Positions 1 to 64,000 of a stretch of 64,000 nucleotides of DNA are shown here, piece after piece; within the stretch, counting starts at the first letter, position 1; every line of letters begins with the position of its first letter. The position numbers and the translations under genes are program-made. Where the stretch lies: positions 5,684 to 69,683 of the forward strand of contig JAHLWZ010000475.1 of NCBI GenBank assembly GCA_020536535.1. The letters run 5' to 3'. A model generated the notes under the pieces. The model did no database searches. It was not told the origin of the DNA and saw only the letters and a program-made list of their open reading frames with translations. Source of the DNA: Pelomyxa schiedti. Lineage: Eukaryota > Protista > Evosea.

Positions 1-3000
1 CAATGCCACTGGCCTCAGTGATTCGGGAGCCCGGTTGATCAAGTTTCCTCCTGGCGCCTCGTTTGGGCCAAGCTGAAGCATCCCAGGCGCAATTCCGCCA
101 GAACCTGAAGGGTTGATGTTCACTGATGTCCCAAAGTCACAGAGCACAGTGAACTGGCCGGTGAACCCTGATCTCTCGAGGAGGAGGATGTTGTCAGACT
201 TGATGTCCAAGTGGAACAATCCCCGCTTGTTGTTGAGGTGGTCAACAGTTGCGAGAAGCTGGAAAGTGCTCTCCAGGGTCTGGTCCCTTCCAAGAGGAAG
301 GACCACGGTGGGGGCGGCTCTGGATGGTGACGCGTGGTTGGCTGCACGGCTGGTTGTGTGATGGCGGGGCTGCTGCTGTGGTCTAACTGTCACGACTGTT
401 GTTTGAACGTGCTTCTCGAGGGTTGTTGATCCAAGCTCCTGTGTGATGAACGTTGTTCTGTCATAAATTGACACGCGATCTTGGTCGTCAGCGCCCCTGT
501 TCAATGGATTTCCAGTCTCAGAGGAAACCAAGTACATCTTTCTGTCTCTGGGAATCAAGACTTCCTGTTGCAGGCACGTGAGATGGCTGCAGTTTGCTGG
601 GGGGTTTACCTGCGTGTAACTTCGGAAAAAGCTCAGGATGTTTGCGACTCCCCAGTGGGTGTTTTGTATGAGCGAGATATACTCTCTGTCAAACCGGTTT
701 CTCTGGTGCTCTGTGGTTCCAATTCCACCAGGCTGAACCACTAAGTTGAACATCATCTTCAGTGCCACACCTTGCTCCATTATCTTCCTTGGGATGTGCC
801 AATCGCTTGTTGGTTTCAGCATCACTTTACTTGTGGTCCCATTGCACCCGACTCCAATGATCTTTTCGTTGTCAGAGACGAGTAATAGCACAAAAAAAAA
901 CTGCAGGAAAAACCTGGGCAGACATAATGTCCAAGTCACCGATCTCAATTGCTCTCGTGCAGCTGAAATCAACGCATGAGGAGAACCTCTCCCAAAACTG
1001 TGTGAAATGTGGACAAACATTCAATTTTTAGATGAAACTTACCAACAATAATTTAATGTCATCACGCTGAACTTGAGTTTCCTACCCCAACACTCAGGCG
1101 TCAGAAAACAAAAACAAGGTGACAAGGTGAACTTCTACCTGCAAAAATGCCGATTTTACTGTTTTAATCAAAGTTGAGATGTGGTCCAAGCGGCACAACG
1201 AACTGCAGTCATGGCCTTCTGCTATGGCGTTTCTTGTCCCAAGCCTATTCCTGGGTCTGACACAACTGCTGTTTTGTGTGTCTTCACACATTTCTGTTGT
1301 CGTAGATATCGGGTCTGATGTTTTTCGCAAGGAATTGTTGGTTGTATGTGGGAATGGTGATACAGTCTGCAATTGCTGAGGGAACTCTTGATGCAACATG
1401 GAAGAAACAACTGAGATTATTTCAGACACTGAAGAATTCGAAAATGTGGGTCCCTGAGTTGGCAGACAGAAATGATGATTGAAATATCTTTTCCCTGGGT
1501 TGATTGGTCAATCCCCATAAAAGAAGTCTCACCCTTCCCCCATAATGGTATACCATTGGCGATTGCAACGGGACTTGGCACTGAGCCTATTCGATATTTT
1601 CGTTAGGTACGGCTTAGAGAAAGTGTGGATTTAACATGGGATGCAATTCTTTGAATCAAGGAGTTCAATGGTACTGTCAAACAAGTTAGGATTTGGCGGA
1701 AGAGGCTTATGTGCTGTTGGTATAAGATAAATGTGAAAGCCGCATTGGATGGGAAAGTATGCAACGGTGTCCACAATAACAGATGAAAGGTCCGATGGAC
1801 CCTCTACAAGCAGTAAAGCTCCCACAACCGGATTGATGAGCCAAGTGAACCAAACAAAGTGATTGCCTGATGATGTAAAAGAAGAGTGCAACAATGAATA
1901 AGAGTAAAAAAGAAGTGGGCAAAAAAGAAAGCTTACTCCCACATCTCTGACTCAGGCGGTTCTTGTTTAGGGAGTCGGTAATTTTCGATGCACCCTCATC
2001 ACCAATGCTGTTGCCTTGTTGTCGTTTTGAGGATTTTGTTTTTGTTGGTGAGTTGAACAGAAGTGTGTGTGAAGAGGGTATTTATTTGTCACATACCTCC
2101 AAGATACAGACTCACGAGTGACTTGTTTGACACAAGTGATTCGGCAATTTTCGATGCACCCTCAGCACCAATTCTGTTCCCTTGTTGTCGTTTTGAGGAT
2201 TTTGTTTTTGTTGGTGAGAGAGGGTATTTATTTGTCGCACACTTCCAAGATACAGACTCACGAGTGACTTGTTTGACACAAGTGATTCAGCAATTTTCGA
2301 TGCACCCTCATCACCAATTCTGTTCCCTTGTTGTCGTTTTGAGGATTTTGTTTTTGTTGGTGAGAGAGGGTATTTATTTGTCACACACTTCCAAGATACA
2401 GACTCACGAGTGACTTGTTTGACACAAGTGATTCGGCAATTTTCGATGCACCCTCATCACCAATGCTGTTGCCTTGTTGTCGTTTTGAGGATTTTGTTTT
2501 TGTTGGTGAGAGAGGGTATTTATTTATCACACACATCCAAGATACAGACTCACGAGTGACTTGTTTGACACAAGTGATTCGGCAATTTTCGATGCACCCT
2601 CATCACCAATGCTGTTCCCTTGTTGTCATTTTGAGGATTTTGTTTTTGTTGGTGAGAGAGGGTATTTATTTGTCACACACATCCAAGATACAGACTCACG
2701 AGTGACTTGTTTGACACAAGTGATTCGGCAATTTTCGATGCACCCTCAGCACCAATGCTGTTGCCTTGTTGTTGTTTTGAGGATTTTGTTTTTGTTGGTG
2801 AGAGAGGGTATTTATTTGTCACATACCTCCAAGATACAGACTCACGAGTGACTTGTTTGACACAAGTGATTCGGCAATTTTCGATGCACCCTCATCACCA
2901 ATGCTGTTCCCTTGTTGTCGTTTTGAGGATTTTGTTTTTGTTGGTGAGAGAGGGTATTTATTTGTCACATACCTCCAAGATACAGACTCACGAGTGACTT

Positions 3001-3571
3001 GTTTGACACAAGTGATTCGGCAATTTTCGATGCACCCTCATCACCAATGCTGTTCCCTTGTTGTCATTTTGAGGATTTTGTTTTTGTTGGTGAGAGAGGG
3101 TATTTATTTGTCACACACATCCAAGATCCAGACTCACGAGTGACTTGTTTGACACAAGTGATTCGGCAATTTTCGATGCACCCTCAGCACCAATGCTGTT
3201 CCCTTGTTGTTGTTTTGAGGATTTTGTTTTTGTTGGTGAGAGAGGGTATTTATTTGTCACACACTTTCAAGATACAGACTCACGAGTGACTTGTTTGACA
3301 CAAGTGATTCGGCAATTTTCGATGCACCCTCATCACCAATGCTGTTGCCTTGTTGTTGTTTTGAGGATTTTGTTTTTGTTGGTGAGTTGAACAAGTGTGC
3401 CGTGTTTATGTGTGAAGAGGGTATTCGTGAGCAAATGGGGCGTGTCGACACACCTCTCAGCACCAGATTGGCACAAACACACTGAGGGTGTTGCAGAGCA
3501 CTACAAAGACACGGTAGTGGTATATGGTCGCTGGTATCTATGACCGTTTTGAGGTGCAGGTCAGAGCTCAT
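1..3571 (-). CDS. LRR-array (RI/NLRC3-type, 10 exon-encoded repeats) plus linker plus PINK1-like Ser/Thr kinase; runs off the window's left end
   Basis: ATG at 3571. Exon 1 (3571-3454) ends in phase 1, followed by nine 84-nt exons (xNSIGDEGASKIAESLVSNKSLVSLYLG) and a degenerate tenth (2014-1937). Later exons splice in phase: FLQ|ETQVQRDDIKLLL|FWERF...MSAQ|IIGVGCNG...VALKMMFN...RSYTQ|EVLIP...FHLDIKSDNILL...VLCDFG...GGNLINRAPE. The GCNG, LKMMFN and GGN..APE motifs resemble the PINK1 family. Splicing between about 1430 and 1690 is not fully resolved. Confidence 0.8.
1937..3453 (-). repeat. Tandem array of 146-bp exon+intron units
   Basis: Exons at 2097-2180, 2243-2326, 2389-2472, 2535-2618, 2681-2764, 2827-2910, 2973-3056, 3119-3202 and 3265-3348. 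They are separated by 62-nt introns (GT[AG]TG...CAACAAG). The flanking introns are 82 nt (2015-2096) and 105 nt (3349-3453). Confidence 0.97.
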
Positions 3572-4348
3572 AGTGGGTGCCGACAAAAAACCGGGCCCCC
3601 CTCACTGTAATTAATTCCTCTTTACAAAAAATTGTTTTGGACACCCTGGTGGCTGCCGCACCCCATCTCACTCATTCTTGTTGGTCGCCGGCAGGCCAAC
3701 GGAGGCACCAAAAACTCGCCACTCACACATGGTGCACCTTGCTTTCTTGAGAAAAGTTTCAGGATACTGGCATTTGAGTCCAGGACTGTGATCACTCCGC
3801 CTTTTTGGGTAGGTCTGTGACGCTAATCCGGCAACTTGGTTTTTGGTTGGTGTTGTGTACCGTGGAGAACTACTAGATACGTCACGCGTCACAGTTCAAT
3901 GCAAGGTTGGCGTTCGTACGGACAGAGGGAAAAAAAAGTGCAACAACATCACCCACACACCAGACAAGCACCATCCGCATTGGGCAACCATCTGATGAGG
4001 ACTCCTCCTTATGTGAGTCCGATAATCGTATCCACCAACAGTGAAGGTAACCACACTTTTATCAGAGAGCAAGTTCCGAGAAGCAGCGAGATCATAGTTC
4101 AGGTTAACCAAAGAGCCAGAAATTCAACAACCTGTTGCACCTTCCAAGGCACACTAAGTTGAGTTCCTCAATTTTGTGTCTGTTGAGCTTTTGTGATAGG
4201 CCCAAGTCATGGTATCTATCATTCACGTGAATTTCCGGGAAAACAATCAGTTGCTCAAACAGGTATTACTTATTTTAATTTAAAAAAACCCCTCTTCATT
4301 TCGTTTTTTCCCCTTTGTGTTGGTTTTTCTTCCACAGCCTTAGTGACA

Positions 4349-5030
4349 ATGGAAACGAGGTGGGAGTGGTTATCAAACCTTTTTTTTTTTAAAAAAAAAA
4401 ACCTCTTATTTGTGTTTTGTTTTGTCTTTGTCTTGTTTAATTTGATTAATTTTTTTTATTTTGTTTTTAGTCTTGTTTTAAACTTACTGTTGTATTCCAT
4501 TTCCTCATGGTACCTAGGGCTGATTCCATGCCACACTCCATCAGACTCCAACAGACCAAGCCAAACCTACAGGTATCTTCTCTGTTTCTTTTTTGAGTTC
4601 TCACACTTTCTAACCAAGTAGTGTTACAACTTGTCAGCTGCAGAGATGACAGGCTGTCATCATCACAGTAAATCCCTCTCCTTTGTATTGTCACCCCACT
4701 CAACCATGATACATAGGTACCCAGACCCAGGCCCCAATGTGGCACACCCCATCCCCTTTCTGCATTTCCAACAGTGACACTGGTATGTGTCTTCTTTTTT
4801 TTTTTTTCCCCTGCACCTCATATATGTTATTCAGATGGTGGACCTGCTTGACAATCTATCACTAGGGTACACTCCCTTTCCCTTTTATTACCACCATTCA
4901 ACAACAACAGGGACAATGGATGCCACTGACTTGGAATTTGGTTTGTACCCTTCCCATAGCCTTCCCTGGTCCCACTAAGCTGCTGGCCAGACACCCGGAA
5001 TGATGATGGAGAGCACAGCACTGATTCCAA
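4349..5030 (+). pseudogene. Possible decayed intron-containing gene in a CpG-free tract
   Basis: ATG at 4349. GT-AG introns join exons in phase to give METRADSMPHSIRLQQTKPNLQCYNLSAAEMTGCHHHSTQTQAPMWHTP...DGGPA*. The in-phase exon structure continues past several TGA codons. No CG dinucleotide occurs between 4358 and 4995. Confidence 0.35.
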
Positions 5031-5548
5031 AGCAGAGACCCGGAATGATGGAGCCCAGCCATGACAAACAGCGCTACTTTGAGTTTGGGTATGATTGTTC
5101 TTCTACCTTCTAACTGCCAACGAAATTGTTCAGGTGGAAACATGTGGATGGCAACAGCAAGGCGTACTGCAGCCAGCCCCTTGCTCCTGTATCCTTCCAT
5201 GTGCTCCCAGGACCCCTGGCTCTGGCTACACATGCTGCCCCAGCAGCCCACTACACCTTACACCCACGCCTAAGGGAACAAAAAAAAAAGGAATAAAAAA
5301 AAGCTAGCACAGATTGGCAGAACCCGAACTGGGGCCACTGTGTACACAAATTGGGCCCCACTCTGGGCTCCCACCTCCCAAACTGGGGCCAGTTTGACTT
5401 CAGGGTGATATCACACGTAACCAATGGGAATGAGAGTGTTAATACTTCCGAAAAGAACCAGTGCATCTTTGCTACAGAAGACTGATGCTGTGTCCCACTC
5501 TCAGAGGTCGAACGTCAAAAGGGAGAAGAAAATGGTTTTCGAAGCTAT

Positions 5549-8062
5549 CTAGTATTGTTTGCTATTTCCACGTCGGCCTCGTGACGACTTCCTCCTGTTG
5601 GGTGTGTAGCGGTTGTTTCGCAACGGGTTGTTGGAATGTGAGCCCGTGCTGGTGTTTGGGGACAAGGTGGGGTCTGACTCCTCACCACCAGGTGCTGTGG
5701 AGTTCCAATAGGGGGGGTAATATACAGGAGTAACTGTCGGTTGCTGTATGTGGAAAATAGATGGGGGCTGTGACAAAGAAATTTGTGGTGGGTCCGGGTA
5801 TGCTGCTGTAAGTCCGGTGTATGGCAGCTCAGTAGTTGAAACTGGTGGCTGTATGTAAGTAGCTGGAAAGAATGATCTCGGACCAGGTCTTGTGTATTGT
5901 GGCTCAACAATTGGATGTACATAGGTTGCTTGTGGTTGCTCTTGATGTGGAGGAAGAACTTGCGGCGTCTGGAGAGGCACAGACTGAGCCAACACAAAAC
6001 TTACTTGGCTAGTTTTCAGTAGCATTAGGTAGTGAGGAACTCCATTGGCGGAGTGTGCAGATTTTAGTTCACAGGAGCTGCAAACCAACTCCTCTCCAGG
6101 GCAATTGACACACACGAAAATTTTTCCTCCTGGTTGTCCCAGTATATCTGCTACTCGCATTTCGCAGCACGAACAGTGATCAAAGCCTTCCTCAAATGTG
6201 TGCTGATGTGCCTCCTGTCTTTGCATTTGTAGATCAGCAGCGTTTTTGGCCTGCCACAGCTGTCTGACTTTTTCTTCACGCACTGTTGACAGTGTGAGAA
6301 GAATTTGGGGAAAACTTGTTGCAACATTCAGGTCTGCAATGAATGTTCAAATGGCTGAGCCCTCTTTCCTTTGTATGAACAAATTGATCAAGGCACTTCG
6401 CACAATACCTTTGTTTTGTTGGCTTTTTAGAGGAGTGGGAAGAGGACGTACTCCTGCCTGCAATGAGGGCAAGTCATATGTGCACAACCTGGGTCTTCAC
6501 CTTTTTTCTTCCACTCCTCTTGATTGAGAATCGGAACAAAGCACTTCTGACATGGAATAGATACAATTTCGACCAGTCTTTTAGCTTGCTCCTCTTCTGT
6601 GTCATGTCACATAATACAAACTTTGAAATAAAAAACCTCTTAGCTTGGATTCTAACAAAGCACGGTGTTGACTTCGGGATGCCTCACGTTCCACTTGCTC
6701 CTTTATCACTTTTTCGTATTGCGCACATGATATGAGGTAATGATAGGGATATCTTTTGCACAGAGTACAAAATTCCGTATTGCAAGTTTCTACCTGAAGA
6801 GGGTGAAAACTAGTACAAGTCATAAGATTTATTTCATACTGGGCATATTGCAAGTTCCCGTTCGTCGGGGTTTGACCGTTCAATAGTGCCACAGCAGTCC
6901 GGTTTTGGGCAACACACATAGAGGGTGGAGGAAGAGGTTACTGCCCTTAGTGACAAGTCTGTTGCATAAAAAAAATTATTCCAAGAGGTTACGAAGTTGT
7001 AAAGCTGACCTAAATATTTGTCAAAGGTGCCACCATCAACTAACTTTTGAATTTCGGTCTGTGTGTAGAGATGTTCACATGTGGGGCACTTGATGGGAAA
7101 AGTTCTGTCTTGAATCTTCCCTGCAATATATTGTTGAACGCAAGCATTGCACAAATCGTGTGCTGCACTGCAAACCGCTTGTGAAACTTACACAGGTCAA
7201 TAAGGAAACTATAATGGATGACTGTACATTTCATGTCCTCTGGAATGTCCTCCAAGCATATCTGGCAACTAAATGTTTTAATCACTGGCGCAGCTTGTTG
7301 TGGAGCGGCGACAGTCTCTTGTGTTTGTGGCCATATCTCAAAATTTACCAAATTGAATTCTACACCAGGATGCTCTGTCAGGAGATGAATTTGAAAAGCC
7401 TCGAGATCATCTTCTCCATGTTGGCGACCACATACAGGACAAGAGTAGATTCCCTGATTGTTTGTTGTATGTCCAAGTCTAGACTGCTGAAGTTGTGCAG
7501 GAGCATCAACAACATGCACGCGTGGAGAGTTGGCTGCCGCTGATTCAATTCCGGTAGGAGCAGCAACTGGGGAGCAAAAAGCAGCCTCATTGTCAGTGTC
7601 GTCATCAGTGTCACTTGGAGCGGAAAATGTTACGCCATTGCCCAGCGGTCTGGGCTGCACTGCGCGAGACTCCAAAGGAGTAGTAGCTTTTCCAGGTACC
7701 AGTAGCTCGTAAGTAGCGTTCCTCCTCGGCAAAACAAACATGCCTTCGTAAGCACCGCCGTCCTGAACGGAGAAAATATCGTCGGTTTCCCGCATCAACC
7801 CCGCACCAACGGTTTCCTGTCGTAGTCGCCACAGTGAAGGATGAGATCCGAGATTAAAGTGTCGCTCCAGATCCGCCGCAGGCACAGCCACCACTTGGTA
7901 CGGCATGAATACCCCAACGTATGGCTCCACAGATTCGTACATCTTCACCTCCAGATAAACGCCGGCGGCATTTTCCTCGCTTTGACAGCCGGCCCCGGCT
8001 GAGTTGTCATCGTCCTTGGGGGGAAGGAAATGCGCCCCGTTCGGCCCCTCGTTGCGCTGCAT
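5549..8062 (-). CDS. RBR (RING-IBR-RING) E3 ubiquitin ligase with C-terminal ZZ-type zinc finger and Pro/Gln-rich tail
   Basis: RING1 is CQICLEDI...CSAAHDLCNAC...FPIKCPTC after removing a 41-nt intron. IBR is CCPKPDCCG...ICPV..C..EFCTLC. RING2 is CQKC...PGCAHMTCPHCRQEYCAKC. The ZZ-like finger is CSCC...FVCVNC...VCSSC...H...H. An N-terminal C2H2-like motif reads CPVC...HLLTEH. Confidence 0.88.
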
Positions 8063-8322
8063 CGTTTCGTCGTGATTTTATTTATTCGTCACGTCGGGCA
8101 AGCAGCGGCTCGCGAGGTCGTGTTGGTAGATGTTTGTGGGACTTGCAGAAAACTCAAATTGCGCGCCAATTTGGTGCTTTGATTAGTCAATCTCTCACAG
8201 AGCTTCGGTAATAGGGTTGCTCAGAGGAAGTTCCAGTTGTCACCTTGGTCGTGTGGGTACACAGGAAACTGGTGTTTTATTGCTTCCAAACAAATAAATT
8301 TTTTTTCCGTGCAATCACGTGC

Positions 8323-9315
8323 ATGCTTACCATCGCAACGTCTGAGAGTCACCCAATATACGCCAATGTTGTGGGGTTGCCCACCGGTGTCCCTGGCTCA
8401 CTGGGTGCGACTCCCGTTTTTGTATTTTTGTTTGTTTTCTTGGTTGGGGCCATGCAACGTGTAATGTGCACTCACTTGAATATTCACTTTTTATGACAGC
8501 ACTCACGTATTAACGCTTACATATTCTTTTTGATTCGTTGACTGCTGTCCAGGTTGGCTCCAGGCAAAGTTCAAAAGCACTCAAAGACAAAGATGCATTG
8601 GCAGAGGTATTTCAGTACTATGTATTATATTATGAAGTCTTCAAATTACAAATTTATGTCTACCATATTTCTCCTTTTTTTTTCAACAACCACACAAAGG
8701 GATGTCCGGACAGACTTGATGAAGCTACAAAGTGACTACAACCTGTCTTTCCTCGTGACCCTGATGACCTCCCGTGAAATGGACACATGCCACATCCCGC
8801 ACCTCTTCACAACGGCCGCTGAGCTACACATCGAGACGGCCCACTACCCCATCCCCGACGGCGGAATCCCTGCCGAGGACGACGCTTCCACCTCGGAATT
8901 CCTCGCACTAGTGGTGAGACTCACAAAGGCTGTTCTATCAGGCCGCACTGTCATCGTGCACTGCCTCGGGGGTCTGGGCAGGAGCGGGACAATGTGCTGT
9001 TGTGTTCTCATCATGCTCAACAGATTCCTCTTTCTATCATCTGGAAACATAACCACTACCCCTACAACTGCAACTGCGAATGCAATTGCAGAAACCGCAA
9101 CTGGAAATGCAATTGCAACTCCCGAAACAGCAACTGCAAGTGCGCATACAAATTCGGATGGACGCAGGGAAGTTCCCCTGAGCAGTGTGATTGCCTCAGT
9201 GCAGACAGCCAGGCCTGGTGCCATCAAGAGGAAACATCAGATGGACTTTGTTGGCAGGTTCTACAACAAGGCCTCCCTCCTCACCGAAGACCGCGTCAGG
9301 CAACTAATGTCATGA
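8323..9315 (+). CDS. CDKN3/KAP-like dual-specificity (cysteine) phosphatase
   Basis: The spliced N-terminus MLTIATSESHPI...GSLALTLAPGK...WQRDVRTDL uses a 7-nt microexon at 8500-8506. It is followed by HYPIPDGGIP, the catalytic VHCLGGLGRSG motif, and RPGAI...Q..F. Confidence 0.88.
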
Positions 9316-9479
9316 TTCCTGCACGCGTGACATTAAAAAAACAAGGGCCTTCAATTCTCCAATTTCCCCAAAAAATAATGATGACCTGAATCACAGAAAC
9401 AAAGGCGAAAAAAAAAAGAAGCGAACAAACTACAAAAAAACAAAAAGAAAAAAAACCCATCGAACACACGAAGGGAGTT

Positions 9480-10450
9480 ATGTCTGACACAAGGCAGACA
9501 GCGAGATCTGGGAGCGACAACAACATGACTACGGCACATCAAGTGGCAACGCTACAGACGTTGTTCCCTAACGCGCCGGTGTTTTTGATTGAAGCCGTTG
9601 TTTCGGCGTCACGAGGAAACATGGAAACAGCCGTTCAGTTGTTATTGTCCCTTGCCGGTCCTCCGACTAACTCTCCCCAGGTTTGTTGTTTTTTTGTTAT
9701 TGTGACATTGTGCCCTTCTTCCGTGTCATTGTTTCATGGTTTTTCTTTGCGCAGTGTTCGTCTTATGCGGTGGCAGTAATTTTTTTTGAACATGTTTTAA
9801 CTTGCTTGTAGGGAAATGCTGTTTGTGGCCCACCACCACACCCACCACCGGCAAGGAATACTACTAACGGCCCTGCAACACGCACTGCCGTGGCGAATCC
9901 TCCTCCACCCCCGCCACCCGCGGTGCAGATGCCTGCTTATCCGCCGTTTTACGGGGCTCCTCCTCCACCCCCAGCTTTCCCGGGCACTGGAGTTCTCGAC
10001 GTTTCCTCACTCCTGCTGCAGGTCGAGAAGCAGCGCCAAGAGATAGAAATGCTTAGGATCCTACTGCAGCAATCACACACTCCCCCAACCACTCCCCCTA
10101 CACCCCTAATTCCAACCCCACAAATCACCTCAACCCAAACCCTACATGTAAATACAATGCCCCCGCCCCCACCCGCCCTATCAACCGCAAACACCGCGAG
10201 CACTCTAGGGACCTCCGCAACACCAGCCACTGCCTCCAGTGCACTCCACAACAGCGCCACAAACCCTGACCCTGGCTCCCAATCATGGCTCTCACGAATG
10301 GTGTATGCACCGGTCAGGACCTTTGAGCAATGCCGGGACAGGATAGAGCAGCTCACAGTAGTCCAGCAATTCCTTCTCAACCGCGTGCACCCACCCTCTG
10401 CATCCACGTCCACATCATCCAGCACACTCCCCCACTCCAAACGTTCCTAA
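9480..10450 (+). CDS. CUE/UBA-like domain protein with proline-rich region and short coiled coil
   Basis: VATLQTLFPNAPVFLIEAVVSASRGNMETAVQLLL matches the CUE pattern. Phase-0 splicing joins it to the Pro-rich ORF ending at 10450. Confidence 0.72.
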
Positions 10451-10560
10451 CAGCCAGAGTTGTAAATAATTGAGAAGAGCCCTGTTACTTCTATCTCCTT
10501 TCGTGCTGGCGTTTTACTTTTTTCTCACGTTTTCGTGATTTTACGGGAAACCGATTCGGC

Positions 10561-13500
10561 ATGTACACCGGTGGGACAACAACGGGTGTTGTTGATGTGA
10601 GGGTGGCGTCATTTGCACACGCTGACACCGTGGGCAACGTGTCTAGCCTCGTGGTAAGTTGCTTGTTTCGCCTCCGTGTATATGGCAAATTATGGTTCGC
10701 ATTTTTGACTGGGTTCGCGATTGCAGGATAGGCGCATTGGAAAAACTGTGCGAAAGATCACTGGGAGCAGTTGCTCTGTGAGTGCAAATGGAGGGCTCGT
10801 GACGTCAGGCGCCAGTTTCGTCTCATTTTGGAGGAGGGGTTCCAATCGGGACTCTCTTGGGAATGGTCAATTTTGCTATGTTCTGTGCCGTAGTTTGGCT
10901 CCTCTACCTTGGGCTATTGAGGTCAATGTAAGGGTCAAATCACACAGTGCTACAGGAACTTCCCTCCAGTTCCTTTTTTGCAGCAAATCCAAAGCAAATG
11001 TGTGTAGAGAGCACCCTTCACAGCTAGTCATATGAATATCCTAATATCCTGTTGTAGACAACCCAATGTCTGAGCAATGATCTCTATGTTATATGCCTAC
11101 CTCAACTGGGGACCATGTGGTCTGTAATAGCGTTCAACTTGAGCAATTTGGTTAGCACCTACACACATGGTTGATTTGATGCAAATATTTAGTCGTACTG
11201 ATGCCCGCAAAGGAAGAAGAGAATATAGGAGCCTCCAAAAAATTACTCTATTTGCAAGCCTAATGGTGTGGACTGTCTTCACTTCGGATGTCGAGTTGAC
11301 CCTTGAGGTATCACAAGTTGATTAATCCTGGATGAACACTTATTCATCAAGACATTGCCGTTGGAGATGCACTATCCCCTTGAAACTGGAATATCCAACA
11401 CATCATGGAGGGCATCTTACCTCTGGGTTAATGTGCCAGAGACAGTGGGTAATGGCAGTACCCAAACCATTGGCCCTCCAGAACTTGAGAAGCCAACTTC
11501 AGGGTCTACCAACACTGATGATACAGACTTGGATGAAGCTGAGCTCTCGAGTTATATTGACAACTCTCTGGATGCCCCTGATTCCCCTGGAGTATTTAAT
11601 TTCATTAAGTTCACGTTCTTTTCGGTAATATCATATTTAATAGGTGCCATCCAAACATAAAGGTTTTTCCCTTGGACTGTTGTATGAAAGGTATTGCATC
11701 AGACAACCACTAAACACACCTAGAAAGTCTTAAGAAAGCCACTTTATCACCCCAACCGATCATTCAGTTTCAAAAGGCACAACTTTTTTTCCCTGTGGCT
11801 TGTTAATTTTATTAAGATTCTTGGTTGTAACGTGGGAGTGAAAGTATCATTTACATCTGATGGCAGTAATATTGTATTTCCAGCAAACAACATGATTATT
11901 AAGATGCATGTTAGGACGGGTAGCTCACCTTCCTTATAATAGCAGAGCACTGCGAACTCTTTTATTTAATGGCTTCAGGCACTCAAATTAGCTTGCAAGC
12001 TCACTCCTATCCTGTATGCCAAATAGCGAACTGTGACAACTCTTCATTGATGGTGTCTGCGGATCAAGGGAATCCCCCGATAGTCTGTCTCTGTTCTGCC
12101 TTTCCTTTTCCAACCTCTGTTCCTCAAGATCATACTTTGGAATATCGAAACAGGAACTGCACTCTGTGAGATAAGGACACAGTACCGGAAAGTACTGCAG
12201 TTAGGTCTTTCACGTGATGGAGAAATGTTGGCTGCAGTAGCGGCCTCTCCCAGTGGTCTGTAAGATTACCTCTCACACCTTTTCATATTCTTTTAGGAAG
12301 AAAAGTACTCAGCCTCTTCGATACAAGAAATGTGTCGTCTTGTGGTTCTCGTTACATACTGCCTCAATTCTGGCTGACCTGTGCTAGGGAATATTGGAAT
12401 CATTGCCACTCACTCTCATAACTACAATGTGAATTGTATTATGTTCTTGCCAGGTAATAAGGCCAGACTCGTGGAATGTGGAAGTGGCATACGGTGTGTG
12501 TGTATTTTACAACCTAGCATTAAAACCTCTAGATTTTGGAGAGCAAAAGGCAATTCACTGCATTCTATTCCCGTAGTGCTGGGCGATTACTCCCTCAGAG
12601 AGTTCACCAGTGTCAGCTTCAGCTCAGAGTCCAGTCTTTCCGTTAATCGTCCCACAACAAAGGCGTTTTTCACTTATCTCAGACGGGACTGCAACTTTAT
12701 GCGAGCACTACCTCTGGTGAAGTTCTTCAAATAGATTGCAACAATGTACACAGTGGCGGCATGTGTGTCAAGCAGATATTCGAGTTGCAATTGGGTCCCA
12801 TTTTATCTTTATCTGTATCTGTGGATCGTTGTATCATTGGTAATTTTACATTGCACTCTCTGTATAATTTGTGCACTGAAAACTATCAGGAAGTAAAAAT
12901 GGATCTGTCAGTGTCTGGGCAATTGATTTCTCTTCATGCATAGTTGAAGCTCCCTTTGAAGGTTTTTTTCCTGCTAGACTTGCCTGAGTTGATTTCTTCT
13001 TTTGGGAGTGTAAGTAGTGTTGATGTTTCAAGGGATGGTCTATCTATTGTTGGATGTACTTCATCTGGGCAAATTGCACTTGTTTCACTTTCGAGTCCAT
13101 TTCAGCAGGTTGCGAGTTTCTCAATGCTGAAGTCATTTATCTTATGCACAGACTGTTTTACTTCGTTCCCACATGCATAATGTAACTGCCATGGCGGTCG
13201 ATCCCTTTTTCAATGAAGTCACAACAGTTTCTGCCACGTGATTCGTGTGTGTTCTAATCTACAAACTAGATTTCCCAATGTGATGTCAGAGTGTGGGATT
13301 TGAGTACTGCCCAGCAGCTCTATCACTTTGATATTGGCACAGATGTTGGTTTATGCATTTCTTATCACAAGAAACAACGTCATGTAGTCGCTTGTGGTTT
13401 TGAAAGTGGAGTGATCCGTATTCTCGGTGATTATAAATGATTAATTTCTTGCAAATGACTGGATATCAGATATCTCTCAAACTTGTGAGGTGTATAAATT

Positions 13501-16500
13501 GGATTGCCATAAGTACCCTGTCACAGTCATAGCATATTCTTGTTTTTGGGTAAATGACAAGAATAAGTCCCATACCACATCCTCCATGAGTAGTGAGAGA
13601 TTAGTTTCTTGGTCAACTGATGGTCTCCTCGTTCTTAGTGATCCTTCAAATGACTACCAGGGGCTGAGCGTGATTAATACAGCAGCACCTGCTGGGTAAA
13701 ACCTCAGAAAAAAAAAAAAAAAAAAACCCAACCAGACACCATAATAGATTCAAGTATGGAATGTCATTGAGTCTTGACGGCACACTTTTAGCACATTTAT
13801 GTGAATCCCCACAGACATCTGAAACTCAGTCACTGGAAGTGGTAGTTTTGGACATACACGAGCTCTCTACAGTGGCAAGAGTTCCTTTGGGAACAATTCC
13901 CCTCACAGGAAGTGAGATGCCTCAGGGAGTTGGTCTCCTGAAATTTACTCCTGACTCTACGGTGCGTTGTCCCACATTCATCATCCCTTGCCCATATTTT
14001 ATGCAGGAAATTATTATCCACCACAAAGGCCAGCTTACAAGAGTTAATGTTTTCGATCGTAGATCCCAAACCATGGTCTGTTACACAACTTTGAGTTTCC
14101 CGCACGTTTTCCCTTACCACCCACAGGCAGTACCCTTGTGCTCCTCTTTTTCTGTAAGCACGAATTCGCAGTATCTTGCTGTTTGTTGCAGTGGTATCGA
14201 CGAGAACGCCGGGGTATTGTCACCCTGCGAAATCAACATATTCCTGCATAGTGATTGGTCTCTTCCTCCTCAGGTAGGCTCTAACTTGTTTCACTGACCT
14301 GAGTTAATTCCAGAAATTTATTGGGCATTGCTTTTGTGCAAGTGATTGCACATTTACACCAACTGGAAAAAACTTTCTTGTTTCTTGTGGCAACTCGGTT
14401 TTACTCTGGGAATTCTGTGGCAGTGTGGATTTTTTTAAGGTTTTCCTACAATGCATCTATTTTCTTTTTACGATAAGCAGGATGATTTGCCAGAATATCC
14501 AAAGAATCCTCCCCCACCTGAAGGAGTGAAAACCACCAACAAAAGCTCAAGATCACTGCCCGTTTTAGAAAGCACTTCCTTTGTGGATATAAGTACTTTA
14601 CAGCTTCGGGATCCCTCCAAGGCAACCTGTACTTTCTCTAATAAGAGTTTTAACGGCTCACACCTTTCTCTCAGTACCTGTCAACCAGGCACAGCTTCCA
14701 CCCTGTCACAAAACGGCTACACTCCCCCATGACTCACTTTCGGAGAAAAGGTGAGTAGTCAATACATTCTGCAATAGCCCAGTTTCCACTTAGGTTCATC
14801 TCCCCTGGAGGGGAGGCACTTACTCTCCTGTCAGTGAACGGTTTTAATTTGGACAAGGACTGTATTTTTTGGAGTTCTACGGTCGGAGTCCTAGTTTATG
14901 CAGTTGGATGCACACTGGTTGTCCTCAACCTTCACTCGTTCAATGTGTCTAGAGGAACTGGTTCACAAAAATTATTGTTGGGACACACAGAAGCCATCAC
15001 AGTGGTTGCTGGTGTAAAGTCTGGCGTTGTTGTAGGTATTTATTTATATTTTCTTATATTTCTCGCTCAAATTGCACAGCATCGGGCTGTGGTTGTACTT
15101 CCAAGTCTGGAAGGTGGATACACTTTCTACTTTGTTCTTTTTTTTTTTAACTCCTGTTCAGATCGCAGATCAGAACCTGGGACACAACAACAGGAGCATG
15201 CCAACACGTTCTGTGTTACCATAGGTCACCAATCCAGGCACTCAGTTTTTGTCCTGATTCTGCTCTTCTTGTGTCTGTAGGTTGTTGAGCCAGTTCGTTT
15301 TTCAGTTGGCTTATTCATGAAGGTACTTGGGAAGATTCTATTATAGCTGTGTGGGACTACACCACTGGGAATCTTTTGGCTACCTGTGCTTCTAACGTTG
15401 CCATGCATTCAGTTGCATTCTCGCAAAATGTAAATGTAATTGAAGGAAATGAAACTTCTCACAACAAACAGTGGAAAGGCACCGCCGGGTGTTTTGTAAC
15501 AGGGGGATGTGGTGCAGTTTTCTTCTGGAGTTTAGATTCGAGTTCTCAACTTCATGTATGATGTGTTGTGCCTTTTGCAGGTTTACCTTGATTAAATATG
15601 TCACAGGTAAACGACATCTCGTTGCCATCAAGTTCAACAAATCCCCTCCTGTTGCATGCAACAGCAATAGTCAGCCCCCTGCCTAACCTAGTCATTTCGG
15701 GTCTAAGTGATGGATCGGTTTGCTTTTTTCCCCAAGAATTTCTCCTCACCCATTGGTAAGGTTTTGTTGTGGGATGTAGCTTCCAAAACTCAAGTTGGCT
15801 CTCCTTGGCAGCCTTCTGGTTCTGAAATCAGTACGCTTTGTTTTTTTTTTTTTTTTGGTGTGCATACACTCTACTATCTCTAGGACAAATTTCCTGCGAT
15901 GGCCACACATTGATTGCCTCCAGTGGAAGCCCTTACTTGCACCTTTCGCAGGATTTCTTTTCCAATTCTCGTACAACGGTATCACTCAGACTGGGTTGTA
16001 CTCAGAATATTGTGAGCATGGTTTGGAATGAAACCTTGAAAAAGGTCACCTTGTATAAAAAGACGTCATATTTTACCGTGCAATAGGCCATTCTCACAAC
16101 TGATGATGGTTGTGTCTGGCTTACAACAAGAAACATGGATGATGATAACTATGATGGTACTAGCAACCAGGACGCAATTCTATCAAGTGATTTACTTATT
16201 ACGAGCCATATTGGAACCATTTTACATTTATCCTATGTGTCCTCTCTGGGCCTTATTTTGTCCTCCTCTGATGATGGTATAACTTTTCAAACCACTAAGT
16301 GAAGTTATTTTGCTCAGGTACATTGAAAACCTGGACTCTTGACCCCTTCCGACAAACTTTTACCTATACACCACCTGTACTTCACCACAAATTTCTTTAC
16401 CGTTCATTTTTTACAGACTCCATCACGGTGTACATGCAACTCATTTCATCCATCTGACCAACAGCTTTGTGGGGGATACGATGATGGATACATTGAATTT

Positions 16501-17350
16501 AGACATATTGCCAATGTTCGCTGTCATCGAAAGTGCAAAGTGTTCACTGATTCCATTCACGCTCTCTGCTACATCTTCAATGGTAAATAGTCAATAATAC
16601 CTTTAAACCCTTACTGTGTGCAGGTACAGCTATCCTTGTGAGCAGTTCTTTTCCCTTTCTACGCATCATACCTGCTCCTCCGGCTCCACCCCAGCCCGTT
16701 GGAGTACTTAGAGTGAACCCTCCACCAACCTCACCTTCCTACATCCATCAGTGCCCAATCAACTCCTCCCTGATTCTCGTTTCATATCTCGCAAATGAAG
16801 GTGATGGCAGTGCTTGTGCTGTTCAAGTACTCCAATGTTTGACTGAAAAGTGGGATGGCGCTTTGCCCTCCGTGAAGAACCGTTTGCTCATTCCTTTGGT
16901 ATTCCACTCTACTCTATCTTTTTTCCAACCTTCTAATGCAGGCCACAAGTGTTAAATTGCCACCCATTGCGCAGTTTTTCTACAGTGAAACCACCATAGT
17001 TGTTGCCGTTGGTGAAGTTATGCAAGTGCATAATATCTCCCAACCAAAAAGCACCTTGATAAAAACGATATCACTGGGATTCACCCCAACCTCACTGGCA
17101 CTTTTACCCTCACAGATTGTAGCCCTTGGAACCCCCGGTACCAACATCGCACTTTTTTCCACCAATAACTTTTAATTTAGACAGACTACTGAGGCTAATA
17201 TCTTTGGAAACGGGTGCCTCTCAGGACATGGTTGTTCACAGCCCCTGTTCAATCAGGTCTCTGGTGGCAATACCACAACAGCCCAACAAAGGATTCCTTG
17301 TGGGTGCTTGTGCAAATAGTATACATGTTTGGAGAATTGGGGGTGTATAA
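10561..17350 (+). CDS. Large multi-intron WD40-repeat protein, WDR90/POC16-like (N-terminal CFAP20/DUF667-like region)
   Basis: The N-terminus (DRRIGKTVRKITG...SLG..GQFCYV) resembles CFAP20. Many WD motifs follow: SLQAHSYPV, HNYNVNCIMF, VRVWDL, VACGFESGVIRILD, LLGHTEAITVVA, LCGGYDDGYI and SIHVWRI. Two propeller blocks are separated by a linker, as in WDR90. Confidence 0.7.
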
Positions 17351-17483
17351 CATCACTCAATTCCGTAATTGTGAATAAAATTAAGGTTGAAGATACGTGA
17401 ATCACTTCTTTTATTTTATGCAAGAGCACTCTTTAGGAGCTCCTGCATGAATGATACGGGAATGTAGTGTGGCTTGGGAATGT

Positions 17484-19003
17484 TTAGGTTTGATTGTGTC
17501 TGCACAGAACTGTTGATATTGGAACAGCACCTTTAATTGCATCCGGTTTGTCTACTGTGAAGACTTCCAGTCCAGCAAGTTGCAGTTTGGGCAAGAACTG
17601 TGACATTCCACCCCCGCAACCAAAGTAGTACTCCTTGCCGGTAATGCAAGCAAAACTGCCGGGTTGTGTGGACAAGGCAGACTTGATGAGACTGGCAAGC
17701 GCCGCCATGTTACTTACATTGTAGACCGTTTCAGAGGTGACAATCAAATCGTACTTCAATCCAAGTTGTTGTAGGAGGGCCTAAGATAGTTTGAGGCAGT
17801 GAAGGAAAAAGTAATTGATGTCTTACCTGAACACTAGCCCAATCACCAGAGAAAAACCGCACTCTCTTGACAGTAGGAGCACAGTTCAACATAATATTTC
17901 TAATAGTCAAGTTGGTTAACACATCTGCGTTCTAAAGGAGTCATTCCAAGTAGCAGAAGCAGAAAGTACATACGTAGTCTTGGAAATGAACAGTGGCACC
18001 ATGCATCAACGCGAAGGTACCCAGTAGGCCATGCCCACATCCAATCTAGATCACTAACCATTAAAGGTGAAAAATATATTGTAATAATTGAAGGTATTAC
18101 ATCAAGAACGGTTTTACTGTGGAAAAAATTTGGATCAGAGGTCAAACAGCCAGAGAGATAGGCCAGAAGAGTATGCGTGCCTTCCCACACTTTGAACCCT
18201 CCTAATTCACTGTTTTGTAATCTAGTAAATTAGGAAAAGAAAGAGATAACCTTCATATATTCCTGGAACTACATCACTTGAGCTAATGTGACATGCCAGA
18301 GTTGGGGCAACCATTTGAACATACTTCTTGTTTAATGTGTACTTGCGCATAACAGCGCTGCCACTTCCCAAGACTCTCACCTCCTCAATCGGAGGTTCAT
18401 TACTGTGGTCGGGAACCTTTTCCTCCGATATGTCCTCCTGCACCTAATAATAATTACCCCATTAGAAACAACAATGGAACCACTACACAACAACGCAACC
18501 GACATATACTCACATCATCTTCGCCCATAATTAATATCCCAACGGCAGTAGCAAAACACAACAACAACAAAAAAAAAAACAAACCAAAAAAAAACCCAAG
18601 AACCCCCAATACCCAAGCAAACAAACAAAACAAACCCAACAACCTCTTGGGCTACGTGGTATCCCTCGGGTACAACTACGCTGACCTCCTTCACTTCAAC
18701 GACCAGCGGCCCCCCGGGCCCGCTCGCCGACGTCGTGGCGTGGCACCCGCTGCCGCCCCAGCTCGCGCTCGCCGCGGCGGAGGCGGCCGCCGTGCCCGTC
18801 GCGCCGCCGCCGCCTCCTCCTCCTCCTGTCGCCGCTCTCCCCACGTCTTCGCCTGCGTCCCCACATCCCTGCTCGTCAACGTCGTCGGGCACGTCGACTG
18901 TGATGGTGGACAGTGCCCCTGGCCCCATAATCGCGGTAGTGGTGGCCGGCGCACTTTGTGCATCGGCGTCCATGTCCTCCGACACCGTCACGCTGGCGAA
19001 CAT
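17484..19003 (-). CDS. METTL18: Histidine protein methyltransferase 1 (METTL18/Hpm1) homolog; 5' end uncertain
   Basis: Spliced motifs VPGIYEGGFKVWEG, VLD|IGCGHGLLG, FQDY|NADV, FFSGDW, YDLIVTSETVYN and YYFGCGGG. The start is either the GC-rich exon at 19003 or a short MGEDD exon near 18528. Confidence 0.85.
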
Positions 19004-20938
19004 GGGGTGAGTGCCGCAATTGGCCGAATAGAATAATCAACGGACCGGAACGCTGTCATTTTCGTTACCGTCGCTCAGGATCGGCGGTCTGGTGTTTTTT
19101 TTGTTCAGCCACACGTGTTTCCAAGATTTTTTAGTTGTCATTTTTATCCTGTGTTTGTTGGCTTTGGTTACAGTCCTCTAGTCACCTATCCTTGGTGTTG
19201 CCATTGTGCTTGGGTTTCTTTGGCTGGTTGGTTGAAATCGGTCCTACTGCATGTTGTTGACATGTTGTTGTGTTTGTTGTGCATGTAACTGGCGAACTTC
19301 CAGGTACCTTTCGAACTCCGTGGGTTGTTGTTTGGATTGTTGTGGAGGGTTCATTGTTGTAGTCGGAATCACTCCTGCTGTCAGCGTTCTCGTCATCCTC
19401 ATTGTAATCACTGTTGAAATTCCGGCAATAGGCCGCATCATCATCCTCACCAGCACAGTCGGGTCGTTAAAGAGCAGTGAGAAAGAATTTTGAAGTTTAG
19501 CAACATGGGGATTACACAGGTAAAGAGATAGTTACGAGTTCCAAATGTTTTTGAGTGAACTGATCCTTTTTCGAAATATTTCAACTATAATGCACACATT
19601 CAAGCTTTTCAGTGGTGAAAATAGGGGGAAAAAAAAACCCAAAATAAACTCGTGGGTAGAAGAAGGAGTACAAAGCACAGACCTGCACAGATCTTCTTTC
19701 GTGTGCGTAGTTTTTCTTTTTAATTTGGAAGAGGAAAAGAGCAAACCGAGAGGACGTCGACCCGCAGGGCAGAAGGCGACAGGGATGGAGCTTACGGTGT
19801 TATTGACCCGCCACCAGTCGCATGTCGCCCCCGTATTGTTGCGGATCTTGTGACCTCATAATGTGCGACAACCAGAGCGATGTCGCCTGTGCCCCGGTGC
19901 CGAAGACCAAGATCTCCGGAACAAGACACAGGACTAGACACCGTTAGTGACGCTGAAAAAAAAAAAAAAGAAAAGAAGAAGATTAAAATTTTATTGGGAA
20001 GCCAAAGAGCGAGACTGAGCATACTCCATGTCAATGTGAGCCAGGGATGGAACAAGACCGGTGCTGATTTTTGGACCAAAGTTCTTTCTGTTGAAATAGA
20101 CTAGGTGAGCCTAGTATGAGAGGTAATAAACAGTGGGATCAATAAACCATCTTCCGATGAAGGACTGTGAAGCTGAAATCTGAAGAGAACTCAGTAGAGA
20201 AAGAAACAAAGGTGTAGGACCAGCTCAGAAATGAAGAGTCTACAAACGGGAGGTGCCCAAAAAAGATTTCAGGACTATACAGGTTTGGGCTAAAAACGAC
20301 ACTGAGAAAGGCAGGAACCAGCTCGGCAAAGTGCAGCCCTCCGATATCAAGCCCAGGAAGTCCGGTTCTGCAATTAACCGTTCCAGATGGGCCATGCCAA
20401 CAGAGGCAAGCAAGATGTGGGAGTTTCACATCCAGCAACTGCTGGAGCCCCATCCCGGCTCCGACGAAACAGATACCGAGTCAGAGTAAAACAAACAAAC
20501 AAAAGCAAATCCGTCACAGTCCAAGAAATCACTTACACAAGTGTGGGTGCACAACTTGACTTGTCGCTGTCACAAGTTGGTGCCTGATGATCCTTGCGTG
20601 GGGGTCCCCCACGAGCTGTACAAGGATCATGGATGAAGACGATCGGGGCAAGGAAAAGCCATTCTTGTCATTTCCTTGCAGGTTGTTTGAAATTGAGACG
20701 ATGGCTGTGAAGCCAAAGATTCCTGAACGTTGCTCCGGTTCTGCTTCCAAACCAAGAAGCTCAGATGTTGAACAACAGAAAAAACAAGTTTTTTCAAAAT
20801 GTCCCCTGGGACGAAAAAAAAAAACAACACAACAAACCACTTCTTTCCCCCCTTCTTCGAATGTCACATCTGGCGTCCTTCGTTCCTCATTCCTTCCGGT
20901 TGTTGTTGTTCCCGTCAGCCTCCCGCCACAGTCCCACA

Positions 20939-23900
20939 ATGTTGTACCGCCTCCTTCTGCCCTTCCTCTGCATTTCAGTTCTGTCCCTGCACCTTTCCTC
21001 GTGCACGACCTGCAGCCTCACTCCCATAAGGGTGCAATTGCACTGGACCGCTCAGGCCCAGTTTGCCGGGTACTACTCAGCCGCTGTACGTGATTTCTAT
21101 CCAAAAATCCCCCTGCCACCCACTACACCAACATTTTTTTGCCCCAGAACAATCACATCTCCTAACCCCACGCTTCCCAAAGTCCTTTGGTTACTTTGAA
21201 GACGAATGCCTATCTGTTACCGTTGTGGCTGGGGGGCCTGGATACGATCCAGTTGAGGAATTGACATCTGGGAGATCACAATTCGCGAATCTGTGGGCTG
21301 CAACTGCACTTGCATCACGTGAGGCCGGAACGAGATTGGTGACAGTGAGCCAATTATGGCAAAGTTCCAGTTTGGTTTGTGTCAGCTGGAAGTCATCTGG
21401 ACTCTCAAATCCTAGTCATTGGCCTGGTCACACTGTGGGAGTCTGGGATTCGAATGGATTAGCAACTGAGGTTGGTTGTGAAATTCAATTGTTATATTTC
21501 CAAAACTCCCTGCTCCTAGCTCAAGTTTCACTCAACTTTTTTTTCAGGTCCGAGTTTTGGGAAGAGAGTATGGAGTAAGTGAAAAGAACTATACTGAAGT
21601 GGCCCAAGGATTCACAGTCAGTCCTCTTTTTGATGGCAGTATTGAAGTAATATCTGCTACGACTTACAATGAGTTGTCTCAAATTCTGGAAACTGTGAAT
21701 ACTGAAACACAGGACACGTACAAGACATCTGATTTGTACATCCTCAGATTAGCTGATAGTGGTGTGGTCATTGTGGAGGATAGCGTTGTTGTCACTGAGG
21801 AATTCCTTGCACAAAATGAAACTATAGTGAAAGCTTTTTTAAAAGCTTTGACCCGTGGATGGCTAAAATGCCGACTTGATCCAGAATCCTGTGTTTCTCT
21901 TCTTCCCACCTCAGATGACCACCAACGTTGGATGATGAATGAAGTCAACCGCATGTTGTGGCTGTTCCGGGGACAACCCTTTGGTGTGCCTACATCAAGT
22001 GCTTGGGACAGTACCCTATCCTTGTGTCAGAGTGTCTCCACAACAAATCATCCGTTGAATAGCTCAGTATACACTGGTGCTTTGAATACGACTCTGCAAC
22101 GTAGCGTTGTTCAGGAACTGAGTGACGAAGGATATGATGTCTATGGGTTTAATTACACCTACACACAGTTTTCATGGTGCCTGAAGTGCAAGGCGGGATC
22201 TAAAGCAACTTTATGCCAGACAATGCCTGCCAGTAATAAAACCTCAACCACGCTAATTACAGCTATCTCGGTTCCTTTTGGAATCCTAGCACTTGCAGTA
22301 ACTGCTATATCTATTGTACTCCTTCTAAAGCTGAAAGAAGCTCGAAATAGAGTCCAGCAACTTGAAGACGAAATAGATAAGCACGCCAATTTCTCTGTTG
22401 TTGGTGCCCCCGCACAGAAGGCAATAGATTCTCTGATTCGACTAAAAAAGAAGCACTGGATTGGTACTTCTGACCATGATGAACTGAGCCGAGTTATATC
22501 CCTGATAGCAAGTAATAGATTATATAATGCAGATATGCTGGAAGAATCACTTCAAGCAAAAAAAGTGGATGCAGAAGTGGACGCCTTTCTTGTGGATCTA
22601 CTTGTCAAGCATGATAAGGCAAACCCTTTGCACCTTCCTGAAAGCTCCACAACTAGCAGCATTATGACTATTCTTGTTGAAGCGGACCCAAGCATTTCGA
22701 CTGATTCTCTTTTTAAATCTATTGGAGATTCCCGGGCCACTAATGCTGGTTGGGATTTTGATATATTTTCCATGGCTCCCAATAGCATGCTTTCACGTGT
22801 GCTTTTTTCAAATCTCAAGCTGCATTAACTTCTCTCTAGCGCTAGAGATGATTGGCTTAGCATTACTTGAGGAATTTGGACTTGTGTCATACTTTCATTT
22901 GGATGTTAGAACTCTTGTTTCTTTTTTACGACGCCTCTGCAGTGGTTATAGCACTACTAATCCATATCATAATGCACTCCATGCTGCTGACGTAACGCAG
23001 GTAAAATTTTTGGCTGCGTAATTATATTCTAATACTGTTAGGCAATGGGTGTCCTTCTGTTCCAGTACCAGAAGTCAGCCCAAGCACAACACTGCAGTGC
23101 TGCTACTTTGTCACCCATGGAACTTCTGTGTGCTGTAGTGGCTGCGCTGATACATGACTTCGCTCATCCAGGTATTCCATTTCCATATGTGAAGAACCTG
23201 CTTATTCTTCAAGGCGTAAACAATAACTTCATTACTGCCACAATGCATGAAATTGGGTTGCAACATAATTTCATTTCTCCACTAGAAAATATGCACGCTT
23301 CTGAAGCATTACAATTACTTCTGAGGTGTCTCCTTCTCTCCCATTTTTCATTGTTTACCGGAAAAAGAAAGGAGAATAACTTTTTGACTGATCTGCCCTC
23401 AAATGAATATCTCGAGTTTCATCGGAACGTCGTAACACTCGTACTAGCAACAGACATGACGAGACACATTGAGATTACGGGACAAGTTACTGCCAAACTA
23501 TCCACGACGAGTACTGGTGCCAAGTGAGCTCTTTCTAAACACGCCTTATTCTCACTGATGATTCCCAAAGGTCTTCCATAGATCACCTTCTCCTGCTACA
23601 GATAATGCTCAAGTATGCAGATATGCATTATAATAGTTTCTCCTAACGCAATCAACCTAAACAAAACAGGTTCGCAGATATCAGTGCACCGTCTCGCAAA
23701 TGGCCTCAATGTGAGCGATGGGCCACATTTGTTCAGAACGAATTCTACAGTCAAGGTGATAAGGAACGAGTACTGGGACTTACCATAAGTCCGGGAATGG
23801 ACCGCACTACCACCAATTGGCCCAAGTGCCAGGCCACGTTCATCAAATACGTGGTTCAGCCGCTAGCAGATTTGATGGACCAAATGATCAACCTCGAAAC

Positions 23901-23964
23901 GCTTGGAATCAAGGAAAACCTGAAAGATAACGAGGCCAGATGGATGGAATTAGATCACCAATGA
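20939..23964 (+). CDS. Single-pass receptor-type class I cyclic nucleotide phosphodiesterase with N-terminal NMT1/THI5-like solute-binding domain
   Basis: Signal peptide MLYRLLLPFLCISVLSL; NMT1-like VQLHWTAQAQFAGYYSAA|SFGYF...VVAGGPGYDP; TM segment LITAISVPFGILALAVTAISIVLLL. PDE motifs are YHNALHAADVTQ, IHDFAHPG.NNNF, LENMH, LATDM, K|FADIS and EFYSQGDKER..GL.ISPGMDR. Stop at 23962-23964. Confidence 0.9.
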
Positions 23965-24106
23965 CTCATAGAATGCAACACTTTTGCCAGTGTTGTAACT
24001 CACTATCTCTATCACAACCAAAACCTACCACCAATAGTTTGTACATTACAAAAGAAAGAAATGGAAACTATCTTTTTTTTGTCACTTTGTTTTTGGTTTA
24101 TGACTA

Positions 24107-25690
24107 TCACAGGAGATAGGAGAAGTCCTGGCATGACGAAACAAATACACCAAACATGAAATCCATCACATGTGGGTTGCGTAAAACATCCTCATGCTTG
24201 TTTTCAAGCTCCCCTGCAGATTCAAGTGTTGACTTTACTTTGGTGAGGAACATTGCAAGCCGGACTCCATTTTCTGATTCTTGGGTTGTTGATTTGCTAT
24301 GCTCGGGTGTTGTGGTACAGGGAGGGCTCAACAGAGGTTCAACAGAGCTAAGAACAGAGCTAAACCGGGTGTGAACTGCCACAAGTAGCAACTGGGAAAA
24401 CTGGAAACTGAACATGTTTAAGTAAAAATATTGCCCACATATGAGTGGGTTCGAACCTGGACAAGATTTGGAATGTCTTTCCAACCATAAACTGGAGTTC
24501 AGCAGATTCTCCAGACATGAAGTCAGGGGAATCTCGGAGGATGAAGGGGAGCACAGCGGAACCCTGGTTTGCAGTTCCCGTGCCTTCGACGGTGTCACAC
24601 ACTTGCGCAGCAAGCTGATTCAGATCCGCAAATGTTAATACTTTGTCCAGAGGCCATCTGTGGGTTCCATTAGAAGATGCCTGCTTCTTCAACTTGAGTA
24701 CGTGCTAAACAGGTCTGAAACGATTTTTTTAGTCCTTCCTATCAATGTCTCAACAATGGAGTGGCACCACCTCTCAGTGATACCCAAAAATTGGGCTTGC
24801 AGTCCAGGCGTAATTGAAGGGTGTGAAGGCTATTGAAGGGTGTTGTGTGTTAGTTCCAGTACAGAAAAGTGAAATTGACCTGGTCACTTTCATTCAGACA
24901 GACAAGAGGTGGCAAATACACGCAGTTCGAGACAATATTGAGTTGAACTTGCATTAAGAGTGGGAGTAGACACTGAACGTAAGGAACCACTATCAGCAGC
25001 GTGATTGCTGTACGCGTTATGAACTGTAAGAGTGGTGTGGTTTCGTACAATTAATCTTCATTTCTTCCCAAAGCAATCTTCTTTCCTCCTTTGATGCTTC
25101 CCTCATCTAAACAACTTTTGGCCTGAGTGAATTACCAACAAATTCGATTCCAAAGAATCACAAAGAAATTGACATACCCGGGCAGGAGAAGGCGGTGCCA
25201 ACATTGCACAAACATGCGTAATACTCGTTTCAAGATGGCGCTTCACATTCTCGTTCCCAGCCACCTGAGCACTCCGAAAGTACAACTTCACTCTATTGCA
25301 CACAAAAGGGGGGGGGGGTGGGGGGGAACCTTTGAGTTCCACATTAAAAAAAACAACACACACCCAACGTATCTCACTAGTCAACACCAATACCCTCCCT
25401 CACACCCCAAAAACAGCAACAACAAAACGAGAAGAAATAAAAATCCATCAACACGCAGCGGCGGCTTAGGCCGGGGTACGCAACTTGGTCAGCGTCTTCG
25501 CCCTGTCGGCGCTGCGTTCAGACATGGCGCGGTCGGCGCCGGCGGCCATGTCGCCGATGGCCTTGGCCGCCACGGCCCCCGCGCCCACCACCACCGCGAG
25601 CCCCCCTACGTCCCACACCGCCCCGGCGCCGCGCACCGCTGCGTCCCCAAGCGCGCCAAGCAGCCCCGTCAAAAACCCGCCCCCGCTCAT
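24107..25690 (-). CDS. PEX3: Peroxin-3 (peroxisomal membrane biogenesis factor)
   Basis: N-terminal hydrophobic segment, then ENVKRHLE, the spliced LLWEEMKINSITLLIVVPYVQCLLPLLMQVQLNIVSNCVYL, and C-terminal LAMFL...NPHVMDFMFGVF. These match the PEX3 hallmarks LWEELKI.SFTR and RVQLNII. Uses a 13-nt microexon at 25364-25376. Confidence 0.75.
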
Positions 25691-25966
25691 CGTCGTTTGT
25701 CGATTCCTTGTTGTTTTCTGATGTAACTCCTCAGCTCCAGTATCCTGAGGGACAAATTGGTGCCTGTAAGGAAACAGCTAGAGAGGTGGTTCCCTGCACT
25801 GTCCCCAACTGTCCCCCAATCTGCCAAAGGCAAATTTCCTCAGGGGACCACACTTCTTCACAGGGACCGACTGGGGGTCCAGATAAAGCCACAGAAGAAT
25901 TCCTCAGATCGTTCTATTTTTTTTTTTTTTGAAGAACACAAGGTTCAAAAAATTCGTACTTGGAAA

Positions 25967-27824
25967 ATGAACGACCTCCGTTCTGCAGCTGTTCGACGGG
26001 TTGACAACTTGGTTGGTCACATTACTGCCTCCCCGCTCAACAGGTGACTCCCATAACTTACGGTTTTGGTTACACCATTTAAGCCTCTTCCGGACTTCCA
26101 CCCAACCCCACATCACTTTCTCCCTCGAATTCAAATCACATACCTCGTATTAACCGCCAAGTAGCGTAAAGAAGACAGTGTTGGTGTTAGGCGGTGGACT
26201 TGTGGGAGGTGTATTGGCTGGTGACCTCAGCACTGATGACGACATTGTTGTGACTGTTGCCGATGCTTCTCCTGCCGCCCTTGCTCGTTTAAAAACGGGT
26301 GTGTATCTCCACTGGGACTCACAACTATGTCTAGCAAAATTACATAATAAAACAGTCGGCGAGTGACCTAACTATCTTGTATTTTCGAAGCGTACCCCAG
26401 ATTGAACACGATAAAATTGGATTTGTCGGACAAAGCTGCTATCATTAAAGCTGTTGGCCCATTTGATATGGTTGTTGGCGCACTACCTTCTTGGCTTGGG
26501 TTTAATGCCCTAAGTGCGGTTGTGGAAGCTAATAAGAACTACGTTGACATCTCTTTTATGGAGGTAGTCACCCTTCAGCTTTCTTTGTCCCTCACCTTTT
26601 TAAAAGCAAGACTACACCCAGCTTGACAGCATAGCAAAGGCTAAAGGAACTGTTGTTGTATGTGACTGTGGAGTTGGTCCTGGAATGTCTCATATGAGTG
26701 CGTTTCTCTTCACCCTTGTAAGAGGATTCTTTCTAATCTCCATTTTTAATAGTGTGTGCCTATGGTTCGAAATTCTTCGTACCTGATGGTTGCGAAGATT
26801 GCATAATATACATTGGTGGTGTACCACTCTACCCGAAACCACCATTCAACTACAAAGTGCCTTTCTGTCCTCATGATGTTTTTGCTGAATACACACGTGA
26901 TTCAACAGTCGTTAGGAATGGCAAGGTGAAGAAAAAAGACCCCCATCATGTTATACTTACAGAACATTTAAGGTTCTCCGTGTTCCCGCGCTCACGGAAC
27001 TGGAGACTATTCTTCTTCCTATGGTTCCTGAAGGCAAACCCATGGAGGCATTTATCACAGATGGATTGCGTTCATTAACGCAGAAACCAATTGCTAAAAA
27101 TATGGTAAAGTACCTAATTGGTAGGCTTATTTTTTTACCTGGTAGTGCACAGTGTGAAAAAACTCTCAGGTGGCCGGGATATCATAACTTTGTCCTGTCA
27201 TTAAAGGATGCTGGCTTTTTCGGCATGGACCCAATAAAAATCACTTCCACTGTAAGTAATTTTCAATTTTTGTTCCTACTGTTCAGCTGTTTTCACAGGG
27301 GCAAACTATTGTTCCTGATGCTGTTACATCTCAGCTCCTACTTCCTCACTGGAAGCAGAATCTTGATACAGACCCTGAGTGCACTGTATGACAGATTTGT
27401 TTTTCCATTGCCCTCATATTAGTTGTAAAAGGTCATGCGTGTCCAACTGACTGGTATCGGCAATGAACGTTCTGGAGCACCTGGCAAAAGGTGCCGGATA
27501 ACATTTGACCTGTTTGTTTCGACAGACATTTCGAGACCTGTCAGAAGGTACCCAAACATTAAATCCAATAACCTCAAACTCTTCCGCTTCTCCTTCTACT
27601 TCAACACTGGGCAGTCATTCACACTACTACATAGGTCTTCCATGGCTGTTTCTACCGGGTGCACATGTGCCCTTGTGGCCCGCATGGTCCTCCATGGACA
27701 ATATGCTGTTCCCGGAGTACATCCCCCAGAGGTTATTGGATTCCAGGACAACCTCTTTGAGCAATACACACAAGGAATGGCCTCGCGGGGTGTGAGGTGG
27801 AGCTGCACCAAGGAAATTCTCTGA
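25967..27824 (+). CDS. Saccharopine dehydrogenase-like / lysine 6-dehydrogenase family oxidoreductase with PTS2-like N-terminus
   Basis: Rossmann motif VLVLGGGLVG, then GALPSWLGF, YVDISF, DCGVGPGMSH, IGGVP..PKPPFNYK, EYTR, EAFITDGLRSL, EKTLRWPGY, MAVSTG and PGVHPPE. The N-terminus contains RVDNLVGHI. Confidence 0.88.
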
Positions 27825-28049
27825 TCGATCTGCCTTGGGCTTGATAGTTTCTCCTACAATGCACCTCCAAAAGACGAAAACAAGACAAACAAAACTCCAC
27901 AGGCGCGAAAATTGTCCCTGGACATTTAGTGCTTTCTTGTTTTGGAAAGGCAATTCAAGCAAGTTCACTACTTTTTTTTTGTTGCTGCGATCTTGCCAGG
28001 GAAAACAGACAACCAAAAGAATAAACGGGCTCGTTGGAAACGCACCGAG

Positions 28050-29963
28050 ATGAGCACAGGAGATCCAGAGGCCAATACGCGCTGTGCCAAACCACATAAA
28101 TGTTTTTTCCCAGATGTGTACCCCGAGGTCGCTGACGACCAACACGAACCTAGTTGTTGTGGTAAATGCTGGGGCAACAGGTTGGTTTTTTTTTTTATCC
28201 ATTGCTCTTCTCTCTCTCTCTTTTTTGTTGACAGAAACCAACTCGAACATTTTTTTTTATCTTTCAGGTTCGTGGGGCTTATCGTGTTGTGTCTTCTTCA
28301 ACTTTTTGCAATGATAGACAGAGCACTCCCTTCTTCAATGAAGGATACCATAAAAGAGGATTTGGATCTCAGTGACTTCCAAACAGGTTTCTACTTGCTG
28401 TATTTATTCTATTCTTATCTATACGTAGGAGTCATTTTTACTGGTTTTGTTATCGTCAATGTCGTTGCATCTACATTTTTTGGCCATTTAGTTGATAAAG
28501 GATTTTCAAGAAAGGTACTCAACAATCTAAATATGCTCATTCTTATCAACATAGCTTCTTCTTTCCTGCGGCATGGTCGCATGGTCTATTGCAGCCTGTT
28601 GTACGGCGTTATGTAACAATTTTGTTCAACTTATGATTCCCAGAGCAATAGTCGGTGTGGGTGAAGGTACATGTTCTACATAGTTATTATTCTTCTTCTT
28701 ACATTCTCTTCCTAAAGCCTCCCTTGCGGCAGTTCTTCCCCCCCTTATCTGTGACTACTTCCCACCACATCAAGTATCAAAAGCCCTTTCTACCACCTAT
28801 ACCATGATTCCAGTTGGCACAGCCCTATCATATGTGCTTGGGGGATATCTTTCTGGCATCATTGGTTGGCGGCTTGCTTTTGTTGTGAGCGGCGCACCCG
28901 GGATAATGGTATTTGCTGTATTGCTCTTGAAGACACCCGTAAAAGGGAATTATGAAGATGCTGCGGCAAAGAAAAGCACACCTCCTGGAGGTATAGAAGG
29001 ACTGAAGGTACTCATGTTTACAAGGTCGTTAGTGACTTGGCCTTAAGATTTTATTGACTACTCCATCTTGGGTTGCTCTTCTCATAGGACGTCTTGGCAC
29101 GGCCTTTTGTACAGGCGCAATGACAGATTGGCTCCCAACTTATTTCCTAAGGTGCTTGTTTATTTGTTATATTAACATATATCTTCTTCCACCTAGCTAT
29201 TAATAAAACAAAAACACTGATTTACGAACCCCCAAACCACACTCCCCCTCTCACAGAACCTTCAATCTAGAGGAAGGACAAGTTGGATTGATTGTTGGGT
29301 TCATTGTGCTTTGTGGTGGTTTCCTTGGGACTATTTGTGGAAGCCTTATTGGAGATTTTGCGCGCAGGTGCATGAGGCAGCCTTATTTCTTTGTTAGCTT
29401 TCTTGCAGCTTTCCTTACAGCTAGCTTGGTTACCACCTATCTCTTGCTTGAGAATAAGTGGGTGTCCTTATCTTTCGCATTTGTTGCGACTATCTGCCTC
29501 TTTTTAGCACTTGGTGGGATACTTCTATAATACACTCTAAACTAATCGTCTTTCAAAGGCCCACTGGGTGCGATATTGAATAATTGTGTTGCTGCAAATC
29601 TCAGGGGAAGAGCTAACAGGTGTGATCTTATCCACAAACTCTGTGAATAACAAAAACAGTTATGAGGCCCTTTTTGTCTGTATCTTGGGAGCTTCATACA
29701 GCTCTGCCGCTGTGGTATGGAAAACAAATCCAACTACTTGACACTCATACATTGTGCAGGGGGCAGTTTCAGATGCCACTGGCAATGTTGCATACGGGCT
29801 TCTTTTAGTGCCTTGCATGTTGCTGATACCCATAGTTGTTTGGTGTATAGCTTGGCTGTTTATCAAGCAGGACACCTCTGGTGAAACCTACAGAGAGAAA
29901 ACAGAAGCAGAAAAAAAAGATACAAAGCGCAACGAATTGACTGGCCTAGTTTCAGAACATTAA
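28050..29963 (+). CDS. MFS transporter, Spinster-like
   Basis: Motifs IDRALPSS..IKEDLDLSDFQTG, FFGHLVDKGFSRK, RAIVGVGEAS...PPLICDYFP, IPVGTALSYVLGG, GWRLAF and GTICGSLIGD, with multiple TM helices. Confidence 0.85.
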
Positions 29964-30027
29964 TAATTTAAAGCACGTTCTTCTGTACTTGTTTACGTGA
30001 CAACAAGAAAAAATTTGTTATTTTTGC

Positions 30028-31704
30028 TCAGTCAAAATGGACAGTTGAGCTTGCGGAAAATCTAGAATTGAGAGTGCCAGCTTCCTTTACAAGTTTATGT
30101 GCAAGTGATTGGTCAATGTGGGTGCTCTGAAGGTCCCGTTCTCTTTGAGGAATATGTGAGTGTTTTTTGAGACTGTGTCTGAAGGAGATAGCAAACCTGT
30201 CGAAATACGGTTCATAGCCATCATCTGCCTTCTTTTGAAGTTCCTTCTTTCTGCCATAGAAAGAGAGTTCCTCTGGGGAAATACCACTGCGTGCAACAGT
30301 TTCCCCACGTGAAACCTTCTCAGAGTATTCCTCAACAAGTGATTTACTTCGGTATTTCCTCTGGAAAAGTGATGTCGGAATCGGAAGTAATTGATGAGGG
30401 GAAAGTACATTATAAATATCCATAAGCTTTTTCGCTTCCATTTCCTGTTTTGATAAGGGTGCCTCTCCTTCCACCCGGCTTTTCTACAAGTCACTCAGAA
30501 ACAGAAGGCAAACTTAAAACGGTTACCTTAGGACCTGTGGGTTGTTCAGGCTCACTGCCAGGGATTCTCTTGCGTATTATACCTTCTTCTCGCTCCTTTG
30601 CCTTCCGAGCCCTAAAAATTAATCACCATTTTGGGTAAACAAGGGTAAGGCCTAAAGCATACTTATCAGCCGGTGTGTCAGTCCATACACTCGAATCACC
30701 TATCTCTAAGCTGTTTTTCCGGAATTGACGTGGCTTACCCAAGACAGCTATCAAGAAATAAACAGGAGGTCAGTTTTAAAGATAAACTTCTACACATACT
30801 TTTCTGTGTCCTTTCCTTAGGTATGGAAAGCATCCAATCCGGCCGTTTCAGTTTGTCATCCTTTAAGAGTAAGGGAAATCACCTAGGTAGAGTTCAGGTA
30901 CCTCAGTAGGCAGTTCACCCTTCACCCGCAGCCATTCTTGCTTTGCCCATCTGGCCTCTTCCTCCTCAGTCGGCAATTGCTGCAGTGCAAGCCTCTGGTG
31001 GGAACGAGGGTCACTAACCGGACAGGGTCCAATGATAACATTTCTCGTTGGTGCAACCGAACTGGTCTGAACCATAACGAAGGTAAAATCAGCATAACCA
31101 CATTTACCCCATCAACAAAATAAAGAACAAACAAAACCAATAAAAATAACCAAACAAAAACAAAAAGGAACAACGAGCGTTTGTACCCAAAACCAACACC
31201 ACAACAACCACAAAAATTCTAGGAGGCAAACAAAACGGAAACAAAAACGGGGGGGGGGGGGGGGGGGGGGAAAAAAAAAAAAAAAAGTAAGCAAACAGGG
31301 GGGTTTCGTGTCGACTCCTCACCGCTGCTGCTCATGTGCCCGTGTTGTTGATGTTGTTGGCGCGCGCCCCCACCGATCCCCGGGTCCTTCGGCTCCTCGC
31401 CCTCGCCCTCGCCGTCGCCGTCGCCGCTGGCCCCGCCGCCTCTCCCTGCGCCCTGTGCCGCGTCCGGCCTCGCCCTCCCTGGGCCCCTGCCTCCGCTGTC
31501 CTCCGCGTCGTGGTGTTCCGTGCTCCTATGGGTGGTGCTGCTGCTGCTGCTCGTGGTGGTGGCGGTCGTGGTGGGCCTGCTGGGGAGGGCACTGCTACTT
31601 GGGCTTACAGGTTTTTCTTTGGGTGTTTCTGTGCCCAGGAGATCATCCAGGGAGGGACCCATTACCCGCCGTCTCGCGTTTGCCGCCGGCTTGGGTCCCA
31701 ACAT
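30028..31704 (-). CDS. GPALPP motifs-containing protein 1-like (DUF3752)
   Basis: Repeated xGP motifs (MLGPKP, VMGPSL, IIGPCP), RPDWMLSIP, KSLVEEY, spliced FDRERDL and C-terminal AGTLNSRFS. Confidence 0.7.
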
Positions 31705-31984
31705 CGTAATTTTCCTAAACAATGATGAGCTTGGAACTTTTCTTGTACTGTGCAAACACTACGGGTCTGCTCCATGTTCAGCCTGTCTCAGTGTACCAGA
31801 GGGAGGAAATAGGCGAGTTTGGTCAAGTGGATCTGGCAATTTGGCAATTACCTCAACACTGTGCCCAAGTTGCTAATTCCCTTTCTGGAAAACATGTACT
31901 GTTCTCTGGAACATAAAACAGGAAAGTGTGCCTTGTTTGTTTGCATAATAACCAAAACAAACCCAGGCAGTACAACGCCCCACA

Positions 31985-34900
31985 ATGCAAGCAAACACCG
32001 AAGCGCAAGGCAGCCAGGGACAACTGGCTGAAGATGCACTCTTTGAAGTTCCAGAAAGCAAGCGGTTCCGCCCCACAAACTCCACCAGCTCGGCCGAGCC
32101 ACGACCTTGCTTGCCATTGGTGCCGCAGCCTGAAGTAACTGTGCCAGAGCAATACACACTCCAACCACAGGCCCACACAGAGGCCACATCCACGGCAGAA
32201 ACCCCACCAGGGACCAACAGCGGCCCAACAGCTACAGATAGCCCACTTTCTCGGAAGATCAGATTTAAGTCCTCCAATCTCCCAGTGTAAGTCCCGCCGG
32301 TTAAGTTTTTCGTCTTTTTAAACCTTGTGTTCACACAGGGCACATGACATCTGTCCACCACAATCTTGCACCGAGAGAATCAACCACAGGCGGACTGTTC
32401 GGCTAGGCACACAGAGGTCCTCCGAGGACCAAGTGTTTGAGGCATTCTACCGGTTCTACAAGGTGCTTGGGGATGTTGACCAAGTGTGCGGCCGAAACCT
32501 CAAACACAGATTCCTTGAGTTCATTCTGTGTGGGGAACAGAGTGTCGGCAAGTCCCTCATCGTCGAGCGTCTCGTCGGGGTATTTCTTCTCCCCTCCCCC
32601 TCCGCCCCTCCCCTTTAGTTAACTCGAAGACCAGTTCCCGCTGAACATTGTGGGACACAACCAAGGCACAAGGCTGCCACTTCGAGTCGAACTTCTGCAC
32701 GACGATAATGTGCCTGAGTATGCTTGCACTTTGAGTGAGTGATTCAGCATTCCCATTACAAAACTTTTTTTTGTATTTATTTCGGCGTTTTTATATATAT
32801 TGAATTTAGCTATTTTGCGATTTTATGCACTAACTGGTATCAAACGAAAAGATTATCACAACATCAAATTCACCGAGATTCAGGCTGCAATCACCAAGCT
32901 TAACTTGGAGGCACCACAGGTGACTGACAAGCCAATCGTGTTGACTGTGAGATCCAAGAAGGTGAGAAACTTGGCTTTCATTGATCTTCCTGGACTGTTT
33001 TCTGTTGGTGTGTTGACTCGATCATTGATTGCATCTGAATAAATTCTTTCATCAGGTACAACAGGGCAGGGATCGCGAGACGCAATCAAAGCACTGGTTG
33101 CGAATTATGCTAAAAGAGACAATGTTATCCCAGTGGTTGTCATGGAGCCGAGGGACTATGCCACCCAGGGCGTCATTGCTTTTCTCGATGACAAAGTGCC
33201 CACCTGGAAGAAGAAAAGCATCGTAGTGATGAACAAAATGTACTCTTTATTCACACAATACAGCAATATGAATTTCCAATGCAGGGATAAAGCTGAAACC
33301 AGCTACACATCCGCAGCAATGTTGCAAAGCGACCTTCTCCAACAATACTTTGACTGTGGAGTGCAAGTGTTTTTGCTCGCCTTGAAGAACGCTGAGCGCC
33401 GTAACCTGACATTTGAGGATCTCAACGAGATTTTGGTGGGAGCAAACCAATGCGAAGCAGACTTCTTCCAAGTACAAATGATACTCTTCACATTTTTTGA
33501 CACTGAAGCAAGAAATACTATGACGGACTTGAAGGCAAGCTTGACCGGGATAGACTTGAAAAAATAACTGGACTTGGGAAATTGGAAGTCCACTTGCGTC
33601 AGGTCTTGCTCTCCTTTTAAAGTTCAGTACCTCACACTATCAAGATTATGTGGGACAACGTCATGAATGAACTACCTTTTCTTGAGGATACCATTCGACA
33701 GGAAAAGGCTGACATCACTGCAGATGTAATTGATCTCCATCTCTCCACCCTTCTCCCTGACCAAAATATTTCTCTTCAGATGCGTTATCTGAGTGCTAAA
33801 GACAAGGATCTCACCTGCAGGCTCATGGAAATGGTGTATAAGATATCTTTGAAAATCATTGAGTTGCACTCCTTTTCTCTTTACTAATATTACTCACTCC
33901 TATTGGTTGGCAGTTACCTCAATGGGACATGTGCCGTTCAAGAAAGGCGCATTTCTCAGGGTAAAACTCTCGTTGACGAACTAACTGAGTACATTGATCA
34001 TGGAGAGTTTTCGAAAAAGTAAAGCCCTTCGAATAATTTCCAACAGTTGACATCATAAACAGATGGTTGAATGAATTCTCTGCCGAGGAGAAGAGCTGGC
34101 AAGAATTTCTCATTTCCAACTTTTTGGGGACTGGGGTTACAGGAGAAGGCACTCCGGTAGCGGCGGGGGACAATTCAGCCCCTCCCCGACAGGTTACTGA
34201 CTCGGCTCATGGACTACAGATTCAGTATGCAGATCTACATCTTGTTGGTGGAAAGCAGTTTCAACGACTCAAAGATTTTCTTGGTGTTGCATTGATCCAG
34301 TTCGTAAAGGCACGCATTACCCCGAGTTTTTTTTTTATAACCCTGATCGATTTCTAGTCTAGTGTCAACAACGAAGCTCTTGTGAGTTCAATTGGTCACC
34401 TGTTGGATACTACCACCAGTGAAGACTGGGAACACGCAGTCAGCGATATTGTAAAATATTGTGTGGGAGTTTCGCTCCACCCCGCCATGAACTGGTTTTG
34501 CCGGGTAAATGGTACCAATGAAAAGAGTGTTCTAATGTACCTTCTCAGCATGCAGGAGACATCTTGTACAGTTTGCTAGATATAGCACTGATAGACCTGA
34601 GCAATTATGGAGCTGGTGCTAAATTATTCAAAGACCTCAAGGACGTGTTCAAATCAGGCTTGCGCGTTTACTACAAAGAGTTCATCTCCTCTCTGGTGAC
34701 CAAGGCCAGCGATTCGTATGCGCCTCTCTCCCTAACCTTGAACCATTAATACATTCACTGTTAGCGTTCAAACTGCAACAACACCCATGTATACGTTTGT
34801 GCAGCACAACCTGACTCGTCGCTTGAGTAAAATCATCTTTCCCTCAACCACTGATTCAAGAGAGCTCTTGAGTAAAACAACTACTTCGTCTTCCTCTTTG

Positions 34901-35370
34901 GAGGAGGAAGGGGAGCCGGCACCCACACTGAGTTCCACTAAAACAGACTCTGGAGAGCTGTTCAAGGGTGGATGTTTAGACCTGAGGATGGGGAAGGGAA
35001 CAGAAATCCCATTCGACAGGACTGCCAAAGTCAACACCGAAGCTGTGGAAAGAATATCCAATGCCAGCAGTAAATACATTTTTTCATTGTGTGTGTTCCG
35101 GAAAACATTGGCAATTTCCATCTAACCTCGCTCAGGATAATGCTACTCCTGCCACATGCTGAGGCACATTTCAATGAGTACATGTTTCTGTCCTTCAAAA
35201 GAGACCTCCCCCTAAAACTCATGCTGTATGCTGTGCAGAGTGATCCCTGGTTGGCTTTGTACAACATGACGAGTAAGGAAGCTAAAGATGAGTATGATGC
35301 CCTTGTCGTGCAGGAGAAGAGTTATGACGAACTTCTGACCCGCATTGATGCCCTCAAGCACGCATTGTAG
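31985..35370 (+). CDS. Dynamin-related GTPase, DRP5A/Dictyostelium DlpA-C (cytokinesis)-like
   Basis: G1 GEQSVGKS, G2 GTRLPL, G3 FIDLPG and G4 VVMNK. The middle region contains ADLHLVGGKQFQRL, resembling the LYGG motif of the DRP5A/Dlp clade. Many introns; stop at 35370. Confidence 0.82.
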
Positions 35371-35445
35371 CATTTAAAAATACAAGGGTGAATGTAACAA
35401 AACAATTTGGGCCTTGTGTTTCTGTTTATTTTTTTTCTTTTCATT

Positions 35446-38330
35446 TTACATAATGTTACATGGACCTCTGTTGGAGTAACTGTGAATACAGGATAGTGTC
35501 AACTCAAACTGTTGGAGTTGCTTTACAAAACCAGGGTTTGGTTCTACAGTTGGTCTTCGCTTCCGGACAAATTCCAATGCAGGTTGAAACCCCAGGTTGT
35601 TTTTATACATGACATATGATATTACAATAGTCGCTGACCGCGAAATTCCGGCGGCACTGATGTATTGAATAATGTAAGTTAAAATTCAGTGTTGTATCTG
35701 AACGATGTGAATTGGTTTCTGAGATGTACCAGTGCACGAGGGCGCCGTTCCCGGAATCCCTGGCTTCATCAATGAATTTGTGGCAAGTTTGAAAGTGTTC
35801 CAGCAAATCTGTGCTTGTTTGGTCTTCGACCGGTAGAATCAAGTAGTTGAAGAGCTGGGCAGCCCCGTCAGAAAATGGGATCATGTACGGAATGGATTAT
35901 ACCTTGGGGTAAGGACCTTTGGATAGAGGTACAACTGATAACACATGAGTGATGTGCTTGGACTGGCTGAAGTTACAAAAAAAGGAAGGGAGGCTAGAAA
36001 ACGCACGAGGAGAAAGTGTTTATTATCTGCAGCACGAAGAGACCCAAGCCATAGATTGGGCATAATCTCATCCGCGGGAGGCTCTTCTACCACTGGAAGA
36101 CAAGTAGGGGGTAGGGCAATAGGGGCAGAAATCTGTTTTTGTGAAAGAGTTGACCTCTAGTTTGGTCTTGTCTCACAAACTTTATTTCCAGTAAAAAGGA
36201 ATTGTTTCAAACGGAGCGCAGTGATTTCCTCAGGCAGGGTTTCGAGATCATTAAAACTGAATAGATGTGAATGAGGAGATATTTACTTAGAAACAAACCT
36301 GATATCGAAAAACGATAAGTTTACAAGTGTGGAGATTGTTGATGGGATGGCGGGAATACTATTCCTATTGAGTGCTACTGATACAAGACCAGTCAAACTA
36401 GTGATACAAGGAAATTCGCATATGTTGTTTTCACTAGTTTACTACATGAGTATCCGGTTTTTCCAAAAAAAAAACATAAATACCTTGCCTGAAAAGTAGA
36501 AAGGCGAGTTAAAAACGAAATCTCAGATGGGATCGATGCCAGTTCATTGTTGCTTAGGTTGAGTCTGGAGCAAGTGAAAAAAAGTAGGCTGTAGTGTGTA
36601 AATTTACGTTTGCAGAGATACAAGGTTTGACAGCATGTCCGGTGTTTCGAAGTGTGTAATTTTGTTCCCGTTGAGCCGTAATATCCCCAGAGCAGGAAGG
36701 GTGCACAAACACAATGGAAAAGTTGTTAGGAGATTGTTTGATAAGTCTATCTCAGTGAGTCTCATCAGCCTTCCTAATAGAAAGTTAATAGTACACCATG
36801 AATGGTAAGACCCACCAAAAGAGTCTGGAAGTACGGACAGTTGATTTTTGCAACAGTTGAAATTTGTGAGCGCCACCAGTTCACCTATACGGAGTGATAA
36901 GCCTCAAATGATTTCTGGGGAAAGTACCAATGTTAGGCGGAATATGGGTGATAGAATTGCAAGAAATGACAAGTTCCCTTAATGAGACAAGATTGCCTGA
37001 CTGAGTTGAGTGCATTTTTTTCGTGTACGAGCATACCGATAAAATCCGGAAGAGTCTGTAACTTATTATTGCCCAATGCCAAGAAATTGAGATTTTTCAT
37101 GTTCGATATTGGTTTGGGAACTTCATAGAGCCCATTTGATGCCAGCCGCAATACCGTGAGGTTCACTAGGTTCTTGGGATGAGTTAGACTGCAATTTCAA
37201 TAACAGAGAAAACTGACTGTAAAACCATCTGGTAAGAATGTAAGAACATTATTTGACAAATCCATCAACGTAAGTGACGTAAGCCTTGATATTTCAGGTG
37301 GCATTCCAGTGATTCCATTGCTTGGAAGAAGCAGAGATTGAAGCCAGGTTGCCTCAAAGATATGTGGAGGGAACTTTGAAGGGTGAGATAAGTCCCTAAG
37401 GTATAACAAGTTAGCCAGTGTCTACTTGCCATCCCACAAAGAAAAAAAGGAAAAAAACGAAAAAAAATACTCTCAAAACAAAAGAACTTGCCTGAACGCA
37501 AGCGAGAGTTCCAGAGAAGTGTTAGACTTTGACAGAGCCTCACGCACTTGTTCCTGCAATTTTCCCTCATCCGCCACAACCAGCTGAGAAAACCACGAGG
37601 AGCCCTTCATCACATCAGGGCCCTCGTCGCAAGTGGAGAAAATCGACGGGTGCAGCCTCAGCACCACCGTCCTGGGTGCCGCCGGCGCCGGCGCCGCCGC
37701 CCCCCCCTCGCCGCCCCCCTCCTGCTGCAGAGCCGACGGCGGCCGCGGCGCCACGCCCACCGGCGGCGAGCGGTACTTGCTCAGGCGGCCCGCGGGCGCG
37801 GACGCCGAGGTCTGCGTGGTGGTGGTGCTGCTGGTGCTGCTTGTCGACGTCGAGGTCGATGTGGTTGTGGTCGTGGTCGATGGGAGCGGAGTGGTGTTGG
37901 CCCTTGGGATTGGCGCCGGGGAGTAAGACTGGGTGGGCGACGGGGGCGGCTGTGGCGTAGCACCTTGGTTGGTGCCGTTGCTGTTGCTGCTGCTGCTGCT
38001 GTTGGCGAGGGGACTGCTCGGGATGCTGCTGCTGCCGGTGTCGTCGCTGCCGCTGGGGTTGGTGGCTCGCGTGACGGAGGGGGAGAGCGGGGGGGAGAGG
38101 GAGGGCGAGGGGGCGGGGGACGCGGGGGGCTGGGAGAGGCCCAGGGAGGAGGAGGAGGAGGAGGGCGGCGGGTGGCCCGTGGACGTGAACAGGGTCTTGC
38201 GCGCTTGGGTGGGGCTCGGGCTCGTGCTCGGGGACCTGTCAGAGCCCCAGAAGCCGCCAAAGCCCCCGCCCACGCGGCTGCCCTCCCCGTTGCCTACGGT
38301 TCCACTACTGCTTGCACGGTGGCTGTGCAT
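35446..38330 (-). CDS. LRR-containing dual-specificity (MAPK) phosphatase, Dictyostelium Mpl-like architecture
   Basis: Ser/Pro/Thr-rich first exon, then about 10 LRRs (e.g. LTLMDLSNNVLTFLP, LRLASNGLYEVP). The DSP domain has EIMPNLWLGSL, the spliced VHCAAGISRSATIVISYVM and PNPGFVKQL. Confidence 0.88.
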
Positions 38331-38745
38331 TCCCGTGTCTTAGGAGACGGTTGGCAACACCGCCGCAAAACGATCAGGCTGGGGGTTCAACTTTTATCAA
38401 ACTTGTTACCAGAAACCCCGTTTCAGGCAGGAGCGTAGATCTGGGTGAGAGAAGTTGGCAGAGAGTCAACAATCCCAAGGGGACTCCCACTGTGAATATT
38501 ACTGGACACTTAAGGGAGGAGGCAATAATCTGTCTTGCCTTCAGTCAACTCCTTATCAAGGCCCACAGTAGACAATTCGAAGACTCTGCTACGGAGACTC
38601 TCTGTGCACACTACACCAATCCCACCAACACTATGTTGATGTTCGCCAACACATGAGAGGTTCGAGTGAGTGATTTCTGTGTGACAGCCGGGTGTTGGTG
38701 ATGCGTTTCAAAGAAACGACCAACTTGCGTTTCACTCAACAAAAG

Positions 38746-39960
38746 ATGGCCTTGAACAACCGGGTAGCGATAGAGGGTCACATTTCAGCACGGGACCAAT
38801 TCATTGCCTTTGCAACTGGAGCGCTCGTCGAAAGGTGCGGAATCAAAAGCCCCGTCAGGAACGCGTGGTCTCAGTCTGTGTTGTGTGAGTTTGGCCGATC
38901 TTGGGTCGTGTGCCCCGCGAGGCAAATCGGTGTTGTTCTGGACCTGGAAGCGAGCTCTCTAAAAAACCTTATAAGGAGGCTCAACGTGTGGATGGAAGTG
39001 TCGCCAACCGGCGGGATTGTGGGATGCGGGTGCCACGACTACTTGCGGGAGTTCCCGTACAAAGGGTATGCCAGAGGCAATGACGGAGACATTCAAGGAA
39101 GCATAGGCGGCGGAATGCTTGCCACGGTGTGGTCCAAGCGCTCCCTACGAATCTGCGAAGGCGACGGCCCACCTGCCAAAGCTTTTTCATGGCGCAGGAG
39201 GAGGCTTTCAAACCTGGCAGGTTGCAGCAGCCGCTGGATCGTCGTCGTCGTCGTGGAGAGATACTGCAGTCAGGTGATGGAAGTGTGGAGGGTGGGAAGG
39301 AACGGCACACTTTTGAGTGATTCGCATAAGATTGCGATCGAGCCGCTACTGAACTGGAGTTTCCTGTTGAGAGGCAAATACTGCTTGCAGGGTGACACTT
39401 TGGTGATCTCGGCACACCTCACGAATGAGGTCACCGACGTATGGTTCATTGACTTGGTGAAGTCAATCGACGAAAACGCACTGGTGATTTCGAAGAAACT
39501 GCAGTTTCCTGGCCCTTCCCCCACCCACGATGTCCTCCTCAGCAATCCTATAACCACTGAACACATTGAAAACCTCTATGTTTCTGATGGCCACAGGACT
39601 ACCCCTGGCAGAACGAACCGCGTGTTATCTTCTGGAAGCATTACCCGGGAGTTCCAAGATTGCTGCTCTGCAATGTGCGTTGCCGATGACCTAATATGCA
39701 CCCAGATAGTGCATCCCTTCAGGGTGCACAACTACTACCGGCTTCCAAACCTTTCCACTCCAGTTCTGTCAGTCCCCTCCAATCAGGTTATCGAAACCGT
39801 ACCAATTGAAACAAGGGAAGGAGTCGTGGCAGTTCGATCCACGCCCTCTAGAATCTCAATCTTGGACGTTGCCTCTGCCACTGTCCTCGCCACAATCTCA
39901 TTCCAAAGCTATTGGCCTGCACCAGTCTGCAAGTCAAATGAGAAAAACAGAATTTTTTAG
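38746..39960 (+). CDS. Intronless hypothetical protein, tandem paralog A (beta-rich, possible propeller)
   Basis: Long uninterrupted ORF, colinear with the next ORF (IEGHISARDQF...ERCG..SPVR..WSQS.LCEFGRSWVVC). The start could be 38701 or 38746. Confidence 0.75.
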   Translation: MALNNRVAIEGHISARDQFIAFATGALVERCGIKSPVRNAWSQSVLCEFGRSWVVCPARQIGVVLDLEASSLKNLIRRLNVWMEVSPTGGIVGCGCHDYLREFPYKGYARGNDGDIQGSIGGGMLATVWSKRSLRICEGDGPPAKAFSWRRRRLSNLAGCSSRWIVVVVVERYCSQVMEVWRVGRNGTLLSDSHKIAIEPLLNWSFLLRGKYCLQGDTLVISAHLTNEVTDVWFIDLVKSIDENALVISKKLQFPGPSPTHDVLLSNPITTEHIENLYVSDGHRTTPGRTNRVLSSGSITREFQDCCSAMCVADDLICTQIVHPFRVHNYYRLPNLSTPVLSVPSNQVIETVPIETREGVVAVRSTPSRISILDVASATVLATISFQSYWPAPVCKSNEKNRIF

Positions 39961-39997
39961 TTTGCGAGGCGAGAGTGGGATTTTCATTCAAAATTGA

Positions 39998-41248
39998 ATG
40001 AAGGACGAAGGAGCAACAACTGCCACGAAAAAAAAAGAGAACCTACCAGGGACTCCCACAATTCTCAACACTCTGCAAGTTCAAGAAAACACCAGCCGGG
40101 CAACAATCGAGGGTCGCATTTCGGCACGGAATCAGTTCGTCGCGCTGGCGGCGGGAGCACTCGTCGAAAGGTGCGGCCGAAACAGCCCCGTAAGGAGCGT
40201 GTGGTCTCAGTCTTTGTTGTGTGAGTTTGGCCGATCTTGGGTCGTGTGCGCCGTGAGGCAAATCGGTGTGATCCTGACCCTGGACCCGCATTGCACAAAA
40301 GCTCGAGAAAGGAGACTGAACGTGTGGATGGGCGTGTCGCCAACCGGTGGAATTGTGGGATGCGGGTGCCACCACTACGTGAGGGAATTCCCATCCAGAT
40401 GTTCCACCACACTCCTGGGAAGCGATGGCGACATGGTGGGATGCATCGGCGGCGGAATTCATGCACGGTGGGACGCATGCACCATTCGAATCAATGACGG
40501 TGAGGGAATCCCCGTGAGGGTCTTTTCGTGGCCTGGAAAGCTTGTTACAACTCTGAGCACTTGCAGCAGCCGTTGGGTTGTGGTTGTGGCGGCTGATTTG
40601 GGTGATGCCAATCAATTCATGACAGTGTGGAGGGTGGGGATGAATGGCGCTCTGTTGCGTGATTCACATTCCATCAGGATAAAACCGAGCCTGGATAGTA
40701 GCTTCCTGTGGGGAAGCTGCTCTTGTTTGCAGGGTGACACTTTGGTGGTCTCTGGTCGGCCAAGCTCTTGTGACAGTTCTGAAGTCGTGTTTATCGACTT
40801 GGTGAAGACAATTGACGAGAACACCTTGGTTGTTTCCAAGACACAGTCGTTTCCTGGTTTCTCCTGCCATAACCTCGTTCTTTGCAATCCAATCGCAACT
40901 GAAAAAATCCAACAAGTGCAAAGTGGTGCCTCTAAGGGGACAGGGTTCAAAATCCGCCGCACATTGACCTGCGGTAGGAGTTCCCGCGTTATCAACGATT
41001 GTGCGGATACCTTTTGCATTTCTGATGATATTGTATGCACCGAGGTAGTGTTCCCCGTCAGAGTGCATAACTATTTCCAGCTTCCCAATCTGTCCACTCC
41101 AGTTCTGTCAGTCCCCTCTGATCAAGTGATCAGAACAGTGCCACTTGAACCAAGGCAAGGAGTCGTGGCAGTTCAATCAACACCCTCTAGTATCTCAATC
41201 TTTGATGTGGTGTCTGCTTCTGTCCTTGCTGTTGTCTCCCTCACTTGA
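39998..41248 (+). CDS. Intronless hypothetical protein, tandem paralog B
   Basis: 416-aa ORF sharing blocks with paralog A: VSPTGGIVGCGCH.Y.REFP, CLQGDTLV and LPNLSTPVLSVPS.QVI. Confidence 0.75.
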   Translation: MKDEGATTATKKKENLPGTPTILNTLQVQENTSRATIEGRISARNQFVALAAGALVERCGRNSPVRSVWSQSLLCEFGRSWVVCAVRQIGVILTLDPHCTKARERRLNVWMGVSPTGGIVGCGCHHYVREFPSRCSTTLLGSDGDMVGCIGGGIHARWDACTIRINDGEGIPVRVFSWPGKLVTTLSTCSSRWVVVVAADLGDANQFMTVWRVGMNGALLRDSHSIRIKPSLDSSFLWGSCSCLQGDTLVVSGRPSSCDSSEVVFIDLVKTIDENTLVVSKTQSFPGFSCHNLVLCNPIATEKIQQVQSGASKGTGFKIRRTLTCGRSSRVINDCADTFCISDDIVCTEVVFPVRVHNYFQLPNLSTPVLSVPSDQVIRTVPLEPRQGVVAVQSTPSSISIFDVVSASVLAVVSLT

Positions 41249-42074
41249 GGAGAAATCCGACCCATAAAAAGCCTGAGTACAACGAGGCATGCATTCCTTT
41301 TGAAAAGAAACCAATTTTTACTTGTTCTCCGACGAATCAATTGTTTTAACTGCTTGATAACAAAAAAGTATAGCGCACCACTTCCTCCAGTGATCCCACA
41401 CAGAGGGAACCTCTCCCGGTTCCTCCAGTCCGTACCTGACAGGATAGCCCGGTCTGTGTCCTCTAAAGGAGCCACCATACAAGTGGTGTAACCTTCAGGA
41501 AGTCGCTCCTTTTTCTTCTTCCTTTTCGCCAGGAATTCCCGGCCGGCACTTAGTGATGGGTGGTATTCAGTGTCACTAGAAAAAAGGCAGTTGCGTAGTC
41601 CCACCAGTTAAAAGGTTTTTTCATAACAGTGCCATGGGAAGCAAGGAAAGGAGTCGTGGACCCTGGCGAGGCAGGTAGACAGACTTTCAGGAATGCACGG
41701 GAAGAAAGGGAAGAAAAATACGTTGGTATCACGTGTTGTTCAGCCGAACACTGTAAAAGGGATTAAGCAGGGCAGTTCTCGAAGTACCTCATCGCCCGTT
41801 GATTGTGATGACTGCCTTTCCGCAAATAGGAAGAATGTCAGCGAACTTTCACAACGTTCACTGTACCTCAATCACATCTGGTGATTAACAAACGTAAACG
41901 GGCGTGTTTTTTCTGTGGCGAAGTCTGTAGTGCTGCGTCCATTGATTCATCGTTTCCTGTAACGAGAATGCCTTGTCTCTTTATAAGCCAGCCTCTAACA
42001 ACCAAAGTAAACAAATTTACAAACAAACAAGCAAAAGCAAACAAACATAACAAACAAACAGTTTGACAACAACA

Positions 42075-44244
42075 ATGAGTGGCTCGACAACATCATCTGA
42101 CGCAGAGGTGCAGGCAACCCCTATAGTAATCGTAGCTGGGCCAGACCTTGACACTGGTACAATTAAAATATGTGAATAATGGTGGCTGGGCTCTAACTCA
42201 AATACCTCAGATTTCACTTCAAAGTCTCATTTACTTGTCGATGGGAAGGAAGCCAGCATAGCCTTTCTGAGAGAATACTTCAGGAATGGAAAGGTTACCA
42301 CTCGAGTGTCTCGTTTCTGGTTTTCTTAAACACTCTAGGATGCTGTGAGGGCTGATAAAACTGTCAGAAATAAGCAAGGCTACCTGTCACTCTCTGGAGT
42401 ATACTTGAAACAGTTCCTCCATAAGAACAGGGGAGATGCCGGAGCTGCAACTGTAATACACTATTTCAATGACGCTACAGCCGCGGTATATGACCGGGCA
42501 GTTGCAAGTGCTTCTGTGCTGCTAATTAGCACCACTCTGATGCCCACTTGGAGCTTTGTTGAATCGCTGGCTGAGAGGGCCAAGAGAATCAATCCAACTA
42601 TCACGGTTATCGCTGGTGGCGTAAGTGTATACAAGTAAGTAACTGCATCCGATTTCTTTATTGGTATTAAGTATGCCTCAGAATAGCCAAAGCGAGGAAA
42701 ATGCTAGACGCCGGTCTTTTTGAGGCAACTCCCAAGCTGAGGGAGTTCTGGAAGTTTCTTATGAAACCGTACCAATCCAAAATTGACTTCGCAATTGCAA
42801 GTGTAGCCGGGGAACAGATTTTGTTGACTCTCCTGGACTGTTTGGAACAGGTATGGATCTTTGTACTGGAAGAGAGTAGTCTAACTTCTTTGTTAAGGGA
42901 TCTGATGCCTGGAAAACCATGCCAAATGTGATATGGTACGATCCCTCGGTTGGGGATTTTCATATGAATGAGCGTGAGTCTTTACACCTTAACCTAACTT
43001 TGTAATAATTCAATTCCGTTAGTTGTGGAAGAAAAGTCTTCAGACTGTGAGGTTGATTGGTCACAAGAAAAGTGCCCTGAAGGGAGTATTTACCCAGTGC
43101 AGGCTGGGCAAGGATGCCCATACAAGTAAACTTTTCTGAAGTGACGCTGGGTCTAAATAAAGTTTGAAGGTGTGGTTTTTGCGATTTTGTTGCTCTAGAA
43201 CCTGTTGTGTATCGATGCAACACCACTGCTGTCATGAATACTGTGAGGAGCATCCCCTTATACAAAGGACATAGACGAGTAAGTTTGTCTGTTTCTTTCC
43301 AAATCTAAATCATTTAAGGTATGGTTTACAAATGATAACTTGTTGGTCACACGCTCCGTGGCAGTGAATTTCCTGACAGAACTCATTCGACAGGATTTGC
43401 ACTGTCGGTGGTACTCCTTTTTGAGGTTAACTAGACAAGAAGCGATTATCAATGCCAACATAACAATTTCAGACTTGACGCTGTTGCTGATGCAGAACTG
43501 GCCGATTTAATTGCCCAGTCAGGGTGTGAAAGAGCCAATTTTGGATTGGAGAGTGGAGATCAAACGATTCTCGATAATATGGAAAAGCATTGCCGTGTTC
43601 AGGTTACTTTTCCGTGCCAGTATGTTGTGACTTATTCCCAGCAGGATATTCCACGTGGCATCAATTTCCTCTTGGAACGGAACATAATTGTGCGTGTCTC
43701 TGTCATTGTGGGATACCCAGGAGAGACAAAGGAAACGATCATGAAGACAGTCAAACTTGTCAATAGCATCCAGGATACTGGAGTGTTTGAGGTGAAGGTA
43801 TGAGTTTAGAAGGAAAAAGTAGTTTCCGCTCACTCATAATTTCCAAAGGTGTTCCCGCTTGGTATTTTCCCAATGGCGCCCATTTCTACTCGCCAACAGA
43901 GGCAAAGATGGGGCTTGCAAGGAATAGGACTTGTGTGGAAACATGACACAATGACATCAACGGAGGCGGCCTTCTATGCTGACAAGTTCGATGATTGGAT
44001 CAGGCCCACAATTGGCTCTGTCTACTGCGCCGAGAACTGCTTCTTCTTTGACGTTGAGGATCCCGCAGCCAGAAGGACAGTGATCATACTCAGAAACATG
44101 GTACCACTATCATTTCCCCGAGATTGGTTGTCGCTAACCAAAATATAGCTCAGGAGGCGTTCAAGGGGTAACAGAGAAGATGGGGATCCAAGGACTGACG
44201 AGCAACTTTGGGAAGCCCTCGAGGCAGTTTTGACTTCGAACTGA
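42075..44244 (+). CDS. Radical SAM enzyme with B12-binding-like N-terminal domain
   Basis: The CxxxCxxC motif is split by an intron (GQGCPYK|CGFCDF). Other motifs are FTDDNL, GCERANFGLESGDQTILDNMEK and VIVGYPGETKET. Upstream LISTT, VIAGG and DFAIASVAGEQIL resemble the cobalamin-binding region of class B-like radical SAMs. About 9 GT-AG introns. Confidence 0.85.
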
Positions 44245-44732
44245 TCTCAGGAGTTCAGTCAGTAAGGCTTCACTCTGAAATTTGTGAATAGAAGAAAGAA
44301 TTTTCTGAAATTTGGTTTGAGCTTGTTGCTTCTTCTGCATTACATTTAGAATACTTGGCCAATTAAAAGAGGTGGCTGTATGAAACAAGGGAATAGAGCG
44401 CATTTGTGAAGTAAACTTCCAGTGCTGCCCCAGCCACACTCAGGTGAGACAGCAACAAAATTTTCCTATTGTGCCAGCCATACAGAATTCCGAGAGTTCC
44501 GATACACTTTGCCAATATAGCAAAAGTTGCGAGACGCGTGTCGAAATTGGTTACGAGTACATCTTGTTCCTATGCGCACAACAAAGTCCTCCAGGGCAGT
44601 GGAAATTATTTCAACATCTGCTCACTGTGCATTTACAACTCTTCTGCCTGGTGCTTTCGGTGGTTGGGTGCGCCAAACACCACGTACTTTTGTGGGCTCC
44701 GAAGAAATTTTTTCGGCTAAACCACAAGAAAG

Positions 44733-46532
44733 ATGGATCTGTCAATGGGTGCGGCCCATCATTCTTTCGGTTGCACCACCCGCGTTTTGTTTTTCACTCC
44801 TCAACCACAGGTACGACGTGCTCCAACTGCGACGACGCCGCCGCGACCGTGTCGTGCGAGCACTGCGGTCTGCTGTGCCACCCCTGCTCGTCCCAGCTCC
44901 ACGCAATGAAGGCGCTTTCGTGGCACACCCCCTCGCACCTGTCGTCATCTGAAACTGAAACTGCGCCTATGTCTGCGGCTACTTCTGCCCCCGGTACCAC
45001 CACTGCGTCCTGCATGTCGGAAACGCATAAGAAACCAAGGTGCGCGGCGCACAACAAGAAGCTCGATCTGTTCTGCGTGAAGGACGAGGTGGCCGTGTGC
45101 GCCCACTGCATGCTGCTTGGGCCGCACAGGGACCCGGCGACGGGGACCCCCCACGCCTGCGAGTCTCTGGACCAGGCGGCGCAGAGGCTCAGGAGGAAGA
45201 TGGACGACGAGAGGGCACTCCTGTCAAAGCTGGGCGACGCGGTGTGCGCCGGGAGAAACCGGCTGCTTTTGTCGCAGAGGAGAATTGACGAGGTTTGTGT
45301 TTCCCCTGGGCATTCCTCTTACCACTCGACGAAGTACAAACTACGCAATTTTAAGAGGTGCGAGGCTGTCAAGATTGATGTTTACAAATCGTTTTCGGAA
45401 CTACGAGCCGAAATTGGTGAAACAGAACGCAGATTGATTTCAGAGATAGAAACCTTCAACTGTGAGAAGGGTGAGTACCTGAGACACCTCACCTACACTA
45501 AACCTCCCTCTCTTTTTAAAGTATATATAACCTTGTGCAGCCGCCAATATAAGGAAATCGATTGAAGAGCTTGATGCATTATCGGGACCAATCGAACGAT
45601 CACAATTAGAACTCAAGACTGTTGACCTGCTTCCTTCCCTTCCATTTCTACAGGCCTTTGGGACCCACGTCACCCCGTTTCGCACACTTCAGGTACCTAC
45701 CGAAGAGCCAATTGAGGAGATAGAATTTTCTGCAGCACGGGTGCAGGCCGTAACCCAACAGATCGCGTCATTGAGTGTGATTACTACTGGATTCTCAATC
45801 AAACACAGTTCGTTTTCAGTGAGCCCACAACAGTGCAACATTTGCATTGGAGACAGGACTGCGATCGAAGTCACACCATCCCTATGTGACATCGACGGAC
45901 GAGCATGTGACAAGGCTATGGCGTCAAAGATAGGATTACAGTTGCATGCTTTCTTCATTGTGTGTTTTTGCTCGCCACCAACTAGAGCATAATAAAATCA
46001 CCAGAATGAACCCAATGAACAAGCCGTGAAAGTGAATGGGCTCTCTGTTGAAGTTGGCCCATTTGCGAAATCTGGGCATCACAAACTTTCACTGCAACTG
46101 CATCCATTCTCCACACCAGTTGTTGTGCCCCTGAATGTGGTTTCTCTGATTGCCATTGGGAAATCAAATGCAACATACCCAGGATACCGCATGATGACTT
46201 TGATAGACCTCACTGAGGAGCCAATGAAGACCAAAATATTTGATGCAGCCAATGCAAACGGTGGTGGGTTGCTGAGCCTCGACTCCTTCAAGCCATCTGA
46301 TGTGTGCCAGATTCAGGAGGGATATGTGCAGTTTGGTGGGTCATGTAAATTCCTCCAGGCCACTGAAACCTTTCGAGAGGGTGACACACAACCAGCTGGG
46401 AAGTGGAACGCGTGCTACCTGTATTCAAACACTGGTAGGAACTTCTCACAGTTGAGGAAAGAATGTGTATCAACAAATTCATGTGTCCAACGGACAGACA
46501 CCATCCCCGCTCTTTTCATCCACCAGCTGTAA
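44733..46532 (+). CDS. Double B-box zinc finger plus coiled-coil protein (TRIM-like, no RING)
   Basis: B-box1 CSNC...CEHC..LCHPC..LH...H; B-box2 CAAHNKKLDLFCVKDEVAVCAHCMLLGPH...H. A coiled coil and an unassigned C-terminal domain follow. Confidence 0.78.
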
Positions 46533-46611
46533 AATGGTTGTTTCTGTTTGGGACCCGTTAACCTATCTGTTGATTATTTTATTCACCATTCCCTGTTTTT
46601 TTATTCCCGTT

Positions 46612-47867
46612 ATGGCAACCATAACCGCTGGGCAGGGGCAAGCTTGTGTTATCGATTGTGGGACAGGACTGACCAAGGTTGGACTTTCAATTGATGGTGT
46701 CGAAAATGGCCTTCCTCGTGGCTTATTCCCGGTATGTGTGTGTAGCTGCAATTTTCATAAGCAACTGACGTTTGGCATAACAGACAATAATTGGTAGACT
46801 GAGGCCGGCATTGTGCACCGGCTTCGGCGTTCCTGAGTATTGTGGGAATGAGGCCCTGCAGAAACCACAGGGCCATTTGTTTTTCAAGCATCCCGTTGAG
46901 CGCGGAGTTGTGAACTTGTACGAAATTGTGGGTTGAGTCGAGTCCCTTCTTACTTAGACCTTATAGTTGTTTTTCATTTTAACAACTAGCTTAGGAGTCA
47001 ATTTATACACATATATTTAATTCAGTACTTCGTATTGCTTCTGATGAGCACTCTATCCTGATTGCGGAACCATCACTCAACCCAAATGCAAGTAGCGAAA
47101 AATTGATTCAGATTCTATTTGAAACTTTCACTGCTCCAGCTGCTTACCTGGCCAATGATGCACTTCTTTCTCTAATATCTTCTGGCCGGACCACTGGAAT
47201 TGTCATTGACTGTGGAGAAGGAATCACACGGTTTGCTCCTATTATAGATGGAACACTGACTACTAGTGCCACTGCACGAGTCGAACTGGCCGGCTGTGAC
47301 CTGACTGATTTCATGAGTACCATCCTGAGCCAGCATGGAAATTCTTTGTCAGAAAGTATTTCCGACCGCGCCATTGTAAAGGATATAAAGGAGCATATTC
47401 CATATGTTGCATTGAACTTTGATGAAGAGATGGGAGCTGATCCCCCACAAAGCAAAAAGACTTGTCAACTTCCAGATAAGAGAGTTATCAATCTACCGGA
47501 CAAACTTTTCCGGTGCCCAGAAGCTCTCTTCCGACCTGAGCTCATTGGGAAGAAGACACCCGGCATACACCAGTTTTGTGCAACGTCAATATCCCAATGT
47601 GATGCATCAATCCACCCTCAACTTTATGGAAACATAATTCTGTGCGGAGGCTCGTCGATGTTCCCTGGAATGCAAGAGAGATTGCAAAAAGAGATTTCAA
47701 TCTCTGCACCCTCACACAGCACTAAGGTAATAGCTACTCCTGACCGCAGATACTCTGTGTGGCTAGGTGGATGTATTGTTGCCTCCCACAGCACCTTCGA
47801 ACAAATGTGCATTTCCAAGGCAGAATACGATGACTATGGCCCAGGTATAGTGAACTCGAAGTGCTGA
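46612..47867 (+). CDS. Divergent actin / actin-related protein
   Basis: Motifs VIDCGTGLTKVG, KHPVERGVV, ILIAEPSLNP, QILFETF, SGRTTGIVIDCGEG, LAGCDLTDF, FRCPEALF, LYGNIILCGGSSMFPG, RRYSVWLGG and ISKAEYDDYGP. Confidence 0.93.
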
Positions 47868-47993
47868 TGAATCAAATAAAATACACTGTTTTCTTCTCAA
47901 CATGTTATTTGACGCCTTTTTTACCAGCAACAAACAGAAACAACTGTCTCATCATCTAAGAAATCAATTAATCGCCCTTGCTGTAGTGTCGTT

Positions 47994-49154
47994 CTACTGC
48001 TTGGATAATACATAGAGGATTCCGGAGACAATGACAAAGGTCAAAAATCCGGCCCCAAGTCCCTTGGCACGAACCTGCTTGATACAAGCATCACCAAGGC
48101 GAATGGTAGCTCCTGAAACTGCTGCACCAGAGGCAAGGCCAACAACAGCGGCCCAAATTGCATGCTTCACGGCCGGGTCATGGGAGAGGCTTACTGCCAC
48201 CAGCCATTCTGATTCCTGGTGTGTGTTCAGGTATTATCTCCTTCCCTCGGGGGTACCTTGGTGTTACTTAAGACCTCGAGTAGTGTGGGGATCCAATTGG
48301 TGCCATCTGGAAGGGGCTGTTCTGGGTTAAGAGGGTCATTGTCAATGATCACAACTGGTGCCCCTGGGATTGTTTCTTCTAGGTTTTCTGTGAGTACCTT
48401 CTTCCAGGATATGTACCTGCGCGTGTTCTGTGCTTCTTTGTTGGAGAGCCCCCTCAACTCCGCTATGTCACTAGATAGAGTGGGCGGGATAGAGCAACCA
48501 TAGGTGAGTATGACGGTAATTTTGGCGTCATATTCTGAAGCCAGTCTTGTAACCAGTTCCCCTACTGCCCTCTCAGTGGAATTCCATTCCCGGATGAACT
48601 GCCGGAAGAGGAAAAACTGAGTACTGTTAAGCGCTAGTACAGTAAAACAAAGAGTAGGTTACATACGCAACTCGGGTGAATGTGTTCAGTCGTCAAATAC
48701 TGCTTTGTCATTGCCACAATCTCTGCATCTGACTTTGATGGATCGGAAAACCCCTGAAAAAAGGAAGGACAGAGCTAGGAGTGCATATATCCAAGAAAAA
48801 AAAATACACACTGGCGTGTCAACAAAGAAGAGTTTCCTGTTTTCATGATTGTACATGCGAGGTTCCGTGGTACATGGCCCAGCGTGGTCTTTAACAGGCA
48901 CATCTACAGCGAACATCCTCTTAATGAAACTGGACTTGCCTGATGCACTTGTGCCCATAAGTACACCGTACAACGGAGAGGTCCTCTCTGTGCAGAATCA
49001 ATTCACTCCATAAGGAACGGCGGGTTTCGCCACCTGCAAAATGATTCGAAAGCACAACACTCAAAACGTCCTCATCACGAACAGGCGTCCCTCCGTGGTT
49101 TAAGGTGGCTGCGTCCAGAAGTGGTGGAGTTGCCTGGCTCGGGGAGTTACCCAT
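47994..49154 (-). CDS. AIG1/Toc34-like (paraseptin) P-loop GTPase with N-myristoylation motif and C-terminal membrane anchor
   Basis: N-terminus MGNSPS; G1 GTSASGKS; CTT; G3 FVDTP|GF; then VILTYGCSIPP and PVVIIDN...LPDGTNWIPTLL. Hydrophobic C-terminus GFLTFVIVSGILYVLSKQ. Confidence 0.75.
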
Positions 49155-49386
49155 TTGTTATTTGTTGATCTCATCCAACTTGGTCAGTTTCCAGAACACA
49201 CTGAGGGAAGATGTTCTTTCTTGCACGGAACTCACAAGAGTCTCTGAGTGTGCCAATCAAACTGATCTGTGTTCTTGTGTGTGGCTCACCGCCCATAGGC
49301 GGAAAAAGGTGCACAACAAAACGGTAACCGCAGGAAAATTGAAGAATCTGCTTTGGGGAAAGCGGGAAAAAAACCGATTGAAGCCG

Positions 49387-52021
49387 ATGGCCGTTTGGTT
49401 GCTGCCGTTGGTGCTCCTTCTCTCTCCACTTGTAAGTAGCAGTTTGGTCTGCGGGCCTGACGTCACAGATTGGTTTGCACGGCAACTAGACCTGGGCCGG
49501 GCACAGGCTGATGCAAACTGGGCCACGACTGACACTTTTGATGGGTTGCTGGGCCCGACCGGGTTGGCGGGGGTGGGTTCGGCCGCCAGCCAGTTGAGCC
49601 AGATTCTGGCCACCCAGGCGGGAATCTGTGGGGCTGAGACTGGGTGCAATGGAACAGTAACGGTGTGTGATACTTGCTTCAGGTTGGACTCTCTTGGAAG
49701 AATTCTCTATGGGTGTGTTAGTTAGATCGATTAATGTGGGATGAAGGGTGATGGGTGTGACATTTAACTGGAGGAGTGCCATAAAATCCTGGGGAGTTCC
49801 CTTTTAATCTCAATGAATCAGGTATTGTGCAAGCACCGTTTCGAGTACGGCAATATGGGGGGCTGTGTATGCTGATGGAATTCTCTCGGCAAAGGATATT
49901 GATGAAGTTTTGATTGGATTTTACCTCAGAGGTAAAGCTCCAGCGGGACCGCTGCAATCCTCTGTCCCCAGAATGTGCCAGTTGTTGAACGGAGAAAGAG
50001 GCAACATGCTATTAGGAATGCTTTTTTCCGGTATGTCTGGGGATGTGATTGCTCAGGATGCGCTTTATTCAGTCTCCAATGGCGTCCCGCAGCTTCTCCC
50101 ACAGTGGGAGACTGAAACTGGCCAGAACTTTTCAGTCTTAATTGAGGATTCCTTGGCAGATCTGGAAATTCATACAATGGGAACATGGCTTTCTCTTGTA
50201 GGCACAGATTGCACTCCCTGTTCAACATCTGGCTCCTGGTCGGACATATCATTCGCGCCAGCATCAAACCGGGTAAGTTTGCCGGAAAATGCCGTACTCT
50301 TATCATCAGTAATATTAATCTAGGCCACTGTATTTGCTCGACTTCAAAGGAAAATATCCCGCCTGCGAATTGCTGTAGTCTGCTGTCTAAAATACTTTGC
50401 CTTAACACACAAATAGACAGCGGAAAATTCTACAGTTGTGGGTTGCAGTCAGTTTTCACGGGATTCTCCAGAGTGGGCCTCTTGTTCTAGATGGAATTTT
50501 GTTGTTGCTTCATCCTCATTGGCAGGGGTTGCAGAAACAAAGAAAATGGAATTTACCTACAGTTCCATCGTGCGTGGGCATCATGACCCATCTGCTGAAT
50601 GGTATTCTTGCTACCAACGATCCACATTCCACTTGTAATCTTCCTCAGTCAGGCAGCAACAGTCCCCTTGGCGGTACAGATTTTCACAATGCTGGATGCA
50701 CCTGACTGCTGGTGAGAAATCTTTATTTATGGATACCTTAATAAACTCCCAATAGTGATCCCGGTCTTCAGCAAGAATTTCGAATACTAGTTGATGATGC
50801 AGTTACAGCATGTGCCTATACTTCCTTTGCGGATATTCTTAGACCTCTTCTCAGTTTCAGTCAGGTTATATGTAACGCTGCTCCGTTGGATACTGGAGAA
50901 ACAGGTTTTTCTTTACAATGCCTTACACAACTTGAGTTTTAATGTACGATAAGGTGAAGAGTGCATGAGGGAGCTTTTAGTCAAATTCGCAGCGCAGCCA
51001 AATTTTGAGTTGATGTCAGTGCCGCTCTGCATTCCATGTGCCTCCGACATTCTGACAAGGGAAAAAATGGATCTTGCTTTCGACTTGATGTGCTCGCTAC
51101 AGCCCAACTACTGGCCAGATGACCCAGAAGTTCAAGCCTGCAGGTATAACATAAACCCAGCCAGCATAAACAAATTCCTTTCTCATCGAGCTCACATTGC
51201 CCATAGTTGCCTTGGAATATACAACGAATCTCTTGGGAATACCTCAGTTGTGCCGATACCTTCTGATTGCCTCATTCCGCTAACAGGTGCCAAAACACCT
51301 CTGGCCGGAACAACTGCCTACGTTCCATCCCACTGTGATTCCAACATCGGAACCATGAATTCCGTGTTGCTGTGCTGTTCCCGGCTTCTGGATGACATGC
51401 TCGGAATGATGGACATGCAGACTGGTGTCTCTGGAATGCGCAGTTCCATGTGTATAAGCCAAAAATGGCACCTCCGTATGCGTCTGGGTCATTTCAACTA
51501 CGCAAAAGCTCAGCAGAGAGCCTCCAAAGAGGCCATTATTCAAATGGCGTTTGATGAAGTAGCCCATAGGATCCCTGCAATTGACAGAGACGAATTCCTC
51601 CAAAACGTGACCCTCACGCAGAGTGACCAAACCACAGACTCCAGCAACATCACTCTAATGGATGTAACAGTATGTCATGTCATTCTTTTTCACCCAAATC
51701 GAATTCACTTTGGTTCACTTTTTTTCACAACCAGTATGAGCCAATGTCTGAATTGGGACTAAATGCCTCCACAATGGACTTTGAGACCGGCGATGTTTTG
51801 TTGTAGGCTTTGTTTTTTCCCGCTACTGATTTCTCCTAAACTCAATCAATAGGGAAATGACTGATTACCTCTTGGCAGATGATGGGAACATCACCATTGA
51901 GACTGTAGACATGGTTTTGGAAGGTGGGGAGAGCTCAGAACTGTCTGTTTCTGATTCGGCAGTTGTGGTTCCCCTGATTTCTGCATTTTTGGTGGTAGGG
52001 GCAGTGGCTTTGTTATTGTAA
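49387..52021 (+). CDS. Cys-rich secreted/surface protein, probably GPI-anchored; function unknown
   Basis: Signal peptide MAVWLLPLVLLLSPLVSS and several Cys-rich exons. The C-terminal hydrophobic tail VVVPLISAFLVVGAVALLL* has no cytosolic residues. Confidence 0.65.
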
Positions 52022-52106
52022 AATGGTGGTAATGGGAATGAATTCCTTTTTTTTGTTTTGTTACAATAGCTTCTGAGATATTCAGTAATGTTAGAGGTTG
52101 TTTGTG

Positions 52107-54889
52107 TTAAAGCCAATCCTCGTCATTATAATCATCATCATCACTGGAACTATCACCATCCTGCACAGCATTCTTAGAGCAAAAAGGGAATTTTGGGTAG
52201 GTAATTACCACGGCTGGTCTGATAACATCCTTAATATAAAGCATAAGGTTGTTGGCTTGCACTGAATTCTTCAGGGGTGGAGGTGGGGGTCTCTCGGCAG
52301 CAGACTTCAACTTTTGCTTCTTCAGCTGGTCAGATAGGGACTCCGTCTCACCACTGGTGCCAGGGCTTGCTGTTGTAGCACTTTGTGGGAGTGGGTCACT
52401 ATCGGTAGTGGCTGGTGCCGCGGTCCTCTTGACTGCCTATAGGATACTATGAGAATTAATTCAACAGGGAAGGAATGTACCGGGGGTGGGGGAGGTGCAA
52501 CGGGTGGAGGCGGAGGTGCTGGAGGAGCTGGGGGTGCCGGTGGTGCTGGAGTTGATTCTTCAATTGTGGGTTGAGGGGTTGGAGTGTGTATGATGGGTGT
52601 TGGTTCTGAAGGGGTTATTGGTGTTGGATTGGGGTTTGGCGATGGTGGTAGTGAAGTATTTGCTGGTGTTTCTGGTTGTACTGAGGGTACGGGAACACCC
52701 TCTTCCATTGCTTTTAAAACACCCTGATGGATGTTGTTACTTGAAAACAGAAGTAAAAAAGAAAAGTACTTCAAGAATGGCCTTGCGTTTTTCTGGATTG
52801 TGCATGTGCTTGTTTGTTACACCTGCTTCCCTCAAAAACTGTTTCCATTCTTCAGGAAGGTTTTTTGCCTTAGAGGTTTTAGTGATTGTTACAATGAGAA
52901 TGAGTACTTCATAATTCCCGTCAGCACCAAACCCGAAGTGAGACACGTGCCCAAAATTGGATGGAGTAGATATTACGAATTCATCATCTTCCGTCTCAGA
53001 TTTCTTTGCCTTCTTCTTCTTAATGTTCAGAGGGATCTTGGGAGTGAGTGTTGTTGTTGGTGTTGGTTTGGGCTCTGGTTTCCTGGATAACGAAATATTT
53101 ATCATAACATGAATTACACCAGATTCAGCCTCCTTAAAGGTGTAAGTTACCCCATAGGGGTGCTCGCACAGACCTTGACATTGAGGGTATGTTCGACCCA
53201 CTCATTTTCTGTGAGGGGAAGATATACACTGGTGGAACCAAGAGAGTCATCAGACTTGAGTTTGTCTTTATCCTGGGTTTGTGTTGAGTGAGAGGTGCAT
53301 TCATGTTGGCAATACCCAAAGATAGCATAAGAGGGTAGCAACTTTCGGGTCATAAGTAAAGGTGAACATTTCTTCCCACTAGACAAATTTCAGGAATTGC
53401 TTTGCATTAAAGGAAAATACCACTGCATGTTCCCGTGAAGCAAAAGATTTTTTAAGGTGTTTTGTTTGCTGTGGCTTTTGTTTGCCGTATTTCTGTCAGA
53501 AGATGAGCTGAGGGTTTATAGAAATACGCTAATTCATACCAGAACTACATAGGGTGCAGTCGTACCATCATTGTCACCAGCAATCAAATCTACAGCATCA
53601 ACAACAAAGATATGGACCCAGTGCTATGTTGTAAATCAATCAGCTTTGAAAGGTGAAGAATAGACAACGCACCTCGGCCTTACTAACGAAGCTGGATTGA
53701 TTCAGAGCTAAGAAGGTGAGTGTGGCGACTAGACATAAATTCTTCCAGCAATACCTGATTTGGAATTCAGCGCTCCAGTTGACGTGAGATTTCCACTGTC
53801 AGAAACGGAGTGATCCTCTTTTCCACTTGCATGTGGTTCAGGCAGTGTGGGACTCGGACTTACTGACGCCACCGGCTTTTCTTGCACGGGAACATGCACA
53901 ACAGGAACCGGACTTGGGGAGCGATCAACATTTGTTGAAGGTGCAGGAGAAGGTGATGGTGATGGAGAACGAGAGGATGCAGGCAAAGTAGGGGAGCATG
54001 TAGTTGGTGGAGTGTTGTTAGTGCTAGTGGAACTAGAAATAGAAGTAGCTGCAGTAGGAGTAGGCTTAGTTACAACAGAATTATTACGTGGCGGAATAGC
54101 AGGCGGCTTCTGAGGCCCAGAAGTCGAATCCAGCAGGGCCGAACTTCCCCTTTGATCCTGAGTCTGAGCAGTCACCCCAGAAGTAGAAGTAGAAGCTGAA
54201 ACAGAAACAGAAACAGAAATAGATGGATTTGGAGTAGCAGGCTGAGGGCGAGGGAGCGTGGGCTGGGGCCTGGGGCCCGGAGGAGTCGGCTGGGGCCTCG
54301 CTCCCTGAGGGGGACTGGGCTGAGGCCTGGGCCTAGGCGGCGGAGTCGGGGAGCCCCCGGTATCAGGCGACGAGACCGACGACGAGGCGGTGAGGGCGGA
54401 GGAGGGCGGAGGAGGCCTGGTCAGCGGCGGGGGAGGCGGCTGCGCCCTCTGCGGAGGCTGGCTCGGGGTCTGCTGGGCCTCGGGCTGCGGGGCAGACACC
54501 ACGCCACTCTCTTGCGTCGCCTGCTGCGGCCTGCGAGGCGGGAGCGCCGGGCCGTCCGCTGCGGGCGCCGTTACCGTCGCAGACGCAGTGGGTGTGGCTG
54601 TGGCTGCGGCTGCGGAGCCTGTGGGCGAGGCGGAGGTGGCGGGGCGCTCGGGGGACTTGGAGACGTGGCGCAGCTGGGACTGGGACTGGAGCTGGCCTGG
54701 GGTGAGGGCCACGAGCTGGTGGGGCTGCGGGGAGCCAGGGGGCAGGGCCGCGGTGGCCTTGGCCAGCTTTGTGATGTGGAGGGCGACCATGTGGGGCGGG
54801 GGAGGCGGGCGAGACAGCGGGGGCCGTGGCCTCCTCTCGCGGGGAGTGCATGGTCTGAGGGTCCTGAACGTTGCTTGTTCGTGGGACAT
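52107..54889 (-). CDS. WASP-like actin nucleation-promoting factor (CRIB, poly-Pro, WH2, acidic tail) with long Pro/Ser-rich N-terminal extension
   Basis: Basic stretch KKKKAKK, then CRIB ISTPSNFGHVSHFGF, NLPEEWKQFLREAGV, poly-Pro, WH2-like SLSDQLKKQKLKS and acidic C-terminus DDDDYNDEDWL*. The start is at 54889 or 54790. Confidence 0.82.
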
Positions 54890-55209
54890 GTTTCTTTCGG
54901 TTTGTACTTTTTTGGGCTCTCGAAAAGGAATCAATTCTGGGGTACTTGATTGCCGCAGAGTGTAGTCTCCCAACCACCACGCACTTAAGTAATACTGGTA
55001 AGCAGCCCAGTTGAGGAGAACCAGAAACAGGGAAAACTGAACATCATGGTTTTTCAAAGAATTTTTCTTGTAATAACAAAGTAGGTGATAAACCAACTCC
55101 TCGTGGTTTTACGGAGAGCATGGTATTATTTTGCAGTTTTATGGAGGTACAACAAAAGATATGTTGCGTTGATGCCAGCCATATGAGCTGTTAGAGGCAC
55201 GAAACGGTC

Positions 55210-55447
55210 TCAGCTCTGGCAGTTGGGTCCCCTCCTTGGTGCACCCGTCTCAACTACAGACACAAATCTCCTGATGGAATTGATGAGTTTGAGGAAACCA
55301 GTGTGAACAACGGGGAATTTACTTGTTGTAAAGAATCCTCTTGTATGCTCGTCCCCTTGGGCTCTTCTTCTTCTCAGTTGGTGCAACCTTTGGGGTCTGT
55401 GCCTTGACCTTTCCTGCGCGTGCAAGTCCTCCGTGTACTTTGCCCAT
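55210..55447 (-). CDS. RPS30: 40S ribosomal protein S30 (eS30), no ubiquitin-like leader
   Basis: Reads [42 protein letters not shown]|[19 protein letters not shown] after removing a 52-nt intron (55271-55322). Not listed as such in the ORF track. Confidence 0.96.
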
Positions 55448-55985
55448 TTCAAGGTTTTTGCTTTTGTTGCTTTTTTCTGGAGCTCTTTGTTTACTCTTTT
55501 TTGTTCTTCTTTTTTGTGTTTTTGACCGAGGATTTGCCTAGCTTTAAGAAGAGGGTAGTATCCGTACCGGGTACATAAACAAAAAAAAAAAGGAATCTGG
55601 ATCCGGAACAGAACGTAACCCATAATGGGAAGGTCCCCGGCCGGAATCTTAAGCGATGTGGGGACTGGGACAAAGTTAAACGCCTTAAACCAATGAGTAA
55701 GGAAAACACCTGCTAGGCCGAAGGGTCTGGCAATTGTGAAAGTTATTTCACTTCTCAATTTTTGACGGGCACATAGGCTGTCCTCTTGGTGTCCTGGCCC
55801 CTTTGCTGGGATGTCTCCTGGACGGTCTCCGTCTCCAACAAATAAAAAAAAAACCGAAAAGTTTTGTCTGGTCTCCAAACTAAGTTGCTTACAATCAACA
55901 GCAGTTAAAAAAAAAGAAAACCACGTAACAAACAAGAGCCGTTGTTTCGTTATGAAACTTTCATACAAACTCGCCCATGGTGGGG

Positions 55986-58483
55986 CTAAAACTTGGTGTT
56001 GAAGTGCAATACTGGTGACCACACCTCTCCAATTTCTCCAGACTCCTTTTGCACCTGGAGAATTCGGGCTTCCGTCAAAGCCCTTTCAGTGATTGTATCG
56101 TCCGGAAATTCTTTGTGAAGTTGCTGCAGGCGCATCACACACTCGTCAAAGGCTTTCGTTTCTTTGAGCTGTGTGCACATTGAAAATTCATTACAGAGGT
56201 GCACAGTTGAATCCTCTTTGTAAACGTGAATTAGCTCATAAACTCCGGTTCCGCTGAGCATTCCTTTAGTGGCAACAATACCAAGTTTCCGGCATGTGAA
56301 ATCCAGGTGAGGTTGCATTGAAGGCATAAAAGTATTCTGGTACACTGACTCTGAGATGAGGATTCTGCTGCCATAGTACTTGTTGAGGTTCTCCAGCCGT
56401 GAGGCAAGATTCACATTCGAGCCCATAACAGTGTAGCAAAATCTGTTCGTACTTCCAGAGTTCCCTGCTAGAACTTCTCCAGAAGAAATCCCAATTCGTG
56501 CAAATAACAGGGGAAGGCCAGCTGCCTCATGTTCTTTTCGTAATTCCTTGAGAGATTCTTGTATCCGTATGGCACAATTGCATGCAGCGAGGTCGGGGTT
56601 GTCCAAGTTGACGGTAGCCCCCCAGACAGCCTGCGAGTGGATGTTATACTACAGAATATATGGAGTAGACTTAAACCATGATTTCATCTCCAACTATCTT
56701 ATCTACAATCCCGTTTTCGATTTGTATGGCGTTGTGGCAGATATCCATGAACCTTGTAAAAAGTGCTATCATCAATTCAGGTGGCACTTGCTCTGTCAGG
56801 CGAGAGAAATCCTCAATGTCACAAAAAAGAATACTGCATTGCCTTCTTCTGACACCGAGTTTGCATTCCGCAGTACCATTGAGGTACCATTTTACGACTT
56901 CCATCGGCACATATTTTCCAAAACTGGCCAACATCAGTCTCACGGACTCAGCTGACTCTTCAAGTGACTCAATTTCTCGTAGTCCAACTTTTTTCTTTGA
57001 CTCCTTTATAGTGTTGCCAGGCCCTATGGTTGCTTTACTCATGGCACCTTCGTCCAGTCTTGATAAAGCCTCAAGCTCGCGAGAAACGTATTTAATTGGA
57101 GTGGTCAGACAAAAGCTTGCTCCAATTACAATGAATCCAAGCACTAAGAATATGCCGGTTGCGCTGCATGCTGTTATGATAAGAGTATCCTTCTGCCTTG
57201 TAAAGTAGTCTGCTGAAGGCACAACAGATACGATCACCCAGTCATCTAGGGTGCTTGCAAATCTCTCACTCTTGATAGTAAGGTCAACAACTTGTCCCGC
57301 TACATCTCCGCGACAATGGAAAATTCCCTGAGGGGAGAAAACTGCAGTCACTTCTTCACCAAAACTGAAGGAAGCTATCACTACAGATATAAAGTGCAGT
57401 TTACATACTCTGAATAAAGAATCTCAGCAATGTCACGAGCCTCTTGAGTGCTCAAATCCCACAGAGAAGTCCGAGTATCATTAATTATTACAGGAACATT
57501 TTCATTTCCTGATGCTATGAGAAAGCCACCACTTGCTTCAAACATCAATGCCCAGCCAGTTTTAGCCACGCTCAGATTCTGGAAAAAATTCTGCAAGACA
57601 AACATCTGGTAATCCAGAGCAAAGACAGCGCATAATCTTTGGGTGTTTGCTGGATCGGGTACTGCAACAGACACAGTGAAGCCAATTCCGAGAGTGGAAT
57701 AGAAATTGTAGAAGGGTGTCCAGGTCACGACATTGAACCCAGCTTCTACTGGAAGTTGATACCACTGCCTTAGTAATAAATGAGGCTGACTAAAACAAGT
57801 AAGGAGGTACTTTAGAGTTGGCCTATATCCTTGACCCCAGGATATGCACATTGTAGTTTCTACAACCGGTTCAGTCTCGAAATTGCACGCGATCCAATCA
57901 AACCCAGTGGAATTGCATTGAATCATCATTGTTTTATCAGGCAAAGAGCGAGCACCAACTAAACATTCATATGGGTTCCCTGTGTATATAGAATTGCTCA
58001 ACGTGAGACTATTTGCAGCCAGAAGACGCCACAAATTTTCATACGCAACTGGATCAGTGCATATTTCAGGACTAACCTATGAGTGTAAGTCAAAACTATG
58101 TGTCCGCCGCTCTTAATTATTTTTCACTATGCCTTAACAATGTTTGAATTCTGCACTAGTGTGACAGTGGCATCCTCGATAAACGTATTTACAAAAGTGG
58201 TGATATCACCAACGATGTTTTCATACAGTGCTGAAGTGGTTTTCTCCAATCCAGCCTGAGACGCCAGCGTCCACAATACCATGACAGGTGCGACTAACAA
58301 ATAATTTGAATTAGGCAACAGAAACCACGAAACCACTGCTATACCTGTCAGAAGCAGCGAAGATAGAAGGAAGACTATAAGTACAGAACGGACTGAAAAA
58401 TGACACGGATGTTTCTGCGCCATTCTTCTCGCCGTGTCGCTCAGAAGAGACAGATCGGACACCTTGGTCGTTCTTTGGAACAT
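55986..58483 (-). CDS. Membrane class III adenylyl cyclase with Cache-like sensor domain (TM-sensor-TM-HAMP-like-cyclase); start uncertain
   Basis: TM1 VLIVFLLSSLLLTGIAVV; Cache-like YRP..RQWY, WTPFYNF and VFALDY; TM2 ITACSATGIFLVLGFIVIG. Cyclase motifs ILFCDIEDFS, VDKIVGDEIM, RIGISSG and YTVMGSNVNLASRLE. The Lys/Thr specificity residues suggest ATP. Confidence 0.88.
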
Positions 58484-58804
58484 CCCGGGCAGATCCAAGA
58501 TCTCAAGATCTCCCTCACACCCGGTAGCAACACCAACAACGACCCGTGACTTTTTTGTTTCTGATGCGTTTGAAACGCCCAAAAAGAAAGAAAAAAAACG
58601 ACTTCAAGCACGTTCACTTGGTTTTTATCAAAGAATCCGATCCAGGAAGGTGCACAAAAAATTTGCCGATTGGATCTTTACACCTTTTCCGTTCCGCAAA
58701 GGTACGTCTCTTGGGTCACACAGTAGGTCCACAACCGGCAAGTCCCATCATTCCTGCCAGTAATAGTAGTGTGGCGTCCCACAATTGCGGTACCCGACGT
58801 CTGC

Positions 58805-59671
58805 TCAGTGCAGATTGGGAGTTGGCAGCACACAGGGGGTTTTAGGCAACACCAAGGGGCCCGAGCACTGCCCCGTGGTGTTTTGTGACTGGAGCTGCAG
58901 GCAGTACCACTGGATGCCGAGCTCCAAGGGCGGCGAGAGGGCCCTGGGGTCCCCCACGCAGTTCTCGACGTAGTACTCCGCGTCGTTCCACGTCGTTTGA
59001 AGCCACTTCATGTAGTAGGAGGCTGAGACCTGCCCTGTGCGGTCCTTTCCTGACTGGCAGTGGTAGTAGTATAGAGTGGAAGTTGCTGTTGCCGAGCCTG
59101 CTTGTTCTGGAACTTGTCCTTCTGTTGTTGTTCTTGCCCTGAGGAATTCTTGTGTGGGCACTTGGAGCCAAACTTGGAGCGTGTCAATTAGCATTTCTAG
59201 GTAGTCCCCGAATGGCTGTGGTGCATTGTCCCTTATGTACACAGTGGTCTCCCAGTCCAGGTCGCTTGCATTCAGATTGGTGCCGAACTGCGGCCAGTGC
59301 GAGAACATTCCCAAAGAAGGCCTCTGAGCATAGAATTCCGACTCGGCCACCAGCATGTCCCACTCCACGGTCAACAGAGACACGTCGACCACCACAATCT
59401 CGTCGTCACTCGCAGGGTACGACGTCACGTTGGCCTTCTCAGCAGCCTCCCTCACGCCGCTCAACAACTCGTAGTGGTCCCACACAGGCAGCTCATCTGT
59501 CGGTGTCCCTGTCTTCGACGATGGAGGATACGCATAGGGTCCACGGAACAGAAAGTTGTTCGCTTTGGAGCCAATGGGCGACTGGTCTACGTACCTAATG
59601 TCTTCTTTCGCCATTCCCTTGCATACAACGACCAGAGAAAACAAACACGCCACAGTAACCGACAACCACAT
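58805..59671 (-). CDS. Intronless secreted/luminal cysteine-phosphatase (PTP/DSP-like) protein
   Basis: Signal peptide MWLSVTVACLFSLVVVCKG, NFLFRG, and the CX5R loop YYHCQSGKDRTG. Confidence 0.78.
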   Translation of the reverse strand: MWLSVTVACLFSLVVVCKGMAKEDIRYVDQSPIGSKANNFLFRGPYAYPPSSKTGTPTDELPVWDHYELLSGVREAAEKANVTSYPASDDEIVVVDVSLLTVEWDMLVAESEFYAQRPSLGMFSHWPQFGTNLNASDLDWETTVYIRDNAPQPFGDYLEMLIDTLQVWLQVPTQEFLRARTTTEGQVPEQAGSATATSTLYYYHCQSGKDRTGQVSASYYMKWLQTTWNDAEYYVENCVGDPRALSPPLELGIQWYCLQLQSQNTTGQCSGPLVLPKTPCVLPTPNLH

Positions 59672-59836
59672 CTCCTACGATAGCCAGATCTTGTGGTGTT
59701 CTCCGAAAAGAGGGTTAAAACAAAAACACTCCCTCATGCCTCACCGATCATGAACACCGTTCTCGCACTGCATGAATATCATGTTGTTGTTGCACACTCA
59801 GCCACTGTATCGTGTCGGCCAAAATCTGTTGTATTT

Positions 59837-61137
59837 TTATCTCTGGCCAAAAAAAGAAGTGTGCCACAACATGACATTAATGAACGGTGTTCGACGTGAA
59901 ATCATAGGTGTTTTTTTTGTTTGTTTGTTAGACACCTCGTCGTCCAACAACGTCTGTTCATTCCATTCCAAGTACAGTTCAATTTCCTTTTGTTCCACAA
60001 CTTCTGAGAGTGAAGCAGAAAGATGCCAGTGTTTTGCTTGTATCAGCCCAGGCTCCATCTGCGGACCTCATTGAGTCACCCATTGACGCCAGGTAAATCT
60101 CGCCCTGTGCCGGGTGCACTACAATCTCGATGTATGACTCTATGTCAACCACACAGCTCTTCCACTCGTTAGTAACTCTCTTTGTCTCTTCGACACTGGC
60201 AGGTATTTCTGGGGTGGTTGGGATTAATTGAGAAATGGTTGAGGGATTACTGTAGAATAAGGATACAGTGGAAGAAATAACAGGCTCTGGGAGCTTGTGC
60301 AGGATTGATTGACCTTGTTTAGAACCACATAGAAAAAGAGTCGCTACCTGGGCGTTGGATTCTGGTGAATTTGAGTAACTACGGCTTGAGGAGGAGGAAC
60401 AATACCATTGAAAGGCCTGAATTTCATTAGGGCTCGGGGCATCATTATGGTCGTCTTCCAATTTTCATTGCTTGCTGGGGAGAAGGCTTTGTTCTCGTCA
60501 TGTCGTTTAGTCAGAAACTCACAGTGGCCAGTGGCCATGGTTTGCCGTGGTGGAACGACATGCATGCACAACAGTTGCTTTTATTCTTTTTTCAATATCG
60601 TTTATTTACACAAAAAAAAAAAAAAAAACAAAAGAAAAAAACACAAAAATGGTGATATCTAAGATGGTGAAGTGTGGGTTCAACCTTTATCCTGCGGGGA
60701 TTCCGCTCAGACCACATATAGGTGTAAACGCCAAAGCACAATTGCGACGCTGACAGGTTCGAGAACGCCACAGCCACAGGGCCTGCCTTCATTCCCACGT
60801 CCACCTCGACCTTCACGCCCGAGCCCGGGGGCGACGACGACGAGGAGGAAGAGGATGTGGTGGTGGTGCTGCTGCACACGGGAGCCGAGGCCGGCGCAGA
60901 GGTTGGGGCGCGGGCTGCCGGGCAGGAGCTGCTCCCCTGCCCCACAACGGTGCCCTCCGCGACGCACGCAGCAAGGTGGTCGCACAGGCTGCCGGGGGAG
61001 TTGAAGTAGGGCGCCGTGGGGCCCCAGTCGTTGGGGGGGTCCGGCTCTGCCTGCGGAAACACCGCCACCATCGCCAGGTCACTCACTCGCGGCAGAGTCA
61101 ACGGCTTCGCCTTGGCGGTGCCGTGTGATGAACCCAT
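59837..61137 (-). CDS. Hypothetical multi-exon protein; boundaries uncertain
   Basis: GC-rich first exon from ATG 61137. Downstream exons include TLFLCGSKQGQSILHKLPEPVI. A 43-nt GT-AG intron joins LASM|AKHWHLSASL in phase. Confidence 0.45.
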
Positions 61138-61335
61138 CACCGGTGTGCTGTAACGCCCTTTTCCTTTCTTTACACGAACTTTCAAACCGAAGAAAAAACA
61201 GAGATTCAGAAGTTTGTGGGGATGGTTTTTTCTTTAATTCAAAATTCATTTGTGATGGGGCTTCCGCCTCTGACACCTTGTGTTGTATGTGTTTGTTGCT
61301 CGATATGAAACGGGGTTTGATGAAAAGTTAATCGC

Positions 61336-63001
61336 TCAGTTGGAAGAGTTTCTCTTGGCAGGGATGGCCTTCACCTGGAGGGCAAGCTGCTTTCCGAGAG
61401 CGAAACTAAAGTCTAGGTTAACTGGAGCTACGAGAAAGGGTTGAATGCATACCCATTGGCAAGCTCGGCGGCTAGAGGGGCACCATTGAAGGAGAGGTTT
61501 CCGGTAATATCCCAGTCAATTCCGGTAGTCAGCTCATTGAATTCCTTCTATGGAATTGTGAGTGCAGAGATGGCGTTTGCATGAAGTTATACCTGCTTAC
61601 TGCCCTCTGCCCATCCGTAGGACCCAAACCAGAGTACCTTCTTCTTGTTGAAGTGGGCATGGTGGACATATGAGAGAAGGTCTTTCATTGGTGGGAAAAT
61701 GCCATAGTTGTATGTGGGGCAAGCTAGAGCCAATCCAGCACACCTCCACATTACACCGAGGACTGTTGAGGTGTCAGTCTCGGGAATTTTGAGAACAGTC
61801 GCTCTAACTCCTTCACTGAAAAACAGTGAGCGCCACTACTAGTGGGGTGGAAAGATACCTTGCTATACCACTAACAACAGACTTAACCATTGCTTCAGTA
61901 TTGCCATACATGGAGCCATAGACAACTGCAACTTCTGGCTCGGCATAGTCAGCTGCATAACCAGCATAGCGCAGGAAACGGTTAATGATAAGTGCTGGAT
62001 TTCCTCTCCACAATAGACCATGTGCTGGTGCTATCATTCTAGACAGTTTGTCAGGTCTTGTAAGTACTACAAAGAAAAATTCATACTTGATTGGGATGCC
62101 ATCAAACTTAGCAATGGCTTTTGGGACATGGGCACTGAACATTGCAACAATGCTAGCATAATAACGAAGAGTCTCTGATTCCCATAACTCAGCGTCAGCC
62201 TGCAAATGTATTAGATTCCCAAAAGTGAACAGTGAAACAGTACAGGAGGCATTTCATCATCAAAAAGATAGCCTCTGTGAGCTCCGAAGCTGCCAAAAGC
62301 GTCACTTGAGAAGGCAATTTGCGTTTGGGATTCGTATGTAACCATGCTATCAGGCCAGTGCACTAAAAAATTTTAAGCGAGCTTTCCTGGGACATTAAAG
62401 AGAATACCATTTGGAATTTCCACAAAAGTGAATGATTTTCCAGCACCCAAGTCAAGTGTATCACCAGTCTTAACGACAGTTACTCTGTCAGTAATGTGGT
62501 AAAATGCCTCAATAAGTTTTGCTCCCTTCGCTGATGCAATTATCTGTGACAAAATGAGAAAAAACCGAACAGGGTTGTTAGTTAAAATACAGTTGCATTT
62601 GGAGCAAGCTCCCTCATCGTCCTCAAGAATCCACTGTGGTCAGGTTCCAAGTGATTCATGATAATGTAGTCGATAGTGGCAGGAGCAACATTAATAGAGC
62701 GAAGTTTGTCCATCAATTCTGTAGAGGCGCCAGCCCACCCCTCTCTTACCTTTTGAGGAAAACGAGTAAGAGAACGAAAGCAAACAATGAGTATTGTACA
62801 TACCAACTCAATGATCGCGGTGCGATCTCCTTTTATGACGTAAGAGTTCAACGCAACACCATGAGGTAGCGGCCACATTCCCTACAAACACAGGGTAAGT
62901 TGACGTGTGTAGAAAAGAAAAAAATAACTAACCTCGAAGAGTTCCTCGGTCCTGACGTTAGATCCAACCCACCAGACACCATCTGCGATTGCTTGTGCCA
63001 T
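61336..63001 (-). CDS. fprA: Flavodiiron protein (FprA/A-type flavoprotein; O2/NO reductase)
   Basis: LFE|GMWPLPHGVALNSYVIKG. Diiron ligands NHLEPDH, VHWPD, SSDAFG and APAHG. Flavodoxin motifs YGSMYGNTE, ACPTYN and FGSYGWAEG. Nine canonical introns restore one frame. Confidence 0.95.
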
Positions 63002-63485
63002 TTTCTTTGACGCGTGTAATATCGAGGTACCGCTCTTGGCTTTGTTGCTTTGGTTTGGGTTTTTATTTGTGTTTTGGTGATGAGTAATCTTTGAGGTTAA
63101 AAAGCCTGGCCATTTGATGTGATGAAGAATCCAGATGCCCTTATTTGGATGTTTTCCGAACTCGTTCCTCTTCTGCAGTGGAAGTTCTTCCTTCTTTCTG
63201 CCGCTTTGCCGCGAAAACGAATCTCAGGAGGGCTTTTTCGTGGCCGGCATGGTGAACGCGAAATGAAAAAGCGAAAAAGTGAAACATCCTCCATGTGCTG
63301 GTGCCATTGTTCTTCACTTTGGACAAAACAAGTGCATGTTTGTTGTTGTGTTTTGGTTTTTGTTTTTGGTGACAGTGTTTAGGGGATGTTCAAACAAAAT
63401 CCGTTTTTGAACAGATGTTGAACAAGTAGATTATAACTACTATTGGTTGGGCTCAAACAAATGTGGCAATTGGCCAGTGTGTGCA

Positions 63486-64000
63486 TCAAGGCAGAGGTTC
63501 GACTGAGGGATGTTGTCCTGAAGCTACTCTTTTCAGCTCTTCTTCCCACTCTTTCTGGTAGATTCGTCTGTGTGGATCAAAAAGATTGTACAAGTCTTCT
63601 CTGTCCCAGTCAAATGAGTGACCCACATTCACCCTTGAGTGACTGAGTTTGATAGTTCCATGAATTTGGTTCCATACCTTCTGATTCCTAGTGCCGGTGA
63701 CATAGCACGTTCCTCTTTCTTTCTGCACTGCTGCATTATACACACGGACAACAGTGCAGTACTAAGACCCAGAATCGCACAGAAAGCACACAACGAAATC
63801 CGCGGAGTGATCACTGACGGGAGTGTGCTGTATGTCCCAATGACTGAAAGCATATGCGAGGCGATGATAATGTATTCACTGGATAAGTCTGGATGAAGTA
63901 CTGACACCTCTGTGGATATGCGGAAGCGGAAAATAATATGTTACGAGTGCGATGACTTTCTTGGATTGTACCTGCTGCGTACTGCGAGAGTACAGGAACT
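63486..64000 (-). CDS. 3' end of a hypothetical single-pass membrane protein (partial)
   Basis: TM-like ISLCAFCAILGLSTALLSVCIM followed by a basic stretch. A phase-2 intron joins GIR|RVNVGHSFDWDREDLYNLFDPH...EPLP*. Confidence 0.5.

What the first reader, a model, noticed from the sequence alone, without database searches (positions are those of the whole stretch)
1..3571. Candidate diversifiable receptor kinase: an exon-cassette LRR array fused to a PINK1-like kinase
Seen: ten LRRs, each on its own symmetrical phase-1 exon, and in-phase exons linking them to a kinase with PINK1-type motifs (IIGVGCNG, LKMMFN, HLDIKSDNIL, DFG, GGNLINRAPE). There is no signal peptide. Known: canonical PINK1 has no LRRs, and one-repeat-per-exon LRR arrays are linked to exon shuffling in candidate immune genes such as brown-algal ROCO proteins. 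Inference: a cytosolic sensor kinase whose recognition surface can be rebuilt by unequal crossover or exon skipping without frameshift. It could act in surveillance of bacteria or endosymbionts.
Basis: partly seen in the sequence, partly recalled or inferred. Interest (0 to 1): 0.85.

Follow-up and report, generated by a model that had tools for sequence, protein, structure and literature searches.

The report
Variable LRR sensor with PINK1-like kinase
An intact gene of the symbiont-carrying amoeba Pelomyxa schiedti joins a fast-changing array of leucine-rich repeats, one per exon, to a kinase related to the Parkinson's enzyme PINK1; two versions of the gene in the sequenced cells differ in repeat number and sequence, as variable immune-type sensors do, but its function and any exon skipping are unproven.

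Summary
Observation largely confirmed. The genome is Pelomyxa schiedti. The minus-strand gene has 19 exons and about 1,070 aa, and ends beyond the window. It has nine full 84-nt phase-1 LRR exons, one partial exon, a beta-rich 'cap' domain, a linker and a non-RD kinase. The reading frame is open throughout. RNA confirms three introns and an LRR-LRR splice, but no RNA bridges LRR to kinase. The kinase's nearest solved relative is PINK1 by profile and fold. It belongs to a Pelomyxa expansion of about 50 loci and lacks PINK1's targeting region and HRD arginine. New here: a second haplotype of this locus has 7 repeats instead of 9, with different repeat sequences, and a probable allele pair of a paralogue has 13 versus 9. 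Amino-acid change is concentrated at the predicted concave face (dN/dS-like 1.7 versus 0.3). The same LRR-cap head precedes a different kinase or a SAM-caspase tail elsewhere. Unequal crossover is supported; exon skipping and an immune role are not shown. One-LRR-per-exon arrays are known from NOD/NLRC receptors, brown algae and Tetrahymena. The scan already noted this family on other contigs.

The parts
3454..3571 (-). Exon 1: ATG at 3571, 39-aa N-cap with the first half repeat; phase-1 donor; no signal peptide
   Evidence: homologous first exons in paralogues; start not confirmed by RNA
2097..3348 (-). Nine 84-nt phase-1 exons, one 28-aa RI/NLRC-type LRR each (starts 3348, 3202, 3056, 2910, 2764, 2618, 2472, 2326, 2180), 62-nt introns; exons 96.7% and introns 97.1% identical
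   Evidence: LRR-to-LRR splice seen in an RNA contig
1937..2014 (-). Tenth, partial LRR exon (78 nt, phase 1-1)
1636..1866 (-). 'Cap' exon (FVWFTW motif), small beta-rich domain with no Pfam or Atlas match, shared by about 15 loci
   Evidence: 3' intron confirmed by RNA
1554..1586 (-). 33-nt linker exon, both flanking introns confirmed by RNA
   Evidence: (skips of 49 and 59 nt)
1139..1494 (-). Linker exon (GKxYF motif, then low-complexity spacer), phase 1-0
   Evidence: 5' part covered by RNA
1043..1081 (-). 39-nt phase-0 exon, start of the N-terminal helical extension of the kinase
   Evidence: inferred from splice sites and frame
914..997 (-). 84-nt phase-0 exon with the family's DFS..RAIE motif just before the Gly-rich loop
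   Evidence: homologous to P0001-P0004
610..861 (-). Kinase N-lobe exon: IIGVGCNG, ALKMMFN, alpha-C Glu; followed by a 45-nt in-frame intron
   Evidence: the intron equals a 15-aa gap against P0001
1..564 (-). Kinase exon with HLDIKSDNIL (non-RD), DFG, GGNLINRAPE; continues beyond the window, then a 127-nt intron and the last exon with subdomains IX-XI and the PINK1-like C-terminal helices (L026:5548 to about 4630)
   Evidence: RNA contig over 539 to the next intron, and that intron confirmed

Best explanation
A cytosolic, variable LRR sensor coupled to a PINK1-family, non-RD kinase, and a member of a modular Pelomyxa family (first exon + LRRn + cap + exchangeable tail). The array is remodelled in the lineage by unequal crossover or conversion between near-identical exon-intron units. 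Because all introns are phase 1, any gain, loss or reordering keeps the frame, and it also recombines the split codon, which is the most variable residue of the concave face. Shown: gene structure, open frame, haplotype differences, concerted evolution, concentration of amino-acid change at that face, alternative tails, PINK1-like fold. Inferred: one transcript; ligand binding on the concave face brings kinase domains together through the split N/C-terminal helical domain (as in PINK1 and PEAK1) and triggers phosphorylation; the ligands are fast-changing non-self molecules of prey, parasites or symbionts.
For: Frame and phases. RNA-confirmed introns and LRR-LRR splice. C2132 matches both flanks at about 98%, carries 4 of 4 substitutions of run X2, has 7 full repeats against 9, and has its own 53-nt introns and exon variants. 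C2066 against C617: flanks 99% and 97%, 13 against 9 repeats. Within-locus exon identity 85-97% in young arrays, against 62-83% between loci other than these pairs and C720/C815. Young arrays: 51 non-synonymous and 7 synonymous changes at the five concave x positions, against 18 and 21 elsewhere; Fisher p 2e-5. Tails: PINK1-like kinase in 6 loci, another kinase type in C406, SAM plus caspase-domain with His-Gly and DAC in C933 and C644. NCBI's own models of two paralogues join LRR and kinase. PINK1 is the top hit by profile (E 1e-30 against 1e-19 for the next family; 4e-43 against 1e-28) and by fold (Z 31.2, rmsd 3.8, 347 aligned; PEAK1 29.3; other kinases 25.6 or less). [quoted passage not shown] A cytosolic LRR kinase controls bacterial killing in Dictyostelium (PMC7003747).
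Against: No RNA bridges LRR to cap or linker to kinase. dN/dS above 1 at the concave sites is not significant on its own (p 0.11); the sites were fixed from the LRR consensus after seeing the alignment, and the count treats recombinant codons as mutations. The whole kinase family is non-RD and is fused to many non-immune-looking heads (ARM, actin, MSP, Sel1), so non-RD says little about this gene. RI-type LRRs also serve in cytoskeletal and axonemal proteins. No ligand, localisation or activity data.
Confidence: 0.55

Rival explanations
1. A real LRR-kinase of ordinary internal signalling or scaffolding. The array turns over by slippage-prone recombination simply because the units are alike; surface positions vary through relaxed constraint, not selection for new specificities.
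For: dN/dS-like value at the concave sites is 0.86 over all loci and not significantly above 1 in young arrays. Exons and introns are equally homogenised. The kinase family has many housekeeping-like heads. One-LRR exons are common in many gene families (PMC6642158).
Against: In young arrays, change at the five concave positions runs about three times the synonymous rate of the whole unit (0.84 against 0.26), while outer surface positions are mostly conserved. The two haplotypes share almost no identical exon. The tails are kinase or caspase types typical of sensor systems.
Confidence: 0.3
2. A combinatorial receptor system acting within one cell's life: exon skipping, or recombination among the many nuclei, yields many LRR variants from one locus.
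For: Every skip keeps the frame, and all combinations of exon ends and starts at this locus give sense codons (5 residues in one haplotype, 8 in the other). One RNA contig has a junction plus continuation that is not an adjacent pair in either assembled haplotype. RNA runs show mosaics of the two DNA haplotypes.
Against: That RNA record is a 114-nt de Bruijn unitig: its junction matches the ordinary ninth-to-tenth exon junction, and the continuation can be a graph join or a third haplotype. Each DNA run shows one long haplotype over the unique part. The RNA cells are different cells from the DNA cells.
Confidence: 0.1
3. LRR part and kinase are separate genes, or the repeat counts are assembly artefacts of amplified single-cell DNA.
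For: RNA gaps at both joints. The assembly pools seven amplified cells and has haplotype mis-joins at this scaffold (L026:1-524 is the other haplotype's last exon). C2132 ends inside the cap exon.
Against: Open frame with canonical sites over 19 exons. The same order and spacing in five paralogues. No alternative start is needed. Longest exact repeats are 154 and 110 nt. The haplotypes differ in unit sequence, not only in count.
Confidence: 0.05

Closest known systems
PINK1 (animal mitochondrial ubiquitin kinase)
   Same: Top match by family profile and predicted fold, including the N- and C-terminal helical extensions; KMMFN, GGN..APE and K.D.WA.G motifs; an insertion at the place of insertion 3.
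   Different: No targeting sequence or membrane anchor; LRRs instead; HLD in place of HRD; only 20-24% identity in the structural alignment; about 50 paralogues instead of one gene; substrate unknown. PINK1 is listed as metazoan-specific in PMC3789837.
PEAK1/Pragmin pseudokinases (split helical dimerisation domain)
   Same: Second-best fold family (6bhc, Z 29.3, whole model aligned).
   Different: 15% identity. The Pelomyxa protein keeps Lys, alpha-C Glu, catalytic Asp and DFG. The dimerising role of the helices is recalled from knowledge of PEAK1, not tested.
NOD/NLRC receptors (NOD2, NLRC3-type LRRs)
   Same: One 28-aa RI-type LRR per frame-preserving exon, with the border in the beta strand (PMC6642158); fold match to NOD2 and NLRP LRRs; NCBI names two paralogues 'NLRC3'.
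   Different: No NACHT domain; LRRs are N-terminal; the effector is a kinase.
Brown-algal ROCO LRR genes
   Same: One-LRR exons, shuffling, and selection on concave-face sites (PMC11378527).
   Different: 72-nt phase-2 exons and a ROC-COR domain there; alternative splicing documented there, not here.
[quoted passage not shown]
   Same: Clonal exon arrays, repeat-number variation by unequal crossing over, a junction codon (PMC6564038).
   Different: 90-nt phase-2 exons and thousands of genes there; here a small family with a shared cap and kinase or caspase tails.
Dictyostelium LrrkA/DrkD
   Same: Amoebozoan LRR kinase with no signal peptide or membrane segment, acting in killing of ingested bacteria (PMC7003747).
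   Different: Homology was not tested; LrrkA is not described as PINK1-like or as a variable exon array.

Membership tests
PINK1 | Kinase domain closer to PINK1 than to other kinases of known structure | tested here: met
   Family profiles rank all PINK1 chains first; fold of paralogue P0001 likewise. The focal fragment alone gave no PINK1 hit; it is 66% identical to P0001.
PINK1 | N- and C-terminal helical extensions around the kinase | tested here: met
   Model residues 1-501 align to PINK1 124-570; homologous sequence is present in the focal gene.
PINK1 | N-terminal mitochondrial targeting sequence and membrane segment | tested here: not met
   The N-terminus is an LRR cap and array; the only hydrophobic stretch is modelled as beta strands.
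PINK1 | HRD catalytic loop | tested here: not met
   HLD here; HLD, HMD or HCD across the family.
PINK1 | Activating Ser before alpha-C (Ser228 human, Ser205 Tribolium) | tested here: inconclusive
   Gly-Thr-Thr at that place. The family's conserved Thr aligns two residues downstream of the PINK1 site (numbering partly from memory).
PINK1 | Orthology by phylogeny with animal PINK1 | not testable with these tools
   No tool returned a PINK1 sequence by id. The tree (quick method) shows only that most Pelomyxa members form one clade and the LRR-fused ones a subclade.
PINK1 | Phosphorylates ubiquitin or Parkin | not testable with these tools
   Needs an assay. IBR-domain genes exist in the genome, but Parkin was not identified.
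NLR (NOD/NLRC) | 28-aa RI-type LRR, one per frame-preserving exon | tested here: met
   PMC6642158
NLR (NOD/NLRC) | Central NACHT/NB-ARC NTPase | tested here: not met
   No such domain in the exons or in full-length paralogues.
LRR receptor-like kinase (membrane) | Signal peptide and one transmembrane helix | tested here: not met
ROCO | ROC-COR tandem | tested here: not met
Exon-shuffled LRR candidate receptors (brown algae, Tetrahymena) | Repeat number and order vary between alleles or paralogues | tested here: met
   9 against 7 and 13 against 9 in allele-like pairs; about 8-17 across loci; short-read assemblies only
Exon-shuffled LRR candidate receptors (brown algae, Tetrahymena) | Diversifying selection on concave-face sites | tested here: inconclusive
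   Strong enrichment (p 2e-5), but dN/dS above 1 is not significant alone (p 0.11).
Exon-shuffled LRR candidate receptors (brown algae, Tetrahymena) | Alternative splicing of LRR exons | tested here: inconclusive
   One ambiguous unitig junction.

The most novel reading that the evidence does not exclude
Pelomyxa has an NLR-like, NACHT-free intracellular receptor system: variable LRR-cap heads, diversified between or within cells by unit exchange, exon skipping and a split junction codon, signal through PINK1-family kinases or caspase-domain tails to monitor symbionts or invaders. PINK1's ancestor would then be a general proximity-activated sensor kinase rather than a mitochondrial one.
Probability: 0.15. 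Interest if true: 0.85.

Novelty: new variant of a known kind. Interest (0 to 1): 0.55.

Why it matters
Little is known about how unicellular eukaryotes tell symbionts from prey and parasites, and Pelomyxa lives in an obligate consortium with prokaryotic endosymbionts (PMC10579272). This locus gives a concrete candidate sensor whose alleles already differ in repeat number and at the predicted binding face, so the question can be tested with long reads and binding assays. It also places a PINK1-type kinase module, usually treated as animal-specific, in an anaerobic amoeba with non-mitochondrial heads. That bears on PINK1's origin and on how its helical extensions couple proximity to activation. 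The exon design and its recombination are known from other lineages, which limits the surprise.

Tried and rejected
Single-sequence search of the focal kinase against PDB gave only weak NIK hits; PINK1 appears only with family profiles. Word-based homologue searches returned no animal PINK1 and no other cap-domain protein, so no PINK1 phylogeny was possible. P0029 is an unrelated eIF2-alpha-type kinase. The Atlas gave nothing for the cap and only generic kinases for the kinase. Fold searches of the LRR-cap model were filled by LRR hits, so the cap's fold is unassigned, not shown to be new. A transmembrane reading of the cap was rejected (strands in the model, charged residues in paralogues). 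My first model skipped the 997-914 exon and was corrected. The second copy of the last exon at L026:1-524 is not a tandem paralogue but the other haplotype. C720 and C815 were considered as alleles and rejected (89% in exon 1, unshared upstream flank). Contig depth was not used as copy number. An exon-skipping reading of the RNA junction was considered and left open. The careful tree did not finish; only the quick tree is cited.

Full report
Source. The window is G000:C475:5684-69683 of a 52.37-Mb, 5,337-contig genome. Those figures match the Pelomyxa schiedti assembly made from seven amplified single cells (PMC8887013), and the closest database proteins are labelled P. schiedti.

Gene structure. 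The gene is on the minus strand. A 118-nt first exon (3571-3454) is followed by nine 84-nt AG..GT exons in phase 1 with 62-nt introns, a 78-nt partial tenth exon, a 231-nt cap exon, linker exons of 33, 356, 39 and 84 nt, and three kinase exons, the last outside the window. The frame is open for 1,029 codons up to a scaffold gap; collapsing the duplicated 121 nt around the gap gives 1,072 aa. The joined translation was computed in scripts only to check frame, phase and hydropathy. As the operators required, it was never used as a search query: searches used window or locus references piece by piece, or NCBI's deposited paralogue proteins, and the joined step was left out.

Reads. I laid four runs on L026:4985-7863, which holds the kinase, linker, cap and one repeat unit. 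The rest of the array was left out because the tool turns away long repeats. RNA contigs confirm the 49-, 59- and 127-nt introns, show the kinase exon unbroken from 539 to its donor, and show an LRR exon spliced to an LRR exon. They do not bridge LRR to cap, or linker to kinase, so a single transcript is inferred. The inference rests on the open frame, the same order in five paralogues, and NCBI models that join both parts in two of them. Two DNA runs each give one long contig from the last LRR exon through the kinase; they are probably among the assembled runs, so they are not independent.

Allelic variation. Run X2 differs from the window by 34 substitutions and in-frame indels. Contig C2132 matches both flanks of the array at about 98%, extends into the upstream neighbour, and carries all four X2 substitutions in the overlap, so it is the second haplotype. 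It has seven full repeats instead of nine, 53-nt intron variants, and exons beginning AC that the window lacks; only one exon sequence is identical between the two arrays. The longest exact repeats are 154 and 110 nt, within reach of the assembly's reads, though counts from short reads remain provisional. C2066 and C617 have flanks 99% and 97% identical and 13 against 9 repeats: a probable second allele pair, on short flanks. Units are more alike within a locus than between loci, which is the signature of unequal crossover and conversion.

Where the repeats vary. Over 101 units the scaffold residues are nearly fixed. The two x positions before the Asn of LxLxxNx are the most variable of the repeat, and the x positions after the Asn and inside LxL are also among the most variable. 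In arrays over 88% identical, the five concave positions carry 51 non-synonymous and 7 synonymous changes, against 18 and 21 elsewhere (Fisher p 2e-5; dN/dS-like 1.72 against 0.31). A value above 1 is not significant alone (p 0.11), and the counting method is crude. The most variable residue is the codon split by the intron. At this locus every pairing of an exon end with an exon start gives a sense codon, so re-ordering units creates new residues without mutation.

Exon skipping is not shown. The RNA junction, with its continuation, is not an adjacent pair in either haplotype, but its junction k-mers match the ordinary ninth-to-tenth junction and the record is a short graph unitig from other cells.

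The kinase. Only 42 proteins among 1.84 billion representatives match the focal kinase fragment. Profiles of them rank every PINK1 structure above all other kinases. The AlphaFold model of paralogue P0001 (pLDDT 84) matches PINK1 at Z 31 over its whole length, including both helical extensions, with PEAK1 next and generic kinases well below. Catalytic residues are intact but the loop is HLD. There is no targeting sequence. The genome holds about 50 such loci, a lower bound, fused to ARM, actin, MSP, Sel1 and other heads. Most form one clade, and the LRR-fused ones a subclade. Relatives occur in unidentified metagenomic contigs, at least one of which looks eukaryotic. So it works from a PINK1-type module but fails membership of PINK1 proper; orthology could not be tested.

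The family of heads. The cap exon occurs at about 15 loci. It has no Pfam or Atlas match and is modelled as beta strands, not a membrane helix. Behind first exon, LRRs and cap lie a PINK1-like kinase (C475, C733, C617, C995, C831, C860), a different, probably TKL-type kinase (C406), or a weak SAM domain plus a caspase domain with His-Gly and DAC motifs (C933, C644). These other fusions are read from genomic order; I did not build their full exon models.

Mechanism. Most likely (0.55) this is a cytosolic variable sensor: ligand binding on the concave face brings kinase domains together via the split helical domain and triggers phosphorylation, while unit exchange renews specificity across generations. 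The structure, variation and fold are shown; binding, activation and the non-self ligand are inferred. Non-RD status fits immune kinases (PMC8463890) but is family-wide, and LrrkA offers a functional analogue in Dictyostelium (PMC7003747). The rivals are neutral turnover in an ordinary signalling protein (0.3), within-cell combinatorial diversification (0.1), and split genes or artefact (0.05).

Novelty. One-LRR-per-exon arrays are described for NOD/NLRC genes (PMC6642158), brown-algal ROCOs (PMC11378527) and Tetrahymena (PMC6564038). I found no paper describing PINK1-like kinases in amoebozoans or this fusion, in a library that lacks most subscription journals. Earlier notes of this scan describe paralogues and the kinase family. 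The summaries I could see do not mention the allele-level repeat differences or the caspase-tailed relatives of this cap family. Verdict: new variant of a known kind, interest 0.55.

Noticed in passing
L026:1-524 (C475 start, outside the window): A 92.6% copy of the gene's last exon is the X2 haplotype scaffolded onto the contig start behind an N gap; it is an assembly artefact, not a paralogue.
   Followed up: yes
L037:5890-7500 (C933) and L038:7180-8930 (C644): LRR-cap heads followed by a SAM-like domain and a caspase domain with His-Gly and DAC motifs that recalls paracaspases; candidate sensor-protease genes.
   Followed up: partly
L032:7520-9600 (C406): LRR-cap head followed by a kinase of another type, probably TKL.
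   Followed up: partly
L034:3357-4750 and 5300-6150 (C720): LRR-cap gene with no recognisable tail. An ORF that looks by eye like a LINE endonuclease lies about 2 kb downstream on the other strand (no Pfam hit); possibly a disrupted member.
   Followed up: partly
   Followed up: no
L030:5536-7540 (C995): The 17-repeat array contains an internal block duplication: several units recur in the same order about 1.4 kb apart.
   Followed up: no
P0005, P0007, P0012, P0016, P0019: The same PINK1-like kinase is fused to ARM repeats, a second kinase, actin, an MSP domain and Sel1 repeats in other Pelomyxa models.
   Followed up: partly
L039 (ENA contig, 2.07 Mb) and L040/L041: Relatives of the kinase in unidentified metagenomic contigs, one beside actin and CTP synthase, another among ankyrin and AIG1 genes; the family extends beyond Pelomyxa.
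   Followed up: partly
L026:about 3300-4250, minus strand: The downstream neighbour looks by eye like Sec24 (Gln-rich N-terminus, zinc-finger motif); not tested.
   Followed up: no
window:5549-6283, minus strand: 244-aa ORF with a ZZ-type-looking zinc finger and a Pro-rich tail; not tested.
   Followed up: no
L026:4985-6222, RNA runs X3 and X4: The RNA contigs carry mosaics of the two DNA haplotypes, which suggests further alleles or recombination in the culture.
   Followed up: partly
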